Shown: piece by piece, positions 1 to 32,000 of the stretch
Layout: every line of letters begins with the position of its first letter
Numbering within the stretch: position 1 is the first letter of the stretch
Assembly (NCBI GenBank): GCA_025349965.1
Contig: CP075337.1
Span: 360,001-392,000 of the forward strand
DNA: 32,000 nucleotides
Direction: 5' to 3'
Source of the DNA: Candidatus Saccharimonadota bacterium
Lineage (GTDB): Bacteria; Patescibacteriota; Saccharimonadia; Saccharimonadales; Saccharimonadaceae
Program-made: the position numbers and the translations under genes
Notes under the pieces: generated by a model
What the model was told of the DNA's origin: nothing
Seen by the model: the letters and a program-made list of their open reading frames with translations, nothing else
The model's database searches: none

Positions 1-42
1 GTTACGATTCCGACCGCCTCGGGTGAGCTCAAGGAGGTGTTG

Positions 43-816
43 GTGGATCGTTTGCCTGTTGAGACACAGGGCTTTGGTGGTCGAACGCGTCCGCAGATTA
101 TTGGCGGTGAACAGATCGGCGAGGTATTTCGAATTGGTCATTATGTCAAGACAAGCGCCGCAACTATCGTGGAAGCGGGTTACATGCTTCCGGAGGACTT
201 CGGTGTTGCAGTAGACGAAGATGAGGGCCAGGCGGACGAGGAGCATATCCGGCAAGCGCTTGCTGATATTGAAGTACGACTTGAGGGTGACGTAGACGAT
301 TCCTTGCTTGAATATGAGGGAACCTCACTAGAGCGGGCACGCTCGTGGATAGAAGCATCGTGCCCAGGCCTTATAGATGAGATTGATACCTACCTTTTAA
401 ACGACATTGAAGGTGATAATGAGCCGATTTATGCGCTGAGTAGACTCGATCTTGGTGAGTATGCGGCCGTTAGCGATGAGTTTACGCAGGAGTGTATCGA
501 GATGCATATTAACTATATGCTTAACTTTGATATGAGGGCTCCGTATGAAGTGATACTTAATGGCTATATGGTCTCTGCAGTCGAGGAAGACACAACACTC
601 TACAAAGTCGAAGACCTGCACGTCCTTACATATATGACACAGGTGTACATTGTGCCTCATCCGTCGGCTGATGACGGTGAAGGACTATGGCAAATAAGTG
701 TAGCGGCTAACTTTGTTCACCAAGACCAGAGTTTAGACGGCGCGGAATTTGTTATTCCACTAGATTCAATTAGTGAAGTCAAGTCACAGCGCCGCATGTA
801 TTACGCTGGCCTCTAG
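43..816 (+). CDS. hypothetical acidic protein (about 257 aa), no family recognised
   Basis: Long ORF (track 37..816). AAGGAGG at 31-37 is followed 5 nt later by an in-frame GTG at 43. The frame is also open back to nt 1, so a longer 5'-truncated gene cannot be excluded. The protein is D/E-rich and occupies the position where rpsL-rpsG usually precede fusA. Confidence 0.55.
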   Translation: MDRLPVETQGFGGRTRPQIIGGEQIGEVFRIGHYVKTSAATIVEAGYMLPEDFGVAVDEDEGQADEEHIRQALADIEVRLEGDVDDSLLEYEGTSLERARSWIEASCPGLIDEIDTYLLNDIEGDNEPIYALSRLDLGEYAAVSDEFTQECIEMHINYMLNFDMRAPYEVILNGYMVSAVEEDTTLYKVEDLHVLTYMTQVYIVPHPSADDGEGLWQISVAANFVHQDQSLDGAEFVIPLDSISEVKSQRRMYYAGL

Positions 817-842
817 AAACAAGCCTCCTCTTGTGGTATAAT
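814..842 (+). promoter_or_regulatory. putative sigma70-type promoter of fusA (extended -10)
   Basis: TAGAAA (814-819, 4/6 to TTGACA), then a 17-nt spacer containing TG at 834-835, then TATAAT at 837-842. It lies about 85 nt upstream of the fusA ATG. Confidence 0.4.
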
Positions 843-925
843 AAAACCAAAGTGCTGTTCATTTTGTCAAAAAATAGCAGTCCACAAACGTAATCTAATA
901 ATTTCAAAGGAAGAGCTACACCGTT

Positions 926-3022
926 ATGGCAGCAAAAGACGTCCCACTAAAGGACTATCGCAATATTGGTATTATCGCCCATATTGACGCAGGTAAGACA
1001 ACAACAACCGAAGGTATCTTGTACCGTACTGGTATCAACCACAAGATCGGTCTTGTGAAGGGTGATGATCCAGCTGGTGCAACAACTGACTGGATGGCAC
1101 AGGAAAAAGAGCGTGGTATTACTATTACCTCAGCTGCTGTAACTGCATTCTGGAAGGGTCACAAGATTAACATCATTGACACTCCAGGTCACATCGACTT
1201 TACCGCAGAGGTAGAGCGTTCACTTCGTGTACTCGACGGCGCGGTAACTGTCTTTGACGGCAAGATGGGTGTTGAGGCTCAGACTGAAACTGTATGGCGC
1301 CAAGCAAACAAGTACGGCGTGCCTCGTATCTGTTTCATCAACAAGATCAACCAAATAGGTGGTGATTTCTGGAAGAGCCTTGAATCTATTCACAAGCGTC
1401 TTTCTAAGCAAGCGTTCCCAATTCACATTCCTATTGGATTTGAAAAAGACATCAACGGTGTTGTTGACCTTATCGACATGAAGGCATACACCTACTCTGA
1501 TTACGCTGATAAGGAGCTTATCCCAGGTGAAATCCCAGCAGACATGCTTGAGCGCGCAAAGAACGCTCGTAGCCTTCTTGTAGAAAACGCTGTTGAAGCC
1601 GACGATGAGCTTATGATGAAGTTCCTCGACGAAGGTGAAGATGCAATTACTACTGAAGAACTTAAGTCTGCACTCCGTAAGCGTGTCCTTGCTGGTGACT
1701 TCTTCCTTGTTACTGGTGGTGACGGACGTGGTGTAATCGTTGAAAAGGTGCTTGACCTTGTTGCCGATTACCTCCCATCTCCACTCGACATTGAAGCCGC
1801 TCAAGGTGTAAACCCAAAAACTGGCAACGTTGAAGAGCGTAAGTCTGATTCAAGTGAACCGCTTGCGGCGCTTGCATTCAAGATTGCAACTGACCCATTT
1901 GTTGGTAAGCTTATCTTCATCCGCGTATACTCTGGTGTGCTTAAGGCTGGTAGCTACGTACTCAACACCACTTCAGGTGAAAAAGAGCGCGTTGGACGTA
2001 TCGTCCGTATGCACGCCGACAAGCGCGAAGAAATCTCTGAAGTTACCGCTGGTGACATCGCTGCCGTTGTAGGACTCAAGGATACCTTTACTGGTGCAAC
2101 ACTTGCAGATCCAGCGCACCCAATCCAACTTGAAGGTATCGAATTCCAAGATCCTCCAGTGTCAATTGCTGTTGAGCCAAAGTCTAAGGCTGACCAAGAA
2201 AAAATGGGTATTGCCTTGCAACGCCTCGCTGAAGAAGACCCAACCTTCCGCGTTCGTACTGACGATGAAACGGGCCAGACAATTATGTCAGGTATGGGTG
2301 AGCTTCACCTCGATATTCTCATTGACCGCATGAAGCGTGAATTCAACGTTGAGGCAAACATTGGTGAGCCGCAGGTTGCCTTCCGTGAAGCAATTCGTGG
2401 CATGTCTGAAGCGCAGGGTAAGCACGCTAAGCAGTCCGGTGGACGTGGCCAGTTCGGTGATGTATGGATCCGCTTTGAGCCAACCGAAACTGGTGAAGGC
2501 TTTGAATTTGCTGACGAAATTAAGGGTGGTGTGGTTCCACAAGAGTACCGTAAAGCTGTTGAAAAGGGTATCAAGGATACGCTTGAAGGCGGTGTTATTG
2601 CTGGCTACCCAATGATCGGTGTTAAGGCGACACTTTACGACGGTTCATACCACGACGTTGACTCAAGCGAGCTTGCCTTTAACCTTGCTGGTGTACTTGC
2701 TGTAAAGGCGGGTATCCCGCAGGCGCGTCCGGTAATTCTTGAGCCTGTCATGAAGGTTGAAGTTTCGACTCCAGAAGACTTCATGGGTGATATCATCGGT
2801 GACCTTAACTCTCGCCGTGGGCGCATCGACGCTATGGACGATATCCCTGGTGGCGCTAAGCTTGTCCGTGCCTTTGTGCCACTTGCGAACCTCTTTGGCT
2901 ACACAAACGACATCCGCTCAATGAGCCAAGGTCGTGCTGCATCAACAATGGAAATTGCTCAGTACGAGGAAGTTCCGCCAAATGTTGCACAGGAAATCAT
3001 CGAGAAGCGTACTGCAAAGTAG
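926..3022 (+). CDS. fusA: translation elongation factor G
   Basis: 698-aa ORF. The N-terminus NIGIIAHIDAGKTTTTE carries the G1 motif, followed by DTPGHIDF and NKID-like G motifs, with full-length EF-G domain order. Confidence 0.97.
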   Translation: MAAKDVPLKDYRNIGIIAHIDAGKTTTTEGILYRTGINHKIGLVKGDDPAGATTDWMAQEKERGITITSAAVTAFWKGHKINIIDTPGHIDFTAEVERSLRVLDGAVTVFDGKMGVEAQTETVWRQANKYGVPRICFINKINQIGGDFWKSLESIHKRLSKQAFPIHIPIGFEKDINGVVDLIDMKAYTYSDYADKELIPGEIPADMLERAKNARSLLVENAVEADDELMMKFLDEGEDAITTEELKSALRKRVLAGDFFLVTGGDGRGVIVEKVLDLVADYLPSPLDIEAAQGVNPKTGNVEERKSDSSEPLAALAFKIATDPFVGKLIFIRVYSGVLKAGSYVLNTTSGEKERVGRIVRMHADKREEISEVTAGDIAAVVGLKDTFTGATLADPAHPIQLEGIEFQDPPVSIAVEPKSKADQEKMGIALQRLAEEDPTFRVRTDDETGQTIMSGMGELHLDILIDRMKREFNVEANIGEPQVAFREAIRGMSEAQGKHAKQSGGRGQFGDVWIRFEPTETGEGFEFADEIKGGVVPQEYRKAVEKGIKDTLEGGVIAGYPMIGVKATLYDGSYHDVDSSELAFNLAGVLAVKAGIPQARPVILEPVMKVEVSTPEDFMGDIIGDLNSRRGRIDAMDDIPGGAKLVRAFVPLANLFGYTNDIRSMSQGRAASTMEIAQYEEVPPNVAQEIIEKRTAK

Positions 3023-3033
3023 CACTTGATACG

Positions 3034-3063
3034 AAAAGCGCCTCAATCTATGGGGCGTTTTTT
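3034..3063 (+). terminator. rho-independent terminator after fusA
   Basis: Hairpin 3039-3057 (CGCCTC / GGGGCG including G-U pairs, 7-nt loop) followed by a T-run at 3058-3063. Confidence 0.6.
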
Positions 3064-3107
3064 ATTTACCATAGAACTATTTAATTTTATATCCGTACTA
3101 TGAGAGT

Positions 3108-3755
3108 ATGGAGCAAGCGATATACGAACGACCAAGAGAGAAGCTGCGTCACCACGGGGCGCATTTTCTTACGACAGTAGAGTTACTTCAGGTCTTGATT
3201 GGAGCAGGCACGGCAGGGGTTTCGGGTGCGAAGCTTGCGCGTAAAGTTGCGAAGTCGTTCGCTACTACTGAGCCTAACTACGAAACGCTCATTGTTATAC
3301 ATGGGCTTGGTCATGCAAAGACAAGTCAAATACTCGCAGCGGTTGAGTTTGGCCGACGTATGGTTCGCGAGAATAGTGACGGAGTGCTTGTGCATGATAT
3401 TCCGCGAGAAGTGTTTACTGCCAGTCTCAACGAGGCGATGGGTGCAAAGAGTATGGTGACATGCTGCTGGTTTGACGGTGCTATGACACCAATAGGGCTA
3501 ATGCAGTACCGCACACATCGAGGCGAGCAAAGTGAGTTGCTTGCGCGAAGAATCCTTTCTGATGCATTAGTTGTGTCCGCACGTAATATGTTGATCTTTT
3601 ATCCTGCATCGAGCCGAAGTTTAGTGCCGGAGACGCAAGAAATGAGCTTTGTCCGTACTATTGCTGACATGGCGCGTTATTTTCATATTGAACTCAAGGA
3701 AGTATGTGCATTTCATCAGAAGGAGTATGTGTTTTGGAAGAAAGAGGTGGTGTAA
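3108..3755 (+). CDS. RadC-like (UPF0758) protein with a degenerate JAB/MPN domain
   Basis: The N-terminus YERPREKLRHHGAHFLTTVELLQVLIGAGTAGVSGAKLA...GLGHAKTSQILAAVEFGRR matches the RadC HhH-type N-domain consensus (ERPREKL, ELL, GT.G, GIG.AK, ELGRR). The C-terminal region aligns to the JAB domain, but the HNHPSG...PS..D metal site reads IFYPASSRSLVPETQEM and contains no His. No SD is visible; TACTAT at 3096-3101 ends 6 nt before the ATG. Confidence 0.75.
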   Translation: MEQAIYERPREKLRHHGAHFLTTVELLQVLIGAGTAGVSGAKLARKVAKSFATTEPNYETLIVIHGLGHAKTSQILAAVEFGRRMVRENSDGVLVHDIPREVFTASLNEAMGAKSMVTCCWFDGAMTPIGLMQYRTHRGEQSELLARRILSDALVVSARNMLIFYPASSRSLVPETQEMSFVRTIADMARYFHIELKEVCAFHQKEYVFWKKEVV

Positions 3756-4375
3756 TGAGAGATGTGCCATTTTTACACCAAGGTTTTAGGCAGATGATTG
3801 ACTGGTTTGAGCGAGCTCAAATAGACTATCGGGAACATTTCCTTACGTTATATATTGCGTACAATGCATGGTATAGAGAGGTAACTGGACTGGCGAACGA
3901 TCGTGCTGCGATTCAGATGCTCAAGAAGCGATTTGTTATATGGGATGATTATATCCAGCATCGCACTATGGAGCGGCTAGGGTGCGTAGTGGAGAAAATT
4001 GCCGAAATAACACAAAGAAATCCTCTGCGTATTTCTGCTGTTATGCAATGGTCTGGCGAGGTAGCGGGGCGCGATGATTGGCGGTCACTTATTGAATATT
4101 GGTATTATGTGCGCTGCACCATTGTACACGGAGGGTATATAGATGAGCGGCATGCATATTTGGCGTATGAATCTCTCGGCATTTTCATGGAAGAAATTAT
4201 AGGTCGCGTAAAGATGTGTATTGAAGGATTGAGGACGAGTGAGGCGGACGAACTAACAAGGCTCGCTCAGGCGGGCGCTCAACACACCGAAAGGTTTGTT
4301 CGGCTACAGCAAAAGTTATACCTCAAATATAAAGCCATGCCGAGTGTGCGAGAAGTTGATATGCAGCGTGTATAA
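3755..4375 (+). CDS. hypothetical all-helical protein with an Rx4H (HEPN-like) motif
   Basis: The ATG at 3755 overlaps the radC-like TAA stop (TAATG), indicating translational coupling. I prefer this start to the track's 3704 start. The motif is WRSLIEYWYYVRCTIVHGGY, with R and H separated by 4 residues. The HEPN assignment is an inference from the motif only. Confidence 0.6.
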   Translation: MRDVPFLHQGFRQMIDWFERAQIDYREHFLTLYIAYNAWYREVTGLANDRAAIQMLKKRFVIWDDYIQHRTMERLGCVVEKIAEITQRNPLRISAVMQWSGEVAGRDDWRSLIEYWYYVRCTIVHGGYIDERHAYLAYESLGIFMEEIIGRVKMCIEGLRTSEADELTRLAQAGAQHTERFVRLQQKLYLKYKAMPSVREVDMQRV

Positions 4376-4481
4376 ACCTCTTTACGAACACCGTAAAACA
4401 GGGTATACTAAAGCTATACGTTGTGGAGTCTTTCTTTAGGCTTGCACACGAAATTATAATTTAAAGGAGAACTAACCAAAC

Positions 4482-5663
4482 ATGGCAGATTTCGACCGAA
4501 GCAAGCCGCACGTAAACGTTGGTACTATGGGTCACGTTGACCACGGTAAGACTACTCTTACTGCAGCGATTACTCACGTGCTTGCTAAGAAGCTACCTAG
4601 CGAAGTTAATAAGCCTCGTAACTACGACGAAATTGACAACGCACCAGAAGAAAAGGCACGTGGTATTACCATTGCTTCTTCTCACCAAGAATACGAATCA
4701 GCTAACCGCCACTACGCACACGTAGACATGCCAGGACACGCCGACTATGTTAAGAACATGATCACCGGTGCTGCTCAGGTTGACGGTGCTGTTCTTGTGG
4801 TTGCCGCAACTGACGGTCCACTTCCACAGACACGTGAGCACGTACTTCTTGCTAAGCAAGTTGGTGTGCCTAAGATCGTTGTATTCCTTAACAAGATGGA
4901 CATTGCTGATCCTGAGCTCGTTGAGCTCGTTGAAATGGACATCCGTGAACTTCTTGCTAAGAACGGCTTCGACGAAGATGCTCCAATCATCAAGGGTTCT
5001 GCTGCTAAGGCGCTCGAAGGTGATGCTGCATACGAAGACGCTATCATGGAACTTGTTGACGCTATGGATTCATACATCCCAGAGCCAGCACGCGACATGG
5101 ACAAGGACTTCCTTATGCCTATTGAGGACGTATTCTCAATCAAGGGTCGTGGTACAGTAGCAACTGGTCGTATCGAGCAGGGTGTTATCAACCTTAACGA
5201 CGAAGTTGAAATCGTTGGTATCCGTGATACACAGAAGTCTGTTGTAACAGGTATCGAAGCTTTCAAGAAGAACCTTGACAAGGGTCAGGCTGGTGACAAT
5301 GCTGGTCTTCTCCTCCGCGGTATCGAGCGTACTGACATCGAACGTGGTCAGGTGCTTGCAAAGCCAGGTTCAATCACTCCACACACAGAGTTTGAAGCTG
5401 AAGTATACATCCTTAAGAAGGAAGAAGGCGGACGCCACACTCCATTCTCTAAGGGTTACAAGCCACAGTTCTACTTCCGTACAACTGACGTAACAGGTGA
5501 AGTTGAGCTTCCAGCTGACAAGGAACTTGTTATCCCTGGCGACACACTTACCTTCAAGGTGAACCTTCTCGCTCCTATTGCTATGGAGCAAGGTCTTAAC
5601 TTCGCTATCCGCGAAGGTGGTAAGACTGTTGGTGCTGGTGTTGTTACTAAGATTGTTAAGTAA
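4482..5663 (+). CDS. tuf: translation elongation factor Tu
   Basis: 393-aa ORF with [23 protein letters not shown] and NKMD motifs. AAAGGAGA SD lies 11 nt upstream. Confidence 0.98.
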
Positions 5664-5680
5664 TACACTACACTTCATAA

Positions 5681-5713
5681 AAATAACCTCTGCCTCGGCG
5701 GGGGTTATTTTTT
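5681..5713 (+). terminator. rho-independent terminator after tuf
   Basis: GC-rich hairpin 5683-5708 (ATAACCTCTGC / GCGGGGGTTAT with G-U pairs) followed by a T-run to 5713. Confidence 0.65.
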
Positions 5714-5748
5714 ATTCGGACGGACTACTAGCTTTTTGATGCAAATTC

Positions 5749-5757
5749 TGCTATAAT
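5749..5757 (+). promoter_or_regulatory. putative extended -10 promoter of rpsJ
   Basis: TGcTATAAT at 5749-5757, about 110 nt upstream of the rpsJ ATG. The -35 element is weak. Confidence 0.35.
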
Positions 5758-5867
5758 AAGAGAATACTACTAACTACTCCGAGAACTCAGCCAGCCAAGA
5801 GAAGATTTGATGCGAGCAGAGGTTACGGAGTCGCAGTTCAGCGATACGAACAGGGAGCTATTTTATT

Positions 5868-6185
5868 ATGGCAAAAGAAGAAGGACTTAAGATCCGTATT
5901 CGCCTTAAGGCATACGATCACAAGGTAATTGACCAGTCTGCAAAGCAGATTATCGACACAGCAATTCGCACCGGAGCGTCTATTGCTGGTCCAGTGCCTC
6001 TTCCAACACGTCGCAGTACTTTCACGGTTGTGAAGTCACCACACGTGTACAAGAAGGGTGGTGAAACATTTGAGATGCGCGTACACAAGCGTCTTATTGA
6101 CATCACTAACGCGACTCCAAAGACTATTGATAGTCTTCAGAACCTCAGCCTCCCGGCTGGCGTTGATGCTGAAATCCGTATGTAA
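5868..6185 (+). CDS. rpsJ: 30S ribosomal protein S10
   Basis: 105-aa [29 protein letters not shown]...[24 protein letters not shown] is typical uS10. Confidence 0.97.
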
Positions 6186-6233
6186 TACGGTTCAGTTTAC
6201 TTGTGCGAAACGTGCTAGTATGCTGAAAATTCT

Positions 6234-6267
6234 TAAAAAATACCCCTCATCTACGAGGGGTATTTTG
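6234..6267. terminator. bidirectional rho-independent terminator (rpsJ on +, KA-rich gene on -)
   Basis: Perfect 9-bp stem ATACCCCTC/GAGGGGTAT (6240-6263), flanked by an A-run on the left and a T-run on the right. It lies between two convergent genes. Confidence 0.7.
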
Positions 6268-6280
6268 ATATATCCGTATA

Positions 6281-6649
6281 CTACAGGGCGGCGTCTATAA
6301 GTTGTTGGTCGAGGAGATTAATAACCTCGTACTGAGTTTTAAGGATCCAAAGTTGAGCAAAAATAATTACGCTTACAAGAATAAGCCAGTATACGGTTTG
6401 ACGTGTAATTGCGAAACTCTTAAATGGCGGTTGATCACCGGCGACGTGGAATGAGCGCATCTTGGCCGTCTTTTTAGCGGCTACCTTGCGGGTTGTCGGT
6501 GCCTTCCGAGCGGTAGAGTTAGCTGTACGCTTAGCGACTGGTTTTTTAGCTGTTGATTTAGCAGCTACCGTCTTTTTAACTGGTGCCTTCCGAGCAGTAG
6601 ACGCCTTAGATGTCGTCTTTTTTGCTGCTGGTTTTTTCGTTGTTGCCAT
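6281..6649 (-). CDS. membrane-anchored Lys/Ala-rich (histone H1-like) basic protein
   Basis: 122-aa ORF. The N-terminal ~65 aa are K/A/T/P low-complexity with an internal repeat (STARKAPVKKTVAAK / STARKAPTTRKVAAK). A single hydrophobic helix VYWLILVSVIIFAQLWIL lies near the C-terminus. AGGGG SD sits 5 nt upstream of the ATG. Confidence 0.7.
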   Translation of the reverse strand: MATTKKPAAKKTTSKASTARKAPVKKTVAAKSTAKKPVAKRTANSTARKAPTTRKVAAKKTAKMRSFHVAGDQPPFKSFAITRQTVYWLILVSVIIFAQLWILKTQYEVINLLDQQLIDAAL

Positions 6650-6753
6650 AGATGCCCCTATATAACTACATATGGTAGATTAATAAATCTTATGCTTAGA
6701 GTATGACAAAGAATAGTAAAAAACACAAGGGGAATGCGACCCCATAGGGCTTG

Positions 6754-6762
6754 TGGTATACT
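6754..6762 (+). promoter_or_regulatory. putative extended -10 promoter of the pilin-RCC1 gene
   Basis: CTTGTGGTATACT, with TGgTATACT at 6754-6762. This is nearly identical to the fusA promoter string CTTGTGGTATAAT. Confidence 0.35.
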
Positions 6763-6795
6763 AGCAGTAATAAATGAGCGACAAAAGGGGTTGGT

Positions 6796-8358
6796 ATGCA
6801 TAGACGAATAGCACAAGGTTTCACTCTTGTTGAACTTATGATTGTCATTATAGTTATCGTCATCCTTGCTGTACTTGTCGGGGTTGGGTATAACGGTATT
6901 ATTGAAGGTGCTGGTGACCGGTCGCTCAAGTCGGATCTTCAGAGTGTTGAAGGGAAGATATCCCGGTATAAGGCCCAAAAAGGTGTGTACCCGGATACGT
7001 CCACGGCAAATGGGCTAGGACTCAATGTAAGCAATGATGCAACACTACTCTATCAAGGCGACGGCGGGTCTTGGTATTGCGCTTCGATTACATCCGCTGA
7101 TGGAACAACGACCTACAGTATAAGTGAAGAAGGTGTTATTCGCGATAAGAATTGCTCCTTACGGTGGAAAGCTGGTGATGATAGCCTCGGACAATTTTCT
7201 GTAGGAACGAACGGCTACGCGTGCGGTCTTGCTTTTGACGGCAAGGTGTACTGTTACGGCAATAATCTTAGTGGTGAGCTTGGTAACGGGGGAGGGTACT
7301 CGGGAGGGTTTGTTACTGCAGCCGTTGCGCAGGGCGCAATACCTGCTGGTGCCTCTCTAAAACAGGTGGCGACCGGGGGTAATTTCGCATGCGTACTAGC
7401 CTCAAACAATAAGATGTATTGCTGGGGTGGTAATTCATACGGACAACTTGGGGATAATACGACAACTCAACGAAAGACTCCGGTCGAGGTTCAGCAGGGG
7501 GCTATCCCTAGCGCTGCTACAATTAAACAGATTTTTGCAGGGCCGAACAATATGTGTGCATTAACGAATGACGGCAAGCTTTATTGTTGGGGGTATAATC
7601 TTGTCGGAGCTTTGGGTGACGGTACAACCACGAATAAATTAGTGCCTACTGCCGTATCTCAGGGCACAATGCCAGCTGGTGCGATTGTCCGGCAGGTCTC
7701 AATGAGTACTACTGTCACATGTGCTACCATCACCACGAGTGTTGATCTCTACTGCTGGGGTACGGGTGGATATGGGCAGCTAGGTAATAATGGGTATTCA
7801 TCCTCCTATACACCCTCGGTTGTATCACGGGGAGTAATGCCCGCCGGGGTGGCAATTGAACAGGTGGCTGTTGGCGACACTCATGTATGCGCCCTCCTTT
7901 CAAATAACGGACTTTATTGCTGGGGTACAAACGGAAACGGGCAAATTGGTGATGGTTCAACGACGAAGCGGATAGCGCCGACGGCAGTCTCTTTGGGTGT
8001 AATTCCTAGTTCGGTGAGTATTCGTCAAGTTGTGTCCGGAGGTAGCTACAGCTGCGCACTTGCATCGAATAAGGTTTATTGTTGGGGTAGAAATGATGTA
8101 GGGCAGTTAGGCAATGGGTCTAGTGTCCCTGCCTCTCCGTACGGCCTCTTGACGCCTGTTGCGACAGTGCAGGGCGCGATGCCGGCTCAGGGTAAGATTC
8201 AGAAGCTTGTCACCGTTCCAAATAATTTTGCGTCTACATGTGCAATTATGGATGATAGTTCGACATACTGCTGGGGAAGAAGCGCTGGATATTACGAGAA
8301 CGGCGCATATGAGGATAGGTTGGCGCCGGTGCGTATCCGGATGAATACGAGCTTGTGA
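6796..8358 (+). CDS. type IV prepilin-like N-terminus fused to a seven-bladed RCC1-repeat beta-propeller
   Basis: 520-aa ORF. MHRRIAQG|FTLVELMIVIIVIVILAVLV is a class III signal peptide with Glu at +5. It is followed by a pilin-head-sized region with C95/C120, then seven units of ~55 aa ending in YC(W/Y)GxNxxGQLGxG. AGGGG SD lies 5 nt upstream; the stop codon is TGA. Confidence 0.85.
   Translation: MHRRIAQGFTLVELMIVIIVIVILAVLVGVGYNGIIEGAGDRSLKSDLQSVEGKISRYKAQKGVYPDTSTANGLGLNVSNDATLLYQGDGGSWYCASITSADGTTTYSISEEGVIRDKNCSLRWKAGDDSLGQFSVGTNGYACGLAFDGKVYCYGNNLSGELGNGGGYSGGFVTAAVAQGAIPAGASLKQVATGGNFACVLASNNKMYCWGGNSYGQLGDNTTTQRKTPVEVQQGAIPSAATIKQIFAGPNNMCALTNDGKLYCWGYNLVGALGDGTTTNKLVPTAVSQGTMPAGAIVRQVSMSTTVTCATITTSVDLYCWGTGGYGQLGNNGYSSSYTPSVVSRGVMPAGVAIEQVAVGDTHVCALLSNNGLYCWGTNGNGQIGDGSTTKRIAPTAVSLGVIPSSVSIRQVVSGGSYSCALASNKVYCWGRNDVGQLGNGSSVPASPYGLLTPVATVQGAMPAQGKIQKLVTVPNNFASTCAIMDDSSTYCWGRSAGYYENGAYEDRLAPVRIRMNTSL
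7186..8340 (+). repeat. seven tandem RCC1-like coding repeats (~165 nt each)
   Basis: The protein-level period is 54-63 aa, with YCYG at 152 and YCWG at 208, 263, 319, 374, 428 and 491. The recurring DNA string is TAYTGYTGGGG. Confidence 0.8.
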
Positions 8359-8365
8359 TAACCTC

Positions 8366-8395
8366 TTGACAAAAGTGTGTTCAGTATGGTAACCT
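8366..8395 (+). promoter_or_regulatory. possible promoter for rplC and the downstream S10 operon
   Basis: TTGACA at 8366-8371, an 18-nt spacer, then TGgTAACCT with a poor -10 hexamer at 8390-8395. Confidence 0.25.
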
Positions 8396-8429
8396 ACTAG
8401 AGGTAACTTTACTAAAGTAATAAAAGTCG

Positions 8430-8516
8430 ATTCTTGGTGAATTGGTAAGTCCAGCAGAGTGCTGAGTTATGAAAATAACAGAGGTGCTCGGGAGGATACT
8501 GCCAGCCACCAAGAAT
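8430..8516 (+). promoter_or_regulatory. structured 5' leader upstream of rplC
   Basis: A 10-bp perfect long-range helix pairs ATTCTTGGTG (8430-8439) with CACCAAGAAT (8507-8516), enclosing ~67 nt. The enclosed region includes a small hairpin CAGCA-GAG-TGCTG (8452-8464). The helix ends 7 nt before the GGGAGA SD. Confidence 0.35.
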
Positions 8517-8539
8517 TTTAAGTGGGAGAAATGAAGAGC

Positions 8540-9163
8540 ATGAAAGCACTTCTCGGTACCAAAATTGGTATGACCCAACTCATCAGCGAAGATGGCAAGA
8601 CAGTTCCTGTCACGCTTATTCAAGCTGGACCTATCACAGTGACTCAAGTGAAGACCGTTGAAACAGACGGTTACAATGCTGTGCAAGTAGGTTATGGGGA
8701 GGGTAAGAACTTGAGCAAGGCCGTGGCTGGACACCTTAAGGCAGCCGAAATTACTCCGAAGCATATTCGTGAGTTCCGTATTGAAGACGAGTTAGAGGAG
8801 CTGACTGTTGGAAGTACAATCGATGTAACCGCATTTGAGCTCGGTGACGTTGTTGATGCAACAGGCATTAGCAAGGGTAAGGGCTTCGCAGGTAACATCA
8901 AACGACACAACTTTAACCGACATGGTAAATCCCACGGTGGTAAGGGTAATACTCGCCGCCCAGGTTCAATCGGTTCAATGTACCCACAGAAGGTCTTTAA
9001 GGGTAAGCGCATGGCAGGACGCATGGGTCACGAGCAGGTAACTGTGAAGAACCTCATCGTTAGCTATATCGACGCCGAAAACAACCTTATCGGTCTTAAG
9101 GGTGCAGTCCCTGGTCCAAAGAAGGGCCTTATCTCAATTGACATCGCAGGAGGTAAAGCATAA
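8540..9163 (+). CDS. rplC: 50S ribosomal protein L3
   Basis: MKALLGTKIGMTQ is a typical uL3 N-terminus. The ATG at 8540 lies 10 nt after the GGGAGA SD, whereas the track start at 8522 and the ATG at 8531 have no usable SD spacing. Confidence 0.93.
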   Translation: MKALLGTKIGMTQLISEDGKTVPVTLIQAGPITVTQVKTVETDGYNAVQVGYGEGKNLSKAVAGHLKAAEITPKHIREFRIEDELEELTVGSTIDVTAFELGDVVDATGISKGKGFAGNIKRHNFNRHGKSHGGKGNTRRPGSIGSMYPQKVFKGKRMAGRMGHEQVTVKNLIVSYIDAENNLIGLKGAVPGPKKGLISIDIAGGKA

Positions 9164-9777
9164 TGGCTGAGGCTAAGACTACAGCGAACGCAACACTTCC
9201 TAAGGAAGTTTTCGCGGTAGACGTGAAGAATCACGAACTACTCAAGCTTGCATACGATGCGTACCTTGCAAATGCTCGTCAAGCGAGTGCAACTACCAAA
9301 ACTCGCGGCGAAGTACGCGGTGGTGGTAAGAAGCCTTGGAAGCAGAAGGGTACTGGCCGTGCACGTTTCGGTTCAACCCGTAACCCAATTTGGCGTGGCG
9401 GTGGTATCGTATTTGGTCCACGTGGCAACGAGAACTACTCAAAGAAGATCTCAACGGCTGCAAAGCGCCAAGCTATCAAGCAGGCACTTACCCTTGCTGA
9501 GCAAGCAGGTAAGGTATCTGTAAACGATGTTAAGACAACTGGTAAGACTTCAGAAGTAGTGAAGTTCCTTGCAGACAACAAGCTTGATCGCAAGACACTC
9601 GTTGTTGTAGACGAAAAGACCCCAGAGTTAATCCGCGCTACCAACAACCTGCAGAACGTACTTCTTATCAGTACAAAGTACCTTAGCGTATACCACATTC
9701 TTAATGCGGACAACGTTGTACTTTCAAAGGCATCACTCCCAACACTTAAGAGCTGGCTCGTAAAGGAGGAGGCGTAA
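9163..9777 (+). CDS. rplD: 50S ribosomal protein L4
   Basis: 204 aa. GGGKKPWKQKGTGRARFGSTRNPIWRGGG is the uL4 signature. The start overlaps the rplC stop (TAATG). Confidence 0.97.
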   Translation: MAEAKTTANATLPKEVFAVDVKNHELLKLAYDAYLANARQASATTKTRGEVRGGGKKPWKQKGTGRARFGSTRNPIWRGGGIVFGPRGNENYSKKISTAAKRQAIKQALTLAEQAGKVSVNDVKTTGKTSEVVKFLADNKLDRKTLVVVDEKTPELIRATNNLQNVLLISTKYLSVYHILNADNVVLSKASLPTLKSWLVKEEA

Positions 9778-9778
9778 T

Positions 9779-10120
9779 ATGGCAAAGAACCTATCTACCA
9801 TCCTCGTTACTCCAGTAACGACTGAAAAGGCCTATGGCCTTAGCCAGAAGAACATCTACGTTTTCAACGTGCCACTTCAGGCTAACAAAAACGAAATCAC
9901 AGACGCTGTAACTTCACAGTACGGCGTTGAAGTAAAAGCTATCAAGACGCTTGTGCAATCAGGCAAGGCAGTTCGCTACTCACGTGGTAAGAACCGCTAC
10001 CCTGGTACAACACACCGTGTTGATACAAAGAAGGCATACGTGACACTTGCCGAAGGCAGTTCACTCGCACTCTTTGAAACACCAGAAGAAGAACCTAAGA
10101 CGAAAGAGGAGAAGAAGTAA
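9779..10120 (+). CDS. rplW: 50S ribosomal protein L23
   Basis: 113 aa in the conserved position. The uL23-like core is followed by an acidic/basic tail ETPEEEPKTKEEKK. Confidence 0.93.
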   Translation: MAKNLSTILVTPVTTEKAYGLSQKNIYVFNVPLQANKNEITDAVTSQYGVEVKAIKTLVQSGKAVRYSRGKNRYPGTTHRVDTKKAYVTLAEGSSLALFETPEEEPKTKEEKK

Positions 10121-10123
10121 TGG
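10102..10123 (+). repeat. 22-nt gene-junction repeat, copy 1 (rplW/rplB)
   Basis: GAAAGAGGAGAAGAAGTAATGG is identical to 11690-11711. It encodes the KEEKK C-terminus, an SD, the stop and the next start. Confidence 0.9.
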
Positions 10124-10959
10124 CGATTAAGCAATACAACCCAACTACTCCTGCTCGTCGTGGGATGACCTCACAAGACCTTAGCGACATTACAACTCGT
10201 AAGCCGCTAAAGAGTCTTACAAAGAGCAAGAAGCAAAACGCTGGTCGTAATAACAAGGGTCGCATTACTGTCCGTCACCGTGGTGGTGGTGTAAAGCGTC
10301 ACTATCGTCTTATGAACCACAACCTTGCGGCTGGTCTTGAAGTAACCGTTGAGCATATTGAGTACGACCCGAACCGTTCTGCGCGTATTGCACGTGTAAA
10401 GGACCAGCACGGTCTCTACCACTACATCCTCGCTGACACTTCTATGACAGTGGGCAAGGTAATCAAGAGCGGTGCAGAAGCTCCAATCGAGCAATCTAAC
10501 CGTATGCCACTTGCAAGTATTCCTGTTGGTACCCAAATCTACGCTATTGAAATGACAGCTGGTAAGGGCGCGCAAATGGTACGTTCAGCTGGTGCAAAAG
10601 CACAGCTTATGGCGAAAGAGGGCGATCACGCACTCGTACGTCTTCCTTCAGGGGAAGTTCGTAAGTTCCGTCTTGAGAACACAGCTGCAATTGGTGTTGT
10701 TGGAAACGTTCAGCACCAAAACGTTAAAATTGGTTCAGCAGGTCGCAAGCGTCGCAAGGGTATTCGCCCAACCGTACGTGGTGTTGTTATGAACGCCACA
10801 GATCACCCTCATGGTGGTGGTGACGGTGGACGTCACGGTGCTGGTAAGGCGCCTCGCACACCTTGGGGTCAACTTACCCTTGGGTACCGCACTCGTCGTC
10901 GCAAGGACGTTGCTGGCAACATTGTAAGGTCACGCCACGAGGCGAAGAGGAAGAGGTAA
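10120..10959 (+). CDS. rplB: 50S ribosomal protein L2
   Basis: 279 aa. [16 protein letters not shown] and [12 protein letters not shown] motifs are present. Confidence 0.98.
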
Positions 10960-10960
10960 T

Positions 10961-11224
10961 ATGAGTCGATCACTAAAGAAAGGTCCTTTTATTGATCTCA
11001 AGCTTGCCAAAAAAGTGGCAGCCTTGAGTCTAGAAGACCGCACAGTTATCAAGACCTGGGCTCGTGCAAGCACGATTACCCCAGAAATGGTGGGTCGTAC
11101 TATTGCTGTTCACAACGGTAAGGTACACGTACCAGTGCTTATTTCGGAAAACATGGTAGGACACAAGCTCGGTGAGTTTAGCCCTACACGTAAGTTCCGT
11201 AAGCACGGAGGAAAGGCTAAGTAG
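10961..11224 (+). CDS. rpsS: 30S ribosomal protein S19
   Basis: 87 aa. [12 protein letters not shown]...IAVHNGK...[14 protein letters not shown]. Confidence 0.97.
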
Positions 11225-11225
11225 T

Positions 11226-11708
11226 ATGGCTGACACAACTATCGAAGTAGTACGTTCATACGCTAAGGGCGTTGACCAAGCTCCACGTAAGGTTGCTTTG
11301 GTTGCGAGCCTTGTGCGTGGACGCTCAGTAGCAGACGCTATTGTTATCCTTAACCACACTCCACGCCGTGCTGCACTTCCTGTTCGCAAGGCGATCGAAA
11401 GTGCACAGGCAAACGCAGTAAACAACCACGGATTTGACAGCAAGACACTTGTTATCAAGACACTCTCTGTGACTACTGGTACACGCATGAAGCGTTTCAA
11501 GCCAGCAAGTCGTGGACGCGCGCTGCCATTCCAAAAGAAGACTTCAAACATTCTTGTTGAAGTAACCGGTGAACTAAAGCCAAAGAAGGCGGCTCCAAAG
11601 GCTGCTGATGCAAAGGTTGAAAAGACAGAGGCTCCAAAGCCAGCTGCTAAGAAACCTGCCGCAAAGAAGGCTGAAGCGAAGCCAGCGAAGAAAGAGGAGA
11701 AGAAGTAA
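11226..11708 (+). CDS. rplV: 50S ribosomal protein L22 with a ~45-aa Lys/Ala/Pro-rich C-terminal tail
   Basis: The ATG at 11226 lies directly after the rpsS stop; the track start at 11172 overlaps rpsS and is rejected. The core reads APRKVALVASLVRGRSVADAIVIL. The tail reads KPKKAAPKAADAKVEKTEAPKPAAKKPAAKKAEAKPAKKEEKK. Confidence 0.93.
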   Translation: MADTTIEVVRSYAKGVDQAPRKVALVASLVRGRSVADAIVILNHTPRRAALPVRKAIESAQANAVNNHGFDSKTLVIKTLSVTTGTRMKRFKPASRGRALPFQKKTSNILVEVTGELKPKKAAPKAADAKVEKTEAPKPAAKKPAAKKAEAKPAKKEEKK

Positions 11709-11711
11709 TGG
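11690..11711 (+). repeat. 22-nt gene-junction repeat, copy 2 (rplV/rpsC)
   Basis: Identical to 10102-10123. Confidence 0.9.
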
Positions 11712-12340
11712 GACAGAAGGTTAATCCAATCAGTTTCCGTCTCCAAGTTCACAAGAACTGGGATTCACGCTGGTTTGCCCACAAGAAAGACTTTTCTCGC
11801 CTGCTTATCGAAGATATTAAGATTCGTGAGCACATTGAAAAGCGCTACTCAAGCCGCCCAACTATTGCGCGTATTGAGATCGAACGCTCTGCAAACCTCG
11901 TAACCGTAACAATTCACACTGCTAAGGCGGGTGTTGTTATCGGTCGTGGTGGTGCAGGTGTGACTGAACTTAAGAAGGAACTTGAAAAACTTGCAAGCCT
12001 TCCAGTTCGTATCAATATTGAAGAAGTGAAGCGCCCAGACCTTAGCGCGAAGCTTGTAGCTGAAAACATTGCACACCAGCTTGAACGTCGTTCAAACTTC
12101 CGTCGTGCGACGAAGATGGCTGCACAGAATGTTATGACAGCAGGTGCAAAGGGTGTTCGTATCCAAGTTGCTGGCCGTCTTAACAACGCTGAAATGGCTC
12201 GCCGCGAAAAGGTAAGCGAAGGTTCAGTTCCACTTCACACCCTTCGTGCTGATGTTGATTTCCACTCAGCTCGTGCCGCCCTTCCTGGTGCTGGTATCGT
12301 AGGTGTGAAGGTCTGGATCTACAAAGGTGAAAGGAGTTAA
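11708..12340 (+). CDS. rpsC: 30S ribosomal protein S3
   Basis: 210 aa. [12 protein letters not shown] plus the KH-domain GRGG motif. Confidence 0.97.
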
Positions 12341-12345
12341 TCGGC

Positions 12346-12759
12346 ATGCTACTTCCTAAGAAAATGAAGCACCGTAAGGTTCGTAAGGGCCGAAACGACG
12401 GTCCGGCTACTTCTGGTAACTACATTGCTTTCGGTGACTACGCGCTTCAATCACAGAACAACAGCGACATCACTTCTCGCCAAATCGAGGCAGCTCGTCA
12501 GGCGATGACCCGTTACATCAAGCGTGGTGGTAAGATTTGGATTCGTATTTTCCCACATCTTCCACGTACTCGTAAGCCACAGGATGTAAAGATGGGTGGT
12601 GGTAAGGGTAACCCTGAGTTCTTCGTAGCTCGTGTGAAGCCTGGAACTATCATGTTTGAAATGCGTGGTGTTGAAGAACCGATTGCACGCGAAGCGATGC
12701 GCCTTGCTGCACACAAACTTCCAGTAAAGACTAAATTTATTGTAAGGGAGCAGGCATAA
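12346..12759 (+). CDS. rplP: 50S ribosomal protein L16
   Basis: 137 aa. [11 protein letters not shown]...RMGGGKG-like ([12 protein letters not shown]). Confidence 0.97.
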
Positions 12760-12986
12760 TGGCGAAGACCCAAGCGAACACTAAGAATGCAGCGGTTGTA
12801 AAGACTGTAGAAGAACTTCACGAAGAAGTTGTAAAACTCCAAGAAGAACACCGCGAAACACGGCGCAGCCATCGTATGGGCGAACTTGTAAACCCACGCG
12901 CGCTCACCGTACAGCGTAAAGCAATTGCTCGCGCACTTACTGCACTTAATGCAGCTAAGAAGAGCGACAGCCAGGAGGAGAAATAA
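12759..12986 (+). CDS. rpmC: 50S ribosomal protein L29
   Basis: 75 aa in the conserved position between rplP and rpsQ, with a helical K/E-rich sequence. Confidence 0.88.
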   Translation: MAKTQANTKNAAVVKTVEELHEEVVKLQEEHRETRRSHRMGELVNPRALTVQRKAIARALTALNAAKKSDSQEEK

Positions 12987-12987
12987 T

Positions 12988-13275
12988 ATGGCAAAGACAT
13001 TGACCGGTATTGTTACCTCAAACAAGGCTGACAAGACCATCACTATTACTGTAACTAGCCGTGAAACACACCCTCTTTATGGGAAGCAGTACACGGTAAA
13101 CCGTAAGTACACTGCACACGATGAAAAGAACGAAGCGAACGAAGGTGATCGTGTAACGATTTCTGAAGTACGCCCAATCTCTAAGACGAAGTCTTTCGTG
13201 CTTGCAAGTATTGACGAGCGTGCACATGGTTCAATTGAACTTAAGGATGACGCAGTAGTTGAGGAGGATAAGTAA
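12988..13275 (+). CDS. rpsQ: 30S ribosomal protein S17
   Basis: The ATG at 12988 lies directly after the rpmC stop; the track start at 12925 is rejected. [22 protein letters not shown]...[28 protein letters not shown]. Confidence 0.94.
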
Positions 13276-13643
13276 TGATCCAACAAGAATCTCGACTTAA
13301 AGTAACCGACAACAGCGGTGCAAAGGAAATCCTTTGTATCCGTGTACTCGGTGGTACTGGACGCCGCTATGCTGGCGTGGGTGACATTATTGTTGCAACC
13401 GTAAAGGATGCAAACCCAACTGGTACTATAAAGAAGAAGTCTGTTGTAAAGGCTGTAGTGGTTCGTACTAAGAACCAAGTGAGGCGTAAAGACGGAAGCA
13501 CTATTTCTTTCGACGACAACGCAGCAGTGATCATTAACGACGACAAGACCCCTAAGGGTACTCGTGTGTTTGGTCCTGTGCCACGTGAACTACGTGACCT
13601 TGGCTACAACAAGATTATCAGCCTTGCGCCGGAGGTACTCTAG
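13275..13643 (+). CDS. rplN: 50S ribosomal protein L14
   Basis: 122 aa. [18 protein letters not shown]... Confidence 0.98.
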
Positions 13644-13644
13644 T

Positions 13645-13887
13645 ATGCCTGCGCAACGAATTACAAAGGGTGATACCGTAAAGGTTATCAGCGGAGACCA
13701 CAAGGGTACAACTGCAAAGGTGCTCGCCGTTCTTACTCGTAAGAACGCAGTACTTCTTGAAGGTATCGGTCAGAAGCATCGCCACATCAAGCCTAATATG
13801 CTAAACCCACGAGGTGGATCAAAGGATATTCATATTCCTATGCCACTTTCAAAGGTGACACTAGAAAAAAAGGAGACTAAGAAGTAA
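13645..13887 (+). CDS. rplX: 50S ribosomal protein L24
   Basis: The ATG at 13645 lies directly after the rplN stop; the track start at 13564 is rejected. KGDTVKVISGDHKGTTAKV is a KOW motif. Confidence 0.93.
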   Translation: MPAQRITKGDTVKVISGDHKGTTAKVLAVLTRKNAVLLEGIGQKHRHIKPNMLNPRGGSKDIHIPMPLSKVTLEKKETKK

Positions 13888-14471
13888 TGGCAAAAGCTAC
13901 TACAACATCTACCGCTCCTCGCCTGAAAGCCTTGTATAACGAAACGTTTGCCAAGGAACTACAAGCCGAACTCGGTCTTTCGAACATTAACGAAGTACCT
14001 AGCCTTGAGAAGATCATCGTGAGTGTCGGTATCGGTAAGGACAAAGACAACAAGCACCACTACGAAGTGGTACGCAACACTGTAACTAAAATTACAGGTC
14101 AGCACCCAGTTGACCGCATGGCGAAGAAGTCTATCGCAGGTTTCAAGATTCGTGCAGGAATGAACCGTATTGGTCTTTCTGTAACGCTTCGTGAAGCCCG
14201 TATGTACGAATTCCTCGACCGTCTTGTAAACGTGAGCCTTCCTCGTGTTCGTGACTTCCACGGCGTGAGCAATAAAGCGTTTGACAAGGGTGGTAACTAC
14301 AACCTTGGTGTTGTTGAACAGTCTATTTTCCCTGAACTGACTTTTGAGGAAACTCAGCACGTTCATGGTCTACAGATTACATTTGTTATCAAGAACGGTA
14401 ACAAAGAAGCAAGTAAAGCGCTTCTTACAAAGTTTGGTATGCCGTTCCAGAAAGAAGGAGGCACACGCTAA
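13887..14471 (+). CDS. rplE: 50S ribosomal protein L5
   Basis: 194 aa. PRLKALYNE...[11 protein letters not shown]...RDFHGV motifs are present. Confidence 0.97.
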
Positions 14472-14740
14472 TGGCTAAAACATCTGCAGTTGCACGCGAC
14501 GAAAAGCGCAAGAAAATGATTCAGAAGTATGCAGCTAAGCGTGCTGAACTTAAGGAACTCGGTGACCTCGAAGGTCTCCAGAAGCTTCCACGCAACAGTT
14601 CACCAACTCGTTGGAAGAACCGCGACGCCCTTCACGGACGTCCACACGGATACATGCGCCGCTTTGGCCTTAGCCGTATCAACTTCCGCGAAAAAGCATC
14701 AAAGGGTGAAATCCCTGGCGTTACAAAGAGTAGCTGGTAA
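14471..14740 (+). CDS. rpsN: 30S ribosomal protein S14 (long, Cys-free form)
   Basis: 89 aa. [26 protein letters not shown]...W C-terminus, with no CxxC zinc motif. Confidence 0.95.
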
Positions 14741-14757
14741 GAAAGGAAAGAACGAAA

Positions 14758-15159
14758 ATGTCATTACAATCTACAGACCCAATCGCTGACCTCCTTACCC
14801 GTATTCGTAACGCGGTGATGGTTGGCAAGAACGAAATTACTGTACCTTCAAGCAAGCTTAAGGTAGTGGTAGCAAAAGAGCTTAAGAAGGCTGGATACCT
14901 TACTGATGTAAAGGTTGAAAGTGCTAAGCCTCGCGATATCCTTGTTGTAACAATCAACAAAGAAGGCGAAAACTCTAACATCAACGAAATCAAGCGCCTC
15001 TCAAAGCCCGGACGTCGTATGTACACAAGTGCAGCTGATATTCCAAAGGTAAAGAGCGGACGTGGTATCGTTCTTGTGAGTACTTCAAAGGGTGTTATCA
15101 CTGGTACTGAGGCTGCTAAGCAGCGCCTTGGTGGTGAGCTTCTCCTTAGCGTTTACTAG
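14758..15159 (+). CDS. rpsH: 30S ribosomal protein S8
   Basis: 133 aa. DPIADLLTRIRNA is the uS8 signature. Confidence 0.97.
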   Translation: MSLQSTDPIADLLTRIRNAVMVGKNEITVPSSKLKVVVAKELKKAGYLTDVKVESAKPRDILVVTINKEGENSNINEIKRLSKPGRRMYTSAADIPKVKSGRGIVLVSTSKGVITGTEAAKQRLGGELLLSVY

Positions 15160-15184
15160 TAGACGCTTTAGGGGCAACCTATAT

Positions 15185-15217
15185 AAAAAGAACCTCTCGT
15201 TACGGGAGGTTCTTTTT
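15185..15217. terminator. bidirectional rho-independent terminator (rpsH on +, coiled-coil gene on -)
   Basis: AAAAAGAACCTC...GAGGTTCTTTTT: a 7-bp core stem (15190-15212) with an A-run and a T-run on either side, lying between convergent genes. Confidence 0.7.
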
Positions 15218-15230
15218 GATTGTAAGATGA

Positions 15231-15722
15231 TTAGAAGGTGAGCCGGTCTATTTCTTGTTGCACAGATTGCAGCTCGCGGTCACGATCTTGTTGCATCTGT
15301 TGTTCTTGGGTATTTGCATCACCCTGTAACCTGGAAATTTGCCCATCAAGGTCTCGCTGTCTGTTTGGGTCTTGTTCGTTTTGCCGTTGCCGCTCAAGGT
15401 CGTTTCGTTTTTGTCGCGTATCGGCTTCAAAGCGAGCTTTCCGGTTCTGGAAGTCGTTCATAAGCTGGGAACGTTTAGTCTCGAGACGAGATATTTGACT
15501 GCGATTATCTGATATTTTTCGATTGATATCGTCAATTTCACGTTGCAATTGGTTTTTTCTATCTTTTTCACGCCCCATCATTGCACCGGCTACAGTCCCA
15601 AGTAATGAGCCTTTTGTCAGTGCTGCCCCTACGCCTGCACCTGCGATCTTATTACCTACAGATTCAAGCTCGCGCTCTTTCTCGCGTAATTGATTTTCAA
15701 GTTGTTGAATACTTTCTGGCAT
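15231..15722 (-). CDS. hypothetical coiled-coil protein with a glycine-zipper hydrophobic segment
   Basis: The start is taken at MPESIQQ (ATG at 15722) because AGGAG lies 6 nt upstream and the longer track ORF (to 15818) would overlap the upstream gene. The segment IAGAGVGAALTKGSLLGTVAGAMMG is followed by ~110 aa of Q/R/D/E-rich heptad-like sequence. Confidence 0.6.
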   Translation of the reverse strand: MPESIQQLENQLREKERELESVGNKIAGAGVGAALTKGSLLGTVAGAMMGREKDRKNQLQREIDDINRKISDNRSQISRLETKRSQLMNDFQNRKARFEADTRQKRNDLERQRQNEQDPNRQRDLDGQISRLQGDANTQEQQMQQDRDRELQSVQQEIDRLTF

Positions 15723-15732
15723 CTTATTCTCC

Positions 15733-16128
15733 TTATTTAATCTCCGGATACTTATCTGGTGCATTACGGCAATAGGTGACCCATTTATCATCTTCGTTGG
15801 GCATGGTGACAGTTTCAATATAGTAGCCCTCGGAAAACCCGCCTTTGCGCTCTGATTTTTTTGTCATTACTTCAAGTAGCTGCTCTTTCGGGATATTATT
15901 CGTAAGGCAAAGATCTTCAATAACTTGCTGCACGTCAGCGAGCTCCTCAATAAGTTCATCTTGAGTGAGAGCGGCGTTTACTTCATCTGCTTCTTCGTGA
16001 AGCTTTGCGGTCAGCGCCGAAGTAAGTTCCGAACCTTCAAGTTTTTTTACTGTACTTTTATGACCTGCCTCATCATGAAAAGAAGGAATGTTATTGCGAA
16101 CAAGTTTTTCATAGACAAAGGTGGGCAT
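15733..16128 (-). CDS. MazG-like / PRA-PH-like nucleoside triphosphate pyrophosphohydrolase
   Basis: MPTFVYEKLVRNNIPS...LHEEADEV...LIEELADVQQVIEDL...KKSERKGGF matches the all-alpha NTP-PPase pattern (KLVRD.IP, EE..E, EE.AD). GGAG lies 5 nt before the ATG at 16128; the track start is 16143. Confidence 0.65.
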   Translation of the reverse strand: MPTFVYEKLVRNNIPSFHDEAGHKSTVKKLEGSELTSALTAKLHEEADEVNAALTQDELIEELADVQQVIEDLCLTNNIPKEQLLEVMTKKSERKGGFSEGYYIETVTMPNEDDKWVTYCRNAPDKYPEIK

Positions 16129-16176
16129 TGAATCTCCAGTCAATAGTTAACGAATGGTATGCTATTATTGTAGCAA

Positions 16177-16815
16177 ATGGAGGATGGTGTAGTGTCAGAA
16201 GGCAGATATGTTGTTATTGAGGGTACAGATGGGACGGGAAAGTCAACGCAAGTAGAGCGGCTCGCTCAAAGATTAGAGGGGCTTGGTCATGAGGTGGTGC
16301 AATTTCATGAACCCGATGGCACCGAGATATCTGCAGAGATACGAACAATTATTAAGAATGGCGACCTAGCGCGCACTGCGTTTACGAATCTGCTTTTGTT
16401 TAGTGCGGCCCGCCGCGAGAATTGGCTACAAACAGGACTTCCGACTCTAGAGCGCGGTGGCTGGGTGGTCTCGGCGCGAGATTACACGTCAACACTGGCG
16501 TATCAGGGGTATGGCGAAGGGCTCGACCTCAGGGTGATTTCACGCATTACTGCACTTTCAACTGACGAGCGATACATGAGTCCTGATAAAATGATTATTC
16601 TCGATCTTGATGATGAAGTAGAGCGAAAGCGCCGCATTGAGTCTCGTGGTGAACTTGAAAACCCAGACACTTTTGAATCGAAGGATGCTGAATTTCAACT
16701 TCGTGTGCAAGAAGCGTATAGGGATATTGCGAGGAAGCGTGGCTTGGCTGTGGTTTCTGCGTCTCGTACGGCCGAATTGGTTGAGGCTGACATTTGGCGT
16801 ATTGTAAATAGCTAG
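16177..16815 (+). CDS. tmk: thymidylate (dTMP) kinase
   Basis: YVVIEGTDGTGKSTQ is the P-loop, with FHEPDGTEISAEIR and a DRY-like ARDYTSTLAYQG. The start may instead be the GTG at 16192, which lies 7 nt after GGAGGA. Confidence 0.88.
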   Translation: MEDGVVSEGRYVVIEGTDGTGKSTQVERLAQRLEGLGHEVVQFHEPDGTEISAEIRTIIKNGDLARTAFTNLLLFSAARRENWLQTGLPTLERGGWVVSARDYTSTLAYQGYGEGLDLRVISRITALSTDERYMSPDKMIILDLDDEVERKRRIESRGELENPDTFESKDAEFQLRVQEAYRDIARKRGLAVVSASRTAELVEADIWRIVNS

Positions 16816-16841
16816 CGAAGGTTGCTTTTTTACTCTATTCG

Positions 16842-16853
16842 TGCTACTATAAA
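16842..16853 (+). promoter_or_regulatory. putative extended -10 promoter for the distal spc operon (rplF onward)
   Basis: TGcTACTATAAA at 16842-16853, about 115 nt upstream of rplF. The leader contains small hairpins: GAGATCT-TGGG-AGATTTT and ACCGC-CTTTAAA-GCGGT. Confidence 0.3.
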
Positions 16854-16967
16854 TCAGATAATAAATTGCGAGTGAGATCTTGGGAGATTTTGCGCTAGAA
16901 CCGCCTTTAAAGCGGTCGAAGCACAGGAGAAAACAAACATCTTGCTTGCCATAACGAAAGGTAAGAC

Positions 16968-17501
16968 ATGAGTCGAATCGGAAAACTACCTATTGACGTA
17001 CCTGCTGGTGTGACAATTACGGTCGGCGAGAGTGAAATTACTGTCGAGGGTGCCAAGGGCAAACTCGTCGTTCCTCACCTCAGCGACGTAACCGTAGCTG
17101 TTGACGCTGGTGTTGCGACAGTAACACGTAACAACGACGAACGCATTGCAAAGGCACAACACGGCCTTCAGCGTTCACTCCTTAACAATGCTGTTGAGGG
17201 AATCACTAAGGGCTTTGAAAAGAAGCTTGAAGTAAACGGTGTTGGATTCCGCGTAGAAGGCGGCGGCCAAGAGCTTAAGATGGCACTTGGTTTTTCACAC
17301 CCAGTTATCTACAAGGCAAAAGAAGGTGTACAGCTTGAAGTAAACAAGATGGAAATCACTGTAAAGGGTATCGACAAGCAACTTGTTGGCCAGACTGCAG
17401 CTGAAATCCGTGCACTTAAGAAGCCTGAACCATACAAGGGTAAGGGTATTAAGTATGCTGACGAAGTTATTCTTCGCAAGGCTGGAAAGGCAGGTAAGTA
17501 A
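16968..17501 (+). CDS. rplF: 50S ribosomal protein L6
   Basis: 177 aa. MSRIGKLPIDVPAGV... Confidence 0.97.
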   Translation: MSRIGKLPIDVPAGVTITVGESEITVEGAKGKLVVPHLSDVTVAVDAGVATVTRNNDERIAKAQHGLQRSLLNNAVEGITKGFEKKLEVNGVGFRVEGGGQELKMALGFSHPVIYKAKEGVQLEVNKMEITVKGIDKQLVGQTAAEIRALKKPEPYKGKGIKYADEVILRKAGKAGK

Positions 17502-17503
17502 TC

Positions 17504-17857
17504 ATGGCTAACCTTGGTAAAAAACTACTTAACCAGCGCCTTCGCGCAGCACGTGTTCGTGCAAAGATTTCTGGTACTGCTGAGCGCCCACGTCTTACAG
17601 TAACGATCTCAAACACACACGTCAGCGCACAGCTTATCGATGATGTAAAGGGTCACACTGTTGCAGCTGCAACAACTGTTGGCACTAAGCTTACCGGTAC
17701 TATGACTGAACGCGCTGCGGCAGTTGGTACTGATATTGCAAAGAAGGCCAAGAAAGCAAAAATCACCGCTGTTGTGTTTGACCGCAACGGACGTAAGTAC
17801 GCAAAGCGTCTCGCTGCACTTGCAGATGCTGCACGTAAGGAAGGACTAGAGTTCTAA
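17504..17857 (+). CDS. rplR: 50S ribosomal protein L18
   Basis: 117 aa. RPRLTVTISNTHVSAQLIDD...FDRNGRKYAKRLAALADAARKEGLEF. Confidence 0.96.
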   Translation: MANLGKKLLNQRLRAARVRAKISGTAERPRLTVTISNTHVSAQLIDDVKGHTVAAATTVGTKLTGTMTERAAAVGTDIAKKAKKAKITAVVFDRNGRKYAKRLAALADAARKEGLEF

Positions 17858-17858
17858 T

Positions 17859-18461
17859 ATGGCTGAACAAGCACAAGCTCAGGCGGCTCCAACTCAAGCA
17901 CCTCGCGCGCCACGTGGCAACGGTCCACAGGGGCGTGGCCAAGGTCGCGGACGCCGTGATCAGGCTCCACAAGAGCCAAAGCAATTTGAAGAAGTAGTAA
18001 TCAACATCGACCGTGTGTCACGTGTGGTAAAGGGTGGACGTCGTTTCCGCTTTAAGGCACTCGTTGTTGTGGGCGACCGCAAGAACAAGGTTGGTGTGGG
18101 TGTTGCAAAGGGCGCTGACGTACAGACTGCTGTACAGAAGGCAACTGATGTAGCTAAGAAGAATCTTATTACTTTCCCACTTGTAAACGGTACCATTCCA
18201 CACGACAACGAAATCAAGTACTCAGGTGCTCGCGTGCTTCTTAAGCCAGCTGCTCCAGGTACTGGTATCATCGCCGGTGGTGTTATCCGTTCTATCATTG
18301 GTACAACTGGTATTACAAATCTGCTTTCAAAGTCACTCAACTCAACAAACAAGGTAAACATCGCGTATGCTACTATTGAAGCACTTCGCGCACTTGTTCC
18401 TAAGGAAGAATGGCTCAACGCTCCAGCACCTAAGAAGGCTGCAAAGAAGGAGGCTAAGTAA
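17859..18461 (+). CDS. rpsE: 30S ribosomal protein S5 with a ~45-aa Q/A/P/RG-rich N-terminal extension
   Basis: 200 aa. The core reads INIDRVSRVVKGGRRFRFKALVVVGD. The extension reads MAEQAQAQAAPTQAPRAPRGNGPQGRGQGRGRRDQAPQEPK. Confidence 0.95.
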   Translation: MAEQAQAQAAPTQAPRAPRGNGPQGRGQGRGRRDQAPQEPKQFEEVVINIDRVSRVVKGGRRFRFKALVVVGDRKNKVGVGVAKGADVQTAVQKATDVAKKNLITFPLVNGTIPHDNEIKYSGARVLLKPAAPGTGIIAGGVIRSIIGTTGITNLLSKSLNSTNKVNIAYATIEALRALVPKEEWLNAPAPKKAAKKEAK

Positions 18462-18943
18462 TGACTAAGTACAACGAACTTCTCGTAGAAGCTAATAAGA
18501 GCAAAAAGCGCGTTGGTCGTGGTATTGCTGCTGGTCAGGGTAAAACTGCTGGTCGCGGTACTAAGGGTCAAAAGTCTCGTACTGGTAAGAAGCTTAACGC
18601 TACTTTCCAGGGTGGACAACGCGGTATTGTACTTTCTGTGCCAAAGGCACGCGGGTTTAAGAGCCTTCGTACTCCTGCGCAGGTTGTGTACCTCGATACA
18701 CTGAACGGTTTTGAAGGAAAGACTGTTGATAACATGACTCTCTTTGAACAGGGATTCATCGCAACTCCATTCCACACCGTTAAGGTAATTACTCGTGGTG
18801 AACTTTCTAAGGCACTTACCGTAAAGGTAGCTGGTGCAAGTAAGTCATCACAGGAAGCGATTGCAAAGGCTGGCGGTTCTTTTGAAAAGACTGCTGTGCC
18901 GCTTAAGCAAAGCGCAAAGGCTGCGGAAGCGGCTGAGAAGTAA
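18461..18943 (+). CDS. rplO: 50S ribosomal protein L15
   Basis: 160 aa. KKRVGRGIAAGQGKTAGRGTKGQKSR. It starts at the rpsE stop (TAATG), leaving no room for rpmD. Confidence 0.96.
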   Translation: MTKYNELLVEANKSKKRVGRGIAAGQGKTAGRGTKGQKSRTGKKLNATFQGGQRGIVLSVPKARGFKSLRTPAQVVYLDTLNGFEGKTVDNMTLFEQGFIATPFHTVKVITRGELSKALTVKVAGASKSSQEAIAKAGGSFEKTAVPLKQSAKAAEAAEK

Positions 18944-18968
18944 GGCTGAACAGGGAAGTTTCCTTGTT

Positions 18969-19003
18969 AAAAATACCCCGTCGGCTTGACGGGGTATTTT
19001 TTT
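18969..19003 (+). terminator. rho-independent terminator after rplO
   Basis: Perfect 10-bp stem ATACCCCGTC/GACGGGGTAT (18973-18997) followed by T7. Confidence 0.8.
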
Positions 19004-19090
19004 ATTGACGTAATTGCTGTCTTGGTGGTGGTGTTCTCTTTTTTTGCTAAATCAAAATATATATAAAAAGTGTATGTATTACGATTATAG

Positions 19091-19113
19091 AAAAAACTCC
19101 ACAAGGGTGGAGT
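19091..19113 (-). terminator. rho-independent terminator for the small high-GC ORF
   Basis: Stem ACTCCAC/GTGGAGT (19096-19113) preceded on the + strand by A6, which gives a U-run after the hairpin on the minus strand. Confidence 0.6.
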
Positions 19114-19132
19114 TCGGGCGACTTTGAATGTG

Positions 19133-19179
19133 CCTTTGTGGCCCCTACCGCTTACTACAGCGTATCGGGGCCACAAAGG
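19133..19179 (-). other. 13-bp perfect inverted repeat immediately 3' of the small high-GC ORF
   Basis: CCTTTGTGGCCCC (19133-19145) pairs with GGGGCCACAAAGG (19167-19179) across a 21-nt loop that has further internal pairing. It lies 14 nt downstream of the ORF stop on the minus strand. Confidence 0.6.
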
Positions 19180-19192
19180 GTGTCGTTGGAGG

Positions 19193-19456
19193 TTAGGCGA
19201 CCCCGAGCGCCGAGTGGCGAACACTCTCGCGGATGGGGCCATCGTTCGGATCGAGCTCGAAGCTCGAGACCTCGTTGAGCCGACGCGTATTGGTGGCGAT
19301 CTTGTGCGTCTCGCCCTTGCCGATGTGGCGGACCTTCCGGTCGTGGCTGTCCTGCTTCTTGCGCAGGTTGCCACGGTTGCGTCCGTGCTTGGTGTAGGCG
19401 GGTTTCTCGCTCAGGGCGTGGCGCGACTCTCGTGCGGTCTTATCGGTACGCGACAT
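19193..19456 (-). CDS. small (87 aa) highly basic orphan protein encoded in a high-GC island
   Basis: The hand-counted third-codon-position G+C (GC3) in this frame is 74/87 (85%). GAGAGAGGAAG SD lies 6 nt upstream of the ATG, and a hairpin plus terminator lie downstream. The sequence MSRTDKTARESRHALSEKPAYTKHGRNRGNLRKKQDSHDRK... matches no family I recognise. Confidence 0.65.
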   Translation of the reverse strand: MSRTDKTARESRHALSEKPAYTKHGRNRGNLRKKQDSHDRKVRHIGKGETHKIATNTRRLNEVSSFELDPNDGPIRESVRHSALGVA

Positions 19457-19645
19457 TGCGCACTTCCTCTCTCATTGTTGATGTACAACGACAGTTCACT
19501 CTTTAATGAACGTAGAATAGATTATAGCATAAATATCAAATAAAGTCAATATCTACCCCTTGAATAAAAAATAGTGTAGTATAGAAGAAGTAATTGAGTA
19601 ATCTTTTCGGGGTATTTCTGAAAAAACTAAAAGGTTGAGTGACTG

Positions 19646-21061
19646 ATGAACTGGAAAACAATTTTCAAATCATTTAAGAATCGAGATATGCAGCGTCGAC
19701 TGCTAACTGTTCTTGGTATTATTATTGCATATCGTCTGTTGGCGCATGTTCCCGTGCCTATTGCAGAGCCAACGCAGCTACGTGAAGTAATTAATGGCGT
19801 TATTGGTGGAACTGACTTTGGTGGATTCCTCAATCTTCTTTCGGGTGGTGCGCTTGCGAGCTTCTCTATTGTGCTCGTAGGACTTACCCCGTTCATTACG
19901 GCGTCTATTATCTCGCAACTCCTCACCAAGGCTATTCCGCGCCTTGAAGAACTCAATAAAGACGGTGAATCAGGACGACGCAAGATTAACCAGTGGACTC
20001 GTCTTGCAACAGTACCGCTCGCGATTGTCCAGTCGATTGCCTTTATCTTTATCCTTCGCCAGACAGTGCTAGCGGGCAATACAACAGTGCTTGCAGACCC
20101 GACTGCGCTTGAATGGATTGTATCTGTTGGAACTATGACCGCAGGTGCCGTGCTTCTTATGTGGCTCGGCGAGCTCATTACCGAACAGGGTGTTGGTAAT
20201 GGTATTAGCCTTCTTATCTTCGCGGGTATTATTAGCCAGCTTCCATCTATGCTTTCGTCATTCGGCACGGCGTTATTTGACACAAGCAAGGGTGCCCTTA
20301 ATGTTTTCAACTGGTTTACCGTTCCTGTTAATCCCACTATATTCTGGGTAGTTCTGGCGCTGTTATTGGTGTCGCTGATGTTGCTCTATTTCCTTGTGAA
20401 GATTAATGAAGCACAGCGTGTCATTACTATTAATTACGCGAAGCGTGTTCATGGCAATAGTAGCTATGGTGGCGTAAAAAGCATCCTTCCAGTGAAGCTT
20501 ATCGCAGCTGGTGTGATTCCTGTGATTTTCGCGGTTGCGTTCTTATCACTCCCCGCATTCATTGGACAGGTATTGAAGGCGTCCGGCAACGAAGCGTATG
20601 CCGCGCTCGCGAACAACCTCATTACATGGTTCCAGGCTCCAAACCCAGGTGCATTTACCGGGTCTGAATGGCAGGCATTTATCTATCCAGCAACATACTT
20701 TGTTCTTGTTCTTGTATTTACCTACTTCTATACGGGTATTGTATTCAACTCAAGTGAAATCTCTGAGAATCTTCAAAAGCAAGGCGGGTTTATTGAAGGT
20801 GTTCGGCCTGGAAAGCAAACCGAGAAATACCTCTCTGGTACCATGAATCGTCTCCTTCTTTTCGGATCAGTCGTACTTGGGTTCATTGCAGTTACGCCGT
20901 TTATTATTGAGTACTTCCTTGCGCAGTTCGCTGGAATTACCAATACGAATCTTTCAATTGGTGGTACTGGACTCTTGATTGTTGTGTCTGTAGGCCTTGA
21001 ATCACTTCGTCAAATCAACTCGCGTGCGTTGATGGTGACGTATGATGATTATGACCGGTAG
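19646..21061 (+). CDS. secY: preprotein translocase subunit SecY
   Basis: 471 aa with 10 hydrophobic segments. RLLTVLGIIIAYRLLAHVPVP...GELITEQGVGNGISLLIF is typical SecY. Confidence 0.97.
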   Translation: MNWKTIFKSFKNRDMQRRLLTVLGIIIAYRLLAHVPVPIAEPTQLREVINGVIGGTDFGGFLNLLSGGALASFSIVLVGLTPFITASIISQLLTKAIPRLEELNKDGESGRRKINQWTRLATVPLAIVQSIAFIFILRQTVLAGNTTVLADPTALEWIVSVGTMTAGAVLLMWLGELITEQGVGNGISLLIFAGIISQLPSMLSSFGTALFDTSKGALNVFNWFTVPVNPTIFWVVLALLLVSLMLLYFLVKINEAQRVITINYAKRVHGNSSYGGVKSILPVKLIAAGVIPVIFAVAFLSLPAFIGQVLKASGNEAYAALANNLITWFQAPNPGAFTGSEWQAFIYPATYFVLVLVFTYFYTGIVFNSSEISENLQKQGGFIEGVRPGKQTEKYLSGTMNRLLLFGSVVLGFIAVTPFIIEYFLAQFAGITNTNLSIGGTGLLIVVSVGLESLRQINSRALMVTYDDYDR

Positions 21062-21152
21062 GGAATAATCCTACAAACGCGACTCGTCCGGTATGATTAT
21101 GACCGGTAGGGAATAATCCTACAAACGCGACTCGTCCGGTATGATTACGACC
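21045..21152. repeat. perfect 48-bp tandem duplication (2.25 copies) spanning the secY stop codon
   Basis: 21045-21092 is identical to 21093-21140 (ATGATTATGACCGGTAGGGAATAATCCTACAAACGCGACTCGTCCGGT). A 12-nt partial third copy follows at 21141-21152 (ATGATTACGACC, 1 mismatch). Confidence 0.95.
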
Positions 21153-21185
21153 ACTAACGGGCACTTGCAATTCATGGCATTCTCG

Positions 21186-21215
21186 ATCCGCTCCACTGGA
21201 GCGGATTTACTTTTT
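21186..21215 (+). terminator. rho-independent terminator downstream of secY and the repeats
   Basis: Stem ATCCGCTCC/GGAGCGGAT (21186-21206, 3-nt loop) followed by TTTACTTTTT. Confidence 0.65.
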
Positions 21216-21224
21216 AGGAAAAAA

Positions 21225-21233
21225 TGATATACT
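21225..21233 (+). promoter_or_regulatory. putative extended -10 promoter for the 152-aa high-GC ORF
   Basis: TGaTATACT at 21225-21233. The 8-bp hairpin CACCTATC/GATAGGTG (21249-21270) lies in the leader. Confidence 0.3.
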
Positions 21234-21303
21234 ATAGTTATTCTAGTACACCTATCTCCGCCGATAGGTGGAGAGATGAATTTGACAGAGGATGTGATGT
21301 GGT

Positions 21304-21762
21304 ATGCCGTCAATTGACGAACGTATTCGACGCGAGGCGAGAAGGCACCGTCGGCGAATCGCACAGGAGAAAGAGCTTGCTCATCAGGCGCTTCGTGAAT
21401 TCGTTTACGATGATGTCCAGAACATGAGGGGGCGCTCCATCGATCTGGGTATCGAGGTGGACGCTGCGGCTCACTGGCTGCACATGAAGAACTACGACGA
21501 TACCTACAAGGACTGGAGTCCACGCTCGAAGCAGCAACGGACGCGTCTGCGGATTGAGTCTCTGCTTGAACTCGCCGAGAGCACGCCGGTGCTCCTCAAG
21601 GAGTATGAGCAGGCGCTGAGCCGCTACTTTCCGATCCGTTGGAAGGGATACGTCTGGAATCCGCAACTCATCATCGTCGACTTGCCATCCGGCAAGCAGC
21701 GTATCTCTATGGAGTACCGCTGGCGACGACAGAAGAGTGCGAGTGCGGACAATGCCGGCTAA
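21304..21762 (+). CDS. orphan 152-aa Arg-rich protein in the second elevated-GC island
   Basis: This is the first ATG after the in-frame TGA at 21295-21297. The hand-counted GC3 is about 105/152 (69%) in this frame. The overlapping minus-strand ORFs look like shadow frames. I recognise no family. Confidence 0.55.
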   Translation: MPSIDERIRREARRHRRRIAQEKELAHQALREFVYDDVQNMRGRSIDLGIEVDAAAHWLHMKNYDDTYKDWSPRSKQQRTRLRIESLLELAESTPVLLKEYEQALSRYFPIRWKGYVWNPQLIIVDLPSGKQRISMEYRWRRQKSASADNAG

Positions 21763-21768
21763 CGTGGT

Positions 21769-21795
21769 ACCGGTAGGGTCAGAATTCATCCTCTG
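21769..21795. repeat. third copy of the ACCGGTAGGG core, with a partially similar extension
   Basis: ACCGGTAGGG at 21769-21778 is identical to 21054-21063 and 21102-21111. The following GAATTCATCCT resembles the GAATAATCCT that follows the other two copies. Confidence 0.6.
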
Positions 21796-21799
21796 TCCC

Positions 21800-21839
21800 T
21801 ATCCTTAAGCTATCAATGCAATTTGATGGTTTAAGGATA
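21800..21839 (+). other. 17-bp stem hairpin that is complete only in plus-strand RNA
   Basis: TATCCTTAAGCTATCAA-TGCAAT-TTGATGGTTTAAGGATA. Two stem positions are G-U wobbles in the + transcript and would be A-C mismatches in the - transcript. No U-run follows. Confidence 0.5.
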
Positions 21840-21865
21840 TGCACCCTGAGCTTATAGTGTCTGGG

Positions 21866-21893
21866 TTGACGCCATAGGTTCATTTGCTACAAT
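21866..21893 (+). promoter_or_regulatory. strong sigma70-type promoter upstream of the infA-rpmJ-rpsM operon
   Basis: TTGACG (21866-21871), a 16-nt spacer, then TGcTACAAT (21885-21893). A second TATAAT lies at 21974-21979. Confidence 0.5.
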
Positions 21894-21994
21894 AAGTCTA
21901 ACCAAATCCCGTATGGCCGAAAAAGTCGGAGGGGATATTCTTGAAAAGACTTTACGTACACTTATTTTTGGTGTATAATCTACTACTGTAACTT

Positions 21995-22225
21995 ATGGCT
22001 AGTTCTAAAGAGGTAATCAAGATGAAAGGCAAGGTAGTGGAAGCACTGCCTAATACTCAATTCAAGGTAGAACTCGAGAATGGCCTGAGCATCATCGCGC
22101 ACATTAGCGGAAAAATGCGTAAAAACTATATTCGCTTAGTGCCTGGTGATAAGGTGGACGTAGAGATGACCCCTTATGATCTCACAAAGGGACGAATCAC
22201 GTACCGCCATAAAGACCAATTTTAA
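21995..22225 (+). CDS. infA: translation initiation factor IF-1
   Basis: 76 aa. [20 protein letters not shown]...[21 protein letters not shown]. Confidence 0.97.
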
Positions 22226-22245
22226 CTGGAGGAATTCTTGAACTC

Positions 22246-22362
22246 ATGAAAGTTCGTGCGAGTGTAAAGAAAATCAGTCCAGATGATCAGTTGGTGCGCC
22301 GCAAGGGGCGCCTCCGTGTCATCAACAAGAAAAAACCTAAGAATAAGCAAAGGCAGGGTTAA
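22246..22362 (+). CDS. rpmJ: 50S ribosomal protein L36
   Basis: This 38-aa ORF is absent from the track because it is too short. Hand translation gives [45 protein letters not shown] is upstream, and the position between infA and rpsM is conserved. Confidence 0.9.
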
Positions 22363-22364
22363 GC

Positions 22365-22751
22365 ATGGCTCGAATTGCTGGGGTAGTAATACCCGCAGAA
22401 AAGCAAGTTCAGATCGCCCTTACATACGTGTTTGGTATCGGTCCGAAGTTTGCTCGAGACATCCTTGCGGCGGCTAAAGTAGAGCCGACCACTCGGGTGA
22501 AAGATCTCACCGAGGCTGAAGAACAGCGTATTCGCGAAGTAATCGATGCAGATTACACCGTCGAAGGCGACCTCCAGCGTCTCGTAACAAACAATATCAA
22601 GCGTCTTAAAGATATCAACGCATATCGTGGACTTCGACATAAGTCAGGTCTGCCTACTCGTGGGCAACGTACTCGTACGAATGCACGAACTCGTAAGGGT
22701 CGCGCGGTAGCAGTTGGTGGCGCACAACCTAAAGCAGCAAGTAAGACCTAG
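22365..22751 (+). CDS. rpsM: 30S ribosomal protein S13
   Basis: 128 aa. [10 protein letters not shown]...[23 protein letters not shown]. Confidence 0.97.
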
Positions 22752-22766
22752 GAAAGGAAGTAGATT

Positions 22767-23144
22767 ATGGCAGAAAATCGTAAGAAACAACGCCGATCAG
22801 TTCCTGCTGGTCAGTTGCACGTACAGGCAACCTTCAATAACACTATTATTAGCTTCTCTGATAAGAAGGGTAATGTTATTGCTCAAGGTAGCGCCGGTGC
22901 CTCAGGGTTCCGTGGTAGCAAGAAGGGTACTGCATATGCAGCCCAGATCGCCGCTGAAAAAGCAGCAGAGACTGCAAAGGGTTACGGCCTTAAGTCAGTT
23001 GATGTATTTGTAAAGGGTGTTGGTCAGGGTCGTGACGCGGCTATCCGCGCACTTTCAACTGCTGACATCTCTATTGAAAGTATTAAGGAAGTTACCGGCG
23101 TGCCTCACGGTGGTGTACGTCCACGAAAGCAGCGAAGGGGATAG
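22767..23144 (+). CDS. rpsK: 30S ribosomal protein S11
   Basis: 125 aa. HVQATFNNTIISFSDKKGN...GFRGSKKGTAYAAQ. Confidence 0.97.
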   Translation: MAENRKKQRRSVPAGQLHVQATFNNTIISFSDKKGNVIAQGSAGASGFRGSKKGTAYAAQIAAEKAAETAKGYGLKSVDVFVKGVGQGRDAAIRALSTADISIESIKEVTGVPHGGVRPRKQRRG

Positions 23145-23147
23145 TTT

Positions 23148-23765
23148 ATGGCTCGAGATACAACGCCTATTGTTAAACAAAGCCGTCGCGAAGGCTACGC
23201 ACTTCACCCGAAGGCGCACAAGATTATGGCTCGCAAGAGCGGTATTCCTGGACAGCACGCGCACGGACGTCAAGGTAAGCCAAGTCTTTACCTTACACAA
23301 CTCCGTGAAAAGCAGAAGGTTCGCCGTATTTACGGTCTCCTTGAAAAGCAATTCGCTAAGCTTATGACTGAAGCTGGCCGTCAAGATGGTCTTCAGGGTG
23401 AAAACCTTCTTCGTATGCTTGAACAGCGTCTTGATAACGCAGTCTACCGCGCAGGTTTTGCAACCAGCCGTCGCGCTGCACGTCAACTTGTAAGCCACGG
23501 GCACTTTATGCTTAACGGCCGTCGCGTTGACATTCCATCAATCCGCCTTAAGGCTGGTGATGAACTCGTTGTTCGCCCTAAGAGCCAAAAGTCTGGTTAC
23601 TTTACAGCCCTTGCTGACGTTGTGTCTGCAAGCAACCAGCCTACTTTTGGATGGCTTAAGAGCGATGCAAAGAAGATGACCATTTCTGTAACAGGTCTTC
23701 CAAAGCGTGAAGAAGCTGAAGCTGACATTAACGAACAATTAATCGTTGAGTATTACTCACGATAG
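23148..23765 (+). CDS. rpsD: 30S ribosomal protein S4
   Basis: 205 aa. QLREKQKVRRIYGLLEKQF...LDNAVYRAGFATSRRAARQLVSHGH. Confidence 0.97.
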   Translation: MARDTTPIVKQSRREGYALHPKAHKIMARKSGIPGQHAHGRQGKPSLYLTQLREKQKVRRIYGLLEKQFAKLMTEAGRQDGLQGENLLRMLEQRLDNAVYRAGFATSRRAARQLVSHGHFMLNGRRVDIPSIRLKAGDELVVRPKSQKSGYFTALADVVSASNQPTFGWLKSDAKKMTISVTGLPKREEAEADINEQLIVEYYSR

Positions 23766-23784
23766 GGTAAGGAGATATATCGAT

Positions 23785-24708
23785 ATGTCAAAAGTTATTC
23801 ACAACCCAGCACTTGCTAACGTTGAAGAAACTGGCGTAAATAGTGCATCATTCGTTATTGAACCACTTCAAGCTGGTTACGGTAATACACTCGGTAACAG
23901 CCTCCGTCGCGTGCTTCTTTCAAGCATTAGTGGCGCAGCAATCACTGCATTCCGCATCGAAGGCGCAAGCCACGAGTTTACTACTGTTGCTGGCGTTAAA
24001 GAAGATGTTGTTGACATCATGCTTAACCTCAAGAACGTGCGTCTTAAGGTAGCGTCTGACGAAGCAGTTGAACTTCGTATTGAAAAGAAGGGTGCAGGCG
24101 AAATTACTGCAGCTGACATTAAGACAACTGCTGACGTTGAAGTCATCAACCCAGAGCAAGTAATTGCAACAGTTGACGATGCTAAGAAGACAGTAATTAT
24201 TGACCTCGTCGTTGAATCAGGTCGTGGTTACCAGAGCATCGAAGATTCAAGTGCTAATCGTCTCCACAGCGACATGATTGCTCTTGATGCAATGTTCAGC
24301 CCCGTACTTCGTGTACGCTACAAGGTTGATGGTACTCGTGTTGGTCAAGAGACTAACCTTGATACACTTCAGATTAACGTTGAAACTGACGGCTCAATCA
24401 GCCCACGTGAAGCGTTTGAAGAAGCTGCTGCTATCCTTGTAAACCAGTACACTGCACTTGCAGGAAGCACTACTGTTGAAGCTGCTCCGGCGCTTGGACA
24501 GGAAGTAGTTGAAGACGGAAACGAACTCAACACCCCTATTGAAGAACTAAACCTCAGCGCTCGTACTGCGAACGCTCTTATCAACAACGAAATCCGCACT
24601 GTACGTGACCTCGTATCACTCAGCGAGCAGGACCTTCGTGAGCTTAAGGGCTTCGGTAGCAAGGCGCTTGATGAAGTCAAAGATAAATTGACAGAATTGG
24701 ACGTCTAA
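23785..24708 (+). CDS. rpoA: DNA-directed RNA polymerase alpha subunit
   Basis: The ATG at 23785 has AAGGAG 10 nt upstream; the track start at 23746 overlaps rpsD and is rejected. GYGNTLGNSLRRVLLSSI marks the N-domain. The C-terminal domain reads LNLSARTANALINNEIRTVRDL. Confidence 0.95.
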   Translation: MSKVIHNPALANVEETGVNSASFVIEPLQAGYGNTLGNSLRRVLLSSISGAAITAFRIEGASHEFTTVAGVKEDVVDIMLNLKNVRLKVASDEAVELRIEKKGAGEITAADIKTTADVEVINPEQVIATVDDAKKTVIIDLVVESGRGYQSIEDSSANRLHSDMIALDAMFSPVLRVRYKVDGTRVGQETNLDTLQINVETDGSISPREAFEEAAAILVNQYTALAGSTTVEAAPALGQEVVEDGNELNTPIEELNLSARTANALINNEIRTVRDLVSLSEQDLRELKGFGSKALDEVKDKLTELDV

Positions 24709-24709
24709 T

Positions 24710-25102
24710 ATGCATCGACACGGATACAAAGGACGTAAGTTTGGCCGCGAGCGCGATCAGCGCCGTGCACTCATCAAGGGTCTCGCGACCAGTCTTGTTG
24801 AACACGGTAAGATTGAGACTACGCTTCCAAAGGCTAAAGAACTCGTCCGTTATATTGAAAAATTAGTGACAAAGGCTAAGAAGGGTGACCTTGCGAACCG
24901 TCGTATGGTAATCGCTGGCCTTTCTACTCAAGCTGCTGCTTTCCGTCTTGTTGACGTGATTGCGCCACAGCTTAAGGGTCGCACCAGCGGACACGTACGC
25001 GTACAGCGCACACGTCTTCGCGTTGGTGACGGCGCTCAGATGGCAATCATTGAGTTCGTAGACGAAATCAAAGATGTACCAGCTGAAAAGGAGGCTAAGT
25101 AA
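24710..25102 (+). CDS. rplQ: 50S ribosomal protein L17
   Basis: 130 aa. MHRHGYKGRKFGRERDQRRALIKGLATSLVEHGKIETT. Confidence 0.96.
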   Translation: MHRHGYKGRKFGRERDQRRALIKGLATSLVEHGKIETTLPKAKELVRYIEKLVTKAKKGDLANRRMVIAGLSTQAAAFRLVDVIAPQLKGRTSGHVRVQRTRLRVGDGAQMAIIEFVDEIKDVPAEKEAK

Positions 25103-25104
25103 TT

Positions 25105-25545
25105 ATGGCAACAATTAAGACCTACAGCCAGAAGCCAACAGAGGTTTCACGCGAATGGATTCTCATTGACGCTGCATCTGCGCCGCTTGGCCGCGTTGCA
25201 ACTGAAATTGCTAAGTACCTTACCGGTAAGTACAAGCCAACCTTCACTCCACACACTGACGGCGGTGACTACGTTGTAGTTATCAATGCCAAGAACACTG
25301 TGGTGACAGGAAACAAAGAGACTGATAAGATTTATTATCACCACTCTGGTTTCCCTGGTGGTATCAAGGACGCAACACTTGCAGAAATCCGCGAAAAGTA
25401 CCCAGAACGCCTTATTGAAATGGCTGTAAAGGGTATGCTTCCAAAGAACAAGCTTGCAAGTGAGCGCATGAACCGCCTCCGCGTATTTGCTGGTGAAGCA
25501 CATACACACGAAGCACAGAAACCTAAGAAAGTTGAGGTAAAGTAG
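25105..25545 (+). CDS. rplM: 50S ribosomal protein L13
   Basis: 146 aa. REWILIDAASAPLGRVATEIAKYLTGKYKPTFTPH. Confidence 0.96.
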   Translation: MATIKTYSQKPTEVSREWILIDAASAPLGRVATEIAKYLTGKYKPTFTPHTDGGDYVVVINAKNTVVTGNKETDKIYYHHSGFPGGIKDATLAEIREKYPERLIEMAVKGMLPKNKLASERMNRLRVFAGEAHTHEAQKPKKVEVK

Positions 25546-25546
25546 T

Positions 25547-25945
25547 ATGGCTGACGCAAGTTACTTCTACGGCCTCGGACGACGCAAGAGCGCAACTGCA
25601 CGTGCACGTCTTTACAAGGGTAAGGGTACGGTTACTATCAACGAAAAGCCTGCGGCTGAATACCTTGATAACAACAAGTCACTTCTTGCTGAAATTACCG
25701 ATCCTCTTGCGCTTGTAAACAAGCAAAAAGAGTTTGACGTAACGATTCGTGTACAAGGCGGCGGTATTGCTGGTCAGGTTGACGCAATCAAGCTAGCGAT
25801 TGCCAAGGCTTTGACAACTGCACACTCAGACCTTCGTTCGACCCTTAAGAAGGCAGACCTTCTCAAGCGCGACTCACGCGAGAAAGAACGTAAGAAATAC
25901 GGTCTTCGCGGAGCTCGTAAGCGCGAACAATTCTCAAAGCGTTAA
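25547..25945 (+). CDS. rpsI: 30S ribosomal protein S9
   Basis: 132 aa. GLGRRKSATARARL...GGGIAGQVDAIKLAIAKAL...RDSREKERKKYGLRGARKREQFSKR. Confidence 0.97.
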   Translation: MADASYFYGLGRRKSATARARLYKGKGTVTINEKPAAEYLDNNKSLLAEITDPLALVNKQKEFDVTIRVQGGGIAGQVDAIKLAIAKALTTAHSDLRSTLKKADLLKRDSREKERKKYGLRGARKREQFSKR

Positions 25946-25957
25946 GTTTTGCAGAAA

Positions 25958-25986
25958 CAAAAGCACCCCGTTATGGGGTGTTTTTT
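25958..25986 (+). terminator. rho-independent terminator after rpsI
   Basis: Stem CACCCC/GGGGTG (25964-25980) followed by T6. Confidence 0.7.
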
Positions 25987-26001
25987 GTTATAATGGAGTT
26001 A

Positions 26002-27042
26002 ATGACTAAACCTACTATACTTACCGGCGTCCGTTCCAACGAAGAGCCAACGCTTGGCAATTTTCTTGGTGCCTTTGTGCCGATGGTGGAAATGCAAAAA
26101 AAATACGCGGGCGAATATCAAATCAATATGTTCGTTCCTGATCTTCATAGCTTTACAACGCCAATCGACCACACAACGCTTTACAAAAATACGCTGAAAA
26201 ACCTCAAGTACTTTATTGCAGCTGGGCTTGATATTAATCACCCGGATGTCTTTGTATACCGTCAGAGTTATATTCCAGCGCACAGCGAGTTGACATGGAT
26301 TCTCGACTGCTTTACGTACACGGGCGAGATGAGCCGGATGACTCAGTTTAAGGAAAAATCAGGCGAGCATAGCGAAAGTGTTACGATGGGGCTCTTTAAT
26401 TACCCAGTTCTCATGGCGGCCGATATCTTGCTCTATAATGCAAAGTACGTTCCAGTTGGCGAAGACCAATTCCAGCACCTCGAAATTACTCGCGACATTG
26501 CAACGCGCTTTAATAACAAATTTGGCGAAATTTTTACCATTCCGGCTGATACGAAAACTCAAACTGGCTTTATTGAGCGTGATAAGGGACTTCGTATTCG
26601 TAGCCTGACCGATCCTTCTAAAAAGATGAGCAAAAGCTCTAATGATGAGAAGTCTAAGATTCTTTTGAGTGACACACCCGAACAGGCAGTAAAGAAAATC
26701 ATGTCTGCAACGACTGATAGTATTGGCGAGATCAATTTTGACTTTGAAACGCAACCGGGTATTAGTAGCCTTCTTCAGATTCTTTCGCTTCTTACTGGAC
26801 GCACGCAAGAAGAAGTCAACGCCGAGTGGGTAGGGAAGACGCAGTACGGTGAATTCAAGCGTGCAGTAGCTGACGCAGTGGGTACATTCTTAACTGACTT
26901 TCAGGCGCGTCTGGCATCTATTTCTGATGAGCAGCTTATAGCAATTCTTGAGCACTCTGAGCGTCGAATGGCCGAGACCGCGAACGCAACACTACTTCGT
27001 GCACAACAGGCAGTGGGCCTTCGCCCTAAAGTAGAGGGATAA
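26002..27042 (+). CDS. trpS: tryptophan--tRNA ligase
   Basis: ILTGVRSNEEPTLGNFLGAF is a TIGN-type class I signature, and KKMSKS is present. The track start at 25978 lies inside the rpsI terminator, so I prefer the ATG at 26002 (GGAG upstream) or 25993. Confidence 0.88.
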   Translation: MTKPTILTGVRSNEEPTLGNFLGAFVPMVEMQKKYAGEYQINMFVPDLHSFTTPIDHTTLYKNTLKNLKYFIAAGLDINHPDVFVYRQSYIPAHSELTWILDCFTYTGEMSRMTQFKEKSGEHSESVTMGLFNYPVLMAADILLYNAKYVPVGEDQFQHLEITRDIATRFNNKFGEIFTIPADTKTQTGFIERDKGLRIRSLTDPSKKMSKSSNDEKSKILLSDTPEQAVKKIMSATTDSIGEINFDFETQPGISSLLQILSLLTGRTQEEVNAEWVGKTQYGEFKRAVADAVGTFLTDFQARLASISDEQLIAILEHSERRMAETANATLLRAQQAVGLRPKVEG

Positions 27043-27046
27043 TTGA

Positions 27047-28216
27047 ATGGCAACACGTAATCCGCGCCGCGAAGCGCTGAAAATCCTTAAAGATTTTAAG
27101 ATCGCACCATCTAGTGCAACCACGCCAACATTGAGTCGATTTGAAGAGACCGAGCCACGCGGTGTAACTCGAATTGCTTCTGTTGTTTTTGAAGCCACAC
27201 GGTATATTATCGTCACCGATGAAAGTATTGAAGATGATGCGCATACTCTTCGTGAACTCATAGATGCATCTTACCCAGGCCTTAAGGGTGAGATTTTAAA
27301 GAATCCGCACGAAGATAGTTTTGAAACATATGGTCTTCGGCATAAGTTCCGTGATGTGTATGTTTTTAAGGTGCAGCCGCAATCGGTTCGTTTAGATAAA
27401 GAGCTATCGGCTCGCTTTCCTGATTTGACGCGCGCTACTATTCAGAAATACATCAAAGCAGGCTATGTGCACGTAAATGGTGCTGTGGTTACCAAACCAA
27501 GTGCGGATGTTAATGACGCCGCAGAAATTACACTTCAAACGCCAGAGAAGGCTGATTTTTCTGATAAAGAGCTGCCCATTCTCTATATGGATGATGCCGT
27601 TATTGTGGTGCATAAACCGGCTGGAATACTAACGCACAGTAAGGGCGTAATGAATGATGAGTTTACTGTAGCTGACTTTTTCAGACGCTATACTTCTTTT
27701 GGGCTTGAGACAAATCGTCCGGGAATCGTGCACCGACTTGACCGTGACACAAGCGGTGTCATTATTGGCGCTCGTACCGAAGAAGCTGCGCAACTTCTAA
27801 AAAAGCAATTTGCAAACCGCACTGTCAAGAAGACCTATCTGGCAGTAGTTTCTGGACAGCCAAAAATTGCCGAGGCGGTGATTGATCTTCCGATTGGTCG
27901 CAACCCGTCAGCCCCAAGTACATTCAGGGTTGATGTAAAGGGAAAGTCCGCCCTTACGACCTACAAAACGCTTGATACAAATGGCACCCACTCACTTGTT
28001 GAGCTCCGGCCAAAAACAGGCCGTACTCATCAACTTCGCGTACATATGCAATACATTGGGACGCCTATTTTGGGGGATAAGGTGTACGGTACGAACGCGC
28101 CAGCAGATAGGCTCTATCTTCATGCGGAGACACTTGAACTGACTATTCCAGGATCGGAACGTCGAACTTTTGCCGCGGCAGCACCAGATTCATTTAAGAA
28201 TCGTCTCAAAGGGTAA
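27047..28216 (+). CDS. RluA/RluD-family pseudouridine synthase with an extra ~110-aa N-terminal region
   Basis: The S4-like segment is RLDKELSARFPDLTRATIQKYIKAGYVHVNGAVV and the catalytic motif is HRLDRDTSG. I do not recognise residues 1-~110. Confidence 0.85.
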   Translation: MATRNPRREALKILKDFKIAPSSATTPTLSRFEETEPRGVTRIASVVFEATRYIIVTDESIEDDAHTLRELIDASYPGLKGEILKNPHEDSFETYGLRHKFRDVYVFKVQPQSVRLDKELSARFPDLTRATIQKYIKAGYVHVNGAVVTKPSADVNDAAEITLQTPEKADFSDKELPILYMDDAVIVVHKPAGILTHSKGVMNDEFTVADFFRRYTSFGLETNRPGIVHRLDRDTSGVIIGARTEEAAQLLKKQFANRTVKKTYLAVVSGQPKIAEAVIDLPIGRNPSAPSTFRVDVKGKSALTTYKTLDTNGTHSLVELRPKTGRTHQLRVHMQYIGTPILGDKVYGTNAPADRLYLHAETLELTIPGSERRTFAAAAPDSFKNRLKG

Positions 28217-28218
28217 GT

Positions 28219-29055
28219 ATGCGAACTCCGTTACTGCATGAAAAAACGGAACGAACGCTGACGCAGCTCTGGCAGAGTAACGCGCACGGACTACTCCTTA
28301 CAGGGCAAGAAGGAGTGGGCTTAGCAACAATTGCGAAGTATTACGCTGAGCAATCTGATGCAATGACGCTCTGGCTTCGTCCAGAAAAAGATGATGCTAT
28401 AGATTACGAAAAGGGAAGTATTGCCATTGCCGCCATACGAGATTTGTACGAGCTTATTAAAACAAAGAACGGGAAGAAGCAACGCGTTATCATTATTGAC
28501 GCTGCTGAACGCATGGCCGAACCAGCACAGAACGCCTTTTTGAAATTATTAGAAGAACCTCCTGAAGGCGTACGTTTTGTTCTTTTAACTCATACGCCTG
28601 AGACAATCCTTCCTACAATTCGGTCTCGTACGCAGTTGGTTGAGGTGCTTCCTATAACTCGTCAGCAGTCAGAGGCGCATCTTGATACACTGAAGGTGAT
28701 GGATGCCACAAAACGCACACAGCTCCTCTTTATCGCCGATGGTTTACCAGCTGAGCTGGCGCGCCTCTCCGCTGATGAAGACACCTTTGCTGCTCGTGCG
28801 GCAATTGTTCGTGATGCGCGCACGCTAATATCCGGCACTCCGTATGAACGGTTGAAAATCGCGCAAAGCTATAAAGATTCGCGGCAAAAAGCTCTGCAGC
28901 TAATTGATGACGCGCTTAAGCAGCTAAGGCGGACAATTGAGCAATCTGGTGATGCAAATCTTCTCGAGAGAATGCCCCAGCTTGTGGCGGCCTATGATGC
29001 GATTAAACAAAACGGTAATGTTCGCCTTCAGCTTGCGGCAACGATTGTGGTATAA
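28219..29055 (+). CDS. holB: DNA polymerase III delta' subunit-like clamp-loader protein
   Basis: 278 aa. GLLLTGQEGVGLATIA is a degenerate P-loop. IIIDAAERMAEPAQNAFLKLLEEPPEGVRFVLLT and PTIRSRTQ are sensor motifs. Confidence 0.8.
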   Translation: MRTPLLHEKTERTLTQLWQSNAHGLLLTGQEGVGLATIAKYYAEQSDAMTLWLRPEKDDAIDYEKGSIAIAAIRDLYELIKTKNGKKQRVIIIDAAERMAEPAQNAFLKLLEEPPEGVRFVLLTHTPETILPTIRSRTQLVEVLPITRQQSEAHLDTLKVMDATKRTQLLFIADGLPAELARLSADEDTFAARAAIVRDARTLISGTPYERLKIAQSYKDSRQKALQLIDDALKQLRRTIEQSGDANLLERMPQLVAAYDAIKQNGNVRLQLAATIVV

Positions 29056-29067
29056 TAAGAGTATAGT

Positions 29068-29718
29068 ATGTTAGGACTTGTTGTATTAGGACTGCTTGGT
29101 TTTTGGGCAATTTGGCAGAAGCAAACTGTCAATGAGGTTACGAGTGACCTCTCTACCAAGCTTTCGGATAAGCTTGATCAGTTATGGACGATTGCCCAGA
29201 GCTCTCTTCAAGACCGTAAATATCTTCGCGCTGAAAAAGCTCTTTTGACTATTCTTCGGGTTGATGAGCGAAACGCGAGCGCCTATAACCGTCTCGGTAT
29301 CCTCTATGCAAAGCAGCAGCAGTATAAAGAGGCGATTGAGTGCTTTGAAATCGCCCAGTCGCTTGAACCGAGTGCCAGTAGCCTCCATAATGTTGGACTC
29401 ATCTATTTTGAGACCGAGAACTTCCCTAAGGCAGCCTTAGCCTTTGAGCAAGCCCTTGCAATGGACGCTGAACATGCCGCACGCCACATTGCCTATGCAA
29501 AGGTGCAAGAAAAGCTCAAGAATGACAAGAAGATGATTGAGTCGCTCGAACGAGCCGTTGAACTTGAACCAATCCCTCAGACGTTAAATATTCTTGCTGA
29601 AGCATATGAGCGTGTAGGTGAGGCTGAACTTGCGCTCTCTCTTCGCGAACGTGCCCGTAAGCTCATTACGCCACAGGCTGCACCTCGTGTTAAGCAGCCA
29701 CGACGAGTTGTGATGTAA
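29068..29718 (+). CDS. membrane-anchored TPR-repeat protein
   Basis: The N-terminal helix is MLGLVVLGLLGFWAIW. TPR-like units include AYNRLGILYAKQQQYKEAIECFEIAQSLEP and HNVGLIYFETENFPKAALAFEQALAMD. Confidence 0.75.
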   Translation: MLGLVVLGLLGFWAIWQKQTVNEVTSDLSTKLSDKLDQLWTIAQSSLQDRKYLRAEKALLTILRVDERNASAYNRLGILYAKQQQYKEAIECFEIAQSLEPSASSLHNVGLIYFETENFPKAALAFEQALAMDAEHAARHIAYAKVQEKLKNDKKMIESLERAVELEPIPQTLNILAEAYERVGEAELALSLRERARKLITPQAAPRVKQPRRVVM

Positions 29719-29720
29719 AT

Positions 29721-29750
29721 AAAATACAGCCCCTAAATGGCTGTATTTTT
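29721..29750. terminator. bidirectional terminator shared by the TPR gene (+) and the MFS gene (-)
   Basis: Stem ATACAGCC/GGCTGTAT (29724-29746) with an A-run on the left and a T-run on the right. It overlaps the last codons of the MFS gene. Confidence 0.65.
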
Positions 29751-31061
29751 TGTTTGGTCCGAAGTGTCTTTCTTTAAGTAATAGGTAGACAGGTTTCTAT
29801 ATGCCTTTGTTGTGAAGGCGTACAGTACAACGGCTATCATGATAAGACTTGCGATAATAAATACGAGTGCGATCCCACGCGCCTCACCAGAACCGACAAG
29901 CCATCCAAGAGCGGCTTTGCCTGCGTCACTTGCCATGTAAGGGATGAGTGCAAACTGCGCTATAGGGCCAATCATAAATGCACTAATAGGTGAGGCGGCT
30001 GATTCAACGGTTTGCGCAAGACCAAACACACGCCCTTGGCGCTTGAAGGGTACAACTTTTTGGAGAATTGTTTGCTCTGTAGCCTCTGCTATTGGCATGA
30101 GACACATAAAGATGAACATACCGACAACATAGAGAGGCCACCATTCGCGTATAACAAATGCAATACCAAGAAGTGCAATGGCTAGGTTTACAATAAGCAT
30201 TGTCCGGAGTGGATTCTTGCCCAGGCCAACCTTGGAAACGACAATACCGCCAGCGATGAACCCGATACTTGTAATACCCAAGACAACACCCCAAATTTCT
30301 ACAGGAAACAGCGTGAGGCCGTACGGGTCCATGAGCGCCATGAAGACACCGCCAACGAGGTTATTGAACGTAGTAAAGATGATAAGCCAAACGAGTCCAG
30401 GGATACTCCTGATAGTTGCGATGCTTCCCTTTAGGTCGATAGCATTCTTTTTCAACGCTGGATCGTGGTATATTTCTGGCTCTGGAATACGCACCATAGT
30501 AATGAGGTGAAGAAGCGATAGTGCAGTAAGTATGAGGGCGATTGCAAGTGTCCAGCCCATGCCAAGAAGACCGATTGATAGACCGCTAAATACACTAGTG
30601 ACCATAAAGGCAACACCTTGCACGGCGCCAACCATGCCATTTGCCTTATCGCGTCCCTTTTCGGGTACGAGAAGTGTTACTGTTGTGCCAAGCGCGATAT
30701 TTCGCATATTCTCAACGACTGCGCCTGCAAGAATAATTCCGGCGAACAGCCAGAAAGCAGGGCTTGTAAGCGAGGTGATGTGTTCGTTGAGAAGAAAATA
30801 GACAAGTGTACCGAGGCTAAACGCAACCAATGTAAATATGGTAGATGCAACCATGATAGATTTCTTTTTATGGTGGTCAACAAGCGCACCAAAGTAGATA
30901 CTAGTAGCCGCAATAAGCAACATGAAGAGCCCGCCAACGATTGAGGTTGCGAGGACAGATTTCGTTTCAAGATATGCCCAAAATGTCACGGCAAACCACA
31001 GGTAGCTTGTGGTGACGTTAGCAATAAGCGTATTGAAGAGAACTTGCTTAAAATGTTTCAC
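29733..31061 (-). CDS. MFS-type transporter
   Basis: 442 aa with about 12 hydrophobic segments in a two-halves arrangement. The substrate is unknown. Confidence 0.8.
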   Translation of the reverse strand: MKHFKQVLFNTLIANVTTSYLWFAVTFWAYLETKSVLATSIVGGLFMLLIAATSIYFGALVDHHKKKSIMVASTIFTLVAFSLGTLVYFLLNEHITSLTSPAFWLFAGIILAGAVVENMRNIALGTTVTLLVPEKGRDKANGMVGAVQGVAFMVTSVFSGLSIGLLGMGWTLAIALILTALSLLHLITMVRIPEPEIYHDPALKKNAIDLKGSIATIRSIPGLVWLIIFTTFNNLVGGVFMALMDPYGLTLFPVEIWGVVLGITSIGFIAGGIVVSKVGLGKNPLRTMLIVNLAIALLGIAFVIREWWPLYVVGMFIFMCLMPIAEATEQTILQKVVPFKRQGRVFGLAQTVESAASPISAFMIGPIAQFALIPYMASDAGKAALGWLVGSGEARGIALVFIIASLIMIAVVLYAFTTKAYRNLSTYYLKKDTSDQTKNTAI

Positions 31062-31090
31062 ATTCTATTAGTATATAGGGAAATTGTTTA

Positions 31091-31119
31091 AAAAATAAAA
31101 AATCCCTCAAGGTTGAGGG
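31091..31119 (-). terminator. rho-independent terminator after tRNA-Tyr
   Basis: Stem CCCTCA/TGAGGG (31104-31119), preceded on the + strand by an A-rich run that gives a U-run on the minus strand. Confidence 0.65.
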
Positions 31120-31133
31120 TAACTTCTTTGATT

Positions 31134-31218
31134 TGGTGCTGGAAGTAGGACTCGAACCTACGAAGCCTTACGGCGGGAGATTTACAGTCTCCTGTGATTG
31201 CCACTACACGATTCCAGC
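31134..31218 (-). tRNA. tRNA-Tyr (anticodon GTA), class II long variable arm, CCA encoded
   Basis: Hand-folded reverse complement. The acceptor is GCTGGAA/TTCCAGC, the D stem has 3 bp, and the anticodon stem is GGAGA/TCTCC with loop CTGTAAA. The variable arm has 14 nt, the T arm is GTAGG-TTCGAGT-CCTAC, and the 3' end is ACCA. Confidence 0.9.
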
Positions 31219-31237
31219 ATGTCCGTGTTGTTTAATT

Positions 31238-31314
31238 TGGAGCCGCCTCACGGATTCGAACCGTGGACCTACTGTTTACAAAACAGCCGCTCTAACCAAC
31301 TGAGCTAAGGCGGC
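31238..31314 (-). tRNA. tRNA-Thr (anticodon TGT), CCA encoded
   Basis: Hand-folded reverse complement. The acceptor is GCCGCCT/AGGCGGC and the D arm is GCTC-AGTTGGTTA-GAGC. The anticodon stem is GCTGT/ACAGT with loop TTTGTAA, the T arm is CACGG-TTCGAAT-CCGTG, and the 3' end is TCCA. Confidence 0.9.
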
Positions 31315-31385
31315 GACTTATTTATTGTAGCATAGTTTATTTGAAAAGCTAGGGGTTACTGTGCAAAAAGTATATACTAGAAAGA

Positions 31386-32000
31386 ATGAGTAGTAAAAAA
31401 CCACAACGCGTCACCGCACGCTTTGATGTGATTGTCGGCGGCGGTCAATCACTTGCCACCCTTGAGGATGGGCGCAAGCTTTTCGCTTGGGGTGTTCTAC
31501 CTGGTGAAACAGCCGAAGTTTTAATCACAAAAAAGAAATCACGGTACCTTGAAGGAGTTGCCGAAACAATCCTTGAATCAAATCAAGAAGTTCGTGTCGC
31601 GCCTGTTGATCCTGAGAGCTATCTTTCTACCAGCCCGTGGCAAATTATGAATTTTGAGAGTGAACAGCACTATAAAGCGGCGCTCATTGAAGAGGCGTTT
31701 GAGCTTCACGACGTTGTACTGCCAGATCCAATTGAAGTATATAGCGATGGGAAAGAATATGGCTACCGAAACAAGATTGAGTTTAGCTTTTGGTATGACA
31801 CGGAAGCTGCTGAAAATCCTCTCTCGCTTGCATTCTTCCGTCGTGGCACGCACGGAAAGATTGCAGTAAACGGTACGAGTCTTGCAAGTCCCGCTATTGC
31901 TGCGACTGCCGAGCGTGTACTTGCGGTACTAAATAGCCTAAGCGTTGAAGGGCGGGCCTTAAAAACACTCATGATACGAAGTGCAGCGAATGGCGATGTG
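31386..32000 (+). CDS. RumA/TrmA-family (uracil-5) RNA methyltransferase, 3'-truncated by the window
   Basis: The open frame runs from the ATG at 31386 to the window end (205 codons); it is not in the track because it has no stop. It has a TRAM-like N-terminus (GVLPGETAEVLITKKKSRYLEG) and a YGYRNKIEFSF motif. TATACT at 31373-31378 ends 7 nt before the ATG, and no SD is visible. Confidence 0.75.
   Translation, partial: MSSKKPQRVTARFDVIVGGGQSLATLEDGRKLFAWGVLPGETAEVLITKKKSRYLEGVAETILESNQEVRVAPVDPESYLSTSPWQIMNFESEQHYKAALIEEAFELHDVVLPDPIEVYSDGKEYGYRNKIEFSFWYDTEAAENPLSLAFFRRGTHGKIAVNGTSLASPAIAATAERVLAVLNSLSVEGRALKTLMIRSAANGDV

Follow-up and report, generated by a model that had tools for sequence, protein, structure and literature searches.

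A putative modular type IV pilin with a seven-bladed RCC1-type propeller between rpsJ and rplC of the episymbiont TM7i

A propeller-bearing pilin of type IV pili (T4P) has been described in the Saccharibacteria. PilX2 of Nanosynbacter lyticus TM7x is a T4P-2 minor pilin with a C-terminal seven-bladed RCC1 propeller (Grossman et al., bioRxiv 2024, PMC11623550; ISME J 2025;19:wraf119, PMC12206443). In a pilX2 deletion mutant, host binding drops from 10.6% to 4.6%, with a loss of competitiveness, and the protein has been proposed as the pilus adhesin of TM7x (PMC11623550; PMC12206443). More broadly, Raynaud et al. 2021 described modular pilins, a class rich in CPR examples whose bimodular members are polymerised through the pilin module (PMC8179133). 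Among them, PilB (vWA module) and PilC (lectin module) of Streptococcus sanguinis join a small pilin module through a short linker to a grafted ligand-binding module. Adhesive seven-bladed beta-propellers also occur at type IV pili in the PilY1/PilC tip adhesins of Pseudomonas, Neisseria and Myxococcus, which are non-pilin proteins.

TM7i is an episymbiont of the actinobacterial host Leucobacter that has been brought into culture, as few CPR bacteria have. T4P machinery, on which a sequence-only reading of the present locus had made its pilin assignment depend, is reported as present and active in this organism: TM7i expresses pilB, pilT, pilC and pilM and shows T4P-dependent motility and host association (PMC9894109), and all clade G1 genomes encode two T4P machinery sets, with PilD in locus one of TM7x (PMC11623550; PMC12206443). 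The TM7i preprint mentions neither pilD nor pilins.

Here, we analysed a stretch of 32,000 nucleotides of TM7i DNA (the window), in which a gene for a pilin fused to an RCC1-type propeller lies between rpsJ (5868-6185) and rplC (8522-9163). This placement agrees with the sequence-only reading, which, however, overlooked a second gene in the same gap, a minus-strand ORF. The features of the region are as follows.

6281..6649, minus strand: conserved small ORF, 122 aa, with a Lys/Ala-rich tail and one TM helix (from junction comparison)
6730..8362, plus strand: lineage-specific insertion of ~1.63 kb (flank alignment with closest relatives)
6754..6795, plus strand: putative own expression signals of the pilin-RCC1 gene
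6796..8358, plus strand: complete pilin-RCC1 fusion gene, 520 aa (translation P0128; domains by profile scans)
6796..6819, plus strand: class III (prepilin) leader peptide MHRRIAQG (N_methyl and TIGR02532 above cutoffs)
6820..6981, plus strand: predicted alpha-1 helix, residues 9-62 (AF2; family profile matches to solved pilins and GspG)
6982..7155, plus strand: predicted pilin head, residues 63-120 (four antiparallel strands in AF2; Foldseek)
7156..7188, plus strand: predicted flexible linker, residues 121-131 (pLDDT <50 for residues 120-131 in the full-length AF2 model)
7189..8340, plus strand: predicted seven-bladed RCC1-like beta-propeller, residues 132-515 (PF25390, AF2, Foldseek)
8366..8517, plus strand: rplC promoter-like -35 (8366-8371) and structured 5' leader hairpin (8429-8517), intact

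The protein has the same sequence as UTX51684.1 of Ca. Saccharibacteria bacterium TM7i, and our re-derived translation matched the earlier one exactly. An independently assembled genome (ENA MAG locus L087; locus identity 99.65%) has the same gene arrangement, which is therefore not an assembly artefact. In this second strain, the ORF is intact and differs by five synonymous and two non-synonymous substitutions, yielding a two-residue variant of the protein (P0001). With a GAST content of 40%, the protein stands apart from the cytoplasmic proteins of the window (27-33%); the same high-GAST tendency has been reported for exposed Saccharibacteria pilins (PMC11623550). The gene is native-like in composition (GC 49.8% vs 47.4%, GC3 0.449 vs 0.441, codon usage likewise) and a search for direct or inverted repeats flanking the insertion found none, so we rejected recent horizontal transfer and a mobile element as its origin.

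To place the gene in its genomic context, we compared 44 rpsJ-rplC junctions. Relative to the closest relatives, the TM7i gene sits on an insert specific to its lineage, between the small ORF and the intact promoter and leader of rplC. Near-universal adjacency of rpsJ and rplC, the premise that had made the location appear remarkable, does not apply to Saccharibacteria: their gaps span 202-6567 bp, and the junction is always open with varying cargo. Homologues of the small ORF occupy the same position in 16 of the 44 junctions; in the four closest relatives, no other gene lies in the gap. Judged from this distribution, the small ORF, which gave a weak HC2-like match in Pfam/NCBIfam scans, is the ancestral resident of the gap. 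The left flank of the insertion is homologous to three relatives (L014, L004 and L005) up to ..AACACAAG (6722-6729). On the right, homology resumes at the promoter-like TTGACA of rplC (8366-8371), with 94-96% identity from there on. In L037, the same head is followed by a Fib_succ_major module in place of the propeller. Within the ribosomal-protein cluster of Saccharibacteria, certain fixed junctions accept insertions, and surface and pilin genes recur at them; such junctions are useful for locating fast-evolving host-interaction genes in CPR genomes.

Profile searches (N_methyl, RCC1 and RCC1_2) detected both a pilin signal and RCC1-type repeats. The signal sequence, MHRRIAQG followed by FTLVELMIVIIVIVILAVLV, has a predicted PilD cleavage site after Gly8, which leaves Phe at +1 and Glu at +5. 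Pfam N_methyl (PF07963) scored 23.8 bits over residues 4-28 (gathering 21.2) and NCBIfam IV_pilin_GFxxxE (TIGR02532) 22.6 against a cutoff of 16.3. With both curated cutoffs exceeded, the textbook class III signal noted from the sequence was borne out. F+1, T+2, V+4 and E+5 are invariant among 14 single-propeller family members.

Downstream of the signal, AF2 predicts an alpha-1 helix spanning residues 11-62 in the full-length model (52 residues) and 9-62 in a head-only model, with a hydrophobic N-terminal and an amphipathic C-terminal half. In pilins, this helix constitutes the assembly interface in the filament core. The modelled head strands (82-89, 94-100, 106-110 and 115-117) form a four-stranded antiparallel sheet that, together with the ~53-residue helix, gives the lollipop fold of pilins (AF2, Foldseek). 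When the head-only model was compared with the PDB, the top six Foldseek matches were all type IV pilins, with Thermus PilA4 (6xxd) as the best (E 3.6e-4, TM 0.60/0.63); meningococcal PilV and gonococcal pilin were also similar. A family profile matched 6xxd over the whole head with an E-value of 2.2e-10. The models thus agree with the pilin-like head that had been proposed for residues ~31-125. Cys95 and Cys120, a candidate D-region-type disulfide, are kept as a pair in 13 of 15 family heads, with C120 bordering the low-confidence linker. The head has diverged too far for word-index searching, and a homology search with residues 1-140 alone returned only two weak pilin-sized matches. We rejected a T2SS pseudopilin (GspG/H) identity, as these matches were limited to the N-terminal helix and far under cutoffs. 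Both Thermus thermophilus PilA4 and GspG, which match residues 9-120 and 7-74, respectively, consist of a single module (110-140 aa) and lack a second one at the C-terminus. In the TM7i protein, a linker predicted to be disordered joins the pilin module to the propeller; bimodular pilins likewise have such a linker (PMC8179133).

The propeller was detected by the Pfam RCC1-like domain PF25390 (196.9 bits, gathering 150, residues 150-515), in addition to several RCC1 and RCC1_2 repeats. Seven C...YC[W/Y]G motifs recur every 54-63 aa, and the inter-blade QGA(I/M)PAG..(K/R)QV strings were confirmed. In the AF2 model, this part folds into 7 x 4 = 28 strands with pLDDT mostly >90, and Foldseek matches it to UVR8 (4dnw) with E 3.6e-35 and TM 0.87, which supports the closed seven-bladed propeller that the sequence alone had suggested. 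Other fold matches include RCC1-Ran, RPGR-PDE6D and HERC2. Residues ~132-515 are matched best, in both sequence and fold, by UVR8, RCC1 and the HERC2 RLD (UVR8 E 3e-40 by sequence). These proteins are, however, eukaryotic cytoplasmic or nuclear and lack the blade Cys pair, UVR8 having Ala and Gly at these positions.

All 16 cysteines of the protein were accounted for: C95, C120 and one pair per blade, spaced 9-11 residues apart (143/153, 199/209, 254/264, 309/320, 365/375, 420/429 and 482/492). In the AF2 model, the partners of each pair lie cross-strand at mirrored positions in every blade. The CRINKLY4/ACR4 ectodomain is comparable. This extracellular propeller, RCC1-like and seven-bladed, has exactly one pair of Cys in each blade, in the pattern xC[AG][LI]...xC[WY]G, and its crystal structure contains one disulfide per blade (PDB 7a0j, 7a0k). 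BLASTP aligned the TM7i propeller with ACR4 at E 1e-13 and 23% identity, the Cys columns coinciding at 11 of 12 aligned positions over six blades. By position, each blade of the TM7i propeller thus carries its Cys pair where the conserved hairpin pair of CRINKLY4 lies. ACR4 differs in being a receptor kinase of plants: an N-terminal strand fills its pore, it has a TNFR-like Cys-rich domain, and it lacks a pilin module. From the model and the analogy with ACR4, the blade pairs plausibly form intra-blade disulfides, in keeping with the stapling envisaged earlier. The second Cys of each pair, previously singled out as a special feature, did not hold up as such: the pair is generic, being common to RCC1 repeats of bacterial proteins without a pilin module. 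A PilY1-type identity was likewise rejected, since the TM7i propeller is RCC1-type and sits on a pilin N-terminus, and Pfam/NCBIfam scans gave no IPR008707 or Neisseria_PilC match.

With a pilin module and a grafted second module recognised by domain scans and AF2, the TM7i protein falls within the modular pilins of Raynaud et al. 2021 and has the same design as S. sanguinis PilB and PilC. It differs in the grafted module, an RCC1 propeller, which is not named among the frequent architectures in the main text of PMC8179133. PilX2 and the TM7i protein both belong to clade G1 and share a pilin-type helix and head, a seven-bladed RCC1 propeller and high GAST content. Compared by its published description, PilX2 is reported without a predicted PilD signal, whereas the TM7i protein has a canonical G|FTLVE with Glu5. 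The pilX2 gene is located in pilin locus three beside pilA2, while the TM7i gene stands alone: T4P genes were sought throughout the 32-kb window, and the only one found, with the only prepilin motif, was the pilin-RCC1 gene itself, which is an orphan within 32 kb. Of the PilX2-type features, the TM7i protein therefore has the propeller on a pilin N-terminus, without the non-canonical signal and the locus-three placement.

The published description of PilX2 instead fits a Glu5-less RCC1 protein of a relative (L004; 571 aa, P0003) encoded in a minor-pilin cluster. Its similarity to the TM7i protein is confined to the propeller (33% identity); its N-terminal module is unrelated and has no N_methyl match. 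A homology search with that module found one fragment and no named PilX2 or TM7i paralogue. The TM7i protein is thus not demonstrably a PilX2 orthologue. Canonical pilin-RCC1 fusions, for their part, form at least 18 clusters at 50% identity in metagenomes. The sequence-only reading knew of no described pilin-RCC1 architecture and had tied its novelty to homologues being neither common nor already characterised. The architecture is not new because PilX2 has been published and genetically tested, modular pilins are a known class and database fusions are numerous. The TM7i gene adds no new architecture or mechanism.

There is good support for reading the TM7i protein as a minor pilin or adhesin of modular design. 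We consider it probable that the protein is a modular type IV pilin that displays its propeller on the pilus as an adhesin for host binding; by sequence, model and analogy, this is its most likely role. A prepilin peptidase, presumably PilD, would remove the 8-residue leader to expose the N-terminal Phe, and the alpha-1 helix and small head would allow the T4P machinery to polymerise the protein as a low-abundance pilus subunit. The ~11-residue flexible linker would suspend the 40-kDa propeller outside the filament, where one disulfide per blade may stiffen it for extracellular conditions. As a ligand-binding adhesin, the propeller could then tether TM7i to Leucobacter, probably via a cell-wall glycopolymer or a surface protein, before pilus retraction draws the cells together. 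The gene is thereby a concrete candidate adhesin, so far unexamined in a strain whose host attachment depends on T4P, and it bears on how host range is set.

Alternatively, the class III signal and helix could serve only for export and membrane anchoring, leaving the propeller on the cell surface rather than on a filament. Archaeal sugar-binding proteins with prepilin-type signals provide a precedent, and the orphan position of the TM7i gene, far from pilus genes, would suit it, as would the distribution of its relatives, which are scattered among operons of housekeeping genes, frequently as tandem arrays of paralogues, and do not occur beside pilB/C/M. Moreover, Saccharibacteria pili are very thin (1.8-3.2 nm; PMC11623550, PMC12206443), and a 40-kDa module may fit poorly in them. 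An anchor alone, however, would need neither the full PilA4-like head nor the conserved Glu5, bimodular pilins are known to polymerise via their pilin module, and PilX2, whose module is of this kind too, acts as a T4P-2 component by genetic criteria. We therefore regard a pure surface anchor as unlikely.

The remaining alternatives concern what the propeller does. It might act as a protein-binding inhibitor or effector against host envelope enzymes rather than as an attachment factor, in the manner of BLIP-II of Streptomyces, a secreted RCC1-like propeller that inhibits beta-lactamases. BLIP-II shows that seven-bladed RCC1-like propellers are secreted by bacteria and is a close structural relative of ACR4, and RCC1 propellers typically bind proteins (RCC1-Ran, RPGR-PDE6D, HERC2). 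Yet BLIP-II is absent from the sequence and fold matches of the TM7i propeller and lacks blade disulfides, and a pilin tether would be an odd design for a diffusible inhibitor, which makes such a function improbable. Even less probable is a non-adhesive role of a pilus-borne propeller such as DNA capture in natural transformation. RCC1 binds chromatin, and many bacteria take up DNA by means of T4P, which gives the idea its grounds; but none of our scans revealed similarity to a ComZ- or ComEA-type DNA receptor, and in TM7x, mutants in pilX2, pilA2 and pilB2 are transformed as often as the wild type (PMC11623550; PMC12206443).

Returning to the pilus-displayed adhesin, the canonical Glu5 signal, which PilX2 is reported to lack, makes a comparison of bulky modules at the tip and along the shaft of the thinnest known pili a natural one. 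Speculatively, Saccharibacteria might possess two RCC1-pilin classes of separate evolutionary origin, a Glu5-less PilX/GspK-like tip subunit of the PilX2 type from minor-pilin clusters and a canonical Glu5-bearing PilA4-like pilin, processed by PilD, whose orphan genes lie between housekeeping operons. Because Glu5 is present, the latter could be polymerised at any position of the filament, giving a multivalent lectin-like pilus. TM7i is reported to have lost a locus-three pilin (PMC11623550; PMC12206443), for which its orphan may compensate, and the orphan may also set Leucobacter specificity. We put this scheme forward tentatively and think it rather doubtful as a whole.

Upstream of the gene, an extended -10-like TGGTATACT (6754-6762) and a Shine-Dalgarno-like AAAGGGG (6784-6790) can be read, and the undisrupted spacers of relatives contain nothing that corresponds to this segment. 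A scan for consensus promoters and terminators yielded nothing convincing for the pilin-RCC1 gene and did not call these signals, so the promoter stands as a proposal from the sequence. An Rfam search gave no match for the rplC leader; its sole match in the region was a sub-threshold STnc430 hit overlapping the rpsJ terminator, most likely due to chance. On the downstream side, the rplC promoter-like -35 begins 8 nt past the pilin-RCC1 stop codon, and the RNA leader 5' of rplC, absent from Rfam, is covarying.

The window covers the str/S10/spc/alpha ribosomal-protein region of Candidatus Saccharibacteria bacterium TM7i, with EF-Tu and SecY exactly matching UTX51681.1 and UTX51707.1. TM7i has been cultivated and lives as an episymbiont on Leucobacter aridocollis; its genome carries pilB, pilT, pilC, pilM and pilin genes, which are expressed, and a PilB inhibitor blocks both twitching motility and host association (PMC9894109). 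The 520-aa product of the ORF at 6796-8358 (+), between rpsJ (5868-6185) and rplC (8522-9163), is identical to UTX51684.1, which NCBI labels only as a prepilin-type N-terminal cleavage/methylation domain-containing protein. The sequence-only reading had translated this ORF exactly and correctly counted 16 Cys, which besides C95 and C120 comprise seven pairs with 9-11 residues between partners. The C...YC[W/Y]G motif occurs seven times, every 54-63 aa. Both modules it proposed exceed curated thresholds in HMM searches (Pfam N_methyl, 23.8 bits, gathering 21.2; RCC1-like domain PF25390, 196.9 bits, gathering 150), and the protein also lies above the NCBIfam IV_pilin_GFxxxE cutoff. In an independent metagenome assembly (L087), the gene occupies the same place with 99.65% DNA identity; five differences are synonymous and two non-synonymous, none of the latter in the propeller. 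The feature is real and no artefact.

An AlphaFold2 model of the full-length protein (19 homologues as input, mean pLDDT 83.6) consists of an alpha helix (11-62), a pilin head with four strands (82-117), a linker with pLDDT <50 (120-131) and 28 strands forming seven four-stranded blades, mostly with pLDDT >90. In a fold search, the propeller matched UVR8 best (TM 0.87, E 3.6e-35), followed by HERC2, RPGR and RCC1. Because the propeller swamped the full-length search, residues 1-132 were modelled separately (pLDDT 80.4). The top six PDB matches of this model are all type IV pilins, including Thermus PilA4 (E 3.6e-4, TM 0.60/0.63), meningococcal PilV, gonococcal pilin and P. aeruginosa PilE. The family profile likewise matches PilA4 over the whole head (E 2.2e-10); further matches are geopilin, GspG and PilE. 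A pilin-like fold is thus predicted for residues 1-125, and its absence would have refuted the sequence-only reading.

The Cys pair in each blade had been regarded as a special feature of this protein, but the same HTCA...(Y/W)CWG pair recurs in every repeat of non-pilin RCC1 proteins from Chloroflexus, Actinoplanes and Gemmatimonadales. UVR8 of eukaryotes has Ala and Gly at the corresponding positions. In the AlphaFold2 model, both Cys of a blade occupy mirrored positions on adjacent antiparallel strands, in the same register in 7/7 blades (for example, C199 on strand 197-202 and C209 on strand 207-211), and are therefore direct cross-strand partners. The extracellular propeller of the plant receptor kinase ACR4 contains one disulfide per blade in its solved structure (bioRxiv 10.1101/2020.08.10.245050). 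Aligned with the deposited ACR4 sequence (7a0j; E 1e-13), the TM7i propeller agrees in its Cys columns at 11/12 positions across six blades. Both propellers thus have one Cys pair per blade, with bonds solved in ACR4 and predicted in TM7i. Because the columns match by homology, the suggested extracellular disulfide stapling is well supported as a prediction, but as a family trait of secreted RCC1 repeats and not as a peculiarity of this protein.

The pilin-propeller observation as a whole is correct; its claim to novelty does not hold, since the architecture has already been described, the Cys pattern is generic and the position is a junction known to vary in this phylum. The architecture had been considered undescribed, but it is not new, because a propeller pilin has been published, modular pilins are established and such fusions are common in databases. 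PilX2, an RCC1-propeller pilin of Nanosynbacter lyticus TM7x, was described by Grossman et al. (bioRxiv 2024, PMC11623550; ISME J 2025, PMC12206443), who proposed it as a pilus adhesin: upon pilX2 deletion, host binding fell from 10.6% to 4.6% and competitive fitness was abolished. Modular pilins, in which a ligand-binding module is grafted onto a pilin module, are widespread, with many CPR examples (PMC8179133). About a dozen of the 120 best homologues of the TM7i protein combine N_methyl and RCC1, and an exhaustive HMMER search with residues 1-215 yielded 18 representatives (50% level) that are collinear from the signal peptide into the first blade. Of these, twelve are single-propeller proteins (493-528 aa) that share 31-43% identity with the TM7i protein along the entire length; Phe+1, Thr+2, Val+4 and Glu+5 never vary among them, and the head Cys pair is mostly kept. 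Elsewhere, relatives of the gene occur singly or as tandem arrays of paralogues placed between housekeeping operons, for example ahead of atp genes, between rpmE and rpsB, downstream of clpP or preceding secG; at the loci examined, none has pilB, pilC or pilM as a neighbour.

In other CPR genomes, we also observed genes for pilin-like and giant surface proteins inserted between tsf and frr, and pilin-RCC1 genes in tandem arrays of two to four paralogues. These tsf-frr insertions and pilin-RCC1 arrays lie at the following comparison loci:
L002, 14500-19183
L084, 7221-12694
L086, 9193-15540 and 21010-22733

PilX2 was reported without a predicted PilD signal and within a pilin cluster (PMC11623550, PMC12206443), whereas the TM7i protein has a canonical Glu5 signal and is encoded by an orphan gene. 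A locus fitting the published PilX2 description is found in L004, a close relative of TM7i (RplC 84% identical), as a four-gene minor-pilin cluster that separates fusA from the radC-like gene, which in TM7i lie 86 bp apart:
L004, 1792-5252 (+), three pilins with N_methyl motifs (167, 146 and 281 aa), then a 571-aa Glu5-less RCC1 protein

This 571-aa protein has the Glu5-less N-terminus KGFMLPTVMVI and no N_methyl match. Its similarity to the TM7i protein is confined to the propeller (33% identity from residue 129 on), whereas the two N-terminal modules show no relationship. A further database homologue, P0003, has the same Glu5-less type of N-terminus, yet its propeller is 46% identical to that of TM7i. 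By sequence comparison, these two proteins indicate that RCC1 propellers sit on at least two kinds of pilin module in this group, TM7i having the canonical Glu5-bearing kind. A locus-three pilin is reported to have been lost in TM7i, and the gene at the rpsJ-rplC junction may compensate for it. The only fresh elements are this canonical-signal class and the orphan placement.

A modular minor pilin is the best-supported reading, and a role as such a pilin or adhesin is reasonable and now has a precedent from experiment. PilD would cut off the 8-residue leader, the alpha-1 helix and head would place the protein in the type IV pilus filament, and the flexible linker would expose the disulfide-stiffened propeller for binding to a host-surface ligand. 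At 40%, against 27-33% in the window's cytoplasmic proteins, the GAST content agrees with what has been reported for exposed pilins of Saccharibacteria. During pilus assembly, a pilin with Glu5 is not confined to the first tip position, unlike GspK/PilX-type subunits; the TM7i protein would therefore not be restricted to that position. The rival readings have less support: the protein might stay anchored in the membrane as a surface protein without ever being polymerised, act as a DNA receptor, or bind proteins in the manner of BLIP-II. The host genus of TM7i, Leucobacter, is a member of the Microbacteriaceae. For PilX2, the authors favour glycans as ligand, report that rhamnose inhibited host binding, and note rhamnose-rich wall polysaccharides in Microbacteriaceae (PMC11623550, PMC12206443). 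A rhamnose-type host glycan is only a lead for the minor pilin proposed here.

The adjacency of rpsJ and rplC had been taken as nearly universal, which fails in this phylum. Among 80 Saccharibacteria loci around rplC, the gap was measurable in 43 and never tight (202 to 6567 bp); another 23, each reaching 8.6 kb or more upstream of rplC, have no rpsJ on that side. The cargo varies (VanY, PGA_cap, a sigma-70-like protein, a nucleotidyl transferase, a 1470-aa protein), and 3/44 gaps hold a prepilin-type gene, namely TM7i and two other loci:
L028, 9245-9847 (+), plain pilin, 200 aa
L037, 5201-6367 (-), pilin of 388 aa fused to a Fib_succ_major module, on the opposite strand

The L037 head is 34% identical to that of TM7i. 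The junction is a place where pilin genes have landed repeatedly, with modules swapped on one common head. In TM7i, the gap also contains a small ORF:
6281-6649 (-), 122 aa, convergent with rpsJ; N-terminal tail rich in Lys/Ala and resembling histone H1/HC2, one TM helix at the C-terminus

At this junction, 16/44 loci have a homologue, and in the four closest relatives, whose gaps measure 557-668 bp, it is the sole gene there; TM7i and L087 differ here at three positions, all synonymous. DNA alignment with relatives places the TM7i insertion at ~6730-8362. On the left, homology extends as far as AACACAAG (6722-6729); on the right, it resumes with 94-96% identity at the rplC promoter-like TTGACA (8366-8371), only 8 nt past the pilin stop codon. 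A recent mobile-element insertion was rejected because we found neither boundary repeats nor a compositional anomaly.

The inserted segment includes an extended -10-like TGGTATACT and a Shine-Dalgarno sequence, so read from the sequence, and the pilin gene probably has its own promoter. A scan found no terminator after the gene, and transcription may continue into rplC. The rpsJ and small-ORF genes, which converge, are separated by a perfect 12-bp inverted repeat, AAAATACCCCTC / GAGGGGTATTTT (6237-6266), that looks like a bidirectional terminator; if so, rpsJ would be transcribed separately from rplC in the TM7i lineage.

Upstream of the rplC-rplD-rplW-rplB operon, the leader forms a conserved long hairpin (8429-8517):
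8366-8517 (+), rplC promoter-like element and structured 5' leader, at homologous positions upstream of rplC in loci L004-L083

The outer stem is ATTCTTGGTG/CACCAAGAAT and the conserved inner part GGTAAGTCC...GGATACTGCC (MFE -41.1 kcal/mol, z = -3.9). Across 40 Saccharibacteria leaders, double compensatory changes occur in 13/15 pairs, and paired cells make up 88.6% versus 37-55% in slid controls; the covariation score is 0.474 versus 0.255 for shuffles, with 0/500 shuffles reaching 0.474. Rfam 15 gave no match at E <= 1, and for an operon of this gene order, the ribosomal leaders surveyed in 2020 include only an archaeal L4 leader. The element is a good candidate for an undescribed ribosomal-protein autoregulatory leader.

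The ribosomal cluster is interrupted a second time at 15160-16967, between rpsH (14758-15159) and rplF (16968-17501):
16177-16815 (+), thymidylate kinase
15733-16143 (-), MazG/PRA-PH-like ORF
15231-15818 (-), 195-aa ORF

Between fusA and tuf, a UPF0758_N-only (radC-like N-terminal) protein overlaps a 223-aa ORF without Pfam match (3108-4375, +), a pair found at the same position in L004, L007, L014 and L087. Upstream of fusA, a very acidic 259-aa ORF (37-816, +) matches no family and is weakly similar to an ORF in L007 (27% over 143 aa).

What the first reader, a model, noticed from the sequence alone, without database searches (positions are those of the whole stretch)
19091..19460. High-GC island with an orphan basic ORF inserted between rplO and secY
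Seen: my hand count of 19201-19440 gives 157/240 = 65% G+C. Hand-counted 60-nt samples of secY and rplD give 37% and 47%. The minus-strand 87-aa ORF has GC3 of 74/87 (85%), compared with about 41% in the first 39 codons of rplD. It is highly basic (R/K/H-rich). Downstream it has a 13-bp perfect GC-rich inverted repeat and then an AT-context terminator, while its SD and upstream region are AT-rich like the host genome. The compositional step coincides almost exactly with the CDS plus its 3' hairpin. Established: rplO-secY are normally adjacent, and such codon bias is typical of high-GC phyla such as Actinobacteria. Inference: this is a horizontally acquired gene. If the organism is a Saccharibacteria-like epibiont, whose known hosts are Actinobacteria, it could be a host-derived gene domesticated under native expression signals inside the most conserved operon of the genome.
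Basis: partly seen in the sequence, partly recalled or inferred. Interest (0 to 1): 0.62.

Follow-up and report, generated by a model that had tools for sequence, protein, structure and literature searches.

The report
Foreign-looking orphan gene between rplO and secY
A tiny Saccharibacteria genome carries, between two core genes, a real 560-base insert holding one small GC-rich gene with no known relative; it looks imported, but no donor can be found and public annotation reads it on the wrong strand.

Summary
Window 19116-19470 is 65% G+C in a 47.7% G+C, 780-kb genome. The minus-strand 87-codon ORF (19456..19193) has GC1/2/3 of 0.61/0.47/0.84, above all 608 long ORFs of the genome (maximum 0.75).

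It is not an assembly artefact. A metagenome sample, assembled by two pipelines, gives the same locus at 99.3% identity across both compositional edges. Its three differences inside the ORF are all synonymous in the minus frame. All three change the residue in the plus-strand frame that public annotation calls.

The gene has a promoter of the genome's own type, a Shine-Dalgarno site, a GC-rich hairpin and an intrinsic terminator.

The host-derived reading is not shown. There is no homologue in Pfam, NCBIfam, PHROGs, PADLOC, PDB, 1.84 billion representative proteins, phage, plasmid, viral or metagenome collections. Six-frame searches of about 800 sampled actinobacterial genomes, 39 congeners and 400 sampled Patescibacteria also found nothing.

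The site is not the interior of an operon. In this genus rplO ends in a terminator and secY has its own promoter. The gap ranges from 147 to 1249 bp, with unrelated contents.

Verdict: a species-specific, compositionally foreign ORFan cassette at a recurrent insertion site. This scan has noted the same kind of islet in other Saccharibacteria genomes.

The parts
18461..18943 (+). rplO (uL15), the last gene of the upstream ribosomal-protein transcription unit
   Evidence: The 160-aa ORF hits PF00828 in the identical protein of the second assembly. It is found in 37 of 39 congeners.
18969..19001 (+). rplO intrinsic terminator: a 14-bp perfect hairpin flanked by an A run and a T run, so it could act in both directions
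   Evidence: Inverted repeat I1. An equivalent hairpin plus T run follows rplO in relatives L033-L037.
19006..19566 (.). About 560 bp found only in this species: AT-rich spacer, GC-rich gene, AT-rich promoter region. The closest congeners have 65-100 unrelated bases here.
   Evidence: Spacers of 28 congeners share only the rplO-terminator end and the last 60-90 nt before secY. There is no DNA match in 39 genus genomes.
19094..19115 (-). Intrinsic terminator of the minus-strand gene: a 9-bp stem with a 4-nt loop, followed by TTTTTC
   Evidence: Terminator scan and RNA fold.
19133..19179 (-). GC-rich 3' hairpin (13-bp perfect stem plus an inner 4-bp stem) with no U tract. It still lies within the high-GC segment.
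   Evidence: The 116-nt 3' end folds at -47.7 kcal/mol, z = -6.0. The pattern was not found in metagenome or viral contigs.
19193..19456 (-). 87-codon ORF (9.9 kDa, pI 10.7, predicted disordered). I take this to be the true coding frame.
   Evidence: GC1/2/3 is 0.61/0.47/0.84. The protein is identical in the second strain, and all 3 differences are third-position synonymous. AF2 gives pLDDT 60 and no secondary structure.
19463..19473 (-). Shine-Dalgarno region GAGAGAGGAAG, with its AGGA core 8 nt upstream of the ATG
   Evidence: Read directly from the sequence.
19521..19549 (-). Sigma-70-type promoter TTGACT-17-TATAAT with an extended TG, 11 of 12 matches. It would give a leader of about 57 nt.
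   Evidence: Promoter scan. It resembles other strong promoters of this genome, aTTGACTTTTT...TTATGCTATAAT. It is identical in the second strain.
19214..19543 (+). The 109-aa plus-strand gene called by public annotation (141 aa in the second assembly). I read it as the shadow frame of the real gene.
   Evidence: P0002 and the called gene in L063. GC1 is 0.84 and GC3 0.61. All 3 strain differences change its residues. It runs across the compositional edge, and the scan found no promoter for it.
19575..19585 (+). Conserved secY promoter -10 region (TGTAGTATAGA; TGTAGTATAAT in other congeners), followed by the conserved secY leader
   Evidence: Aligned spacers of congeners.
19646..21061 (+). secY
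   Evidence: 471-aa ORF, PF00344.

Best explanation
The island is a real, self-contained, one-gene cassette on the minus strand. It lies inside a roughly 560-bp species-specific insert in the gap between two transcription units. The upstream unit ends with rplO and its terminator; the downstream unit starts at secY's own promoter.

A sigma-70-type promoter (19549-19521) fires away from secY. It would give a transcript of about 425 nt: a 57-nt leader, a Shine-Dalgarno site, 87 codons, a GC-rich stem-loop and an intrinsic terminator.

The coding part has the codon usage of a high-GC organism and was most likely acquired horizontally and fairly recently. Its silent sites have not drifted toward the genome's composition, and it is missing from all congeners. 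The donor is not in any collection searched, so an actinobacterial host or one of its phages is plausible but not shown. Entry by natural transformation and illegitimate recombination at a permissive site is an inference.

The product is a 9.9-kDa, very basic, probably disordered protein. My best guess is a nucleic-acid- or ribosome-binding accessory protein (inference from composition only). It appears to be maintained: it is identical in two strains.

Shown: composition, frame, signals, presence in two independent samples, absence from relatives, variability of the site. Inferred: transfer, donor type, expression, function.
For: - Composition and frame.
- Expression signals.
- Independent assemblies of another sample (an ENA MAG and a Logan contig) are collinear at 99.2-99.3% and span both GC edges.
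- The 3 of 3 in-ORF differences are synonymous in the minus frame and non-synonymous in the plus frame.
- Flanking genes show 12 synonymous and 2 non-synonymous differences in 1130 codons, so the island has diverged together with its neighbours.
- No match in 39 same-genus and 16 same-order genomes. The junction lacks it in 28 congeners.
- The junction is a variable site holding unrelated inserts: an NYN-domain gene, a 261-280-aa family with a decayed remnant of it in a fourth genome, and other orphans.
- The genome has other genes with elevated GC3. One is a thyA whose nearest non-Saccharibacteria relatives are Actinobacteria at 52-56% identity.
- Saccharibacteria are naturally competent and grow on Actinobacteria (PMC10633639).
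- Horizontal transfer and genomic islands are common in Patescibacteria (PMC12455944).
Against: - No homologue was found anywhere, so transfer is inferred from composition and distribution only.
- The AT-rich promoter and terminator flanks are also unique to this species. How a GC-rich gene-sized piece came to sit exactly between working native-type signals is unexplained.
- There are no target-site duplications, terminal repeats or mobility genes.
- Structure prediction gives no fold.
- Evidence for selection rests on only 3 substitutions (p about 0.04).
- There is no transcript or protein evidence.
Confidence: 0.55

Rival explanations
1. It is foreign DNA with no function: a recently captured scrap of high-GC DNA whose open frame and nearby signals are tolerated leftovers at a junkyard site, on its way to decay.
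For: No homologue in any database. Predicted disorder. The same junction in relatives holds ORF-less inserts of 500-750 bp and a decayed gene remnant. Substitution density in the insert (6 in 560 bp plus an 11-nt indel) is about twice that of the flanks.
Against: The GC-rich segment coincides with a complete unit of Shine-Dalgarno site, ORF and hairpin rather than a random gene fragment. A near-consensus promoter and a terminator bracket it. The promoter, Shine-Dalgarno site, ORF product and hairpins are all unchanged between strains, while the indel and two further changes fall in spacer DNA.
Confidence: 0.2
2. It is not a recent import from a high-GC organism. It would be a member of a Saccharibacteria/CPR-internal pool of orphan cassettes whose G/C-ending codons are kept by selection or by an unknown bias, and which are exchanged between epibionts at permissive sites.
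For: Earlier notes of this scan describe GC-rich orphan genes in other Saccharibacteria that are conserved only within the phylum and keep a high GC3 (unchecked AI notes). No actinobacterial donor was found in about 800 sampled genomes read in six frames. The promoter is of the native type. The thyA orthologue in another Saccharibacterium keeps an elevated GC3 (0.63 against flanks of 0.47) after 18% protein divergence.
Against: No relative in 39 congeners, 16 other genera of the order, or 400 sampled Patescibacteria read in six frames. None among 1.84 billion representative proteins, although wrong-strand gene calls could hide such genes from protein databases.
Confidence: 0.15
3. The publicly annotated plus-strand protein (109-141 aa) is the real gene.
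For: Two annotation pipelines called it. It is the longest ORF in the island.
Against: Its GC1/2/3 is 0.84/0.47/0.61 within the island, the mirror of a coding pattern. It crosses into AT-rich DNA. The scan found no promoter for it, and I see no well-spaced Shine-Dalgarno site. All 3 strain differences change its residues. It has no family or homologue.
Confidence: 0.03
4. It is an assembly chimera with host (actinobacterial) reads from a co-culture.
For: Cultivated Saccharibacteria are sequenced together with a high-GC host. The compositional edges are sharp.
Against: The same sequence, carrying its own strain-specific differences, occurs in another sample assembled by two pipelines. Contigs there span both edges. 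The insert is framed by working signals. No actinobacterial genome contains it.
Confidence: 0.02
5. It is a GC-rich structured non-coding RNA gene.
For: The minus-strand RNA folds better than shuffles (z = -4.8), mostly because of the two 3' hairpins. GC-rich islands in AT-leaning genomes are often RNA genes.
Against: No Rfam match at gathering score or at E<=1. Strong three-base periodicity and third-position-only substitutions. Absent from congeners.
Confidence: 0.03

Closest known systems
Compositionally atypical, horizontally acquired genomic islets and ORFans (the Lawrence-Ochman type of argument; HGT and genomic islands in Patescibacteria, PMC12455944)
   Same: Atypical G+C and codon usage. 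Patchy, species-specific presence. Location between conserved genes. No detectable relatives.
   Different: It is only one gene of 264 bp. It has no integrase, tRNA site or flanking repeats. No donor or phylogenetic incongruence can be shown. The expression signals are of the recipient's type.
Host-to-epibiont gene transfer in Saccharibacteria (acquired genes in mammal-associated lineages, PMC7427843; natural competence, PMC10633639)
   Same: The recipient is an epibiont of Actinobacteria with a DNA-uptake route. The same genome has a thyA whose nearest non-Saccharibacteria relatives are Actinobacteria.
   Different: The documented cases have identifiable homologues in donor phyla. This gene has none.
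Variable 'replacement' loci flanked by conserved genes, as in capsule or O-antigen-type hot spots (from memory)
   Same: Conserved flanks (rplO and its terminator; the secY promoter) with unrelated contents in different congeners, including decayed remnants.
   Different: The site lies within the ribosomal-protein/secY cluster and carries single small genes, not functional pathways.
Small basic intrinsically disordered nucleic-acid- or ribosome-binding proteins, such as E. coli Sra or lambda N-type arginine-rich proteins (from memory; a lead only)
   Same: Size, pI near 10.7, absence of hydrophobic core, predicted disorder.
   Different: No sequence similarity was detected to any family. No binding target is known. 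Membership is not claimed.

Membership tests
Horizontally acquired genomic islet / ORFan | Base composition and codon usage atypical for the recipient genome | tested here: met
   65% against 47.7% G+C. GC3 is 0.84 against a genome maximum of 0.75. Codon-choice log-likelihood favours an actinobacterial model.
Horizontally acquired genomic islet / ORFan | Patchy distribution: absent from close relatives at the same site | tested here: met
   Absent from 39 same-genus genomes and from the rplO-secY gap of 28 of them. Present in two strains of the species.
Horizontally acquired genomic islet / ORFan | Identifiable donor lineage or phylogenetic incongruence | tested here: not met
   No homologue in any protein, genome, phage, plasmid, viral or metagenome search.
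Horizontally acquired genomic islet / ORFan | Mobility hallmarks (integrase, tRNA target, flanking direct or inverted repeats) | tested here: not met
   Flanking repeats are no better than chance: GATTATAG is 8 bp, and the best flank alignment has p = 0.08. No copy elsewhere in the genome.
Actinobacterial (host-derived) gene | A homologue in Actinobacteria, their phages or plasmids | tested here: not met
   Six-frame HMMER over 401 sampled Actinomycetales and 401 sampled Actinomycetota gave only chance-level hits (8 at E<=0.01 where about 4 are expected). Phage and plasmid tblastn and blastn found nothing. These are samples, not whole groups. The strain's own host genome was not available.
Integron-type gene cassette | Promoterless ORF followed by an attC-like imperfect hairpin that recurs in an array | tested here: not met
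   A 3' hairpin exists, but the gene has its own promoter. The hairpin and island occur once in the genome and nowhere in metagenome or viral contigs.
Known RNA family (Rfam) | Covariance-model match | tested here: not met
   Nothing at gathering score or at E<=1.
Any curated protein family (Pfam, NCBIfam, PHROGs, PADLOC, PDB sequences) | Profile or sequence match | tested here: not met
   No match at E<=1 in PHROGs and PADLOC or at E<=10 in Pfam and NCBIfam, for the 87-aa ORF. The alternative frames gave nothing in Pfam (four ORFs) or PHROGs (the plus ORF). The two PDB hits, at E about 1, are designed helices and I disregard them.

The most novel reading that the evidence does not exclude
Saccharibacteria may repeatedly build new genes by capturing gene-sized pieces of high-GC DNA, taken up by natural competence from lysed actinobacterial hosts or their unsampled phages. 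The pieces would be wired to native promoters at operon boundaries such as the rplO-secY gap. This 87-aa basic disordered protein would then be one functional product of that process, for example an RNA- or ribosome-binding or host-directed factor. Such cassettes would also be systematically hidden from protein databases, because gene callers read them on the wrong strand.
Probability: 0.15. Interest if true: 0.6.

Novelty: new member of a known kind. Interest (0 to 1): 0.3.

Why it matters
- It shows continuing gene gain in a 0.78-Mb epibiont genome, at a site usually treated as invariant.
- It corrects a wrong-strand gene call. The true 87-aa product is missing from public protein collections, so genes of this kind may be under-counted.
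- The rplO-secY gap is bounded by a terminator and a promoter and naturally tolerates inserts from about 0.1 to 1.2 kb across the genus. That marks it as a candidate neutral site for genetic work in cultivated Saccharibacteria.
- On its own the gene is an ordinary ORFan islet. A claim of host origin would need a donor.

Tried and rejected
- **Read-level check:** Independent assemblies were used instead.
- **Donor search:** nothing was found with the search for homologous proteins, phmmer against 1.84 billion representatives (the single hit is a spurious match to a 622-aa tandem-repeat protein), or tblastn and blastn against phages and plasmids. Peptide-pattern scans of genome, metagenome and viral contigs were also empty. 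Six-frame searches of sampled Actinomycetales, Actinomycetota and Patescibacteria gave nothing real. The hairpin pattern was absent from metagenome and viral contigs.
- **Alternative frames:** no family was found. The plus ORF finds only this genome's own wrong-strand call.
- **Non-coding RNA reading:** rejected by the periodicity and by Rfam.
- **Target-site duplication, or duplication of the secY promoter at the left edge:** the best local alignment of the two AT-rich flanks is not significant (p = 0.08).
- **Pairing of the 16 nt after the stop codon with the leader and Shine-Dalgarno site:** the energy is -13.9 kcal/mol, which beats shuffles (p 0.002-0.01). However, 1.7% of 707 own ORFs do as well. 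I keep it only as a weak lead.
- **Structure:** AF2 without an alignment gave pLDDT 60, pTM 0.12 and no secondary structure, so no fold search was run.
- **Matches of 19518-19560 in four relatives:** these are promoter look-alikes at other loci, not the junction.

Full report
**What is there**

The window lies at 360,001-392,000 of a single 780,698-bp contig with 47.7% G+C. Three things point to a group-1 (Nanosynbacter-like) Saccharibacterium. Earlier notes of this scan say so. A Saccharibacteria record is the closest relative of the genome's thyA. The G+C of 47% matches the group-1 value given in PMC7427843.

- Positions 19201-19440 are 65.4% G+C, a value reached by 0.14% of all 240-nt windows.
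- The minus-strand ORF 19456..19193 (87 aa) has GC1/GC2/GC3 of 0.61/0.47/0.84.
- The 608 long ORFs of the genome have a mean GC3 of 0.46 (sd 0.06, maximum 0.75).
- Among 2324 ORFs of 60-150 aa in all frames this one ranks third. The two above it are shadow frames of other GC-rich genes.
- Its synonymous codon choice fits a small actinobacterial model better than the genome's own. Only 1 of 768 own ORFs does the same.
- G+C falls to 15-35% within about 20 nt on either side of the unit formed by the Shine-Dalgarno site, ORF and hairpin.

**Which strand**

The three-base periodicity marks the minus frame as coding. That frame is preceded by a near-consensus promoter, TTGACT-17-TATAAT with an extended TG at 19549-19521. 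This promoter resembles other strong promoters of the same genome. A Shine-Dalgarno site (GAGAGAGGAAG) lies 8 nt before the ATG. The ORF is followed by a 13-bp GC-rich hairpin and then a classical terminator.

Public annotation instead calls a plus-strand protein: 109 aa in this genome (P0002) and 141 aa in a second assembly. That frame has GC1 of 0.84 and GC3 of 0.61 and runs out into AT-rich DNA. The scan found no promoter for it. This explains why the 87-aa product is on record nowhere.

**Is it real**

However, the exact uL15 protein is also encoded in another sample. That sample was assembled once as an ENA MAG (a 408-kb contig) and once by Logan. Both are collinear with the window at 99.2-99.3% identity, and their contigs cross both compositional edges. 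A chimera peculiar to one assembly is therefore excluded.

Between the two strains the 560-bp insert carries six substitutions and one 11-nt indel. The three substitutions inside the ORF are all third-position and synonymous in the minus frame (T22, H24, D72). All three are non-synonymous in the annotated plus frame. The chance of 3 of 3 being synonymous is about 0.04. Neighbouring genes show 12 synonymous and 2 non-synonymous differences in 1130 codons. The island has therefore diverged along with its neighbours. The promoter, Shine-Dalgarno site and both hairpins are unchanged.

**Where it sits**

The idea of an insertion inside the most conserved operon needs correcting. In 28 same-genus genomes the distance from the end of rplO to secY ranges from 147 to 1249 bp:
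- 13 genomes have a short gap (under 300 bp).
- 15 genomes have inserts of 494-1249 bp.

Only two pieces are shared across these gaps: the rplO terminator end, and the last 60-90 nt before secY with a conserved -10 element (TGTAGTATAAT or TGTAcTATAGA). The middles are unrelated. They include:
- an NYN-domain gene;
- a 261-280-aa family in three genomes, with a decayed remnant in a fourth;
- other orphans;
- nine inserts without a convincing ORF or Rfam match.

The junction is thus an operon boundary and a recurrent insertion or replacement site. In this genome the unique segment is about 19006-19566. It includes the AT-rich promoter and terminator regions as well as the GC-rich core.

**Where it came from**

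No relative of the 87-aa protein was found in any of these searches:
- Pfam, NCBIfam, PHROGs, PADLOC and PDB sequences;
- the word-indexed 5.8-billion-cluster search;
- an exhaustive phmmer of 1.84 billion representatives, whose one hit is a spurious match to a 622-aa tandem-repeat protein;
- phage and plasmid collections, by protein and by DNA;
- genome, metagenome and viral contig scans;
- 39 congeners and 16 other genera of the order;
- 400 sampled Patescibacteria;
- six-frame searches of 401 sampled Actinomycetales and 401 sampled Actinomycetota. The first gave 8 hits at E<=0.01 where about 4 are expected by chance.

The genome does contain other genes with elevated GC3 (13 of 608 long ORFs have GC3 of at least 0.65). 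They include LAxTG-type surface proteins. They also include a thyA whose nearest non-Saccharibacteria relatives are Actinobacteria at 52-56% identity. The orthologue of that thyA in another Saccharibacterium still has a raised GC3. Another small GC-rich ORF, at genome 629839-630102, is likewise unique among the 40 genomes of the genus.

Foreign origin from a high-GC donor is therefore a reasonable inference. Natural competence is a plausible route (PMC10633639). An actinobacterial host origin is not demonstrated.

This scan's earlier notes report similar GC-rich orphan islets in other Saccharibacteria. Some are conserved only within the phylum. That keeps open a rival: a CPR-internal cassette pool with a maintained composition.

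**What it does**

The product is 9.9 kDa with pI 10.7 and GRAVY -1.36. It has no hydrophobic segment and is predicted to be disordered. My working model is a cytoplasmic, nucleic-acid- or ribosome-binding accessory protein, expressed from its own promoter divergently from secY. This is inference from composition only.

The 16 nt after the stop codon can pair with the leader and the Shine-Dalgarno site at -13.9 kcal/mol. But 1.7% of the genome's ORFs score as well, so I do not build on it.

**Verdict**

- This is a new member of a known kind: a horizontally acquired ORFan islet.
- Two useful by-products are a wrong-strand annotation and the recognition of the rplO-secY gap as a variable, permissive site in the genus.

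Noticed in passing
window 18944-19645, and loci L033-L061 (the rplO-secY gaps of congeners): The rplO-secY gap is hypervariable across the genus, from 147 to 1249 bp. Thirteen genomes have short gaps and 15 carry unrelated inserts. Every genome inspected has a terminator after rplO and a separate secY promoter.
   Followed up: yes
loci L044, L045, L047, L048, L050, L053, L055, L056, L059 (gaps of 494-748 bp): Nine congeners have inserts at this junction of 45-50% G+C (200-nt maxima of 0.54-0.60) with no convincing ORF, no Rfam match and no similarity to each other. L044 holds a decayed remnant of the 261-280-aa gene seen in L039-L041.
   Followed up: partly
L039, L040, L041 (minus-strand genes of 261-280 aa in the gap): A gene family with no Pfam match, one predicted membrane segment and a conserved LHExEH-type motif occupies the same junction in three congeners.
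   Followed up: no
genome 629839-630102 (+), outside the window: A second small ORF (87 aa, GC1/2/3 of 0.68/0.44/0.78) is also unique among 40 genomes of the genus. It lies in a region (624-630 kb) with several other high-GC3 genes.
   Followed up: partly
genome 431939-434002, 457122-459083, 624490-625506 (outside the window): Large surface proteins with LAxTG-type sorting signals and repeated domains have a GC3 of 0.68-0.75, well above the genome mean of 0.46.
   Followed up: no
genome 421731-422741 (outside the window); L009-L018: The thymidylate synthase gene has a GC3 of 0.74. It is 82% identical to another Saccharibacteria copy (GC3 0.63, flanks 0.47) and 52-56% identical to Actinobacteria (Microbacterium, Kocuria, Bifidobacterium, Janibacter). 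This looks like an older, partly ameliorated transfer.
   Followed up: partly
window 19057/19058: The second strain has an 11-nt insertion (TATATATGCGG) in the AT-rich spacer to the left of the island, which suggests that this part is unconstrained.
   Followed up: yes
window 18985-18999 and 19603-19617: The 3' arm of the rplO terminator (GACGGGGTATTT) resembles a conserved motif in the secY leader (TTCGGGGTATTTCTGAAA, also present in congeners). In the relatives inspected the terminator sequence does not co-vary with it.
   Followed up: partly

What the first reader, a model, noticed from the sequence alone, without database searches (positions are those of the whole stretch)
21054..21795. 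Second elevated-GC orphan gene, bounded by ACCGGTAGGG direct repeats, occupies the place of adk-map after secY
Seen: the 10-mer ACCGGTAGGG, which contains the secY TAG stop, occurs at 21054, at 21102 and again at 21769, 7 nt after the stop of the 152-aa ORF. The flanks are also similar (GGGAATAATCCTAC versus GGGTCAGAATTCATCCTCT). A given 10-mer is expected about 0.06 times by chance in a 32-kb window counting both strands. The bracketed ~0.66 kb carries a terminator-like hairpin, a TGaTATACT promoter and an Arg-rich ORF. Its G+C is 204/360 = 57% (hand count of 21361-21720) and its GC3 is about 69%, both above the local background. No integrase or transposase is present. Established: direct repeats that duplicate the 3' end of a conserved gene are the classic signature of site-specific integration. 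secY is normally followed by adk, map and infA. Inference: this is a small non-autonomous insertion or a remnant of an integrative element that targeted the secY 3' end. It may be associated with loss or relocation of adk and map. Together with the rplO-secY island, secY is flanked on both sides by foreign-looking single-gene inserts.
Basis: partly seen in the sequence, partly recalled or inferred. Interest (0 to 1): 0.66.

Follow-up and report, generated by a model that had tools for sequence, protein, structure and literature searches.

The report
Variable-site gene with self-pairing mRNA
The "repeat-bracketed foreign gene" after secY is not an integrated element: it is a small Saccharibacteria-specific gene that always sits just upstream of infA and whose mRNA ends pair with each other, next to an unrelated tandem repeat that copies the end of secY.

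Summary
The sequence facts hold: ACCGGTAGGG occurs three times, and there is a terminator, a promoter and a 152-aa ORF with 57% G+C. The att-site reading does not hold.

Copies 1 and 2 lie in a 48-nt tandem repeat (2.2 units) that starts inside secY. The same kind of post-stop module follows secY in at least 17 other Saccharibacteria contigs. It also follows rpsJ, in degenerate form in this window. It consists of a conserved loop flanked by an inverted and a direct copy of the host gene's last 15-20 nt.

Copy 3 is the 5' arm of a conserved 3'-UTR hairpin. That hairpin is found downstream of every homologue of the ORF, including genomes whose secY end is different.

The ORF is not an orphan. 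A profile search finds 49 clusters, and every context examined is secY ... homologue ... infA on the same strand, always with raised G+C. The closest relatives (SecY 91-92% identical) have an empty gap. The secY-infA gap ranges from 53 to 3810 bp with unrelated cargo, and never holds adk or map.

The mRNA's Shine-Dalgarno region (21284-21294) is complementary to a 3'-UTR segment (21787-21797). The pairing co-varies and is predicted in 10 of 12 homologues, which suggests icaR-like self-repression. The protein's function is unknown.

The parts
19646..21061 (+). secY coding sequence. Its last codons (Y D D Y D R stop) contain copy 1 of ACCGGTAGGG.
   Evidence: ORF list. 74-92% protein identity to SecY of 80 Saccharibacteria loci.
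21045..21160 (+). Post-stop tandem module. It has two exact 48-nt units (21045-21092 and 21093-21140) and a diverged partial third unit (21141-21160, which reads Y D Y D H stop). Each unit holds an inverted partial copy of the secY end (ATAATCCTAC), the loop AAACGCGACTCGTCCG, and a direct copy of the secY end. It carries 10-mer copies 1 (21054-21063) and 2 (21102-21111).
   Evidence: for the repeat. Homologous modules in L005, L012, L013, L018, L041, L042, L054, L073 and L088-L096. The inverted-copy/direct-copy hairpin is 76.9% paired, with 9 of 16 pairs changed on both sides.
21185..21217 (+). Intrinsic terminator of the secY transcription unit: a 10-bp stem (GATCCGCTCC / GGAGCGGATT) followed by a T run.
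   Evidence: The hairpin is also present in the fold of 21030-21215.
21206..21233 (+). The ORF's own promoter: TTTACT, 16 nt, then TATACT with an extended TG.
   Evidence: A promoter followed by a 5'-UTR hairpin lies at the equivalent place in all homologues examined except L097/L098, whose gene starts 22 nt after the preceding gene, and the 5'-truncated L017 copy.
21249..21270 (+). 5'-UTR hairpin, CACCTATC / GATAGGTG.
   Evidence: Read from the sequence. Relatives have a different hairpin at the same position.
21284..21294 (+). Shine-Dalgarno region GACAGAGGATG. It overlaps an AUG-UGA start-stop pair at 21292-21297. It is the 5' partner of the long-range helix.
   Evidence: Pair probabilities of 0.97-0.999 with 21787-21797 in the fold of 21240-21846.
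21304..21762 (+). Gene for a 152-aa basic protein, a member of a small family restricted to Saccharibacteria.
   Evidence: AlphaFold2 model with pLDDT 86.3. N-terminus conserved as M-x-S-[IV]-D-x-R-I in the type-A homologues (WIN, L003, L025, L015).
21772..21803 (+). 3'-UTR hairpin A. GGTAGGG (21772-21778, inside 10-mer copy 3 at 21769-21778) pairs with CCCTATC (21797-21803). Its loop and the first base of its 3' arm carry the anti-SD segment CATCCTCTGTC (21787-21797).
   Evidence: Alignment of 13 loci: 83.7% paired, 4 pairs changed on both sides, 0 of 500 shuffles reached the score.
21798..21841 (+). 3'-UTR hairpin B. It cannot form at the same time as hairpin A because both use CCCTATCC.
   Evidence: RNAalifold consensus of 18 pairs, 15 of them with compensatory changes. 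Inverted repeat I1.
21866..21979 (+). Two tandem promoters upstream of infA: P1 (TTGACG-16-TGCTACAAT, 21866-21893) and P2 (TTTACG-17-TATAAT, 21951-21979). They mark the downstream limit of the variable site.
   Evidence: Conserved in relatives with and without the ORF.
21995..22225 (+). infA. It lies 225-261 bp downstream of the stop of every family member measured.
6186..6236 (+). Degenerate second copy of the post-stop module, directly after rpsJ (5868-6185). It reads ACGGTTCAG, then TTTAC TTGTGCGAAACGTGCTA GTATG, then CTGAAAATTC.
   Evidence: It aligns with the intact rpsJ-linked module of L092.

Best explanation
The interval holds three separate things, not one insertion.

(1) secY ends in a 48-nt tandem repeat. 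This is a module recurrent in Saccharibacteria, placed between a stop codon and the terminator. It has a conserved GC-rich loop of about 17 nt, flanked on one side by an inverted copy and on the other by a direct copy of the host gene's last 15-20 nt. The direct copies invite slippage. Slippage explains the exact extra units and why the downstream copy keeps tracking lineage-specific changes in the secY end. (The anatomy is shown. The slippage mechanism is inferred.)

(2) The secY terminator follows.

(3) Then comes a self-contained, single-gene unit with its own promoter, 5'-UTR hairpin, Shine-Dalgarno site, a 152-aa basic protein and a structured 3' UTR. This unit belongs to a fast-evolving family specific to Saccharibacteria, and it always sits immediately upstream of the infA promoters. 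Its 3' UTR can form two mutually exclusive hairpins. An 11-nt 3'-UTR segment is complementary to the gene's own Shine-Dalgarno region, so the full-length mRNA most likely folds back and masks its ribosome-binding site, as in icaR. (The complementarity, the covariation and the predicted fold are shown. The effect on translation or stability is inferred.)

The third ACCGGTAGGG is simply the 5' arm of 3'-UTR hairpin A. Its identity with the secY end in this genome is coincidental.

The gene's patchy distribution reflects a variable site between two highly conserved genes. The likely causes are repeated loss and replacement, probably through homologous recombination in the conserved flanks. (This last step is inferred.)
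For: Tandem module:
- Exact units and TRF result.
- The same design occurs after secY in L005, L012, L013, L018, L041, L042, L054, L073 and L088-L096, with 1 to at least 3 units.
- It occurs after rpsJ in L092 and, in degenerate form, in this window.
- The hairpin formed by the inverted and direct copies is 76.9% paired, 9 of 16 pairs changed on both sides, 0 of 500 shuffles.
- The module is also present at an otherwise empty site, L096 (gap 273 bp), and is absent from the other family-bearing loci.

Third copy:
- The alignment of the 3' flanks of 11 family loci shows the element is conserved. L003 has ACCGGGAGGG.
- Hairpin A shows covariation. Hairpin B has 15 of 18 pairs compensated.

Gene family:
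- Homologues at 26-41% identity, all between secY and infA.
- 12 proteins found by the word-indexed profile search, and 49 clusters by the exhaustive search.
- The contexts of P0002, P0004, P0010, P0012 and P0020 are all syntenic.
- The stop-to-infA distance is 225-261 bp in all of them, and G+C is raised by 3-12 points in all.

5'-3' pairing:
- 11 nt of exact complementarity.
- 78.9% of cells paired, 7 pairs changed on both sides, covariation score 0.220 against 0.146 for shuffles, 0 of 500.
- Pair probability 0.97-0.999 in the 607-nt fold.
- The same helix appears in the minimum-energy fold of 10 of 12 homologues.

Variable site:
- The gap ranges from 53 to 3810 bp and holds sortase, pilin-like, CopY/CopA and many unrelated small ORFs.
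- L001 and L002 are empty.
- No adk or map anywhere in these loci.
Against: - No transcript data exist. The promoter, the 3' end and the co-transcription of the SD and the 3'-UTR segment are all predictions.
- Two homologues do not show the long-range helix: L097 has a different SD, and L082 pairs only partly.
- I chose the register of the SD/3'-UTR alignment from the motif, which favours pairing.
- Raised GC3 that persists in a resident gene is not explained.
- L025 carries a type-A ORF, SD and anti-SD inside type-B UTRs and a type-B genome. That hints at cassette exchange with breakpoints near the inverted repeats, which simple vertical descent does not predict.
- An exact 10 of 10 match between the secY end and the hairpin arm is improbable a priori (about 0.001 for the gap). 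It is accepted as chance only because relatives already have 8-9 of 10 at that position without a matching secY end.
Confidence: 0.7

Rival explanations
1. A small non-autonomous integrative element, or the remnant of one, inserted into the secY 3' end by site-specific recombination. The ACCGGTAGGG copies are attL and attR.
For: Three exact copies, one overlapping the secY stop. The gene is absent from the closest relatives L001 and L002. G+C is raised. The secY 3' end is also duplicated in other genomes.
Against: Two of the copies come from a 48-nt tandem repeat that exists independently of this gene. The distal copy is an arm of a conserved hairpin supported by covariation, and it is present where secY ends differently. 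In no relative with a duplicated secY end is there a second copy beyond the cargo. There is no integrase. The family sits at one fixed position and strand, at a constant distance from infA.
Confidence: 0.06
2. The ORF together with its SD and anti-SD segments is a mobile or exchangeable cassette. Its boundaries are the 11-bp inverted repeats GACAGAGGATG and CATCCTCTGTC, which would act as terminal inverted repeats or recombination sites rather than as RNA partners.
For: The inverted repeat is perfect over 11 bp. In type-A genes, GACAGAGGATGTGA is identical across genomes whose upstream 5' UTRs are unrelated. L025 combines a type-A ORF, SD and anti-SD with type-B flanks and a type-B SecY.
Against: There is no target-site duplication next to the repeats and no transposase. 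Every copy seen is at the same locus. G-U pairs occur in the helix (L016, L024), which fits sense-strand RNA pairing and not DNA repeats. Conservation extends beyond both repeats, into the 5'-UTR hairpin and hairpins A and B. The RNA fold predicts the helix strongly.
Confidence: 0.1
3. The 48-nt module is itself a small mobile or self-copying element. It would insert at the ends of genes and template its arms on the local sequence. The duplication of the secY end would then be a long target-site duplication.
For: The same loop (GTGCGCGGCTTGTCCCG) sits after two different genes, secY and rpsJ, and in each case the arms match the local gene end. The loop is nearly identical across lineages whose SecY proteins are only 76-80% identical. 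Exact multi-unit arrays occur in three independent assemblies.
Against: Only two target genes are known. A strict 22-nt search of the metagenome collection gave 8 secY sites and 1 rpsJ site. There are none in viral contigs and no other site in 728 kb of held loci. The direct copy shares a 3-nt deletion relative to secY in most lineages, which points to a single ancient origin followed by vertical descent. No enzyme is associated with it.
Confidence: 0.2

Closest known systems
icaR mRNA of Staphylococcus aureus, where the 3' UTR pairs with the Shine-Dalgarno region (PMC3868564). A related case is the 5'/3'-UTR interaction of Bacillus subtilis hbs mRNA (PMC5737220).
   Same: An anti-SD-like, C/U-rich segment in the 3' UTR of a single-gene mRNA is complementary to that mRNA's own ribosome-binding site several hundred nucleotides upstream. 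The predicted effect is to mask the SD.
   Different: The organism is from a different phylum and the gene is unrelated. Here the partner segment lies within two mutually exclusive hairpins, and the pairing is supported by covariation across a gene family. No experimental evidence exists here for repression or for RNase III cleavage.
Fold-back inhibition in hok/sok-type mRNAs, where the fbi element pairs with the tac element (from my own knowledge of type I toxin-antitoxin systems).
   Same: The 3' end of the full-length mRNA pairs with the 5' translation-initiation region and keeps the message inactive.
   Different: Hok-type products are hydrophobic peptides of about 50 aa with an antisense RNA partner. 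This product is a soluble, basic 152-aa protein, and no antisense RNA is evident.
REP/BIME elements of proteobacteria (from my own knowledge).
   Same: These are short imperfect palindromes placed right after stop codons and before terminators. They occur as arrays in alternating orientation separated by short linkers, and their copy number changes between strains.
   Different: In REPs the stem sequence is conserved genome-wide. Here the loop is conserved and the stems are copies of the local gene's 3' end. Only two sites are known, and no RAYT-type transposase was looked for outside the window.
Genomic islands integrated at the 3' ends of tRNA, tmRNA or protein genes, which have att direct repeats that rebuild the gene end.
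   Same: The 3' end of a conserved gene is duplicated as a direct repeat, and accessory DNA lies downstream.
   Different: The duplicated copies are 48 nt apart with no cargo between them. There is no integrase, and there is no copy at the distal cargo boundary in any relative.
Variable accessory loci held between conserved flanking genes and exchanged by homologous recombination, such as capsule loci between dexB and aliA in pneumococci (from my own knowledge).
   Same: Two highly conserved genes (secY and infA) flank a site whose content differs between close relatives.
   Different: The cargo here is one to three small genes, mostly of unknown function. Recombination has not been demonstrated.

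Membership tests
Site-specific integrative element (att-flanked island) | An integrase or recombinase gene in or next to the element. | tested here: not met
   The ORF and the overlapping ORFs have no Pfam, PHROG, PADLOC or NCBIfam recombinase hit. Of the window's other ORFs, only 10 of the larger ones were scanned against Pfam; none of those is a recombinase.
Site-specific integrative element (att-flanked island) | Direct repeats at both boundaries of the inserted DNA, collapsing to one core in empty sites. | tested here: not met
   Copies 1 and 2 are units of a tandem repeat. Copy 3 lies inside the gene's conserved 3' UTR. Relatives with a duplicated secY end have no distal copy. The empty sites L001 and L002 are too diverged to show a junction.
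Site-specific integrative element (att-flanked island) | The same cargo is found at other genomic locations or in mobile contexts. | tested here: not met
   Every context examined is secY ... gene ... infA. No phage family matched.
TIR transposon or MITE | Terminal inverted repeats. | tested here: met
   An 11-bp perfect inverted repeat, 21284-21294 and 21787-21797.
TIR transposon or MITE | A target-site duplication flanking the repeats, and multiple dispersed copies. | tested here: not met
   The flanks AATTT and CCTAT are not duplicated. All copies lie at one locus.
icaR-type 5'/3'-UTR pairing | A 3'-UTR segment complementary to the mRNA's own SD region. | tested here: met
   11 nt exact. 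Predicted pair probability 0.97-0.999. Present in the minimum-energy fold of 10 of 12 homologues.
icaR-type 5'/3'-UTR pairing | The pairing is maintained in evolution. | tested here: met
   7 pairs changed on both sides. Covariation score 0.220 against 0.146 for shuffles, 0 of 500. The register was chosen by me.
icaR-type 5'/3'-UTR pairing | Both segments lie on one transcript, and the pairing lowers translation or stability. | not testable with these tools
   No RNA data are available. The promoter and the absence of a terminator before 21787 are predictions.
hok/sok-like type I toxin-antitoxin | A small hydrophobic toxin peptide and a cis-antisense RNA. | tested here: not met
   The product is 152 aa, basic and mostly helical with a C-terminal beta hairpin. 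No antisense promoter lies inside 21233-21866 among the promoter-like sites listed.
REP/BIME | A palindromic unit directly after a stop codon, in arrays of variable copy number. | tested here: met
REP/BIME | A conserved stem sequence repeated at many loci in the genome. | tested here: not met
   The stems copy the local gene end and only the loop is conserved. There are two sites in the 32-kb window and none elsewhere in 728 kb of loci. The rest of the genome was not available.
Known protein families (Pfam, NCBIfam, PHROGs, PADLOC, PDB, BFVD) | A significant sequence or fold match. | tested here: not met
   The best hits are noise: DUF6259 at E 0.043, SpoT model at 19.5 bits against a cut-off of 947, FliG at E 0.02. 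Foldseek's best E-values are 0.33 (PDB) and 0.039 (BFVD), with TM-scores of 0.34 or lower.

The most novel reading that the evidence does not exclude
The 48-nt post-stop module may be a previously undescribed kind of repeat. It has a conserved loop of about 17 nt, and its two arms are an inverted and a direct copy of the last 15-20 nt of whichever gene it follows. It is present after both secY and rpsJ in this genome and is scattered across Saccharibacteria. It could be a self-templating mobile 3'-end element. Alternatively it could be an RNA switch that senses translation termination: the gene end and its downstream copy compete for the same complementary strand, so a terminating ribosome would flip the fold. 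Separately, the gene family could encode a new RNA-binding or ribosome-associated factor that is regulated through pairing of its own mRNA ends.
Probability: 0.25. Interest if true: 0.75.

Novelty: new variant of a known kind. Interest (0 to 1): 0.45.

Why it matters
This result removes a false lead: there is no integrative element targeting secY here.

It puts three testable observations about Saccharibacteria, a phylum of tiny epibiotic bacteria with few characterised genes, in its place:
- The junctions on both sides of secY inside the ribosomal-protein gene cluster are hot spots for accessory genes across the lineage.
- One occupant is a conserved, fast-evolving family of small basic proteins. 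Its mRNA appears to pair its 3' UTR with its own ribosome-binding site. This is a rare case where such bacterial 5'/3' pairing is supported by covariation across a family.
- A short repeat that copies the end of its host gene recurs after secY and rpsJ, and its origin is unexplained.

None of this changes what is known about core functions. The protein's role is still unknown.

Tried and rejected
- **Rfam.** The gathering-threshold search of the whole window found only two tRNAs. Permissive searches of 18900-22300 and of five module-bearing loci found nothing credible.
- **Protein libraries for the ORF.** Pfam, PHROGs, PADLOC and NCBIfam gave nothing above noise. I reject the SpoT hit (19.5 bits against a cut-off of 947) and the FliG hits (E 0.02) as chance.
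- **PDB by profile.** Nothing found.
- **Foldseek on a confident model.** No match with E of 0.001 or better in PDB or BFVD.
- **Other small ORFs at this site.** Profile-profile comparison of L012, L024, L013 and L005 with the family gave E 0.02-0.28. All hits except L005's fall at the same W-L-x(4)-[FY]-[DE]-x-T-[FY] motif. This is suggestive but not established.
- **Viral contigs.** The strict loop pattern gave 0 hits. The 16-mer and the 3'-UTR motif gave chance-level hits with unrelated flanks.
- **Cognate against non-cognate duplex energies for SD and 3' UTR.** These do not discriminate, because the core is conserved. I used the pair counts instead.
- **Direct copies of each ORF's last 14 nt downstream of its stop, across the window.** Only secY scores. 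The rpsJ module was found by eye through its homology with L092.
- **The 87-aa ORF of the rplO-secY island.** No homologue was found.
Full report
**1. Observation**

The window is part of the ribosomal-protein gene cluster of a Saccharibacteria (TM7) genome. SecY is 74-92% identical to that of 80 Saccharibacteria assemblies. The layout is secY at 19646-21061, a 152-aa ORF at 21304-21762 and infA at 21995-22225, all on the + strand.

ACCGGTAGGG is exact at 21054, 21102 and 21769. With one mismatch allowed there are 5 hits against 0.83 expected. The terminator-like hairpin (21185-21207 plus a T run) and the TGnTATACT promoter (21206-21233) are found by the scan. The ORF has 57.1% G+C and GC3 of 0.686, against 0.461 and 0.444 for secY.

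The chance estimate assumed three independent copies, and that assumption fails. 21045-21092 and 21093-21140 are identical 48-nt units. TRF reports 21045-21152, period 48, 2.2 copies, 98% matches.

**2. Copies 1 and 2: a post-stop module that recurs in the lineage**

I read the DNA after the secY stop in all related loci. The same design appears in L005, L012, L013, L018, L041, L042, L054 and L073. A pattern search of metagenome contigs for the conserved loop found nine more (L088-L096).

The design has four parts in order:
- the end of the gene;
- a short spacer;
- an imperfect inverted copy of the gene end;
- a conserved loop (GTGCGCGGCTTGTCCCG, bracketed by TAC and GTA), followed by a direct copy of the gene's last 15-20 nt including a stop codon.

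In the window the loop is AAACGCGACTCGTCCG and the inverted arm is shortened to ATAATCCTAC.

Copy number varies between assemblies. L088 has at least three exact 49-nt units, L096 has two exact 53-nt units, L073 and L091 have two diverged units, and most others have one. On a fixed-register alignment, the inverted and direct arms form a hairpin around the loop. It is 76.9% paired, 9 of 16 pairs changed on both sides, and 0 of 500 shuffles reached the score.

Three further points matter:
- In L092 the same loop follows rpsJ (S10), and the arms copy the rpsJ end instead.
- The window's own rpsJ (5868-6185) is followed by a degenerate version of that rpsJ module at 6186-6236.
- The module is independent of the ORF. 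It occurs at an otherwise empty site (L096, gap 273 bp) and next to unrelated cargo. It is absent from every other locus that carries the ORF family.

The downstream copy follows lineage-specific changes in the secY end: CCAATAG in L018, TCAGTAA in L089 and GACCGGTAG here. Yet it shares a 3-nt deletion relative to secY in most lineages. I read this as one old origin followed by slippage between the direct copies. Slippage both amplifies units and keeps the copies alike. That step is inference.

No relative with a duplicated secY end has another copy at the far side of its cargo.

**3. Copy 3: an arm of a conserved 3'-UTR hairpin**

I aligned the DNA from the ORF's stop to infA in 11 loci that carry a homologue. 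The block ...GGGTGGGG-CCAGAGTT-CATCCTYTGT-CCCCATCC... is conserved, followed by a long hairpin and then two promoters. The window's ACCGGTAGGG (21769-21778) is the first arm of that block.

L003 has ACCGGGAGGG and L013 has GCGGGTAGGG at the same position. Their secY genes end in GACCGCTAA and GACTGATAA. The arm is therefore older than, and independent of, the window's secY end.

- Hairpin A (21772-21778 with 21797-21803) is 83.7% paired across 13 loci, with 4 pairs changed on both sides and 0 of 500 shuffles.
- Hairpin B (21798-21841) is the RNAalifold consensus, with 18 pairs of which 15 have compensatory changes.

A and B share the CCCTATCC segment, so they exclude each other.

**4. The ORF is a member of a family fixed at this position**

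The single-sequence search found only the query. tblastn against the 80 secY loci found homologues at 26-41% identity in L003, L015, L016, L017 and L025. All lie between secY and infA on the + strand.

- A profile search gave 12 proteins, all unnamed or "hypothetical".
- An exhaustive profile search of 1.84 billion representatives gave 49 clusters of 103-229 aa.
- The contexts fetched for P0002, P0004, P0010, P0012 and P0020 are again syntenic. Where the upstream DNA is held they read secY, then zero or one small ORF, then the homologue, then infA.
- The distance from stop to infA is 225-261 bp in all. G+C is 3-12 points above the locus in all, with GC3 of 0.54-0.80.

The alignment has invariant Trp, Asp, Arg, Tyr and Pro positions, and in the type-A homologues (window, L003, L025, L015) a conserved N-terminus. 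This settles the coding strand and the start codon. The 159-aa antisense ORF (21310-21789) is what a GC-rich gene usually carries on its opposite strand.

The L017 copy has lost its 5' third, so it is a decaying copy.

**5. The site is variable across the lineage**

Over the loci with both genes, the secY-infA gap runs from 53 to 3810 bp. Its contents include:
- a sortase in 16 ORFs of 15 loci;
- a 191-aa unknown on the minus strand in the oral clade;
- a CopY-like repressor with a 748-aa ORF that reads like a copper P-type ATPase (identified by eye, not scanned), in 4 loci;
- pilin-like proteins;
- many small ORFs without relatives.

In the clade around the window, most of these small ORFs also have raised G+C.

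The two closest relatives, L001 and L002 (SecY 92% and 91%), have 139-bp and 102-bp gaps with neither module nor ORF. Their intergenic DNA is too diverged to define junctions.

On a SecY similarity tree the family appears in at least three clades. ORF identity tracks SecY identity only loosely (Spearman 0.37). There are two ORF types. L025 carries a type-A ORF, with the matching SD and anti-SD, inside type-B UTRs and a type-B genome. This hints at exchange.

The rplO-secY gap is variable too, at 92-1857 bp with unrelated cargo.

Pfam shows neither among the window's larger ORFs that I scanned. The absence of adk and map after secY is therefore a property of the lineage.

**6. How the gene is probably controlled**

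The 11 nt GACAGAGGATG (21284-21294), which holds the SD, is the exact reverse complement of CATCCTCTGTC (21787-21797) in the 3' UTR. Relatives keep the complementarity while changing the sequence:
- GACAAAGGAT with ATCCTTTGTC in type B;
- AACAGAGG with CCTCTGTT in L015;
- 14 nt in L084;
- GGATATATA with TATATTC in L016, including a G-U pair.

On a fixed-register alignment 78.9% of cells pair, 7 pairs changed on both sides, and the covariation score is 0.220 against 0.146 for shuffles (0 of 500). Slid registers pair at only 41-60%. I chose the register, which favours the result.

Folding the predicted transcript 21240-21846 puts all 11 pairs in the minimum-energy structure, with probabilities of 0.97-0.999. 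The same long-range helix is in the minimum-energy fold of 10 of 12 homologues. The exceptions are L082 and L097.

The best-supported mechanism is that the full-length mRNA masks its own ribosome-binding site through its 3' UTR. Hairpins A and B would set whether the masking segment is available. The complementarity, the covariation and the predicted fold are shown. The transcript ends and the effect on translation are inferred.

**7. The protein**

AlphaFold2 with the 12-sequence alignment gives a confident model (pLDDT 86.3, pTM 0.76). It has a long basic N-terminal helix (residues 4-47), four further helices (52-108) and a C-terminal beta hairpin (116-142). Foldseek finds nothing with E of 0.001 or better in PDB or BFVD, and the top-ranked matches have TM-scores of 0.34 or lower. 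Sequence libraries give only noise.

An arginine-rich helix and a position next to infA make an RNA-binding or ribosome-associated role a reasonable guess. It is only a guess.

**8. Rivals**

- The att-site model fails on the points in sections 2-4. I give it 0.06.
- A cassette bounded by the 11-bp inverted repeats is kept alive by L025 and by the identical GACAGAGGATGTGA in front of unrelated 5' UTRs. Against it, there is no target duplication, no transposase and no second locus, and the G-U pairs and the fold favour RNA pairing. I give it 0.1.
- The module could itself be a mobile or self-templating element. This is possible because one loop serves two genes. Against it, only two targets are known and the shared 3-nt deletion argues for one old origin. 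I give it 0.2.

**9. Comparison with known systems**

The gene's control resembles the icaR mRNA of S. aureus (PMC3868564) and the 5'/3'-UTR interaction of B. subtilis hbs (PMC5737220), both found through. By analogy it also resembles fold-back inhibition in hok mRNAs. It is not a member of those systems.

The module resembles REP/BIME arrays in position and array behaviour. It fails their defining feature, a conserved stem repeated at many loci.

**10. Verdict**

The integrative-element interpretation is supported only in that the gene is accessory and the site is variable.

What is there is a new variant of known kinds of thing. It is a lineage-specific accessory gene in a variable site, with an icaR-like self-pairing mRNA, sitting next to a tandem repeat of unexplained origin that copies the end of its host gene. 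My interest score is 0.45.

Noticed in passing
window 6186-6236: Directly after rpsJ (5868-6185) lies a degenerate copy of the same post-stop module seen after secY. It aligns with an intact rpsJ-linked module in metagenome contig L092 and is followed by an intrinsic terminator near 6236-6265.
   Followed up: partly
window 19094-19549, minus strand: The GC-rich island (60-64% G+C) between rplO and secY looks like a minus-strand transcription unit. It has a promoter TTGACT-17-TGCTATAAT (19549-19521), an 87-aa basic ORF (19456-19193), a perfect 13-bp hairpin (19133-19179) that contains AGCGGTAGGG, and a terminator (19115-19094). The ORF has no homologue in the 5.8-billion-protein search. The rplO-secY gap is also variable in relatives (92-1857 bp, unrelated cargo).
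   Followed up: partly
window 21292-21297: An AUG-UGA start-stop pair overlaps the Shine-Dalgarno region of the ORF. It is conserved in all type-A homologues (window, L003, L013, L025, L015, L099) and absent from type B.
   Followed up: no
window 21866-21979: Two tandem promoters lie upstream of infA, separated by about 70 nt. The upstream one and the spacer are conserved in relatives with or without the ORF (L004, L005, L006, L011-L013). They are missing in the closest relatives L001 and L002, which keep only the proximal promoter.
   Followed up: partly
window 16177-16815: A thymidylate kinase gene (Pfam PF02223, E 3e-35) sits inside the ribosomal-protein gene cluster, upstream of the ORF at 16968-17501.
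   Followed up: no
window 6281-8358: Accessory genes lie between rpsJ and the next ribosomal-protein genes. One is a minus-strand ORF (6281-6649). The other is a 520-aa protein with an N-terminal pilin-type methylation motif and RCC1 repeats (6796-8358). The rpsJ junction therefore looks like another variable site.
   Followed up: no
L025:6100-6720, compared with L016, L082, L084 and L086: The SecY of L025 is 89-91% identical to that of the type-B genomes, and its 5' UTR and hairpin B are type B. However, its ORF, SD and anti-SD are type A (27-30% identity to type-B proteins, 37-41% to type A). This suggests an exchange of the coding core together with its two pairing segments.
   Followed up: partly
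L017:2540-2925: The family member in L017 has lost roughly its first 85 codons together with the SD. The conserved 5'-UTR hairpin is fused directly to the middle of the ORF, so this is a decaying copy that NCBI annotates as a 99-aa protein.
   Followed up: partly
L003, L004, L005, L010-L013, L024 and L050, in the secY-infA gaps: Most small unrelated ORFs at this site in the window's wider clade also have raised G+C (0.51-0.60) and GC3 (0.60-0.81) over their loci. Several share the promoter-hairpin-TTGACAGGAGG leader design. Cargo in other clades (sortase, pilin-like, the 191-aa ORF) has ordinary composition.
   Followed up: partly
window 21310-21789, minus strand: A 159-aa antisense ORF spans the whole gene. 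Similar antisense ORFs occur in L015 and L025. It is most simply a by-product of the high GC3 of the sense frame.
   Followed up: no
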